Assembly: GCA_021792235.1 (NCBI GenBank)
Contig: JAJYVC010000003.1
Span: 960 to 39,058 of the forward strand
DNA length: 38,099 nucleotides
Origin: Candidatus Micrarchaeota archaeon
GTDB taxonomy: Archaea > Micrarchaeota > Micrarchaeia > Micrarchaeales > CABMGC01
Direction: 5' to 3'
Shown here in pieces: positions 1 through 38,099 of this stretch; position 1 is the first letter of the stretch, and every line of letters begins with the position of its first letter. Below the pieces are notes generated by a model that ran no database searches, was not told where the DNA came from, and saw only the letters and a program-made list of their open reading frames with translations. Both the position numbers and the translations under genes were made by a program.

Positions 1-612
1 TACAGAAAGAGGAGTACGCCTAACTCCAGTCTTTCCATTTACTATTACATAATTAGTTGCTCCAGACAACATAAATGAAGATAGCTTAAGGTTTTCAAGC
101 TCCCCAGCACGCATACCAGCGTCCCAAAGTAATGCCAATATTGTCTTATCTCTTTGATTTGTTGTTGCATTTAGCAGTATCCCAACGTCTTCTTCAGTCA
201 ATAGCTCTTCTGGGAGTTTATTTGAGCCTTTTGAGCTAGTCTTAATCCAACTGACATGTTTGTCAGAGCCTGTCAGCCATATTATGAAACTCTTGAAAGT
301 ACGTTTTGTTCGAGATTTGCTATAATCTGCGACATCTTTACCCGTGTTTGACACTTTTAGTTTGTTTATCTGCCTTACTACCTCCTCTACCTGTTCTTTG
401 TTTATTTTCTTAAGGTCTTTGCATATTCCAAGCTTACATATAGTGCGCAATTCCATGAGCCTTCGCTCTTGGGTGCGTTCTTTTCTATCAGTCAATTCGA
501 GGTTATCTCTGAAGCCTAACAGATAGCTCCTATTAGGTGCATCAACCTCCCTATTGATACGATCTGTTTCGTATTGTAGCTTCTTTGCACCGTCTGTTAG
601 GTATCTTGGCAT
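1..612 (-). CDS. Tyrosine recombinase/integrase, 5' part (runs off the window start)
   Basis: Manual translation from ATG at 612: MPRYLTDG...LPEELLTEEDV..LL.ATTNQRDKTILALLWDAGMRAGELENLK...VNGKTGVRR. This contains the box I Arg (GMRAGEL) and the catalytic Lys (GKTG). The frame is open to base 1. Absent from the ORF track because it has no stop in the window. Confidence 0.9.
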   Translation of the reverse strand, partial: MPRYLTDGAKKLQYETDRINREVDAPNRSYLLGFRDNLELTDRKERTQERRLMELRTICKLGICKDLKKINKEQVEEVVRQINKLKVSNTGKDVADYSKSRTKRTFKSFIIWLTGSDKHVSWIKTSSKGSNKLPEELLTEEDVGILLNATTNQRDKTILALLWDAGMRAGELENLKLSSFMLSGATNYVIVNGKTGVRRTPLSV

Positions 613-677
613 AGTTCTTTTTGTCGCTTCACCCACTATATAAGCAGGGTGAGTAGGGCGATGGAAAGAAGAAGTAA
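1..677. mobile_element. Edge of an integrative element or provirus inserted at tRNA-Asp
   Basis: The integrase starts about 65 bp downstream of the tRNA-Asp 3' end in the same orientation. The segment looks more AT-rich than the core genes. The second att copy is not in the window. Confidence 0.65.
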
Positions 678-749
678 CGCCCTGGCCGGGATTCGGACCC
701 GGGTCGGAAACGTGACAGGCTTCCATCCTAACCACTAGACGACCAGAGC
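678..749 (-). tRNA. tRNA-Asp(GTC)
   Basis: Cloverleaf: acceptor GCTCTGG/CCAGGGC, anticodon loop CTGTCAC, T arm CCGGG-TCCGAAT-CCCGG. CCA is not encoded. Confidence 0.93.
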
Positions 750-813
750 ATCAGTTATAATACTACAAAAAGGTTTTATAAGCCATAATGCTCAGATTTC
801 TGGGTCCGGTTGG

Positions 814-1422
814 CTATTCATCTTCCTTTCCGGAAGTCTTGACAAGCTCTTTTATGTTTCTATTCACCCTTCTCAGCAATATAAGCAACCCGGGATAGCC
901 GGCAATTACTACTCCCCCTACAATACCTCCTATAACCTCAACGTCAGTTTCAATCTGGCTCTTTATGCTGGGTATCTGCTTGACGATATTCTCCGCTTTT
1001 GGTAGTTCTGCCTCTGTCTTCTGCAAGCTCTTCCTTATTGCAGCGAGGTCTTTCTCAGCCTGGTCTATGTTTGAATTGTTCAGATCCACTTCCACCTGTT
1101 TTATGGCGCCTTCCACCGAAGCTATGCTACTCTCCACCAGTGCTATCTGTGTAGGGTTGAGTGCAGATTCCAGCTTTTTGAGGTTATTCTGTATGCTGTC
1201 TAGCCCCTGCTGCGCCTGTTCTACTATTATTGCTACGCTTTGCGTGCCCGAGGCACTTGACTGAGCCGCAGTCGTAGTGCTGCTTGACGATGATGCCAAT
1301 GTCGCATCGCCTACAGTCTGCGATATATTTGCAATGTTCACTGCAACTGGCCTACCTGCACTCTTCAAGGCTTCAAAATGCGAAATATCCCCAGAAACCC
1401 CAAGGATTACTCCAGCACTCAA
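814..1422 (-). CDS. Predicted surface/membrane protein with Ser/Thr-rich linker, coiled coil and C-terminal TM helix; true N-terminus possibly frameshifted (ATG 1475)
   Basis: Hydrophobic N-terminus, SSSSSTTTAAQSS linker, heptad-like region, then VIGGIVGGVVIAGYPGLLILL followed by RRVNR. Confidence 0.6.
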   Translation of the reverse strand: MSAGVILGVSGDISHFEALKSAGRPVAVNIANISQTVGDATLASSSSSTTTAAQSSASGTQSVAIIVEQAQQGLDSIQNNLKKLESALNPTQIALVESSIASVEGAIKQVEVDLNNSNIDQAEKDLAAIRKSLQKTEAELPKAENIVKQIPSIKSQIETDVEVIGGIVGGVVIAGYPGLLILLRRVNRNIKELVKTSGKEDE

Positions 1423-1608
1423 TGCTGCTGCAGCCAGCGTTTTGCTATTCTGTGCTTATCTTTTGTATGTAACATTTCAATTATGCCCTTCACCAAACAC
1501 TATACGTTCTGGTTAATATATATTATATTTATGCATTGCGGTGCCGGCGGCAACCTGCTACCAGAAAACTTTATCTATCTTTTCAGTGAAGAAAGAATCA
1601 GATGCGGA

Positions 1609-3837
1609 GTGAGAGAACAAGAGAGCACGTATAAACTATTATGCACAGACCTTGATGGGACAATGTTCCCTCTTTATGGTAAACCAGACCAGCAGTGCCT
1701 TAACAGGCTCAAGAAGCTACTAAATAAAAATCCAAATTCCCTGTTATGTTACGTTACTGGAAGAAATCTGCAGAAGTCCCTGCATGCAATAAAAGATTAT
1801 GACCTGCCACAGCCACATTATCTCATAACTGATGTTGGCACAAGAATATATTTTCGCAATGCGCGCGGAAAATGGAAGCAGGACAAGGGATGGGAATGGT
1901 TTCTGAGAACCTCATGGCCAAGGGGCACATCGCGCGGCGTAGCCAACTCTATAAGGCAGATAAAAGGCATAAGGGTCCAGTCAAAAAGCAGCCAATCCTC
2001 ATTCAAGAGCAGCTTCTATCTGTCCAATACTAGGACGAGCCGCCTGCTCAAGGAGATGCACTCAAAGCTAAAGGACCTTGGCGTGCCGTACACAGTCATA
2101 ATAAGCAAGGGCAGGCAGAAATATCTGTTGCTTGACATTCTTGCAAAAGGGGCGTCCAAGAAAAATGCAGTCAATGAGCTTAGAAGTAGACTCGGCGTGG
2201 CCGTGCACGATACTGCATTTGCAGGAGACAGCGGCAATGACTTCGATCTGCTCACTACAGATCTAAAGACAATCGTTGTGAATAATGCATCAAGGGACCT
2301 GAAGCGCAGGATACTAATAAAAGCTGGCAAAAGAGCCACAGTGCCAACACTTTATTTCTCAAAGGGCAGGTACAACTGCCATCATGGAAATGACATATGT
2401 GGGGTGCTTGAAGGAATGCTTCATTTTGGAATGTTTTCCAGGGCTAGAAACGCTGGTCTGTATGTTCAAATACACTCAATTCACGGCCTTATAAACAGAA
2501 ATTATACTGACTTGGGGAGGGACGAGGACACTGGTGGTCAGGTCGTATATGTGGTGGAACTCGCAAAGTCACTATCAAAGCTCCCAGAGATAGGGCAAGT
2601 AGATCTTGTCACCCGCAGGATAGTGGACAGGATGTACCCTAGCTATAGCAAGAAGCTTGAGTATGTCAACAGCAAGTTCAAGATAGTCCGCATAGATTGC
2701 GGCGGAGGCCGGTACATAAAGAAGACTAAGCTATGGCCGTACATAAAGGAATACGCTGACAATGTAATAAAGTACACCAATGAATTAGGTAGGATGCCAG
2801 ACATAATACATACAAATTATGCCGATGCCGGGCTCGCCGGAGCGGTTATAGCCAAAAAATTTGGGTCAATACTAACATTCACTGGTCATTCATTAGGCGT
2901 ACCAAAGATGCAGAAGCTAGGAGTCAACAAGGCCAATTACATGGGTTTCGACAAGAGATTCAATTTCACTAAGAGGTTAAAGGCAGAGCAGACTGCCATA
3001 GACAGTTCAGATGCAATAATCGTAAGCACCAAGGAAGAGATAGAAAACCAATATTCAGGATACAACTTGGACAAGAGCAAGGTACACGTGATACCTCCAG
3101 GCATAGACCTGCGCATGTTCAATCCCTCCAACGAATACAGGTCAAGGCAGCCTGAGATATTGAGGGCTGCTACAAAGAGCCTATCAGACCCGGAAAAGCA
3201 GATGATACTTGCGGTCTCAAGACTAGAGAAGCGCAAAAACCTGGAACGTCTGGTAAACGCCTTCTGCAGCAGCAAAAAACTCAAGGATCGCGCTAATCTC
3301 ATAATGGTCACCGGGGTAAAGAGCAAGACAAGCAACGAGCAGCAGGAGATACTCAACCGGATGAAAAATACTGTGCAAAAATCAGGATGCCAAGGCAACG
3401 TATCATTCGTCAAGTTCATCGACTCAGATGGCGGTCTTCCGGCGTTATACCACCTTGCTAGGAAAAGCGGCGGCGTATTCATAAACCCTGCCCTGATAGA
3501 GCCCTTCGGTCTCACGGTGCTGGAAGCAAGTGCCTGCGGCCTGCCCGTAGTTGCAACAAAGTATGGTGGCCCGGCAGAGATAATAACAGACAATTTCAAC
3601 GGCATGCTGGTCGATCCGTACAGCACAAAGGATATTGGGGCTACTCTTGCCAAGATTCTTACCGATAGGATACTTTGGAGAAAGATATCAAGGAACTCTG
3701 TGACAAATGCGATGCGCTTCAGCTGGGATGAGGCTGCCAGAAAGGAGGCAATACTCTTCAATGAACTCAAGGAAAAGAAGCTGGAGGACAAGCTTTCAGA
3801 ATACTTCAAGAGCAGGAACCGACACTCCGGCCTATAA
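1609..3837 (+). CDS. Fusion of a sucrose-phosphate phosphatase-like HAD-IIB domain (N-terminal) and a sucrose-phosphate synthase-like GT4 glycosyltransferase (C-terminal)
   Basis: HAD motifs: TDLDGT, VTGR, ITDVGT, SKKNA, AGDSGND. SPS motifs: SIHGLI, LGRDEDTGGQVVYVVELA, YADAG, TGHSLG, VIPPG, RKNL, GVFINPALIEPFGLTVLEA, ATKYGGP. Start is probably GTG 1609, with a BRE/TATA-like gaaaactttat about 35-45 bp upstream, rather than 1378. Confidence 0.88.
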   Translation: MREQESTYKLLCTDLDGTMFPLYGKPDQQCLNRLKKLLNKNPNSLLCYVTGRNLQKSLHAIKDYDLPQPHYLITDVGTRIYFRNARGKWKQDKGWEWFLRTSWPRGTSRGVANSIRQIKGIRVQSKSSQSSFKSSFYLSNTRTSRLLKEMHSKLKDLGVPYTVIISKGRQKYLLLDILAKGASKKNAVNELRSRLGVAVHDTAFAGDSGNDFDLLTTDLKTIVVNNASRDLKRRILIKAGKRATVPTLYFSKGRYNCHHGNDICGVLEGMLHFGMFSRARNAGLYVQIHSIHGLINRNYTDLGRDEDTGGQVVYVVELAKSLSKLPEIGQVDLVTRRIVDRMYPSYSKKLEYVNSKFKIVRIDCGGGRYIKKTKLWPYIKEYADNVIKYTNELGRMPDIIHTNYADAGLAGAVIAKKFGSILTFTGHSLGVPKMQKLGVNKANYMGFDKRFNFTKRLKAEQTAIDSSDAIIVSTKEEIENQYSGYNLDKSKVHVIPPGIDLRMFNPSNEYRSRQPEILRAATKSLSDPEKQMILAVSRLEKRKNLERLVNAFCSSKKLKDRANLIMVTGVKSKTSNEQQEILNRMKNTVQKSGCQGNVSFVKFIDSDGGLPALYHLARKSGGVFINPALIEPFGLTVLEASACGLPVVATKYGGPAEIITDNFNGMLVDPYSTKDIGATLAKILTDRILWRKISRNSVTNAMRFSWDEAARKEAILFNELKEKKLEDKLSEYFKSRNRHSGL

Positions 3838-3864
3838 TCTCTCTTTCATAAACAGGAAAACCAT

Positions 3865-3970
3865 TCCCGTTGGTGCGAGTCGAACGCACAGCCTGTCGGT
3901 ATCTACTCCCGAGCGATGCACGGAAAGTTACGAACTACAGCCGACCGCTCTGCCATTGAGCTACAACGGG
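3865..3970 (-). tRNA. tRNA-Tyr(GTA) with a 34-nt intron at 37/38 (intron 3901..3934)
   Basis: Acceptor CCCGTTG/CAACGGG with C1-G72 and A73. Anticodon arm GTCGG-CTGTAG^intron^A-CCGAC. T arm GTGCG-TTCGACT-CGCAC. CTGT pairs with the intron GTAG to give a BHB-like junction. Confidence 0.92.
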
Positions 3971-4045
3971 ATATGATGATTATTGAGGATGCTAACATTA
4001 ATAATAATACTAACTTATATATTTAGGTTAATTGGGATACCGTAT

Positions 4046-6799
4046 ATGCCAGATACGCCCTTGCAAAAAAAACAGCCCTCCGCAAAGAAATTGGACATCT
4101 CGTTTGGAAAGAAGCCGGAGCAGCCGCGCCATAGGTATAGACACAGCATAGTACCAATGTCCTTTTACTGGCTCAAGGACTACGCTAAAGAATTCATAAG
4201 CCATAAAAATTTCCCCGATGCGCTAGCGGTCGTATTTGCTACATTCAGCATATCTATAGCCTTTCCTTTATTTCCTCCGATAGTGCTCATACCACTGCTT
4301 ATCCTGTTCTTTGCAGCAACCATAATCTCGCCGCTAGGCGGCTTGATGCTGATGCTCTTCGGCACGCTGCTCATGTTCATATACCAGGCACCACTGCTTG
4401 CGTGGATACTTACTATATTCATAAGTGTGTCCCTGTTCCTAGGGCACAAACATTACCGCACTATAACGTTCATATACGCACTCATAATGCTGCCCATGTC
4501 CTACCTTGGCTTTGTATTTGAGATTCCAGCTTTCGTAATCGGTAGCCTGTTCATAGGTTACAGGAGATCTATGGTATCTGCAATAATAATACTACTAATG
4601 GTTGCAATGCTTTCAGGAATGACTGGCATACAGAACAGCGCTCCGATTGTCTACAACGCCATGCGGGGTAGTACCGATCCATTCATGGTGCCTTCAAAGC
4701 CTGCGGTGAATCTGTCCGATCTGCCTTCTGCATTCGCGGGCGCCATAGGAAACTTCTTCAGCCTGCAAGTCGCATCCCATATCTTTTCAGGATTCGGCGC
4801 AGCAATGCTTTCTCTGGTTCACGAGTTCCAATTAACCCTAATACAGATAGCAGTGTGGCTTCTTGTCATATTCGCAATGACCAGCTTTGTTATACGCAGC
4901 AGGTCGGCATTGAAGGGCACTGTGGCAAGCACATTCTCATTTGCGATTCTCGCAGCATATATAATACTTTCTTATGTCAATGGCGGCTCACCCAACACCG
5001 TGGATATGCTTAGCTTCGCGCTAACTGTGTTGGTAGTTCTATTCCTCGAACTGAATAATGTGGAGGTGGTAAAGGCACTGTCTGTGATGAAACAGGATTT
5101 CCTGGGCAGGTTCGGCGACGCCTTTCAGGATCTGACGAACGGCAGCAGGGAGACTATGGCAGACGTAATCAACTACGATGAAACCAAGAAGGAGCTCAGG
5201 GAAGCCATACTTGCTCCTATAGAACATAGGGAGATTGCCGGAGCCTATAAAGTGAAGCCTGCAAAGGGCCTGCTCCTGTTTGGGCCTCCGGGCACTGGAA
5301 AGACGCTCATTATGAGATCTCTCGCAAACGAGGTCCGTGCAAAGTTCTTCTACGTCAAGACGTCATCGCTCCTCTCGCCGTATGAAGGTCAGAGCGCCAA
5401 GGACCTGTCCAAGATATTTGATATGGTCAGGAAGAGTACTCCAGCCATACTCTTCTTCGATGAGGTGGACGGAATAGCTGCCAAGAGAGAAGGCACTGAT
5501 AGCGATGCGAGCCGGCAGCTGATATCCACACTGCTTGCCGAGATGGATGGATTCCAGAAGATAGAGAAGGTGGTGATAGTGGGATCCACAAACGTGCCGC
5601 AGCTAATAGATCCAGGCCTCTTAAGGCCAGGCAGGTTCGATAAGATAATATACATGCCGCTGCCAGACAAGGCCGGCAGGGCGAAGATGTTCCAGTATTA
5701 CCTGAGCAAGTTGCCTATAGGCAAAAATATCAATTACCAGAAGCTTGCAGACATCACCAACAGGTACAGCGGAGCAGACGTAAAGAACGCCTGCGACGAG
5801 GTGGCCAGGCAGGTCGCCGACGAGGCTGTAAGGGAGAGAAAGGTGCTGGAGATAGACATGCCAGATATAGTTAATGTGATAAAGTCCATCAAGCCGTCCA
5901 CTTCCCTCTCGACCCTTGATAAGTACAACCAGTTCAAGATAGACTTCGAAAGGAGATCCCATCCTGAAGTCGACAACAAGGAATCAGAGATAAGCCTGGG
6001 TGATGTTGTAGGCTTGGAGGAGGCAAAGAAGGCCCTTTATGAGGCAATAGAGATACCGATACTGCACCCCAGTCTAGTGAAGAAGTATGATGTGGGCAAT
6101 ATAAAGGGAATACTCATGTTCGGTCCTCCAGGCACCGGAAAGACCATGCTAATACGTGCCGTCGCAGCTGAGCTTGAGGATGTCAAGTTGATAGTAGTGT
6201 CAGGATCAGAGATAGCAAAGAACGGCTTGGAGAACGCTCTTGTGGAGATAAAGGATGTATTCAACAGGGCGAGGGAGAATGCACCCTCCATCATATTCAT
6301 AGACGAGATGGATGCGCTGCTTCCCAACAGGGAGAATTCAAGCGAGTTTGCAGTGCACATGACGAGCGAGTTCCTCCAGCAGCTTGACGGCATACGGAGC
6401 TCTAATGGCATAGTGCTAGTTGGCGCTACCAACAGGCCCGACCATCTTGATCCGGCCGTGCTGAGACCTGGAAGGATTGACAAGTTCATATTCGTGCCTC
6501 CCCCCAACTCCAAGGCCAGAGCGCAGATTTTCGAGAACTACCTTAAAAAGGCACCAATATTCCCTGACATGGACTTCGAAAAGCTCGCCGCCAAGACTGA
6601 TGGCTTCACCGGAGCCGATATAGCCAACATATGCAGGCAGGCCAAGCTCAACGCGCTTGAAGAGAACGTTTCAACATCAAGCGAGAAGAAGATAAGCGTT
6701 GCTGATGTACTTAAGATAATAAGCTATACGAAGCCCTCTGCTCCGGCGAGCATACTGGGTGTGTACATGAACTTCATATCGATCTATGGTGGAAGATAG
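4046..6799 (+). CDS. Membrane-bound double-AAA ATPase: multi-TM N-terminal domain plus two CDC48/VAT-like AAA domains
   Basis: About 10 hydrophobic segments, then two GPPGTGKT Walker A motifs, Walker B FFDEVD and FIDEMD, and two SRH motifs (STN..LLRPGRFD; ATN..LRPGRID). ATG 4046 is preferred over TTG 3983. Confidence 0.88.
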   Translation: MPDTPLQKKQPSAKKLDISFGKKPEQPRHRYRHSIVPMSFYWLKDYAKEFISHKNFPDALAVVFATFSISIAFPLFPPIVLIPLLILFFAATIISPLGGLMLMLFGTLLMFIYQAPLLAWILTIFISVSLFLGHKHYRTITFIYALIMLPMSYLGFVFEIPAFVIGSLFIGYRRSMVSAIIILLMVAMLSGMTGIQNSAPIVYNAMRGSTDPFMVPSKPAVNLSDLPSAFAGAIGNFFSLQVASHIFSGFGAAMLSLVHEFQLTLIQIAVWLLVIFAMTSFVIRSRSALKGTVASTFSFAILAAYIILSYVNGGSPNTVDMLSFALTVLVVLFLELNNVEVVKALSVMKQDFLGRFGDAFQDLTNGSRETMADVINYDETKKELREAILAPIEHREIAGAYKVKPAKGLLLFGPPGTGKTLIMRSLANEVRAKFFYVKTSSLLSPYEGQSAKDLSKIFDMVRKSTPAILFFDEVDGIAAKREGTDSDASRQLISTLLAEMDGFQKIEKVVIVGSTNVPQLIDPGLLRPGRFDKIIYMPLPDKAGRAKMFQYYLSKLPIGKNINYQKLADITNRYSGADVKNACDEVARQVADEAVRERKVLEIDMPDIVNVIKSIKPSTSLSTLDKYNQFKIDFERRSHPEVDNKESEISLGDVVGLEEAKKALYEAIEIPILHPSLVKKYDVGNIKGILMFGPPGTGKTMLIRAVAAELEDVKLIVVSGSEIAKNGLENALVEIKDVFNRARENAPSIIFIDEMDALLPNRENSSEFAVHMTSEFLQQLDGIRSSNGIVLVGATNRPDHLDPAVLRPGRIDKFIFVPPPNSKARAQIFENYLKKAPIFPDMDFEKLAAKTDGFTGADIANICRQAKLNALEENVSTSSEKKISVADVLKIISYTKPSAPASILGVYMNFISIYGGR

Positions 6800-8209
6800 A
6801 TGCTGCCAATACTCTTGTTAATAGTGCTTGTGCCGTTCGCATTCCTGCTGCCTCTAGTACTTGCGGATAGGGACTATTCATACACATTGTCTATAATAGC
6901 ATCCACTATAGTGCTCCTGCTTACAGCATATGCATTATATCTGTCTTATACTGCCGGATCATCCGTGCTTTCAACCAGCAACTTCTATGTGCCAGTGCTG
7001 AACCTCAATTTTTCCCTAAGGGTGAATCAGCTATCAATGATGCTCCTTGTCATGACTGCGGTGGTGTTCTTTGCGTCATCCATAGTGGGCAAGTACTTCA
7101 TAGGAAAGAGGGATAGGACATACAACATAATCTTCCTGCTTGCTGAAGGGTCATCATTGGGTGTGTTCATAGCCGCGAACCTCTTCTTCTTCTACGTATT
7201 CTGGGAGGTAGCCGAAGTGATGATGTTCTTCATAATATTCCTTTACGGCGGGTACAACAGGCGGTACGCAAGCATAAAGTTCATAATATACTCGATATTC
7301 TCCAGCTTGCTCATGCTTATCGGAATCCTAATGCTCTACAATTCAGTCACTCCGCATACATTCAACATTGGCGGTCTTATTGCATCGTCCGGACAGATCC
7401 CTGCAGGCACGCAGGCTGTCATCCTCTTGCTGTTCGTGATAGCATTTCTGATAAAGATGCCGGTATTCCCACTGCATAGCTGGCTTCCCGACGCACACAC
7501 TGAAGCACCTACCACAGGCAGCATGATCCTCGCAGGAGTTCTGCTCAAGTTCGGAGGATACGGGTTGTATCTCTCATTCCTGATCCTGCCTGTCGCAGCT
7601 CATTATGCCCTGTATCTGATGCTCCTGTTCATATTCTCGACCATCTATTCTGCGTACGTCTGCTTAAGTCAGACCAACCTGAAAAGGCTGATAGCTTATA
7701 CGAGCATAACTGACATGGGGCTTGTAGGTGTGGGGCTTGCTGCAATGAATGCATTTGGCTACAGCGGGTCATTCTATGCCATGTTCAACCATGGTGTGGT
7801 GATAGCCATGTTGTTCCTTGTGGCAGGTACACTTGACCATGTATATGGCACGCTCGAGATAGAGAAGATAAAGGGGGTGGTGAAGAATTTCGCAGGCATG
7901 TCCTACCTGTTCATACTTGGGGTCTTCGCAGCCCTGGGCATACCTCTGACTGCAGGATTCATAGCCGATTTGTTCATATTCATAGGCGCAGTGGGTACAT
8001 TCGGCGTGCTTGGGATAGTGCCTCTCTTCGGAGTTCTCGTGATGGGCGCAGCACTCTTTTGGCTCATAGAGCGGGTGTTCATGAGCGCGTCTAAGGCAGT
8101 AGAGCCATACAACCCGCTTGGCAGCGAGGTGATGATCGCCTCACTGCTTCTGTTCGGCGCAGCGGTGCTGTTCGGGGTACTGCCCGTACTGTTTTTGGGC
8201 ATACACTAG
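6800..8209 (+). CDS. NuoM/MrpD-like proton-translocating antiporter subunit, stand-alone here
   Basis: Motifs FYVFWE, YASIKF, IKMPVFPLHSWLPDAHTEAPT.GS..LAGVLLKFGGYG, LKRLIAY, NHG. Starts immediately after the ATPase stop (TAGATG). Confidence 0.85.
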   Translation: MLPILLLIVLVPFAFLLPLVLADRDYSYTLSIIASTIVLLLTAYALYLSYTAGSSVLSTSNFYVPVLNLNFSLRVNQLSMMLLVMTAVVFFASSIVGKYFIGKRDRTYNIIFLLAEGSSLGVFIAANLFFFYVFWEVAEVMMFFIIFLYGGYNRRYASIKFIIYSIFSSLLMLIGILMLYNSVTPHTFNIGGLIASSGQIPAGTQAVILLLFVIAFLIKMPVFPLHSWLPDAHTEAPTTGSMILAGVLLKFGGYGLYLSFLILPVAAHYALYLMLLFIFSTIYSAYVCLSQTNLKRLIAYTSITDMGLVGVGLAAMNAFGYSGSFYAMFNHGVVIAMLFLVAGTLDHVYGTLEIEKIKGVVKNFAGMSYLFILGVFAALGIPLTAGFIADLFIFIGAVGTFGVLGIVPLFGVLVMGAALFWLIERVFMSASKAVEPYNPLGSEVMIASLLLFGAAVLFGVLPVLFLGIH

Positions 8210-9156
8210 ATTCTAATTATGAGCAGGAGTGCGGTGAGCGCTGCAGATACTGAGAGATTGTCGTCAATCCTTATCCTCAGGCTTTCCACCAGCGCACCGA
8301 CCAGTCCAATGGCCAGTGCATAGTAGCCTATGAAGGCGAAGGATATTGCTGAAGTCGCTGCGAAGTACGCCATGGATCCGTAAACGCTCTTTCTGCGGTT
8401 CCATGGTATCTTTTTGCCACCGAAATGTATCCCTACCATGGTGGCTACAGGATCGCCTATGAATATCGCCGAGAACACCACGAGCACATTCATTGTGTTG
8501 AGGAACGAGACTGCCATCAGCGACCCTATGGCCAGCCAGAGCGCCCCGTATCCCAGCGCCGACCCATTCCTCTCGAATCTGGTAATGATCCTCGAAAATC
8601 TGTTACTACTGAAGGCTTCAATTACACATATAACTAGAATTCCTCCAAGTATCAGAAGCATCTGGAATGTCACCGCTATGGGCTCTATCTCGAAATAGAA
8701 CATCAGCATAAGAAATATTCCTGCACCCATGTGGAAGAAGTCTCTGCTGATCTCGACCCGTCTGTCCTCTATGCTGTTTCTATACTCTTTGAGCTTGGTT
8801 ATCACGCTCAGTAGCCCGAGGAGCATTGCCTGTGCTATGTACATGAAACCAATGTAGTGTATCATCACTATGTAGAGCGCATCAACAAGCACGTAGGCTG
8901 CCCTAGACCTGGCAGACTTTCCGGAGAGCAGGCCGTTGAAGCCAAGTATGCCTACTTCAAGGAGAAGGATTGTAACCACGTGCACGTGCTGTGCAATGAA
9001 AAGTACGAACCCTGCCATCACTGCCAAAGTGATCAGCAATTGGCTCCTCCTGTCCATCCTCAATATCCTGTAAACTGCCACCAGCGAGAGCGCTGCGGCT
9101 ACTGCGAATGTCGCATAAAGCAATGACCCGTAGGAAAAATCAACGATGCCCAGCAA
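8206..9156 (-). CDS. Dolichol kinase / phytol kinase-like CTP-dependent membrane kinase (SEC59-like)
   Basis: Polytopic protein with EISRDFFH, IGDPVATMVG.HFG, RKSVYGS, VES...IDDNL motifs. Confidence 0.78.
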   Translation of the reverse strand: MLGIVDFSYGSLLYATFAVAAALSLVAVYRILRMDRRSQLLITLAVMAGFVLFIAQHVHVVTILLLEVGILGFNGLLSGKSARSRAAYVLVDALYIVMIHYIGFMYIAQAMLLGLLSVITKLKEYRNSIEDRRVEISRDFFHMGAGIFLMLMFYFEIEPIAVTFQMLLILGGILVICVIEAFSSNRFSRIITRFERNGSALGYGALWLAIGSLMAVSFLNTMNVLVVFSAIFIGDPVATMVGIHFGGKKIPWNRRKSVYGSMAYFAATSAISFAFIGYYALAIGLVGALVESLRIRIDDNLSVSAALTALLLIIRI

Positions 9157-10989
9157 CTATATCACGTATATGATCCATCCCGCGACTATATATGCTCCGA
9201 CTATTACCAATGGAACAACTCTCTTGCCTACCTTTATTATTTCCATGCCTACCTTGTTGAGCAGCTCTTCCGATCCGGTGCCCCATACCTTGAAATTCCT
9301 GAACACGGTCGATCCGTGCGCCAATCCTACTGGTTCAATGTCATTTATGGCCTTTTCCACCATCCTATCCAGCACAGGTATTATATCAGACGGGGACGTG
9401 TGCCTTCCCAGGGAGTTACTTGCTGACATTGCCAGTGAATTGACCGAATGGGTGTCGGTAGTGTAGATCTCAGACGCCACTCTGTACTTGTATTTTATGT
9501 GGCTTATTACGGCATTCCTGAATCCGGGAAGCATGTTGTTTGCATCTATGTAAATCATGACGAACTTCCTGCGCCCGAATTCGAATATTCCTACACTGGA
9601 ATATCCTCTGCCAAGATCCGGATTGTGAAGGAGGTTAGTTATCTTCATATACGAAGCGCCGAACCGAAGCCTTCCTGCTTTCCTCTTTTCAGTAGCCCTT
9701 ATTATGGCCCTCTCATATTTTGGTATGTATCTGCTGAGCTTGCCAATTCCTTTCAATTCCTCGGGGCTCGCGCTCTCGAACCTTGAGTTATGTGCATCTA
9801 TCAATATGGTGAAGGCCCCATTTCTTCCTGCAAGCTTGCTCAAGCGCATGCCGACATTTCTGTCAATGTCCTCGGTGATCATCGGCGCCTTTGTCAGCGT
9901 AAGCAGGTTCAGGTCGTTCACCTTTATGTTGATCGCCCTGCATGGGTCATCCCTCCCAAATCCTATGCTGCCCTGCGCGCTTTTTGCCTTTCCGCTTGAC
10001 ATTGAGTCTACGTAACTGCAGATCCTTTTAGACATCGCGAATACCTGGTTGGTATTCATCGGGTTGTCCTCTATATTCACCGCACCGTGTATTATGAAAG
10101 GCGCTGAGTTGTATTTGGACGTTATCATGCTGCCCAGCGTCTCCGGAAATGCACTACCACCAACCGTGCCGAACGGGCCGTAATGAATGTCAGGCCTTAC
10201 AAATACTGCCTTCATCGATTTCTTCCCATACAGCACTGCTACATCTATGTCAACGTCCCTTCTGATTCCTCCACTTCCAAGTATGTTTGCATCTGTAGCA
10301 ATGTCGTACAGCCACTGATCTACCATGTTGCTGAACAGGTCTATGCTGCTTACTGAGAGCTTCTTCTTTGCAGGCCTGTCAAGCAGGTACAGTATTGCGT
10401 ATCCCATTACCAGAAAGACCAATATGCCCGAATAGAGCTTTACCAGCGCTATGTCTATGGGGAAATCGGCCTTAAGCAAGTAGCCGCCGAATGGAAAATA
10501 CATTAGTACGTTCAGTATCGGCTGTATTTCCGCAGTTATGGCTGCGCTCCTCTTCTGCCCTATTGCCACCCTGTTTATTATGAACCAGTAGCCATAGATG
10601 CTCGCATTGGCAAGAAGCAGTATGGCGTACGCAAGCGGGCCGTTATGGTCTACAGAAAACAGCATAGAGTCAGTGATGATGAATGCCGAATATGCACCAG
10701 ATACTGCAAGCGCGGCGAAAAGCAGATGCTTCGTCTTTACCTTTCTCTTGATGATCCTCATGGTCATTACTGTGAGCAGTGCGGGTAGGCTTACCACGAG
10801 TATGCCCGAGCTTGCACCCAGAAGGACTATGTCTATTACATTCGAGCCGCCCTTATAATGGACAAACAGGCTCGAAACGGATCCGGCAATTGCGCCAATA
10901 AGTATTATCAGGGCTATCTGGTTTATGCTGCTCGGTATTTCAAGTGTGAAGTAGCTAGAGTATTTCGTCAGGTCCCTTTTAGGCGCCAT
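9157..10989 (-). CDS. DUF2070-family membrane protein (archaeal, predicted metal-dependent hydrolase)
   Basis: N-terminal TM bundle, then IHYGPFG..GGS..P, HGA, IDAHN, IDANN, TTDTH motifs and a C-terminal TM helix. Confidence 0.78.
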   Translation of the reverse strand: MAPKRDLTKYSSYFTLEIPSSINQIALIILIGAIAGSVSSLFVHYKGGSNVIDIVLLGASSGILVVSLPALLTVMTMRIIKRKVKTKHLLFAALAVSGAYSAFIITDSMLFSVDHNGPLAYAILLLANASIYGYWFIINRVAIGQKRSAAITAEIQPILNVLMYFPFGGYLLKADFPIDIALVKLYSGILVFLVMGYAILYLLDRPAKKKLSVSSIDLFSNMVDQWLYDIATDANILGSGGIRRDVDIDVAVLYGKKSMKAVFVRPDIHYGPFGTVGGSAFPETLGSMITSKYNSAPFIIHGAVNIEDNPMNTNQVFAMSKRICSYVDSMSSGKAKSAQGSIGFGRDDPCRAINIKVNDLNLLTLTKAPMITEDIDRNVGMRLSKLAGRNGAFTILIDAHNSRFESASPEELKGIGKLSRYIPKYERAIIRATEKRKAGRLRFGASYMKITNLLHNPDLGRGYSSVGIFEFGRRKFVMIYIDANNMLPGFRNAVISHIKYKYRVASEIYTTDTHSVNSLAMSASNSLGRHTSPSDIIPVLDRMVEKAINDIEPVGLAHGSTVFRNFKVWGTGSEELLNKVGMEIIKVGKRVVPLVIVGAYIVAGWIIYVI

Positions 10990-10998
10990 TTCAACACT

Positions 10999-11697
10999 TT
11001 ACCTGCCAAATCTCCTCTCACGGCTCTGATATTCGGAAAGTGCGTTATACAGGTCATGCCTGCTGAAGTCAGGCCACAGCTTGCTTGAGAAATAAAGCTC
11101 TGAATACGCAGCCTGCCATGGTATGAATCCGGAAAGCCTCTTTTCACCAGAAGTTCTTATTATGAAGTCAATGTCTGGCACTTCGTTGGATAGCAGGCAT
11201 TCAGTGAACCTGTTCGCATCAAGGTTCACTCCCTTTTTCGCAAGCCCCACTGCCTTCTTCGCTGCGAATATCAGGTCATCCTTGCCTCCATATCCTATCA
11301 GCATGTTTATGACCCTTTCCTTATTTTCCCTTGTCTTGCTTGCAAGGTCTGCGAGCGCCCTGTTCAGATCCTGCGGCAGTAGCTTCTTGTTGCTTATTAT
11401 GTTTAGCCGCACCCCCTCTCTCTGCAGCCTTTCTATTATCTCCCTGTCCTTGCACACTCTACGGTATATGCCAAAGAGTGCCTTGACCTCTCCCGGCGAT
11501 CGCCTTATGTTCTCAGATGACAGGGCCCATACTGTTATGTTTCTGACTCCGTATGATTTGCACCATTCGCTGAAGTCTAGGAATTTCTTTACGCCCTTGT
11601 CGTAACCCTCCATCATGGAAAGTCTATGCGCCTTGGCCCACCTTCTGTTACCGTCGGGTATTAATGCCAGAGATCTGGGCACTGAAGAGAACGCCAT
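10999..11697 (-). CDS. uppS: cis-prenyltransferase (polyprenyl diphosphate synthase)
   Basis: IPDGNRRWA, ALSSEN..R, GYGGK, IRTSGEKRLSGF.PWQ..YSEL, WPDF, RRFG. Confidence 0.95.
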   Translation of the reverse strand: MAFSSVPRSLALIPDGNRRWAKAHRLSMMEGYDKGVKKFLDFSEWCKSYGVRNITVWALSSENIRRSPGEVKALFGIYRRVCKDREIIERLQREGVRLNIISNKKLLPQDLNRALADLASKTRENKERVINMLIGYGGKDDLIFAAKKAVGLAKKGVNLDANRFTECLLSNEVPDIDFIIRTSGEKRLSGFIPWQAAYSELYFSSKLWPDFSRHDLYNALSEYQSRERRFGR

Positions 11698-11857
11698 TAT
11701 ATCTCGTGTAGTTGGTGTCTATTTATCTATTTAAATGTTTTTATCACGTTGTCACTGACCAATTCTCATTAGCGCCATTATCTCTGCCTACACCAGTGTA
11801 TATTATGTATTTTCCACTATTTATGCATTCCTCTAATCTGTAGCATTGGCTTGCGCC

Positions 11858-13078
11858 TCAGGCTGTTTCCAGCTCCTCTATCCTTGCCAGCTCGTTCAGC
11901 TTTGCCACTCTCTCCCCTCCGACGATGCCCGTCTTTATGAACTCCGATCCGAATGCCACTGCAAGGTGCGCTATGAAGTTGTCTGTTGTTTCCCTGCTTC
12001 TGTGGGACACTACTGTCTTGATGCCGTTCTTATGCGCAAGACCTATCACATCAAGCGTATCGCTCAGCGTGCCTATCTGGTTGACCTTTATCAGCACGCC
12101 GTTCGTGGAGCTGCTCTTTATGCCCTTCTCAAGCCTCTCCTTGTTCGTTGTGTATAAATCATCGCCTACTACCAGGCTGTTCTTTCCTATCTTCTTTGTA
12201 ATTTCTGCGAATCCGCCGAAATCATCCTCATTCATAGGATCCTCAACAACTGCAAGTCCAAAATCATCCCTCAGTTTCTCTACGAATGCCACATTATCGG
12301 CAGGGCTAAGTCTCCTATCTCCATACACATAGTGCCCATCCTTGAAGAATTCGCTTGCTGCAAAGTCGGCGCCAAGCTGCACGTCCACTCCAAGCTCCTC
12401 GACCGCACCGGCCATCTCATCTGCAAGAGCGAGGTTCTCCTGATCGGCAAGGCCAGTAACCCATGCACCTTCTATGTTCACTCCGGCCGGAATATGGAGT
12501 TTACCTATGATATAATCTCCCACCGACTTGTGCACGCGCGCATTTATTTCTATCCCGTTTGAAAAGCTGACATCCTTGGGTGAGATAAGTATCTCCTGTA
12601 TCGACATCCTGTCCTTGGAATGTGCACCTCCCCCTATCAGGTTGCCAAGTGGCATTGGTATTCCTTTCTTTATGCCCAGGCTCTTAGTAAAGCCATTGTA
12701 AACATACTCATAAAGCTCAAGCCCTTCCAGACTTGCAGCAAGCTTTGCGGTTGCAATGGATACTCCGGTGGCAACATTGCCGCCTATCACATTGAATCTC
12801 TCCCCGCCAACTTCATGCAGCGCAGAGTCAACATTCCTCTGCTCTCTTGCCCCAATGCCTATGATCTTCTTCTTGACCTCCTCCAAGTTCGATATGCCAA
12901 GATCGACATTGCCTTCAGGGAAGGCGAACACCTCATGCGATCCTGTGCTTGTGCTGTTTGCTATCGCCGCCGTAGCGCTCCTCTTCGCACAGCTTACCGT
13001 GACCTCTACTGTGAATCCGCCACGCGAATCAAGTATCTTCCTTGCATGCACATCCTTTATTGCATCATTTGGCATCAA
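11858..13078 (-). CDS. eno: Enolase
   Basis: ARKILDSRG, STGSHE, GGGAH, ADFAASEF, VEDP, VGDDL, LIKVNQIG, SHRS.ET, ERVAKLNEL. Confidence 0.95.
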   Translation of the reverse strand: MMPNDAIKDVHARKILDSRGGFTVEVTVSCAKRSATAAIANSTSTGSHEVFAFPEGNVDLGISNLEEVKKKIIGIGAREQRNVDSALHEVGGERFNVIGGNVATGVSIATAKLAASLEGLELYEYVYNGFTKSLGIKKGIPMPLGNLIGGGAHSKDRMSIQEILISPKDVSFSNGIEINARVHKSVGDYIIGKLHIPAGVNIEGAWVTGLADQENLALADEMAGAVEELGVDVQLGADFAASEFFKDGHYVYGDRRLSPADNVAFVEKLRDDFGLAVVEDPMNEDDFGGFAEITKKIGKNSLVVGDDLYTTNKERLEKGIKSSSTNGVLIKVNQIGTLSDTLDVIGLAHKNGIKTVVSHRSRETTDNFIAHLAVAFGSEFIKTGIVGGERVAKLNELARIEELETA

Positions 13079-14333
13079 ATCTCCTCTTGATAATATAATC
13101 TACCAGCTGGTTGCCGTTCATGATCCTCATTGTCCCATGGGAATCGATGTTCTCGTCGAAATCAACTGCATCTGCCTTGGTGCTGTTCGCGTACCTTACC
13201 ATTACCGGTACCGGGTCCGAGGAATGGGCCTTAAGCGGGCACGGGGTGGCATGGTCGCATGTTACGCACATGTCGACATCAAGCTCCCTTATGCGCGAGA
13301 AGAATTCGCTGTCTATCTCCTCAAGTATCTTTTTCTTAAGCAGTGCATCACCGTCATGTCCCGGTTCGTCAGGTCCCTTTATGTGTACATACATGAAGTC
13401 GTATCTGCTCAGATTCTGTATCACAAGCTCTGCCATCCTCCTGTACCTCCCCTTTCTGTCCTTAAGCTCCTCGAGCCCTATGGGCTCCATTCCGAGCACT
13501 TTTGCTATGCCTGTCTCTACAGGCATCTCGGCTATGAATGCGCACTTCATGCCGTACCTTGCTTCAAACGTCTCAACTTTCGGCAGCCCCACTCCGGCAT
13601 CCCTGAGCAGAAGTGCATTGGCCCTGAGCAGCCCTTCATCGCCCCTCCTCGAATTCACCTTCGAATGTGCAAGTTTCTCAATGACCTTGTCGATGAACGC
13701 ATTTACTATGTATGCAGTGTTGGCCGATGCCTCAGATTCATCTAGCGGAACGACTTTTGGAAGCTTCTTGCTTGCGACCTCCTCAGCAACCGATATGTTC
13801 CCTTTCCTTACGTATCCTATGTCTGCATTGGAGACGTTTGCAGACAGACTCTTCTCGCTGTAGAACACACACGCTCCTCGATGGCCTACAGTAGATTTGA
13901 ACTTAAACGTAATCCCTTTAATGCCCAGGTCGATCTCCGAAATCTCCTTTTCAAGCGCCTTCGCATCACCTGTCTCTATCCTTCCTGCCCTCCTGTCAAT
14001 GATGTCCCTGTCTGCGTTTATTGTAGCAAAGTTGCACCTGAATGCCACCGAACGATCATCTACTTCCATTCCTGCCCCGTATGCCTCGAGGGGCCCCCTT
14101 CCAGTGTACGCCGACATATCATATCCGAGTATGGAAAAAACCGCAGCATCAGATTCGGGAGCTACGCCCTTTCCTATCGGATACATCATGCCCTTTATTG
14201 ATTGCGAGGCCAGATGCCTGAGGTTAGGCATGTTCGCGCTCTGGAGGGGAGTCATGCCATTAAGGGCGTCATTCTTCCTGTCCGCAGCACCGTCAAGTAT
14301 AACGAATAACAAGGCCATGGATGCACTATGCAC
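13065..14333 (-). CDS. apgM: 2,3-bisphosphoglycerate-independent phosphoglycerate mutase, archaeal type
   Basis: ILDGAAD, TPLQ.A..PN, PESD, YTGRGPLEA.G, AFRCNF, DRRAGRI, HIKGPDEPGHDG, TCDHATP, HSSDPVP. Confidence 0.94.
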   Translation of the reverse strand: MHSASMALLFVILDGAADRKNDALNGMTPLQSANMPNLRHLASQSIKGMMYPIGKGVAPESDAAVFSILGYDMSAYTGRGPLEAYGAGMEVDDRSVAFRCNFATINADRDIIDRRAGRIETGDAKALEKEISEIDLGIKGITFKFKSTVGHRGACVFYSEKSLSANVSNADIGYVRKGNISVAEEVASKKLPKVVPLDESEASANTAYIVNAFIDKVIEKLAHSKVNSRRGDEGLLRANALLLRDAGVGLPKVETFEARYGMKCAFIAEMPVETGIAKVLGMEPIGLEELKDRKGRYRRMAELVIQNLSRYDFMYVHIKGPDEPGHDGDALLKKKILEEIDSEFFSRIRELDVDMCVTCDHATPCPLKAHSSDPVPVMVRYANSTKADAVDFDENIDSHGTMRIMNGNQLVDYIIKRRFDAK

Positions 14334-14416
14334 ATCTCATATTCAAACTATTTATAACCTAAGCATGTGCATCGGCTATTGCCGCACATGTCGTATACCT
14401 CGCAAAGAAACTGGCA

Positions 14417-14740
14417 TTATCCAAGCTGCTTCACAAAAGCAGCGAATTCTATTTCCAGCTTCGTAACCCTGCCTTCGTTACTATATGTGGCATATACCTG
14501 ATAAGTGCCCTCACCATAGCCTGCCTCGCTTACCACTGCCAGTTTATTGCCTTCTTCAAGCTGTCCTGCTTTGGTGGATGAGAGTAATATGCGGGTAGCT
14601 GCACTGTGTGAAAAGTCATTTCTTTCCGGTTTGCCTTGGTCATAATCGTCGTTTTTCCATGTGTCTAGGAATGAGGGATCAACAACAATTACCTGTCCCG
14701 TGTCGACATTAACCCTACCTACCAATACTCTTCTAACCAT
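14417..14740 (-). CDS. Small hypothetical protein (DUF4241-like)
   Basis: VDTGQV..VDP and SEAGYGEGTYQVY resemble the VDSG / SG.GDG.Y motifs of that family. ATG 14740 preferred. Confidence 0.55.
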   Translation of the reverse strand: MVRRVLVGRVNVDTGQVIVVDPSFLDTWKNDDYDQGKPERNDFSHSAATRILLSSTKAGQLEEGNKLAVVSEAGYGEGTYQVYATYSNEGRVTKLEIEFAAFVKQLG

Positions 14741-14891
14741 CCAACTACCACAAATACAATTGCACACGGTATTTATCATGCTTATGAATAGGAATTCAAT
14801 GGCCGATGTTTTACATGACTTGTAAGCAGATAGGCCAATAGCCAGTGCAAAGATAACAAGCTATAAATAAGTTCGACAAGAGTATACCACC

Positions 14892-15440
14892 ATGTCCTCT
14901 AAAAAATCAGAAGCAGAGGAAACCGAGGAGCTGATAAAGAGCAGAATAAGGGCCATACCAGACTATCCGAAGCCCGGCATAACCTTCAGGGACATAACCC
15001 CACTGCTCAAGGACAGCGTGGCGTTCTCGAAGTGCATAGATCTGCTGGCAGACAGGGTATCTGCATACGACTTCGACTATATCGCAGGCATAGAGGCCCG
15101 CGGCTTCATAGTAGCTTCGGCACTTGCCTACAAGTTGGGCAGGGGCTTAATCCCGATAAGGAAAAAAGGCAAGCTTCCGTATTCAAAGATAAGTAAGAGT
15201 TACCAGCTCGAATACGGCATTGAGACCATAGAGGTGCACAGTGACTCGGTGGAGAGGGGCAGCGGCGTGCTGATAGCTGATGACCTGCTGGCTACTGGTG
15301 GCACCGCAAGCGCAGGTGCCGACTTGATAAGGGACCTAGGGGCGGAAGTAAAGGGATATGCATTCATAGTCGAGCTTGAATTCCTGGGAGGGCGTACCAG
15401 GCTTGGAGACAGGGACATCTGCTCGCTCGTAAAGTACTGA
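14892..15440 (+). CDS. apt: Adenine phosphoribosyltransferase
   Basis: PDYPKPGITFRDITPLL, EARGF, RKKGKLP, YQLEYG, PRPP motif IADDLLATGGT. Confidence 0.96.
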   Translation: MSSKKSEAEETEELIKSRIRAIPDYPKPGITFRDITPLLKDSVAFSKCIDLLADRVSAYDFDYIAGIEARGFIVASALAYKLGRGLIPIRKKGKLPYSKISKSYQLEYGIETIEVHSDSVERGSGVLIADDLLATGGTASAGADLIRDLGAEVKGYAFIVELEFLGGRTRLGDRDICSLVKY

Positions 15441-15512
15441 CCTACATCAAATGTCAAACCGTTCAGGCTTGTTTTTAAATTTTGGCATTTCAATACAATT
15501 CAGTGCAGCCGG

Positions 15513-16859
15513 ATGAAGACCAAGATAGTAGCTACGTATGGTCCAAGCATAGAGGGCCGCCCAGTGCTTTCCAAGATAATGAAGCATGTGGATGTGTTCA
15601 GGTTGAACTTTTCCCATGGAAACGAAGAGACATGGGCAGAGGCCATTGAGAACATATCACACGTATCCAGATTAATGAACAGGGAGGTCTCTCTCCTTGC
15701 TGATCTCCCTGGCCCCAAGATAAGGATAGGCGACCTTAAAAGCAGCATTGGAGTGAAGAAAGGGGAACTTGTAACGTTCAGATACGGAAAGCCTTCTGAA
15801 GGTGCAGTGCCGCTAGACCATGATATATTCAGATACCTGAACAAGAAATCAGTGATATCTATAGGGGACGGGTACCCTAATTTCAGGGTAATAGGTCTTA
15901 GCAAGGGCAATATAACCTGCCGCGCGCTCAATTCAGGCGCCCTTTCAAGCAGGAAGGGCATAAATATAATGAACGGCAGGGTCACGGCTGCGCCTCCAAC
16001 CGCAGAAGACGTGAAGCTTGCGAGGTTCGCAAAGAGGAACGGGTTCGATTTCATAGGGATGTCATTCGTGAGGTCTGCGCAGAACATAAGCGATCTGAGG
16101 AAGAAGATTGGTGGCGCATACGTCATAGCAAAGATAGAGCGTGCGGAAGCAGTCAAGCATATAGACAGCATAGTCTTGGAGGCCGATGCGATAATGGTGG
16201 CAAGAGGCGACCTTGCCTTCGAGATACCTGTAGAGACATTGCCCATAATTCAGGCAAGGATAATACGCGCTTCACTGAAGTTCCATAAACCAGTCATAGT
16301 GGCCACGCAGATGCTTGCAAGCATGGTGAACAACCCAATGCCTACAAGGGCTGAGGTGAATGACATAGCCACTGCGGTGGCAAGCGGTGCAGACTGCGTG
16401 ATGCTCAGCGAAGAATCGGCGGTAGGCAAGTATCCGATCGAATCCGTAAGGACCCTCGCTACTACGGCAAGGAATGCAGAGGAGATAGCCCTTCACCATC
16501 AGGACTTCAGGATAGGTGCTATAAGCGATAGCATAGCCTTTGCCGCAGCAGAGATAGCAGACAACTATAGGACTGACTGCATATTTGCGCCAACACAGAC
16601 TGGCAGCACGGCAAAAAAGCTTTCTGCGCTGAGGCCTAGGTCCGGCATAATCGCGCTAAGCACTTCAAAGAAAGTGAGAAAGATGCTCAATATATACTAC
16701 GGCGTGCGCAGCGAAGCTATTCGTAAGTACAATACCGTTGACGGCATGCTTGAACAGGTAAAGGCGATAGCGCGTAAGAGGGGTGCGAGCAGATATATCG
16801 TAGTGTCAGGCTCACCAAACCATGCTGGCAGCACTAACACTCTTAAGTACATAGAATGA
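15513..16859 (+). CDS. pyk: Pyruvate kinase
   Basis: KTKIVAT.GP, RLNFSHG, DLPGPKIR, IAKIE, MVARGDL, ATQML.SM, PTRAEV.D, DCVMLS.E. Confidence 0.96.
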   Translation: MKTKIVATYGPSIEGRPVLSKIMKHVDVFRLNFSHGNEETWAEAIENISHVSRLMNREVSLLADLPGPKIRIGDLKSSIGVKKGELVTFRYGKPSEGAVPLDHDIFRYLNKKSVISIGDGYPNFRVIGLSKGNITCRALNSGALSSRKGINIMNGRVTAAPPTAEDVKLARFAKRNGFDFIGMSFVRSAQNISDLRKKIGGAYVIAKIERAEAVKHIDSIVLEADAIMVARGDLAFEIPVETLPIIQARIIRASLKFHKPVIVATQMLASMVNNPMPTRAEVNDIATAVASGADCVMLSEESAVGKYPIESVRTLATTARNAEEIALHHQDFRIGAISDSIAFAAAEIADNYRTDCIFAPTQTGSTAKKLSALRPRSGIIALSTSKKVRKMLNIYYGVRSEAIRKYNTVDGMLEQVKAIARKRGASRYIVVSGSPNHAGSTNTLKYIE

Positions 16860-16939
16860 TAAACCGTGCCTCATCACAACCTGCAAGCCAAGCTGCAGCC
16901 AACGCATAATCTAATATACTTGCCGAACGAAGGGTTGAT

Positions 16940-17584
16940 GTGGCTGATGATATGCTGGTTCTCTCAATAACGTCATGGTTGCTGCAGGTCATCTCAGGAA
17001 CCTACTCAACCATAAATACGTTTATAACTACACATGGGCTAGCGGCCATAGTGGCGCTGATGGCCCTGGAATCTGCATCTTTACCAATACCAAGCGAGGT
17101 AATACTGCCTCTTGCGGGCAGGTTTGCGGCAGCTGGTGATTTCAGTTTATATCTGGCTATTGCAGCATCGATAGTCGGTACAGTGATAGGGATAACGGTA
17201 GATTATGCAATAGCATATGTGCTGGAAAAGGAGGTAGTGTACAAGCACCTAAGTGCATTCCACATAAAGAAGTCTGATCTTGACGCATTCGATGCGTGGT
17301 TCGCAAAGAACGGCGCATTCGCAGTCTTCGTCGCAAGGCTGCTCCCTGTGGTAAGGGGGCTGATAAGCCTACCAGCCGGGTTCGCAAAGATGTCGCTAAG
17401 GGACTTCTACTTGTACTCGATAGCAGGGTCGCTGATATGGAATGTCGCATTGATAATGTTCGGGTACTGGGCCCTAGCAACATCTAATGCACAGCTCATG
17501 TTTGCTGCAATTGCCGCATTTGCTATAGTGCTTTACCTTACATACAGGATAGGCATGAAAAGGATAAGCAGACACAGCAAGTAG
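16940..17584 (+). CDS. DedA-family membrane protein
   Basis: LESASLPIPSEVIL..AG, F..RLLP.VR..IS.PAG, GSLIW. Confidence 0.9.
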   Translation: MADDMLVLSITSWLLQVISGTYSTINTFITTHGLAAIVALMALESASLPIPSEVILPLAGRFAAAGDFSLYLAIAASIVGTVIGITVDYAIAYVLEKEVVYKHLSAFHIKKSDLDAFDAWFAKNGAFAVFVARLLPVVRGLISLPAGFAKMSLRDFYLYSIAGSLIWNVALIMFGYWALATSNAQLMFAAIAAFAIVLYLTYRIGMKRISRHSK

Positions 17585-17623
17585 CGCGCAGATGGGAAAT
17601 GCGAATTATATGCGTCACAGAAC

Positions 17624-17953
17624 CTATGCGGCTTTTGATTCAAGTATGTAGTTCTTCACTATCTTTATTACTTGGTCGATTGCCTTCTTTATGTCTGCCT
17701 CGGTCTTAGCTCCGGTGCATATTATCTTTCCGTTCTTGAACAGGAGCAGTGCTGTCTTTGGTTCATGTATCTTGCATATGGCGCCAGGGAACTGCTCTGG
17801 CTCATAATCGACGTCAGGCGACGCCTTTGCTATGCCGTAAAGGTCAAGCTCGACACCAAGGTCGGCACTTGCTACTATGTTCTCTATCTTGAACTTCGTG
17901 TTAAGCTCAACACGCTTACCTGACTTTGTCTTAGCAGCATTTGAGTTACCCAT
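17624..17953 (-). CDS. Single-repeat TATA-box-binding-protein-like protein (109 aa)
   Basis: One full TBP repeat: IENIVASADL...LDL..IA.....DYEPEQFPG.I.KI.EPK..LLLFKNGKIICTGAK.E.D. Bounded by dedA and rpl21e with no room for a second repeat. Confidence 0.9.
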   Translation of the reverse strand: MGNSNAAKTKSGKRVELNTKFKIENIVASADLGVELDLYGIAKASPDVDYEPEQFPGAICKIHEPKTALLLFKNGKIICTGAKTEADIKKAIDQVIKIVKNYILESKAA

Positions 17954-18049
17954 TTATACCACTATTTAAAGATATCTACTGAAAGGTATTTATATATGCA
18001 TACCAAAAGGTATCTTGCCTGATTGTATACAATTAGCATAGCTGATAGA

Positions 18050-18337
18050 ATGTCGCAGAGGTCGCACGGATTGTTTGTGGGAAGAACGAGGCAGCTTGCA
18101 AGGCACCACCGATTGTCCAGAATGGGAATAACAGGACTAATAAAAGAGTTCAAAATTGATGACAGAGTAGTGATACTCCCAAAGGGCAACTTCAAGAACA
18201 TACCTCATCCCAGGTACAAGGGAAGGGTGGGAAGGGTGATAGAGAAGAGAGGTGCCGCCTATGTCGTTGAGGTTGAAACCTCAAGGTCCAAATCAGCAAA
18301 GATAATAGTGCCTCAGGTGCACCTTGAGAAGGCATGA
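18050..18337 (+). CDS. rpl21e: 50S ribosomal protein L21e
   Basis: SHG....TR..L, F...D.V.I, PHPRYKGRVG.V...RG.AY.V.V, P.VHL. ATG 18050. Confidence 0.93.
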   Translation: MSQRSHGLFVGRTRQLARHHRLSRMGITGLIKEFKIDDRVVILPKGNFKNIPHPRYKGRVGRVIEKRGAAYVVEVETSRSKSAKIIVPQVHLEKA

Positions 18338-18392
18338 ACAGGCATCTGGCATAATGGAATCCTGACTTATTCTGCAGTCTGTTCGTACAAAA

Positions 18393-18445
18393 TACTTAAA
18401 TCCGCAGACAGCGGATTAGTACAATGCTGCAATTTTGCAGTTGTA
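18393..18445. other. Two adjacent inverted repeats between rpl21e and the HAD gene (terminator or operator candidates)
   Basis: TACT..AATCCGC-agaca-GCGGATT-AGTA and TACAA..CTGCAA-tt-TTGCAG-TTGTA. Confidence 0.4.
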
Positions 18446-18463
18446 AAGGCGATAAAAGATATC

Positions 18464-19117
18464 ATGAAACCATACAAGCATATATTCTTCGACTGGGATG
18501 GCTGCGTAGCCGACACTCTGGGCATGTGGTTCAGCGCGATAGACTCTTCGCTGGACGAATGCAGGATACGTCATTCAGAACGTGATGTACTCTTCCTTCT
18601 GAACAATCTCTATACTGGTGCCATGCGGCTTGGAATGAATCATGACGAATACGGGGTGTTCAAGAAAATGGTCTATGAAAAGGGCGAGGCAAACGCTGAA
18701 AATGTCCGTTTGTACGAAGGTGCAGAACAGCTGCTTGGTAGACTCAAGGCAGGCGGCAAGAGCATCGCGCTTATATCGAGCGGTTCAAGGGGGCCTCTTG
18801 ACCGCATGCTCAGGATCACTGGAGCGAGGTGGTATTTCGATTTAGTGGTCAGCGGATCCGACGTCGAGAATAGGAAACCGGATCCCGAGGGCATAGCGCT
18901 TGCGCTTGCTAAGTTGGGATCTGAGAAGAACGAAGCCATAATGGTCGGGGACTCGGATCATGACCTTGAAGCTGCGAGAAATGCAGGCATAGATTCGGTG
19001 CTCTTTTACCCTGACACCCACTCGTCCTTCTACGATCTGCAGCTTCTAAAGACCTCAAGGCCAACCTACACTGTAAGCAGATTCGACGAACTTGCCCGGA
19101 TACTTATACTGGGTTAG
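18464..19117 (+). CDS. HAD-superfamily hydrolase (phosphoglycolate phosphatase-like, subfamily IA)
   Basis: FDWDGCVAD, ISS, RKPDPEG, MVGDSDHDLEAARNAG. Confidence 0.9.
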   Translation: MKPYKHIFFDWDGCVADTLGMWFSAIDSSLDECRIRHSERDVLFLLNNLYTGAMRLGMNHDEYGVFKKMVYEKGEANAENVRLYEGAEQLLGRLKAGGKSIALISSGSRGPLDRMLRITGARWYFDLVVSGSDVENRKPDPEGIALALAKLGSEKNEAIMVGDSDHDLEAARNAGIDSVLFYPDTHSSFYDLQLLKTSRPTYTVSRFDELARILILG

Positions 19118-19692
19118 AAGTGCTCCCTTGCAGGAGGCTTGGTCAGGATGTAGAACCTGCTGTCTCCCTTGAGCTCAAGTATAACTCTTTCGGTCAGAAG
19201 CTTGACGGGATCCTGCAGAAGGGGTACGCGCTTAGATATATCCTCAAAATTCTCGAACGGTTTTTCGTCCCTCGCGTCAAGCAGGGCTGCGAGGTGCTTC
19301 TTGCCTATGCCTGGAAGTAGCTCCAGCGAGTGCACCCTTATGTTCAATGGACCTGCGCTGTTGAATATGGCTACGAATTTCTTCTCGTTGCCTTTTATCA
19401 GGTTGCTTACTGCAGTGTGAAGCTCGTTCTTCGAGACCTCTGTAAGATCATTGAACATCAATCGTCCTTTTATTATTGCTATCTTGTCCCTTTCACCCTT
19501 GCCTATGTACACCCTCTCACCTATTCTTATGTCAGGGCTCTTTGGCACTGCCTCAAGGAGCGTGAACTTCTCTTCGCCTATCATCTGCACTACCGGTTCA
19601 GATCTAACTGAGGTTGACCTGCCTGTAGGAAGGAAGTCTAGCACTATTGCATATTCTTCAAGATTCTCCCTTCTCTGCTCTAGCTCCTGCAT
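19114..19692 (-). CDS. DUF655-family predicted RNA-binding protein
   Basis: EEYAIVLDFLP.G, QMIGE..FTLLE, RVYIGKG.R, HSLELLPGIGKK, F..F.D. This family normally lies downstream of rpoF. Confidence 0.9.
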   Translation of the reverse strand: MQELEQRRENLEEYAIVLDFLPTGRSTSVRSEPVVQMIGEEKFTLLEAVPKSPDIRIGERVYIGKGERDKIAIIKGRLMFNDLTEVSKNELHTAVSNLIKGNEKKFVAIFNSAGPLNIRVHSLELLPGIGKKHLAALLDARDEKPFENFEDISKRVPLLQDPVKLLTERVILELKGDSRFYILTKPPAREHF

Positions 19693-19713
19693 CACAACAC
19701 CCCAAAACAAAAG

Positions 19714-20055
19714 TTATTTAGAATAGCTCTTCACTACGGCAAGTATCTTGTTCACTGTCTCGTCTTCCGCAGGCTGCCTGTTCTTGTCCATTGCAAGGAT
19801 CAGCTTGGCAAGGCTGGCGTCGTCCGGCATTATTTCTATGAACTTGAGGGCAAGTCTCTCGTCAAGCCCGAGCTCCTCGAGCTCCTTCTTCATCCTCTTG
19901 GCATCAGATCCCTTCAGCTTGGAGAACCTGCCAGCGTACTCGTAAGCAAGCGTCTGCTCGTAGCCAAGCTCGCCCTCCTTCTTTCTGTCCTCTAGTATGT
20001 CGAGGACTTCGGGCACGGAGACTAGCTTGCCACCATATTTCTTCTTTCCTGCCAT
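19714..20055 (-). CDS. rpoF: RNA polymerase subunit F (Rpo4)
   Basis: VS.PEV..IL, ELGYEQ..A.EY...FSKL, A.K..EI.P. Adjacent to DUF655. Confidence 0.85.
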   Translation of the reverse strand: MAGKKKYGGKLVSVPEVLDILEDRKKEGELGYEQTLAYEYAGRFSKLKGSDAKRMKKELEELGLDERLALKFIEIMPDDASLAKLILAMDKNRQPAEDETVNKILAVVKSYSK

Positions 20056-20179
20056 GAATAGCACCTTAAGCCAGCTATATTATGCCTGATGCTTAATTTA
20101 AACCTTTTGTATGGCCGGCGCAGGGCATACCAAAAACTGAAGTAAACGCTTATAAACAATGAATGATCTCCTATGAGCA

Positions 20180-21196
20180 GTGCAGGTTATGGATGGAAGC
20201 GAAGTTTCAATAGTGTCAATTGCCAACACAATGCTAATAGATGCCATACTCGGATCAAACAGCGTTGATGAGGCAAGCCTTGCAATAAGGCTTGGCGCAG
20301 ATGTCAACTCACTTAACCCTGTGGACATAATACACAACGGGGTGAAAAGGACCGTCGGCGTCACTCCGCTTATGGGCAGTGTCACTAGATCTGGCAGGGA
20401 TCCAAGGATAGTTGAGCTGCTGCTTGAGAACGGTGCAGACCCGACCTACCACAAGGCCACCAGCAGGACAGGCGTCATACACCTTGCAGCATATTCCTGC
20501 ACTCCAGAGATAATCAACGCCCTTGTCCGGTCCAAGCTTGTCGATGTCAATTTGCCTGACAATGATGAAACAACCCCGTTAGTATATGCTATAAAGGCCC
20601 GCAAGCCACAGAACATGAGGGCACTTCTGGATGCAGGCGCAGACGTGAATTACGGAGGACCAGAAGGAATACTGCCGGTGATCGAGGCTACGAAGGGCAA
20701 TGATGATCATGCACTGTCCATCCTTTTCGAGTACGGGGTAAATGTCAATGTGAGGGACAGCGAATTGGCATCGCCTCTGCATTATGCTGCCATGCTCAAC
20801 AACACGGGCATAGCGAGGATGCTTATTAGGAAGGGTGCAGACCTCGATGCAATGGATGGAAACGCGCAGACGCCGCTGCTCAGGGCATGCTTTGACGGAA
20901 ATGCCGATGTCGCAAAGGTTCTGGCAGATGCTGGTGCTGATGTTAACGCAAAGGATGTTGCAGGAATGACTCCGCTAATGCTTGCTGTAAAGTCGGGTGA
21001 TGCTGAACTTGCAGCTTATCTAATTTCGAAATCAGCCGACGTGAGGGCGGTCGATGCGCAGGGCTACGACGCGCTAACTTATGCATATGCAAAGAGAGAC
21101 AATGGGCCTCTGGTAAAGCTGCTGAGGGATGGTAACGAGGCAGCATTGCAGCTCAGGAGAGACGGCATTTCTACAGAAAGAAGAAAGGTAAAATAG
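20180..21196 (+). CDS. Ankyrin-repeat protein
   Basis: About 8 repeats of the TPL..A....N...V..LL..GAD.N type (e.g. SPLHYAA, TPLLRA, TPLMLA). Confidence 0.92.
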   Translation: MQVMDGSEVSIVSIANTMLIDAILGSNSVDEASLAIRLGADVNSLNPVDIIHNGVKRTVGVTPLMGSVTRSGRDPRIVELLLENGADPTYHKATSRTGVIHLAAYSCTPEIINALVRSKLVDVNLPDNDETTPLVYAIKARKPQNMRALLDAGADVNYGGPEGILPVIEATKGNDDHALSILFEYGVNVNVRDSELASPLHYAAMLNNTGIARMLIRKGADLDAMDGNAQTPLLRACFDGNADVAKVLADAGADVNAKDVAGMTPLMLAVKSGDAELAAYLISKSADVRAVDAQGYDALTYAYAKRDNGPLVKLLRDGNEAALQLRRDGISTERRKVK

Positions 21197-21221
21197 ATGG
21201 ATCTTATAAAGCTGCTATCTG

Positions 21222-22133
21222 GTGCATGGCGTGGTAAAAGAAGCAGACAATGAGATACTCCGCGATCTTGCGCATTCGCTTCTTCGGGATGCCGTAAAAG
21301 ACAATGATCCTGTTCAGGTCGGGATCGCCCTGAGGCTTGGCGCCAACGTCCTGGAGCCTGTGGAATTTGGCACATTGAAGACGTCCAGGGGAACAGTGAC
21401 TGATTCCGCCACGCCACTAATAGCTGCAGTGTCTAGGAAGGATGCGAGTGCAGAGGTTGTAAGGCAGCTCCTAGACGCAGGCGCAGATGCTAACTCATCG
21501 GAACATGGCATCAGCCCACCAATCCACCGGGCGGCGTATTACAACAACACGGAGGTGACAAAGCTGCTCGCAGAGCGCGGGGCCGATGTGAATTTGCAGG
21601 ACAGGTTGGGCAAGACATCGTTGGCATGGGCCGCGCAGGCCGGCAGCACTGCGGCAGCCATAATCCTATTGGAACACGGTGCAGATCCTGAGATAGCCAC
21701 CAATGACAATGAGAAGCCGTTGGCTATAGCGATGAAGAATGCAAGACTTGATTTCTCAGAGATGCTGTTGCTCAAAGGTGCATCGGCAAATACAACAGAC
21801 AGATACGGAAATCCGGTGCTCCACATGGCGATAGGAAGGAACAGTCTCAGGCTCTCCTCTCTGATGGTGCTGAAGGGTGCCGATGTAAATGCAAGGGACA
21901 ATTCAGGCAACACTCCTCTAATACTCGCAGTGATATCTGGCAATGCGGCGATATGCAAGAAGTTGCTCGATGCTGGTGCCGATCCGATGCTCTCTGACAA
22001 AGCCGGCAAGAGCGCGTCGCAGTACGCTGCCCTCTCTCCAGACCCTATAATAAATGTCCTGTTTAGAAATGTCACCGCACAGAAACAGCTTGGAAGCCAA
22101 GGACCAGCGGCGGTGCGCAGGAAGATAAGCTGA
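21222..22133 (+). CDS. Ankyrin-repeat protein (tandem paralog)
   Basis: TPLIAA, PPIHRAA, TSLAWAA, KPLAIA, PVLHMA, TPLILA with GADVN linkers. Confidence 0.92.
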   Translation: MHGVVKEADNEILRDLAHSLLRDAVKDNDPVQVGIALRLGANVLEPVEFGTLKTSRGTVTDSATPLIAAVSRKDASAEVVRQLLDAGADANSSEHGISPPIHRAAYYNNTEVTKLLAERGADVNLQDRLGKTSLAWAAQAGSTAAAIILLEHGADPEIATNDNEKPLAIAMKNARLDFSEMLLLKGASANTTDRYGNPVLHMAIGRNSLRLSSLMVLKGADVNARDNSGNTPLILAVISGNAAICKKLLDAGADPMLSDKAGKSASQYAALSPDPIINVLFRNVTAQKQLGSQGPAAVRRKIS

Positions 22134-22181
22134 CCATCAATCTTTAAAGCTTTAATCACTATTCCTTTAAATGCTGATAAA

Positions 22182-23093
22182 GTGATCGATGCAAAAGATG
22201 CGTATCAGAAGGTTGAAGAGGAGGTAAAGAAGCACATAGCAGGCAAGACCGAGGTTATAGAGCTGCTGTTCATAGGGCTCCTGGCCAACGGCCATGTGTT
22301 GCTAGAGGGGGTGCCAGGGGTTGCAAAGACGACCATGAGCAAGGCTCTGGCAAGCACGATACAGGCTGATTTCAAGAGGATACAGTGCATGCCCGACATC
22401 ATACCTGAGGACATACTAGGGCAGGCGTATTATGATGAGAACAGGGATCTAAAGATAAAGAAGGGCCCGATATTCACAAACATACTGCTTGCGGATGAAC
22501 TCAACAGGGCCCCAACGAAGACTATGGCTGCATTCCTAGAAGCACTTGAGGAGAGGCAGGTATCCATAGGTGGCGCGGATCTCCCCCTGCCGAAGCCATT
22601 CATGGCCATAGCCACGCAGAACCCGCTTACCATAGAAGGCACCAGCCCGCTTCCAAAAGTACTTGCGGACAGGTTCATAATGCGCATAGCAGTCACTTAC
22701 CCGTCACTTGAGGAGGAAGAATCCATGCTGAGACTCAAGGAAGCAGAGGATAAGGTCATGACTAAAAAGGTGCTAACCCCTACTGACATACTGGACCTGC
22801 AGGAGCAGGTGAAGTCAGTTGCATTCCCCGAAGATGTCGGCGAGTATGTCGCGCGCCTTGTGGACGCATCAAGGACAGAAATGCACATAGTAATGGGTGC
22901 AAGCCCCAGGGCAGATCTTTCATTCATGATGTGCGGCAAGGCCAAGGCGCTAATAGAGGGTAGGAAGGAAGTAACCAAAGATGACATAAGAGCTCTCGCA
23001 AAGCCTGTTTTGAGCCACAGGATAGTCGTCAGGTCGACAGGAGGAATAGGGGTAAACGGCATAATCGACGGCATACTTGCGAGCAACAGGTAG
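22182..23093 (+). CDS. MoxR-family AAA+ ATPase
   Basis: GHVLLEGVPGVAKT, RIQC.PD..P.D, GPIF.N.LLADELNRAP, ATQNP..IEGT.PLP, GASPRA, VL.HR. Confidence 0.93.
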   Translation: MIDAKDAYQKVEEEVKKHIAGKTEVIELLFIGLLANGHVLLEGVPGVAKTTMSKALASTIQADFKRIQCMPDIIPEDILGQAYYDENRDLKIKKGPIFTNILLADELNRAPTKTMAAFLEALEERQVSIGGADLPLPKPFMAIATQNPLTIEGTSPLPKVLADRFIMRIAVTYPSLEEEESMLRLKEAEDKVMTKKVLTPTDILDLQEQVKSVAFPEDVGEYVARLVDASRTEMHIVMGASPRADLSFMMCGKAKALIEGRKEVTKDDIRALAKPVLSHRIVVRSTGGIGVNGIIDGILASNR

Positions 23094-23687
23094 TTATTTC
23101 TCGGTTATGCCCATGAGCAGTTCATGGCTCCTGAGGGAATCACTCTTGCTCACGACGAGCAGGGTTTCTGTATAGCAGGAAACGAACTCTATTATGTTTA
23201 TGTTCTGCTCGGCGAGCAGCGAGGCTATGAATGCGACGAAACCTGGAAGTGCCTCAAGCCTCTCCTCTGAATGTATTATTATCGCTGATGCGTCGGAGGT
23301 CACTTTTATTGTGCCCCTGTCCTTCTTTAGTCTCTTCAGCTCTGTATCGTCGGATACGAGGTACACGTAGTAATCGCTCAGCTTTATCTTGCCGCTCTTA
23401 GCCGCATCGATGTCCGAAGTCGATATAACTACAGATATACCGCTGCTTATGGTCACCCTGCTCTGGCTAAGTATCGATGTCGCATGCTTCTCTATGTTGA
23501 TGTCCTTATCGCGCAGCTCAGCGGCATACCTCCTTAGCGCACCCTTTATGGCATGGTAATTCCTCACCTGAAGGTCGCGCTGTATTATACGTGCAAGAGC
23601 GCTGTAATTGACTATGCTCCGCTCAAGCGCTTCAAGCGTGTACGGCTTGTTCTTGAGATAAACCCTTACCATGTCAGCTATGGTCAT
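23094..23687 (-). CDS. ACT-domain protein with a helical N-terminal domain; putative amino-acid-responsive regulator
   Basis: N-terminal TIAD.VR.YL...P...EAL...IVNYSALAR.I......AI..ALRRY. C-terminal ACT-like PGFVAFIASLLAEQNINIIEFVSCYTETLLVV. ATG 23687 is preceded by SD-like GGGTGA. Confidence 0.78.
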   Translation of the reverse strand: MTIADMVRVYLKNKPYTLEALERSIVNYSALARIIQRDLQVRNYHAIKGALRRYAAELRDKDINIEKHATSILSQSRVTISSGISVVISTSDIDAAKSGKIKLSDYYVYLVSDDTELKRLKKDRGTIKVTSDASAIIIHSEERLEALPGFVAFIASLLAEQNINIIEFVSCYTETLLVVSKSDSLRSHELLMGITEK

Positions 23688-23703
23688 TGTATCACCCGAT
23701 ACA
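23688..23703. promoter_or_regulatory. Palindromic operator candidate, site 1 (TGTATC-ACCC-GATACA)
   Basis: Perfect 6-4-6 inverted repeat abutting the ACT-gene start codon, in the divergent promoter region. Confidence 0.55.
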
Positions 23704-23772
23704 AAATATACTAATATTGAACAGGACAAAGCTTATATATCTCAAGCAATAACGGACCCTTAAGGGGAAGAC

Positions 23773-24114
23773 ATGGTAGTAAATAAGCCTATATCAATAA
23801 CGAAAAGCACCCAAGCTGACATTCCAAGGATAGCCGCGCTTCTGGGCGCGGAAAGTTCTGCAGCTCTGAGGTCAAGACTTCAGGAAGTCATACGCGATGG
23901 GTTGTCTGTAATTGCAAAGACCGATTCTGGAGAAGTCGTTGGCCATGGCTATGTATTCAATGGCAAGGATGGAGAAGCGCTGTACGTTGCCGTTTCTGAC
24001 AAAAGCCCGTCAGTTCTGCGTAATGACATAGAAGGCGCATTGAGGAAGATATTGAGGCCTGAGCAGGAGGAGTTCAGAGACTACGTGCCTCTCCCAGGTA
24101 CCTGCGACAAATAG
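23773..24114 (+). CDS. Short, degenerate GNAT-like paralog lacking the acetyl-CoA motif
   Basis: ITKSTQADIPRI and GLSVIAKTDSGEVVGH match GLSFVAKTDSGEIVGH of the downstream GNAT. It has no RGNG loop. Confidence 0.6.
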   Translation: MVVNKPISITKSTQADIPRIAALLGAESSAALRSRLQEVIRDGLSVIAKTDSGEVVGHGYVFNGKDGEALYVAVSDKSPSVLRNDIEGALRKILRPEQEEFRDYVPLPGTCDK

Positions 24115-24230
24115 AATAATCAAATTTGCGAACAACTCCCCTAGAAGGTATCTGTTGTTTATAAGCAATGATGCCGTAGCTTTGCAGTTCTTGTTTAAGT
24201 TGAAAACCGTTTTGCAAAGTTAAGGTTTAT

Positions 24231-24246
24231 TATATCAAATGATACA
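24231..24246. promoter_or_regulatory. Palindromic operator candidate, site 2 (TATATC-AAAT-GATACA)
   Basis: Followed by TAAATATGCCGCAAT at 24266 and TATA-like TTATAAA, upstream of GNAT1. Confidence 0.55.
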
Positions 24247-24313
24247 TTATAGCTCAATTATTGCATAAATATGCCGCAATTATTATAAAGCCTAAAACCT
24301 ACAACATCTACAG

Positions 24314-24886
24314 ATGCATATGGCGAATATCGAGAAGGCATGCACGGCGCAGCTTGGCATACTCGCAAAGGAAAAACGCAGCGTTGGGTTTCACATAGCT
24401 CCTGCAAGAGTTTCCGATGCTGCAGAGATAACCGGAATGATTAACAACGAGGCTGAGCTCTCAGGAGCGGTAATCAAAGTAACGCAAAAAGAGGTTGAGG
24501 GATGGATAGATGGCGGGCTTTCCTTCGTTGCAAAGGCAGGCACACGGATAGTCGGGCACACTGCGGGATGCATCTGGCCTAAGTCGGGCATTGCAGAGCA
24601 TAGGGCAGTTGTGGTGCTTCCGGAATACCGCGGCAACGGCATAAACACCGCCCTCACGTCGGCATTCGTGCAGCGGCTCATAGAGCAGGATCCCCACATA
24701 ACCATAATATCCCTCAAGAATTCCAATGCAAGCGAGGCAGCCAAGAAAGCTGTACTCAAGTCAGGATTCTGCAAGATAGATGTGAATGAGCTTCCAGATG
24801 AGATATTCGACGGCCCGACCTCCCGCGACCAGTATGCTGCATACGCTTTCAACTACTCTGAAGTGAAGGCGCTTGCGCGCTCTTGA
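24314..24886 (+). CDS. GNAT N-acetyltransferase, short ArgA-like
   Basis: A.VSD..EI..MIN, FVAK...IVGH, IW....AEHRAVVVLPEYRGNGI. Confidence 0.85.
   Translation: MHMANIEKACTAQLGILAKEKRSVGFHIAPARVSDAAEITGMINNEAELSGAVIKVTQKEVEGWIDGGLSFVAKAGTRIVGHTAGCIWPKSGIAEHRAVVVLPEYRGNGINTALTSAFVQRLIEQDPHITIISLKNSNASEAAKKAVLKSGFCKIDVNELPDEIFDGPTSRDQYAAYAFNYSEVKALARS
24618..24647 (+). repeat. 30-bp exact direct repeat, copy 1 (copy 2 at 25271..25300)
   Basis: TTCCGGAATACCGCGGCAACGGCATAAACA is identical in both GNAT genes and encodes PEYRGNGIN. Confidence 0.9.
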
Positions 24887-24907
24887 AATTATCGGATAAA
24901 ATGTCAT

Positions 24908-24923
24908 TGTATCATCTGATATC
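24908..24923. promoter_or_regulatory. Palindromic operator candidate, site 3 (TGTATC-ATCT-GATATC)
   Basis: Followed by TAAATATGCCACAAT at 24943 (same 35-bp offset as site 2) and TATA-like TTTATATA, upstream of GNAT2. Confidence 0.55.
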
Positions 24924-24996
24924 TTTTTGTTCGATTTTGTGTTAAATATGCCACAATATTTATATACAAATTTTGCCTAATTCTAATGATAATGAA

Positions 24997-25539
24997 ATGG
25001 CAGCTCTCCTAAAACCGCAGAATGCCAACGTAGTAAAGGTGCACTTATCTGCTTCTACTGAGAAAGATGCGGCAAAGATAACTGGGATTATAAATGAGGA
25101 ATCCAAGAGGTCAGGCGCCGTACTGCACGTTTTTGAGGATGAGGTTAAGGGATGGATAAAGGAGGGGCTCTCCTTCGTGGCAAAAACAGACTCGGGAGAG
25201 ATAGTGGGCCATCATGCTGCGTCGGTATGGTCCGGTTCTGGATGGGTTGAACTGCGTGCAGCGGTTGTAATTCCGGAATACCGCGGCAACGGCATAAACA
25301 AGCACCTCAAGGAGGCAATAATGGATGCAATAACCGAAAAGTACCCAAATGCAACAATAGTATCGGTAAAGAACAAGTCGAGCAACGGCAGGCAGGTGCT
25401 CGGCGAACTGGGATTCAAGCAGATTGATCCGTCAGAAGCACCAAATGAGCTTTTCGGTATAGGTCCTGTAGGCGAGGCGTACGATATTTATGTTTATACT
25501 CCTTCTAAGGATATTGTAAAGCAGCTCGTACGCGCCTAG
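24997..25539 (+). CDS. GNAT N-acetyltransferase, short ArgA-like (tandem paralog)
   Basis: DAAKITGIINEE...SGAV, GLSFVAK, VW...WVELRAAVVIPEYRGNGI. ATG 24997 preferred. Confidence 0.85.
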   Translation: MAALLKPQNANVVKVHLSASTEKDAAKITGIINEESKRSGAVLHVFEDEVKGWIKEGLSFVAKTDSGEIVGHHAASVWSGSGWVELRAAVVIPEYRGNGINKHLKEAIMDAITEKYPNATIVSVKNKSSNGRQVLGELGFKQIDPSEAPNELFGIGPVGEAYDIYVYTPSKDIVKQLVRA

Positions 25540-25570
25540 GCGTTAGGAGCACTCTGAACCGGTTGTTGCA

Positions 25571-26671
25571 ATGCACAGCATCGACGTAGTTAAACTGACA
25601 AGTGACTTGGTGAACATACGTTCGCAAAGCGAATATGATGGGGAAGCAGGCGTAGCGAAGTACATAACAGAATACTTGGATGATCTAGGCATAGTGTCTG
25701 AAACCACCGAATTCTCAAAAGGAAGGTGCAGCGTAACTGCCTCAATTGGCAAAGGCGAAGGGCTAATGCTCAATGGCCACATAGATACGGTGCCTATAGG
25801 TGATGAACGCAAATGGAAATACGGCACAGAGGCCAAGGCAGTTAACGGAAAGCTGTACGGAAGGGGCACATCAGACATGAAGGGAGGCGTTGCAGCGATA
25901 CTTGCCTCGCTGCCAAGCATAAGCAAATCGCATCTGCGCAGGAGGCTGCTCCTCACCTTCGTTGCAGACGAGGAAGTAAGTTCCAGGGGATCGGAATGGC
26001 TCATCAAGAACAGGCCAATGCTCTTCAACCGAGTGAGATATGGCATAGTGGCCGAGCCTACCGACATGAACGTACAGGTGGCGCAGAAGGGCCACGTAGT
26101 CGTTGATGTCACTGCCAAAGGTCTAAGCGCACACGGATCAAAGCCAGAGCTTGGGCACAATGCGATAGTTGACATGTCGAAATTCATAATGTCGCTTGGC
26201 AGGCTGAAATTTAAGACAAGGGACAGGGTGCTAGGAAAGGGCACTGTGAATGTAGGCAGGATAAGCGGTGGCACAGCAGTAAACATAGTGCCAGATCTAT
26301 GCGAGATAAGCATCGATAGACGTCTAGTTCCTGGCGAAACTGACACCATTGCTTCGAGTCAGATAAAATCAATACTAAATTCCCTCGGCATAAGCTATGA
26401 AATAAAGACAAGAGGCTATAGGAAGCCTTTTGCCCTCAAGCCGGATTCGTACATAGTACGTCTGCTCAGGAGCATAGTATCAAGCAATCTGACAGGCTCT
26501 ACAGGTTATACTGAGGCAGAGCTGTACAACGCCAAGGCAGGCATAGAATGCGTCGTGTTCGGTCCAGGCACCAAGAACATAATCCATAAGCCAGACGAAT
26601 ACGTAAGCATATTGAACCTAGAGAAATCAAAGAAGTATTTCTCAATGGTAATGCAGAAATGGTGCATCTGA
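25571..26671 (+). CDS. M20 metallo-deacylase, ArgE/DapE family
   Basis: NGHIDTV, GRGTSDMKGG, DEE, AEPT, SAHGS.P, GG..VN.VP, FGPG...IH.PDE. Confidence 0.9.
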   Translation: MHSIDVVKLTSDLVNIRSQSEYDGEAGVAKYITEYLDDLGIVSETTEFSKGRCSVTASIGKGEGLMLNGHIDTVPIGDERKWKYGTEAKAVNGKLYGRGTSDMKGGVAAILASLPSISKSHLRRRLLLTFVADEEVSSRGSEWLIKNRPMLFNRVRYGIVAEPTDMNVQVAQKGHVVVDVTAKGLSAHGSKPELGHNAIVDMSKFIMSLGRLKFKTRDRVLGKGTVNVGRISGGTAVNIVPDLCEISIDRRLVPGETDTIASSQIKSILNSLGISYEIKTRGYRKPFALKPDSYIVRLLRSIVSSNLTGSTGYTEAELYNAKAGIECVVFGPGTKNIIHKPDEYVSILNLEKSKKYFSMVMQKWCI

Positions 26672-26730
26672 ATCTATCATACGCATTCAAAGACTTTATA
26701 ATAATACAATACAATATCCTAATGCAAAAT

Positions 26731-26805
26731 GGGCCTGTAGCTCAGCTTGGATAGAGCGGAACCGTCCTAAGGTTAAGGTCGCGGGTTCAAATCCCGTCAG
26801 GCCCG
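26731..26805 (+). tRNA. tRNA-Arg(CCT)
   Basis: Acceptor GGGCCTG/CAGGCCC, D stem GCTC/GAGC, anticodon arm AACC-GTCCTAA-GGTT, T arm GCGGG-TTCAAAT-CCCGT. Followed by a T-run. Confidence 0.9.
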
Positions 26806-26879
26806 TTTTTTGATTGGTTTGACGTTGAATTAATATATTTATTAGGATATAGTATGTTATGGTACAACAGTGAGGTACT

Positions 26880-27836
26880 ATGTCGTTCAAGGCAAAGCAT
26901 TCAAGTCCGGTGAAAGTCAAGGGGGACGTATTCTCAATCAATTCGAGCAACTACTTAATAACAGCCAACTTGGTTGTTGTAAGGGAGATTCCAAAATCAT
27001 TTGATGGAGGGCTCACCACGCAGAGGATTGGTAAGCCTGACTATCAAAAAATACGCGAACAGCATGAAGAATTTGTAAATGTCATGCGCAGGCTCGGACT
27101 GAAGGTCATAAGGCTTCCCGCGTATGAGGAACACCCTGACATACATTTCCCAAGGGATACCATAGCTTCGTACAAGGGTGCGCTGATGAGCCTCAATCCT
27201 GGCGCTGCGTCGAGGAAAGCTGAGGTGGAGAGGAATATCTCTGACCTTGAGAAAGTAGGGATTCATGTGAAGAGGATCGAGTATCCCGAAGGCGCGTTCA
27301 TAGAAGGAGGCGATGTGCTTTCCTTCGACGGCGAGGGTCTTGTGGTAATAGGCATATCAGGAAACAGCAATGACATACGGACAAACGAGGCTGGTGCAAA
27401 GGCATTCGCTGAGGCATTGAAGACAATTGACCATGACGTTACCATCGTAGCTGTAAGGCATACTGGCGTGCTGCATCTGGAGACGGGCTTCACCAGGCTC
27501 ACAAAGGATCTGGCGTTGAAGGATCCAAAGTGTTCGATAGACTGGAAAAATCCGTACTATCCTCTCGGTGACGGTAAGAGGGTGAAACTTCCTCCATGGC
27601 AGATAATCGAGCTGCCCGAGGCGGAGGGCTACGGTGCGCACGTGCTACCAATCAACGGCGCCGTCATCATAGCAAAGGGCTATCCTACAGTGAAGGGTCT
27701 TGCAGAAAAATACTACAATCTCGTTATAGAGGTTGACATGAGCGAGTCGCACAAGATGGATGGCAGCCTAAGGTGCTGGACCATACTGCACAATGAAAAT
27801 ACTGAAACACACCGCAGTGAAGCCAAACCTTTATGA
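26880..27836 (+). CDS. Amidinotransferase-superfamily (pentein) enzyme, dimethylarginine dimethylaminohydrolase-like
   Basis: QHE.F...M, HPD.HFPRD, PGAASR.AE, IEGGDV, RTN..G, LHLET, SE..KMDGSLRC. The Asp/Glu-His-Cys catalytic set appears present. Confidence 0.85.
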   Translation: MSFKAKHSSPVKVKGDVFSINSSNYLITANLVVVREIPKSFDGGLTTQRIGKPDYQKIREQHEEFVNVMRRLGLKVIRLPAYEEHPDIHFPRDTIASYKGALMSLNPGAASRKAEVERNISDLEKVGIHVKRIEYPEGAFIEGGDVLSFDGEGLVVIGISGNSNDIRTNEAGAKAFAEALKTIDHDVTIVAVRHTGVLHLETGFTRLTKDLALKDPKCSIDWKNPYYPLGDGKRVKLPPWQIIELPEAEGYGAHVLPINGAVIIAKGYPTVKGLAEKYYNLVIEVDMSESHKMDGSLRCWTILHNENTETHRSEAKPL

Positions 27837-27866
27837 AAACGAATGGTGTAAAACCAGTTGTTCTAC

Positions 27867-28907
27867 ATGCCCAAGCTAAGCAAGAAGATAAGCGAGCCAA
27901 GCATACTCGTGAAGCCGGTGTCGAAACTAGGCGGTCTGGATAACATACACTTGGCACTGATGGCTTTGGTTATAATACTTATACTTCTTGTGGCTGTAAT
28001 CTCGTACAACACAAAGATAACGATTGTGAACTACACAAATCAGACTACCAGCATCAATGCAACCACTTTCAAAGCAATCCATACGCCATCCCAGGCATTA
28101 TCCCAGGCGGAACGCATACTGGCGAGTTATTCGAATATCAATAGCTCGATATCTCTTCTGCCATACCTTGCCAATGTGAATGCTGCAAACGTCTTCTACC
28201 TGCAGAATGTGCGGCAGTGGTACGTATCGATACCATACACTGGTCCTCAGAACGGTAAAACTTATCTATTCAGCATAATCATGAATGACAGCAATCTGTC
28301 CAGGTTCAGCACATTCGTTCAGGATGTAAACCCCATAGCAGTAACAAACAACCAGGTTATCTCAAGGGGCGTTGTGAAACTGTACGGCCAGACCTCGTGC
28401 ACTGCGCCAGGCGGTGCAGTACCTGTGTACTGGTTCCTTGACCCATACGCGCCAGGCGCCCTGCAGTCCTTGAAAAATGCAACTGCGCTTGAGCAGCGAT
28501 TCGGGAGCAATGTAAATGTCAGCATAAAGATACTGAGCACACAGTATTCAGTGGGCATAGCAAATACCTACGGGCTCAATAACACTCTTCAGCTTGGTAA
28601 GTATCTGTACTGCGCATCTACGCAGCGCAACTTCACTAAGTTTGTTACTGCAGTAAATACGACTTACCAGGACACATATATACCTGCATACCTGCTCCAA
28701 GAGCTTGCTGGGCAGTCAGGACTCAACACCACTGTGCTTAACGCGTGCGTCGCATCGGCGCAGGGCAGTATAAACGCGCAGTTCGAGCAGGCAAGGCACT
28801 ACAACATAACCTCATCGTCATCAGTGCTCACGAGCTGTGAGTATATCTCCATACCTCAGACTGTCCAGGATGCGGTGTGCTATTCCGATCCTTCGATATG
28901 CGGATAA
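27867..28907 (+). CDS. Membrane-anchored extracellular protein with many N-glycosylation sequons and a C-terminal DsbA/thioredoxin-like region
   Basis: One N-terminal TM helix and more than 10 N-x-S/T sites. VYWFLDPYAP sits where F.D..CP.C is expected; also has ...YCA and A...GL......AC patterns. Confidence 0.6.
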   Translation: MPKLSKKISEPSILVKPVSKLGGLDNIHLALMALVIILILLVAVISYNTKITIVNYTNQTTSINATTFKAIHTPSQALSQAERILASYSNINSSISLLPYLANVNAANVFYLQNVRQWYVSIPYTGPQNGKTYLFSIIMNDSNLSRFSTFVQDVNPIAVTNNQVISRGVVKLYGQTSCTAPGGAVPVYWFLDPYAPGALQSLKNATALEQRFGSNVNVSIKILSTQYSVGIANTYGLNNTLQLGKYLYCASTQRNFTKFVTAVNTTYQDTYIPAYLLQELAGQSGLNTTVLNACVASAQGSINAQFEQARHYNITSSSSVLTSCEYISIPQTVQDAVCYSDPSICG

Positions 28908-29193
28908 GCGCAGCAAAAAACGATCATACGCAAGAGACCAAATGCAAAGACGCATGGTCTGTCAAAGCTCTAAGTAAGTATTCATGCGCCAGCATTCGCC
29001 TTTGCAGGAACCTGGCAGAATGCACTTCGTGAATTGCGAGTCGGAAGGCAGCCAGCCATTCAGATTCCCGGTAAGTTCTTGTACGCAATCCAAAGCCAGT
29101 CTCAAGATCTGCCATATGAAACCGGATGTATGACTATCTGCAATGTTGCTAATCAGCACGAATTATAAAAATCCTGCGCCCAAATAACTAATC

Positions 29194-29745
29194 ATGGAAA
29201 GCACTGAAGAACAAATCATCAAGAACATGGTTGACAAGGCTGAAGTCAGCCTGATACTAGATACCTATGATGATATATTCTCAGATTTTGACCCAAGGCC
29301 ATATAACCAGCGCATTCTATCTGAAGACTTCATATCCGAGGCAAAAAAAGCTGCACGCGATAAGACGACAGGCATAGAGTTGCAGTTTATGATACCACAG
29401 CAACTAAGGAACGAGCGGAGCGAATCCCTGATAAAACAGCGTCTTAAGGATTACTTCAAGAAGAATTATAAGAGGATAAAGGCCGAGTTGTCCAGGCAGG
29501 AAAAGCGGGCAATGGTACTGATTGGAGTCGGCGTGGTGATAGGATTCTCCGCAGTTTTTCTGTTATCGTCAAGTTACATAAGTACCATAATTAAGTATAC
29601 GGTAGAGATAGTGCTTACGCCTGCCAGCTGGTATACTGTGTGGACCGGCTTCGACGGTCTTATAGTCAAGCCAAAAGATCTCCTGACGGACAAGGAATTC
29701 TACAGGAAGATGGCAGGAGCAGATATAACTTTCACATCTTATTGA
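29194..29745 (+). CDS. Hypothetical membrane protein
   Basis: Soluble N-terminus (LDTYDDIFSDFDPRPY..R.LS.DF) followed by two TM segments. Confidence 0.75.
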   Translation: MESTEEQIIKNMVDKAEVSLILDTYDDIFSDFDPRPYNQRILSEDFISEAKKAARDKTTGIELQFMIPQQLRNERSESLIKQRLKDYFKKNYKRIKAELSRQEKRAMVLIGVGVVIGFSAVFLLSSSYISTIIKYTVEIVLTPASWYTVWTGFDGLIVKPKDLLTDKEFYRKMAGADITFTSY

Positions 29746-29786
29746 AGGAGCTTCAAGTAGGGTGCAAGAAGCTCCCAAACAAAATT

Positions 29787-29861
29787 CGGGCATGACGGGA
29801 TTTGAACCCGCAACCAGCGGCTCCGCAAGCCGACGTGCTATCCAGGTTACACCACATGCCC
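29787..29861 (-). tRNA. tRNA-Arg(GCG)
   Basis: Acceptor GGGCATG/CATGCCC, anticodon arm CGGC-TTGCGGA-GCCG, T arm GCGGG-TTCAAAT-CCCGT. Confidence 0.92.
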
Positions 29862-29926
29862 ACGACAATACTTTATATAGGTTTCTATTTATAAAGACTT
29901 TACATCAATTTTATACTAGTGAGCAC

Positions 29927-30094
29927 ATGTCGGCACAAATAGGGAAGCTCTGTTCATCATGCGGTAAGCTAAGCGTCGAATATGTGGAATTCAAATGCCC
30001 CGGCTGCCTCCAGGAGACGATAGTAAGGGACATGAGCTGCAGGGAGAAGCATACGCGCTACAAGTGCTCAAAATGCGGAACAGAAGGTCCATGA
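29927..30094 (+). CDS. Small zinc-ribbon protein (DUF1610-like), the usual upstream partner of EF-1beta
   Basis: CSSC, FKCPGC, RDMSCR, YKCSKCG.EGP. ATG 29927. The third CxxC has its first Cys replaced by Asp. Confidence 0.85.
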   Translation: MSAQIGKLCSSCGKLSVEYVEFKCPGCLQETIVRDMSCREKHTRYKCSKCGTEGP

Positions 30095-30095
30095 T

Positions 30096-30344
30096 ATGGG
30101 AAAAGTTGCTACAGTGTTCAAGGTCTACGCTGAAGACATAAGCATGACGGATTCAATAAAGGCTGATATATCAAACACGCTGAAGCCCAATGGCATCCAG
30201 ATCGATGACATAGGCTTCGGCATAAAGGTTCTGAAGGTAATGTTCATCCATGAGGATCAGGAGGGCAGCACCAGCTTCGAGGAAGGGCTCAGGAAGGTAA
30301 AAGGAGTAAGGGACGTCGAAGTAGAGGACGAAACACTAATATAG
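30096..30344 (+). CDS. ef1b: Translation elongation factor 1-beta
   Basis: MGKV....KV, IGFGIKVL, E......V.GV..VEV. Conserved position after the zinc-ribbon gene. Confidence 0.88.
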   Translation: MGKVATVFKVYAEDISMTDSIKADISNTLKPNGIQIDDIGFGIKVLKVMFIHEDQEGSTSFEEGLRKVKGVRDVEVEDETLI

Positions 30345-30390
30345 TTATGCGCTCCGTTCCTAATGGTGGAAGCGCTTTGTCAGTGATTTC

Positions 30391-32697
30391 GTGATCAAAT
30401 CAATCGAGCTTAGGAACTGGAAGACGCACAAGAACACAAAGCTCGACTTCTCCAAAGGAACAAACATACTTATAGGGCAGATGGGTGCAGGCAAGAGCTC
30501 TTTGATGGATGCAATATCCTTCGCACTTTTCGGTACTTTCCCTGCAATACAGCATAAAAGGGTGGGCGTGAGCAGGCTGATAAGGAACAAGCCCGAACAG
30601 GAAAAGGAAGCCCACGTCAAATTGGGCCTTGAGATAAATGGGGAGAGCTACCTGATTACAAGGGAACTGGATCTCAAGGGAAAATCGACTGCAACCATAG
30701 AGAAAAATGGTGCATACCTCCAGTCGCAACCTGAAAGGGTGACTGAGGAAGTGGAGCGGATACTAAAGACTGATTACGACCTTTTCTCAAAGGCAGTGTA
30801 TTCTGAGCAGAACCAGCTGGACTACTTCCTGGATCTTCGGGCTTCCGAAAGGAAGAAGCAGATAGATGGGCTGCTCGGCTTGGACAGATTCGCAACAGCG
30901 CAGGACAATGCGACGTCGTTGCTGAATAGGATAAGGGACATGATATCAGACAGTGAAAGGATAGCAAGGGAATTCGATATAGACAAGGCAGCATCGGAAT
31001 TGCAGGAGATGAAGTCGAGTCTCGATATGCTGAGAACTGAAAAAACCAATGCCCAGGAAGGCGTAAAGGCGCAGAAGGAAGTGAAATCGAAACTGGAATC
31101 CGAGGCGTCGTCCCTCAAGGAAATGAGGGTCAGGAAATCTGCGCTGATGGAGGAGATAAAAAGCCTTAAGGATAGGATATCTCTCCTTGAAGCAGAGATA
31201 AATAAGACAGACCATGCTGCCCTCCGCAAAAAACAGGACGTAATTGAAGAGAAGAATCATATACGCAGCGAGATTGAAAATCTAAACCGGCTTGAGAAGC
31301 GAGTATCAGAGGTGGAGAGCAATGCAAATAAGGAGATTGGCAGGCTAGTCTCTGAAATAGATGGTGCGAGGAAGGATGCAGCTGAAAAGATTAGAATAGA
31401 TAAGGAGCTCGAGAAAAAAAGCAGCATGGACATACAGAAGAGCATGGCAGAATGCAATAGCTCCATAGAAAAAATCTCAGATGATCTCGCGCATTCAAGA
31501 TCCATAGTGTCGGAGACAGAGAAGCAGCTCAAGGACCTGGTAGATCATTTGGGCAAATGCCCAGTATGCGAACGTGCAATTGATGACCAGACAAAGGAAA
31601 GGATAAAAGAGTCAAAGAGTAGCCTAATACGCGAACACGCAGCGAGGTTGAAGACCCTTGAAGCAGAGCTGCTCAAGAAAAGATCTGAGCTGAATGGTCT
31701 CACGACCCTTCAGGCATCTGTTGCATCTCTGCAAGAGAGCAGGAAACGCTATCTGGGCGCAGAGGAGAGGATAAAGGGGCTCGAATCAAGGCTTTCTGCA
31801 GCGAAAGTACAGCAAGAAAAGTCAAAGAAGGAACGCAACGATTTCATTTCAGAGATTAATTCAGCAAACGAGAGGCTGCGCAAGTCAACTTCTGAACTCG
31901 ATGCAATAGAACGCATAGAAAGGCACACTTTCGAAAAGGAAAGAATGTCAAAGGAGCTATTGGCTAAGAGCCAAGCATGTAATGCCATAGCAGTTGATGA
32001 CAGAAGGATAGATGAGATAGAGGTACGGCTGAGGAACGCCGTAGCAGAGATGAGCAGGTACGAAACCATCCTGGATTCTGCCTTCAGAGGCATAAGGGAC
32101 AAGGAGATGCAGATAGGTGCAAAGGAATCAGAGATGGCACGGATAAGGAGGATACACGACGACGTGAAGGCCAAGAAGGAGCTCGTGGAGAATCTCTCGA
32201 AGTTCAAGATGGCATTATCAGAGACGCAGTCAGCGCTGAGGGTAAAACTCATCAATTCCATAAATGAAGTGATGCACGGCGTATGGAAGGAGCTTTATCC
32301 GTATGGTGACTACGAGAGCGTGATACTTGATGCGTCAGAGAGTGGTTATGAGCTCAAGGTGAGGACCATCGTGAACAACGAGCATGTCTGGGAAGATGTC
32401 GAAGCGATAGCAAGCGGAGGCGAAAGGAGCACTGCCTGCCTGGCCATGAGGGTTGCGTTCTCCCTTGTGCTCGTACCAAACCTCAAATGGCTCATATTGG
32501 ATGAGCCGACGCACAACATAGACCGGCAGGGCTTGTCGAAGTTCGTTCAGATGTTCAGCGAGACGCTGCCGAGCATGGTGGATCAGGTGTTCATAATAAC
32601 TCATGACGAGATGCTTAAACAGGTGAACGACGCCAAGATATACGTACTAGACAGGAACAAGGAACTGAATCAGGAGACGATGGTGTCTCAGGGATGA
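30391..32697 (+). CDS. Rad50/SbcC-like SMC-family ATPase with zinc hook
   Basis: Walker A GQMGAGKSS, Q-loop SEQ, long coiled coil with central CPVC, signature SGGE, ILDEPT.NID, IITHD. Confidence 0.88.
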   Translation: MIKSIELRNWKTHKNTKLDFSKGTNILIGQMGAGKSSLMDAISFALFGTFPAIQHKRVGVSRLIRNKPEQEKEAHVKLGLEINGESYLITRELDLKGKSTATIEKNGAYLQSQPERVTEEVERILKTDYDLFSKAVYSEQNQLDYFLDLRASERKKQIDGLLGLDRFATAQDNATSLLNRIRDMISDSERIAREFDIDKAASELQEMKSSLDMLRTEKTNAQEGVKAQKEVKSKLESEASSLKEMRVRKSALMEEIKSLKDRISLLEAEINKTDHAALRKKQDVIEEKNHIRSEIENLNRLEKRVSEVESNANKEIGRLVSEIDGARKDAAEKIRIDKELEKKSSMDIQKSMAECNSSIEKISDDLAHSRSIVSETEKQLKDLVDHLGKCPVCERAIDDQTKERIKESKSSLIREHAARLKTLEAELLKKRSELNGLTTLQASVASLQESRKRYLGAEERIKGLESRLSAAKVQQEKSKKERNDFISEINSANERLRKSTSELDAIERIERHTFEKERMSKELLAKSQACNAIAVDDRRIDEIEVRLRNAVAEMSRYETILDSAFRGIRDKEMQIGAKESEMARIRRIHDDVKAKKELVENLSKFKMALSETQSALRVKLINSINEVMHGVWKELYPYGDYESVILDASESGYELKVRTIVNNEHVWEDVEAIASGGERSTACLAMRVAFSLVLVPNLKWLILDEPTHNIDRQGLSKFVQMFSETLPSMVDQVFIITHDEMLKQVNDAKIYVLDRNKELNQETMVSQG

Positions 32698-32712
32698 CTT
32701 TCGAGGTACGGG

Positions 32713-33744
32713 CTAGATGGTGTCTAGGCCAAAAGAGCTATCGGACTTCTCCTCCGTCCTTCCCAGCACAGAAGAGCCGCTCACCCCAGTGAATATGGCT
32801 ATTACCTCTATATTATCTCCGAATTCTGGATCGAGCCTCGCACCCCATATGACGTTTGCGTTAGGTGCGCTCCTTGAAGTGAGCTTCTCTCCAATCTGAT
32901 TGGCATCGCCCAAAGTCAAGCCCGGTCCGCCGGTTATGTGCAGAAGCACGCCAGTAGCATTTGAATAATCCACATCAAGCAGCTTGTTCTTCAACGTGTC
33001 CCTAACTACATCCTCGACTCTGTTTGAGCCTCTCGCGCTGCCCACGCTTATCATCGCGAGACCTCCAACTGACATTATCGTCCTTACGTCGGCGAAATCC
33101 AGATTTATCAGGCTGGGTTGGGTTATCGCCTCGGTTATTCCCCTCACCGCCTTCATCGTTATCTCATCAGCCATAGCAAAGGCCTTCTCCATGGGCAGGT
33201 TGGGATACACCTCCACGAGTCTTTGGTTGTCTATCACTATTAGCGTGTCTATGTGTTGTCTGAGCTTCTGTATCCCCTTCCTTGCAATCTCAAGCCTTAC
33301 TCTCTCCAGGGCGAAAGGTATGGTCACTATGCCTATGACTATGGAACCGTTGTCCTTCAGTGTCCTGCCTACCACGGGTGCGGCGCCTGTGCCCGTGCCC
33401 CCTCCCATTCCGGCGCACAGGAATGCCATGTTGAGGTCGCGTGTGAGTATCTCAAGCTCGTTCTTTGAGAGGTCTGCAGCCTTCTCCCCTATATCCGGAT
33501 ATCCTCCCGCACCCAGTCCGTGTGTAAGCGCGCCGCCAAGCATGAGCTTTGTTATGTTCGGATTCATCATATTCAGCTGCTTTGAATCGGTATTGAATGC
33601 GAACAGCTTCGCGCCTTTTATGTCAGCGCCGCTAAGCCTCTGCACCGTGTTGTTTCCTCCACCGCCCACACCGACCACCCCTATCCTGGGCTTGAAAAGA
33701 TCATAGTCCTCAAAATCCGATCCATGCATCGTGCTTTCTTCCAT
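32713..33744 (-). CDS. ftsZ: Cell division protein FtsZ
   Basis: GVGGGGNN, NTD, GLGAGG.P, GMGGGTGTGAAP, IDNQRL, INLDFADV, IWGA. Confidence 0.95.
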   Translation of the reverse strand: MEESTMHGSDFEDYDLFKPRIGVVGVGGGGNNTVQRLSGADIKGAKLFAFNTDSKQLNMMNPNITKLMLGGALTHGLGAGGYPDIGEKAADLSKNELEILTRDLNMAFLCAGMGGGTGTGAAPVVGRTLKDNGSIVIGIVTIPFALERVRLEIARKGIQKLRQHIDTLIVIDNQRLVEVYPNLPMEKAFAMADEITMKAVRGITEAITQPSLINLDFADVRTIMSVGGLAMISVGSARGSNRVEDVVRDTLKNKLLDVDYSNATGVLLHITGGPGLTLGDANQIGEKLTSRSAPNANVIWGARLDPEFGDNIEVIAIFTGVSGSSVLGRTEEKSDSSFGLDTI

Positions 33745-33854
33745 GATGTCGCCAGAGATTATTTGTTCATACCGAATTAAAAACCTTTCCTGTATTCAGC
33801 GTCGGATTTCTTGGCTGCAAGAAGGCTTTAATTTGTTGGGCGGCAAATCATATC

Positions 33855-35579
33855 ATGTACAACTCCCAGATTGCGGAAATGCTCAGCGAGATCGCGGACA
33901 TGCTGTCCCTCGACGAGAAGGATAGGAAGTTCGAGGTGCGTGCGTACAGGAAGGCAGCACTCACCATATCTGGGCTGCAGGAGGACGTGGCCGAGATCTA
34001 CAAGAAGGGTGGGATCGATGCAATCATGGAACTGCCAGGCATAGGTAAGGGCATAGCAGCATCGGTCAAGGAGTACATAGAGACTGGAAGGATGTCCAAG
34101 TTCGATGACCTGAAGAAAAAGTATCCTCTCGATTTTAAGTCGCTTACCAGCATACAGGGAATGGGTGCCAAGAAGGCCTTCAAGCTCTACAAGTATCTCA
34201 AGATAAAGGACGTGGATGACTTGAAGAGGGCAGTGTCAAAGCACAGGATAAGGGACCTAGGCGGATTTGGGGAGAAGAGCGAGGAGGACATAAGCAAGGG
34301 CATAGCGATAATGGAGGCAAGCATGGGCCGCATGGCCCTGGGAGCGGCACTGCCTGAAGCTGAGGATATTGTAAGGAAGCTCAACGAATCTGGTCTTGTC
34401 GGGAGGTCAGCCATAGCTGGGTCGACAAGGAGGATGAAGGAGACTGTGGGAGACCTTGACATACTTGTGACCTCTTCAAAGTCAGAGAAGGTCATGGACT
34501 TCATATCCAAGATGGAAGAGGTGGAGGATGTGGTCCTCAGTGGTCCGACCAAGATCACTGTGCGACTTAGGATAGGTCTCAATTGCGATATCAGAGTCGT
34601 TGAACAGGACAGCTTCGGTGCTGCGTTGCAGTACTTCACAGGCAACAAGGATCACAATGTCAAGGTAAGACAGATAGCCATACGGCTCGGATACAAGCTC
34701 AACGAATACGGCCTGTTCAATAAGAATGGCAGGAATGTGGCTGGAAAAGACGAGGAAAGCATATATAAGAAGCTGGGCATGGAAATCATGGATCCCGAGA
34801 TGCGGGAGGACAGGGGTGAGGTAGAGCTTTCGCTGCAACACAAGATACCAAAAGTGGTGCAGCTGGGCGATATGGTTGGAGATCTGCATGTGCACACAAA
34901 CCACAGCGACGGATCTGCTACCATACTTGAAATGGCCAATGCAGCAAGGGAAATAGGCAGGAAGTACATAGGCATATCTGACCACTCAAAGAGCGAGTAC
35001 GTTGCGCACGGGATGGACGACAAGCAGTTCGAAAAGCACCTCTCCGAGATAGACAAGGCAAACGAGAAGCTTGAAGGAATAAGGCTGCTTAAGAGCGCCG
35101 AAATAGACATACTCAAGGATGGAAGCCTTGATCTCAGCAAGAAGACTATATCGCTGATGGACTACACTCTGGCAAGCATACACACAAACCTCAACATGGG
35201 CAGAGAAGAGATGACAAAGAGGGTTATTTTAGCAATGGAGAGCGGATACGTGAGCATATTTGCGCATCCCACAGACAGGATTATCAATGTAAGAAAACCG
35301 ATAGACATAGACCTTGACAAGGTATTCCAGGCTGCTGAGGATAATGGCGTTATCCTGGAAATCGACGGATACCCAGACAGGCTTGACCTCAATGATGAGA
35401 ATATAATGAGAGCGAGACACTATAAGGTGAAGTTTTCCATAGATACTGATTCTCACAGTCCTGCGCACCTATCACTTATGAGATACGGTGTGAGCACCGC
35501 AAAGCGCGGCTGGCTTACTCCTGACAGGGTCGTAAACACACTTGGCGTAGATAGGCTTGTGCGACTGTTTAGGCGTTGA
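33855..35579 (+). CDS. polX: DNA polymerase X with C-terminal PHP domain
   Basis: AYRKAA, LPGIGK, GSTRR.KETVGDLDIL, CDIR, YFTG.K.HN, LNEYGL; PHP motifs DLHVHT..SDG, SDHS, AHP, DSH. Confidence 0.94.
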   Translation: MYNSQIAEMLSEIADMLSLDEKDRKFEVRAYRKAALTISGLQEDVAEIYKKGGIDAIMELPGIGKGIAASVKEYIETGRMSKFDDLKKKYPLDFKSLTSIQGMGAKKAFKLYKYLKIKDVDDLKRAVSKHRIRDLGGFGEKSEEDISKGIAIMEASMGRMALGAALPEAEDIVRKLNESGLVGRSAIAGSTRRMKETVGDLDILVTSSKSEKVMDFISKMEEVEDVVLSGPTKITVRLRIGLNCDIRVVEQDSFGAALQYFTGNKDHNVKVRQIAIRLGYKLNEYGLFNKNGRNVAGKDEESIYKKLGMEIMDPEMREDRGEVELSLQHKIPKVVQLGDMVGDLHVHTNHSDGSATILEMANAAREIGRKYIGISDHSKSEYVAHGMDDKQFEKHLSEIDKANEKLEGIRLLKSAEIDILKDGSLDLSKKTISLMDYTLASIHTNLNMGREEMTKRVILAMESGYVSIFAHPTDRIINVRKPIDIDLDKVFQAAEDNGVILEIDGYPDRLDLNDENIMRARHYKVKFSIDTDSHSPAHLSLMRYGVSTAKRGWLTPDRVVNTLGVDRLVRLFRR

Positions 35580-35633
35580 ATAATCAAAATTTCGTAGCAA
35601 ACGCTTAAATATGCTCCAAAATGACTTCATATC

Positions 35634-36950
35634 ATGCGGATATTTGGGATTAAGGATCGCCACGTTTCAGCAGATGGACAGTCTGAACTCAAGGCGCAGG
35701 CAAGGCCAGCAGAATCTCTGCAGGAGCCCAAAGGCGATGCGAAAAGACTCACGGATGATGCGACGCTGCTCCCCAAGCTTAAGGAATTTTATGTTCAGCT
35801 TGCGAGTCCGTTCATAAACAAGGAGGAAGAGGCAAAGCTCATAGCCCTAGCGCTTGTGGCTAAGGAGCATGTGATGCTCGTAAGCGAGCCAGGCACTGCG
35901 AAATCAGCGCTTGCGATAAGGGCAGGAGAGCTTACAGAATCCAAGGTGTTCAAGAAGCAGCTTAGCAAGTTCACCGATCCCGCGGAGCTCTTCGGCCCTC
36001 CAAATGCAAAGCTAATACTCGAAGAAGGCAAGTTCCAGATAGTGACCACAGGAATGCTGCCTGAAGCGGACATAGCATTCATAGATGAGATATTCAGGGG
36101 AGGATCTGCCATAAGGGACACGCTGTTGCTCATAATGAATGAGAGGGTTATGTTCAATGGCCAGGAGACTATTCCAGCACCTGTCAGAACGGTGATCAGC
36201 GCTACAAACTTCGTCTCATACGACGAAGAGGATCAGGCGCTCTACGATAGGTTCATGCTCAGGCACTTCATATCTCCGCTGGCCAAAAAGGATTGGGGAG
36301 GACTGGTTCAGGCTACATGGAATGTCGAATTCAACAGGACAGCCAGCGTCAAGGAACCTGTGCTTACTCTGGCAGACCTTGATGCGCTCTACGACAGACT
36401 AAGTAAGGTTAACAAATCCAACGTTAAGGATATACTTGAGAGTATATACGAAAAAGCCGAGGAGGTGCTTAAGATCCATATAACTGACAGGAGGAAGGGA
36501 AGGTCGCTGAAAATGATAGCGGCAAGCGCGCTGCTAGAGGGCAGGACCAAAACTACTGTAGAGGATCTGATGGTCCTGAAATACATAATACCTCACGATG
36601 AGGAAGAAGCTGCAAGAGTCACTGCAATGCTCGAAGATATAATATCTCCGGTAAACCACATAAATCGGCTGTCCAGGATAAACGAGAACATGGTTAGTGC
36701 AATTGACCAGTTCCGGCAGGATCCATCCGTTGTAAAAGATATAGCTCACGACCTGGAGGTTACTGCGAAGGCTTCCGAAGAGGCTAAAAAGCTCATAGGT
36801 CTTCATTCTGACAAGGAACTGAGGAGGACTGCAAGGGCTGTGATCAGATCTGCAAAGGAGCTATCATCCCTTCTCAGCGACCTGAAGGCGGAGAGGGAAG
36901 CAAAGGCTGCCGAGCTTACTGTGGTGGCGAGGAATGAGGTGTACGGCTGA
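35634..36950 (+). CDS. RavA-like (MoxR-class) AAA+ ATPase
   Basis: EHV.L.SEPGTAKS, FT.P.ELFGP, LPEA.IAFIDEIF, LL.IMNER, ATN, ALYDRF, TDRR. Confidence 0.88.
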   Translation: MRIFGIKDRHVSADGQSELKAQARPAESLQEPKGDAKRLTDDATLLPKLKEFYVQLASPFINKEEEAKLIALALVAKEHVMLVSEPGTAKSALAIRAGELTESKVFKKQLSKFTDPAELFGPPNAKLILEEGKFQIVTTGMLPEADIAFIDEIFRGGSAIRDTLLLIMNERVMFNGQETIPAPVRTVISATNFVSYDEEDQALYDRFMLRHFISPLAKKDWGGLVQATWNVEFNRTASVKEPVLTLADLDALYDRLSKVNKSNVKDILESIYEKAEEVLKIHITDRRKGRSLKMIAASALLEGRTKTTVEDLMVLKYIIPHDEEEAARVTAMLEDIISPVNHINRLSRINENMVSAIDQFRQDPSVVKDIAHDLEVTAKASEEAKKLIGLHSDKELRRTARAVIRSAKELSSLLSDLKAEREAKAAELTVVARNEVYG

Positions 36951-38099
36951 TGGCCGTAGCCACCAAGAACGAGGAATTGAAGAAGCAGGGAAAGGTATCT
37001 GAAAGTTCCTTGAAGGGAATAGACCCGTCAGCACATGCAGACAAGTATCGTTCAGATGATATAAGTCATATCATAGAGCAGCTCACCGGAAACAAACTAT
37101 CAAGCGTAATGCTGAATGATATCTTCAACATGCTCTTCCTGCCACATCCAAGGCTCAGGGAGGGCTATCCGGAGCAGGACAAGGATTACTATGAGATGAT
37201 GTCAAGCCTTCTGCCACAGATACAGGCATCAGGCATAAAGTCTCGCACAGTGTCAAATGTGGAAGCTAGTACTGTGGCTACAGTGAACATAGCCATAAAC
37301 TTGATCAAGTCGCTGGAGGAGATGGCTGATGGACAGAATCCACGCGGACAGCAAGGCCAGCAGAACCAGCAGCAGTCCGGAGGGCAGCAGCAGAACGACG
37401 GATCACAATCAGGCCAGCAGTCTGGAAATCAGCAGAATGCAAACAGCCAGCAGGGCCGTCAGCAATCCCAGCAGAACCAGCAAGGCCAGCAGAATATGCA
37501 GCAATCAGCAAGCCTGAGCCAACGACAGGATTCGGATGACATAAATCCTGGCGATCAGGCTGATGCCGCGGAACTGCTCAAGAAGCTGCTGGAAAACAGC
37601 GCGATGATGAAGGAGCTGCAGAAGATGCTTGAAGACTTGCGCAAACAGATGCAACAACAATCCCGTTCAGGCATGATGTCCAACCTCTCAACCGGCCAGG
37701 TTCCGGAGAAGGCTGCCGAAGGCGCCATGAAGAAGGGCGGTGACCAGAATGAGAGTATGAAGGACCTTCAGGATCGCGCATCGCAGGCTGGAAAGGATCC
37801 CGGGAGCCTGGAGTTCAACAACTATGATGCCCTAGCATCGTATATCTCGAAGAGAACGGATATACGCGACCTGCTCAAAGTGCTTACCGGCATCTCCAAC
37901 CCTATGTCAACGACGAAGGATGACAGTCACTTTACAAGAGGCGAATATGGGGGATACGAGATAGGTTCGGATTTCAGATCCATAGCCGCATCAGCATACG
38001 CTTATCCGAAGGAGGTACTCTTTGCCCTGTACTCTCAGAAGAAGCTTCCGAAGTATGAACGGGTGGTTAGGGAGAATGAGAAGATAAGGTATGTCATAT
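36950..38099 (+). CDS. ViaA/CoxE-like partner (VWA domain expected beyond the window) with a Gln/Gly/Asn-rich linker; 3' truncated by the window end
   Basis: ATG overlaps the ATPase TGA. The frame is open to the end: MAVATKN...DIFNMLFLP.P...(Q-rich)...AGKDPG...GEYGGYEIGSDF...L..Y. The G...G.D pattern precedes the VWA domain in ViaA-type proteins. Not in the ORF track. Confidence 0.7.
   Translation, partial: MAVATKNEELKKQGKVSESSLKGIDPSAHADKYRSDDISHIIEQLTGNKLSSVMLNDIFNMLFLPHPRLREGYPEQDKDYYEMMSSLLPQIQASGIKSRTVSNVEASTVATVNIAINLIKSLEEMADGQNPRGQQGQQNQQQSGGQQQNDGSQSGQQSGNQQNANSQQGRQQSQQNQQGQQNMQQSASLSQRQDSDDINPGDQADAAELLKKLLENSAMMKELQKMLEDLRKQMQQQSRSGMMSNLSTGQVPEKAAEGAMKKGGDQNESMKDLQDRASQAGKDPGSLEFNNYDALASYISKRTDIRDLLKVLTGISNPMSTTKDDSHFTRGEYGGYEIGSDFRSIAASAYAYPKEVLFALYSQKKLPKYERVVRENEKIRYVI
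37331..37512 (+). repeat. Low-complexity CAG-rich tract encoding a Q/G/N/S-rich linker
   Basis: GQNPRGQQGQQNQQQSGGQQQNDGSQSGQQSGNQQNANSQQGRQQSQQNQQGQQNMQQS; cagcaaggccagcagaa occurs twice. Confidence 0.85.

Follow-up and report, generated by a model that had tools for sequence, protein, structure and literature searches.

The window analysed here, i.e. the whole stretch of 38,099 nucleotides from a Candidatus Micrarchaeota archaeon, encodes a TATA-binding protein (TBP) with a single repeat. The question raised by this locus is which role such a half-TBP fills: that of a basal TBP, that of one part of a split TBP, that of an accessory factor, or none, if the gene is an artefact of the assembly. 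The features needed for the analysis are the following.

17624..17953, minus strand: complete gene of the single-repeat TBP, 109 aa, with the stop codon at 17624-17626 (open reading frame and Pfam TBP).
17897..17953, minus strand: N-terminal basic leader, residues 1-19 (orthologue alignment).
17648..17896, minus strand: TBP repeat, residues 20-102, with strands S1-S5 and helices H1 and H2 (Pfam, AlphaFold2 and PDB folds).
17792..17806, minus strand: stirrup motif Y50-E51-P52-E53-Q54, unchanged in all 59 aligned sequences; it corresponds to the glutamates of the C-lobe stirrup with which TFB/TFIIB makes contact.
17738..17791, minus strand: segment from F55 to F72, in which both Phe match the DNA-kinking pair of one lobe (alignment, 1pcz).
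17954..18049, no strand: divergent intergenic spacer of 96 nt between the TBP gene and rpl21e, with TATA-like boxes at 17987-17994 and 17963-17970.
18050..18337, plus strand: ribosomal protein L21e (rpl21e), the divergent neighbour, which marks the ancestral TBP locus (Pfam L21e).
19114-19710, minus strand: DUF655, a member of the conserved neighbourhood (Pfam).
19714-20064, minus strand: RNA polymerase subunit Rpo4/RpoF, a member of the conserved neighbourhood (Pfam).
16940..17584, plus strand: VTT/DedA-family membrane protein, convergent and downstream (Pfam VTT_dom).

The reading frame at 17624-17953 (minus strand) begins with ATG and ends with a clean stop. Its 109-aa product was matched once by the Pfam TBP family (PF00352), at residues 20-102 and over profile positions 1-85 of 85, with an E-value of 1e-30 and 105.8 bits against a cut-off of 22.9. 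The frame with exactly one TBP repeat, described in the initial annotation, was thereby confirmed. No Pfam domain other than TBP was detected in the protein, which has no fused catalytic domain. The short basic leader, also claimed there, contains K8, K10, K13 and R14; its sequence varies among the aligned orthologues while the Lys/Arg-rich character is kept. The TBP stop codon is separated by 39 nt (about 40 bp had been stated) from the stop of the VTT/DedA gene, which ends at 17584. On the other side, the distance to the ATG of rpl21e at 18050 is 96 nt, and beyond rpl21e a HAD hydrolase, DUF655 and Rpo4/RpoF are located. The Pfam assignments of the convergent VTT/DedA and divergent rpl21e neighbours agreed with the annotation.

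The residues singled out in the initial annotation, E24-N25-I26-V27, Y50-E51-P52-E53-Q54, F55-P56-G57, L70-L71-F72 and C79-T80-G81, were all present. In the alignment of 59 single-repeat orthologues, N25, I26, V27, A28, S29, Y50-I59, L70-K76, I78, C79 and G81 were invariant, and E24 and T80 were each retained in at least 90% of the rows. In TBP-DNA structures, a Phe pair in each TBP lobe kinks the DNA, and Asn, Val and Thr at the saddle centre form the DNA face. F55 and F72, invariant in the 59 sequences, align with the Phe of both repeats of 1pcz, and the DNA-face residues N25, V27 and T80 align with their equivalents in both 1pcz lobes. The stirrup residues E51 and E53, likewise invariant in all 59, align to the C-repeat stirrup of Pyrococcus woesei TBP (1pcz). 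According to PMC7221094, the stirrup glutamates at C.L3.2 and C.L3.4 of the C lobe constitute the TFB/TFIIB contact.

The dN/dS ratios, determined by the Nei-Gojobori method with the window gene as the reference and rough because of dS values above 1, were 0.028-0.071 against 8 orthologues of the genus and 0.08-0.18 against 5 of 6 orthologues from other genera, the sixth being saturated. The half gene is clearly under strong purifying selection; the values of 0.03-0.07 within the genus are far from the ratio of about 1 that the initial annotation had named as speaking against its proposal.

The source assembly comprises 1.02 Mb in 64 contigs and is 90.4% complete. A Pfam scan of the whole assembly resulted in one TBP match, namely the gene at 17624-17953. 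In a six-frame hmmsearch of all open frames of at least 30 aa, performed with a profile from 146 TBP repeats and with all filters off, the gene was recovered at 4.4e-40, and the next best frame reached an E-value of only 0.25; no second TBP repeat, intact or broken, was thus detected genome-wide. The genome search proposed in the initial annotation accordingly yielded neither a canonical TBP nor a second half-gene, and its statement that no frameshifted second repeat can fit was upheld. At 90.4% completeness in 64 contigs, the absence of a partner is argued from the genus and the closed relatives and not from this assembly alone. The TFB of the same genome is of the canonical kind and is encoded by one gene with two cyclin repeats (contig C28).

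The order survey covered 41 genomes including the window's own, 40 of them with a TBP match, and two repeats sharing one frame were found in 0 of the 41. Within the genus, exactly one TBP match was obtained in 12 of 13 genomes (window genome counted) and none in the remaining one, which is 89% complete. Among other genera of the same family, 4 of 12 genomes had one match and 8 of 12 had two unlinked half genes, and two unlinked half genes were present in all 15 genomes of the sister family. The second, unlinked half gene of these 8 and 15 genomes is referred to as paralogue B and the copy orthologous to the window gene as A; B is absent from the window's genus, as no genome with two matches occurs among the 13. 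Two-repeat TBPs initially encountered within the order, on contig 43 (8.4 kb) of G159 and contig 77 (3.7 kb) of G054, lack the lineage signature described below and resemble the TBPs of other archaea; judged by their sequences they are probably binning contaminants and were left out.

At the level of the phylum, 201 genomes of at least 80% completeness were surveyed, and 196 had a TBP match. Exactly one TBP repeat was counted from the survey table in 58 of the 201: in 22 of the 36 genomes of the window's family, in 1 of the sister family and in 35 of other families. Families f4, f5, f8, f9 and f13 have the ordinary arrangement, in which a single frame of 190-220 aa contains both repeats. Two of the genomes counted in the surveys, G038 and G211, are unpublished, and the conclusions do not hinge on either.

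This distribution bears on the alternative that the half-TBP acts only as a heterodimer, the partner being either a B copy missed by the assembly or a protein diverged beyond recognition. Such an obligate pairing is unlikely, although it has a certain basis. B is carried by 8 of the 12 family genomes outside the genus and by 15 of 15 in the sister family, the window genome is 90.4% complete, and of the 10 NCBIfam TBP models, 9 aligned B best to their C half and 7 aligned the window protein best to their N half. The frequency of B among the relatives would also allow an ancestral working form of A with B, in which A alone is weaker. However, nothing better than E 0.25 was found in the organism's own genome, and the 12 genus genomes with a match have one each and none has two. 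In the window's family, the single-contig genomes G060 (771,545 bp) and G064 (852,977 bp) each possess a single half gene, with rpl21e and DUF655 as its neighbours, and exactly one repeat is also found in the 35 genomes of other families of the class. Moreover, when the repeat of protein A is compared between genomes that have B and those that lack it, only 10 of 89 majority positions differ; none of the 10 lies in strand S1, and the predicted interface is unchanged. For the same reason, an adaptation of A following the loss of B was rejected. The suggestion of the initial annotation that the protein is one half of a split TBP consequently fails for this genome, which is without paralogue B, and keeps some basis in the sister lineages that carry it.

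Of 166 stretches that encode a relative, 80 loci were kept. The position of the gene was determined by comparison with 99 related loci (L002-L100). A one-repeat frame of approximately 94-134 aa was found in all of them except L038, which has an in-frame tandem repeat copy at a contig end. The half gene is adjoined by rpl21e in 90 of the 99 loci, in line with the single-repeat orthologues beside rpl21e that the initial annotation had proposed to look for; the two genes are divergent in 89 of the 90, with a median of 89 nt between the starts. The rpl21e/RpoF/DUF655 neighbourhood also flanks 10 of 10 two-repeat TBP loci of other families and the A-type copy of the sister family (5 loci), and paralogue B is sited elsewhere in 8 of 8 loci. 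As the neighbourhood is shared with two-repeat TBPs, the window gene is orthologous to TBP by position and sits where the ancestral TBP gene was located. The initial annotation had also offered the role of an alternative factor or modulator of TBP; this is contradicted by the ancestral locus and by the lack of any other TBP in the genome. Two-repeat orthologues at the locus, which it had named as evidence against a half-TBP, do occur, but only in families of the class distant from the window's and with homogenised repeats; no genome searched in the window's order has them.

The history of the repeat number was followed with a DUF655 tree of 53 rows and 191 columns, drawn from 98 loci with a DUF655 match and consisting of all genome-survey loci and every fourth of L021-L100. 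Two clades were obtained, each with an SH-aLRT of 99. The first contains 41 rows, all single-repeat (families f1, f3, f7, f10, f11, f12, f14, f15, f17 and f18), and the second 12 rows, i.e. the 10 two-repeat loci and the single-repeat family f16. Two changes of the repeat number are needed over the 53 rows; being a single-gene tree with a midpoint root and without an outgroup, it leaves the direction of the changes unsettled. Since only two changes suffice, the single-repeat state is of ancient date and has been stable in one of the two main branches of Micrarchaeota. Frequent toggling between one and two repeats was rejected on the same count.

The AlphaFold2 model of the monomer (mean pLDDT 85.5) has the helix-grip half-saddle fold with a five-stranded sheet and two helices. 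All 44 PDB matches at E ≤ 0.001 in the fold search were TBPs. The model superposed on M. jannaschii TBP with an rmsd of 0.8-0.9 Å over 72-74 columns and on archaeal TBP lobes with 0.8-1.2 Å, at a fold-alignment identity of 42-48%; the TM value of about 0.43 by target length corresponds to the half of TBP that is covered.

The predicted homodimer scored 0.72, compared with 0.01 for the best control. Among proteins of known structure, 20 of 30 pairs of one chain attained the mark for the dimer score, as did 1 of 23 single chains; these counts are approximate because a custom alignment was used for the dimer prediction. The runs agreed in at least 98% of the contacts, and the pLDDT of the partner was at least 88. 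The predicted interface is formed by residues 17-34 and the last helix, and the predicted contacts 26:26 and 27:23-26 correspond to an antiparallel S1-S1' pairing, as between the lobes of a fused TBP. Leader residues 4-19 rest on the partner subunit in the predicted dimer, where they would match the path of the inter-repeat linker of a fused TBP. The dimer score may partly be a memory of the model for solved two-lobe TBPs, because these hold the S1-S1' interface within one chain. With this taken into account, self-pairing through S1 is the most likely arrangement of the half-TBP according to the models.

The mixture of repeat-1 and repeat-2 features, seen by eye in the initial annotation, was reproduced numerically. 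P. woesei TBP, to which the window protein was matched at 1.6e-44, aligned with it through both lobes alike (75.6 and 77.1 bits), and the per-position N-versus-C log-odds of the window repeat were +5.5, +2.1 and +1.0 by thirds, compared with +14, +11 and +9 for typical N repeats and -13.5, -12 and -9 for typical C repeats. Intermediate log-odds per position were characteristic of all Micrarchaeota repeats. A chimeric collapse, in which the start of repeat 1 is joined to the end of repeat 2, is unsupported, as the sign of the log-odds never switches. Profile classifiers trained on two-repeat TBPs from outside Micrarchaeota, which assigned 24 of 24 held-out N and 22 of 24 held-out C repeats correctly, gave +6.6 (N-leaning) for the window repeat and -5.3 to +2.7 for the B paralogues.

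A tree against separated N and C repeats had been suggested in the initial annotation. In the first such tree, based on 87 columns of 146 repeats, other TBPs formed separate N and C groups, with SH-aLRT values of 89 and 93, and the Micrarchaeota halves together with the fused N and C repeats of the phylum formed one group (SH-aLRT 96) apart from both. A more careful tree with 83 rows did not reproduce the group of all Micrarchaeota repeats exactly, although its monophyly was not rejected (p-AU 0.38). A placement of the Micrarchaeota N repeats beside other N repeats was rejected (delta lnL 78.6, p-AU 0.0075) in a test whose groups were named after the first tree had been viewed.

The fused TBPs of the phylum have similarly uniform lobes. 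In the 10 Micrarchaeota two-repeat genes, N and C repeats were 55-75% identical, and 57-85% of the codons at the identical residues were themselves identical. The best 120 database matches consisted of 101 fused two-repeat forms and 19 halves of 103-130 aa; the N-C identity of these 101 fused forms was 51-91% (median 64%), compared with 29-53% (median 41%, n=71) for other two-repeat TBPs. Two proteins of 'Candidatus ainarchaeum sp.' bear the Micrarchaeota signature in two-repeat form. The high N/C and codon identities point to gene conversion or recent re-duplication of the fused genes. The undifferentiated state of the lobes throughout the phylum could reflect gene conversion, a loss followed by re-duplication or, least likely, lobes that were never differentiated. 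The Micrarchaeota phylum thus seems to have dispensed with the N/C asymmetry of the lobes, and, given the 51-91% identity in fused forms, a symmetric TBP evidently works there. Together with the status of the half-TBP as the sole repeat and the prediction of an S1 self-dimer, the identity of up to 91% between the repeats of relatives lends support to the homodimer that the initial annotation had suggested.

The last of these origins would make the half-TBP a never-fused survivor of the TBP that preceded the duplication, and the two-repeat TBPs of the sister branch a later, independent fusion. The separate group between the N and C clades (SH-aLRT 96), the undifferentiated log-odds and the p-AU of 0.0075 are compatible with such a relic, and if it were one, the homodimeric proto-TBP from the origin of archaeal and eukaryotic transcription would still exist. 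The idea is nevertheless very improbable. Gene conversion, or loss and then re-duplication, explains the same pattern without placing Micrarchaeota outside all other archaea. Differentiated N and C repeats are common to other archaea and to eukaryotes, for which reason the single-repeat TBP is most likely secondary and not a primary relic.

To characterize the promoters of the genome, 493 upstream regions were collected by crude gene calls, the distance to the preceding gene being 50 nt or more. The words TTAAAT, TTTAAA and TAAATA were enriched 11-13-fold between positions -50 and -11 (40 nt) of these 493 regions. With one mismatch allowed, TTTAAATA was present in 111 of the 493 regions with a peak at 36-40 nt before the ATG (29 of 111), and the reversed TTTAAATA word was nearly as common (97 of 493). 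The frequency of A was raised to 0.39-0.50 at the five positions 7-3 nt upstream of the TTTAAATA box. As indirect evidence, the pattern fits promoters of the TATA/BRE type. The TBP gene's own box, TATAAATA (minus strand, 17987-17994), starts 41 nt before its ATG, just beyond the genome-wide 5-nt peak bin (-40 to -36) for TTTAAATA-like boxes, and the 96-nt divergent spacer presumably acts as a promoter.

The half-TBP is probably the sole basal TBP of its lineage, working as a homodimer. This reading is based on the observed gene structure, uniqueness, conservation, positional orthology, purifying selection and retained functional residues; homodimerization is predicted by the structural models, and binding to TATA boxes and recruitment of TFB and RNAP would follow from the sequence. 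Two copies would pair S1 against S1 in an antiparallel manner, as the lobes of a normal TBP pack, resulting in a two-fold symmetric saddle of ten strands. The saddle would sit in the minor groove of TATA-like boxes with the approximate consensus TTTAAATA, where the two identical Phe pairs (F55 and F72) would kink the DNA. Each subunit would offer E51 and E53 of its Glu-Pro-Glu stirrup to TFB, so that TFB could dock at either end of the dimer. In archaea, the BRE sets the polarity of transcription; with a symmetric saddle, the choice of direction would fall to TFB, which would read the BRE beside the box, and not to TBP.

A different role, that of an accessory or regulatory single-domain protein comparable with TbpA or the Thermococcales proteins, would require that transcription is initiated without a classical TBP, and there is little to recommend it. 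Monopartite TBP-domain proteins of unsettled function are known in Archaea, but in the cases described in PMC3597702 they live beside a full-length TBP and those of Thermococcales are far diverged. In contrast, no other TBP accompanies the half-TBP in its genome. The protein reaches 105.8 bits with the repeat model and 1.6e-44 with P. woesei TBP, and its closeness to both lobes of the latter (75.6 and 77.1 bits), together with an identity of 47-48% in fold alignments, sets it apart from the strongly diverged Thermococcales group. It retains the DNA- and TFB-contacting residues and occupies the ancestral TBP locus of an organism that possesses TFB and TATA-like promoters.

The sequencing runs that contain the window's sequence originate from mine-drainage and sediment metagenomes. 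Two contigs from two studies, X1 (4,695 bp) and X3 (8,922 bp), match the window over positions 16900-18900 with 0 differences and without an indel; these contigs may come from the source samples themselves. Although short-read assemblies can collapse near-identical tandem repeats and a second copy lies in tandem and in frame at the end of a contig in the relative L038, it is scarcely conceivable that a two-repeat TBP was collapsed here or that the gene was cut by a sequencing error, as the neighbouring genes follow after 39 nt and 96 nt on a long contig, X1 and X3 show no difference, the same one-repeat gene recurs at 98 further loci that stem from many studies and were assembled with many programs, and single-contig genomes contain it too. 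The collapsed repeat against which the initial annotation had cautioned is not seen in the contigs of either study over 16900-18900; the single-repeat TBP gene is real and not an artefact.

The half-TBP can be compared with several known systems. The canonical archaeal TBP has two repeats in one chain of approximately 180 aa, as in the solved structures from Pyrococcus woesei (1PCZ, 1AIS, 1D3U), Methanocaldococcus jannaschii (2Z8U) and Sulfolobus acidocaldarius (1MP9), whereas the half-TBP has one repeat with undifferentiated lobe character. The two have in common the fold of the repeat, the Phe pair, the DNA face of Asn, Val and Thr, the Glu-Pro-Glu stirrup and the predicted packing of lobes through S1. 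In contrast to the canonical protein, the saddle would be built from two chains and be exactly symmetric, according to the models. This difference is also evident from the NCBIfam full-length TBP models NF001592-NF001601. The window protein failed all ten: even the best score, 97.8 bits, is far short of the cut-off of 278, and only one half of each profile is covered. The sequences of such halves are public; at least one (P0188) was named 'hypothetical protein' by NCBI, and some were named TBP; scores below the cut-offs may explain the name of P0188. Because of this naming and of the distance of the window protein from the full-length cut-offs, surveys that rely on names could under-count TBP in Micrarchaeota genomes.

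The two-repeat TBPs of families f4, f5, f8 and f9 form a further close system. They share with the half-TBP the conserved neighbourhood and the lineage signature, which consists of a Phe-Lys-Asn-Gly-Lys stretch and, following the stirrup, Gly-Ala-Ile, and they group with the halves (SH-aLRT 96). They differ from the half-TBP in being fused. The families with fused TBPs bear the names Micrarchaeota, Anstonellaceae and Bilamarchaeaceae.

Single-domain TBPs have been reported by Brindefalk et al. 2013 (PMC3597702), who describe the TbpA of Halobacterium and a diverged group of approximately 95 aa in Thermococcales. According to their article, both coexist with full-length TBPs, and TbpA is not essential (PMC3597702). 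Like these, the half-TBP is an archaeal, free-standing single TBP domain in the range of approximately 90-136 aa; unlike these, it is the sole TBP, highly TBP-like and fixed across many families. From the TBP-like domains of RNase HIII and DNA glycosylase it is distinguished by the lack of a fused catalytic domain. In a comparative study of DPANN (PMC8407392), TBP is only listed as conserved. The open-access literature of PMC and bioRxiv, as far as searched, contained no report of a Micrarchaeota or DPANN lineage whose only TBP has one repeat.

The origin of TBP by duplication and fusion of a self-pairing lobe has so far been a model without a living example, and a deep branch of Micrarchaeota appears to run all its transcription on a single lobe. 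If the homodimer is true, the N/C asymmetry, thought to have been fixed since the last archaeal ancestor, has been dispensed with in this branch. The protein would then provide a natural symmetric TBP, with which the setting of direction by TFB and BRE alone could be tested, and a direct experimental stand-in for the proto-TBP. With the homodimeric TBP ancestor, as outlined in PMC3597702 and PMC7221094, the half-TBP shares the single lobe that needs dimerization and the equivalence of both ends. The ancestor of the duplication-fusion model is hypothetical, whereas the half-TBP is a living protein.

The second, unlinked half-TBP gene (paralogue B) and further single-repeat copies were detected at the following loci:
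L101–L108, L110, L111, L114, L115, L118, L119: paralogue B
L146, L147, L148: three separate half-TBP genes in one two-contig genome, G122 (family f7)

Paralogue B was present in 8/12 genomes from other genera of the window's family and in all 15 genomes of the sister family. It formed a separate clade with SH-aLRT values of 97–99 and leaned towards the C-repeat, and rpl21e was never found beside it. In the case of G122, one of the three genes was located at the rpl21e/RpoF/DUF655 locus, while the remaining two were near-identical copies positioned elsewhere.

A partial and a full repeat within a single open frame were observed at one contig end:
L038:2-415: partial and full TBP repeat, Micrarchaeota MAG of the window's family

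The frame contains the final 33 residues of a TBP repeat, which are followed by a 16-residue linker and a complete repeat. The nucleotides of the partial repeat were identical to those at the end of the full one. The tandem is either a fresh two-repeat allele or an assembly artefact of the contig end.

Two-repeat TBPs of the ordinary type were determined in two Micrarchaeales bins:
L143: genome G159, contig 43, 8.4 kb
L144: genome G054, contig 77, 3.7 kb

Both proteins lack the Micrarchaeota signature, i.e. the core residues common to the half-TBPs and the fused Micrarchaeota TBPs, and both are encoded on short contigs, probably resulting from binning contamination. Micrarchaeota-type half-TBP loci were also noticed in records titled Candidatus Marsarchaeota, Candidatus Saccharimonadales bacterium or 'bacterium' (L030, L044, L049, L083, L092, L100), which are probably wrongly labelled bins. 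P0200 and P0223 are two-repeat TBPs from records labelled 'Candidatus ainarchaeum sp.'; the core signature occurs in each of their two repeats, and the identities between their N- and C-repeats were 0.68 and 0.60, respectively. The homogenised TBP type, in which the two repeats are unusually similar, may extend beyond Micrarchaeota, or the labels of these two records may be loose.

Within the window, one further gene was found between rpl21e and DUF655:
18464-19117: HAD-family hydrolase

This gene was present in only 3/19 and 3/80 of the related loci and is thus a recently inserted member of a gene cluster that is conserved apart from it. The translation of a 338-aa ORF at 20180-21196 of the window appeared by eye to be rich in ankyrin-type repeats.

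In the representative library, some TBP-family proteins had three or four TBP repeats per chain. P0002 (272 aa) contains three repeats of the archaeal type, P0011 (702 aa) combines a long tail with three matched TBP repeats, and P0001 (376 aa) corresponds to a eukaryote-type TBP core doubled exactly. These three proteins may be real multi-repeat forms or gene-model artefacts.
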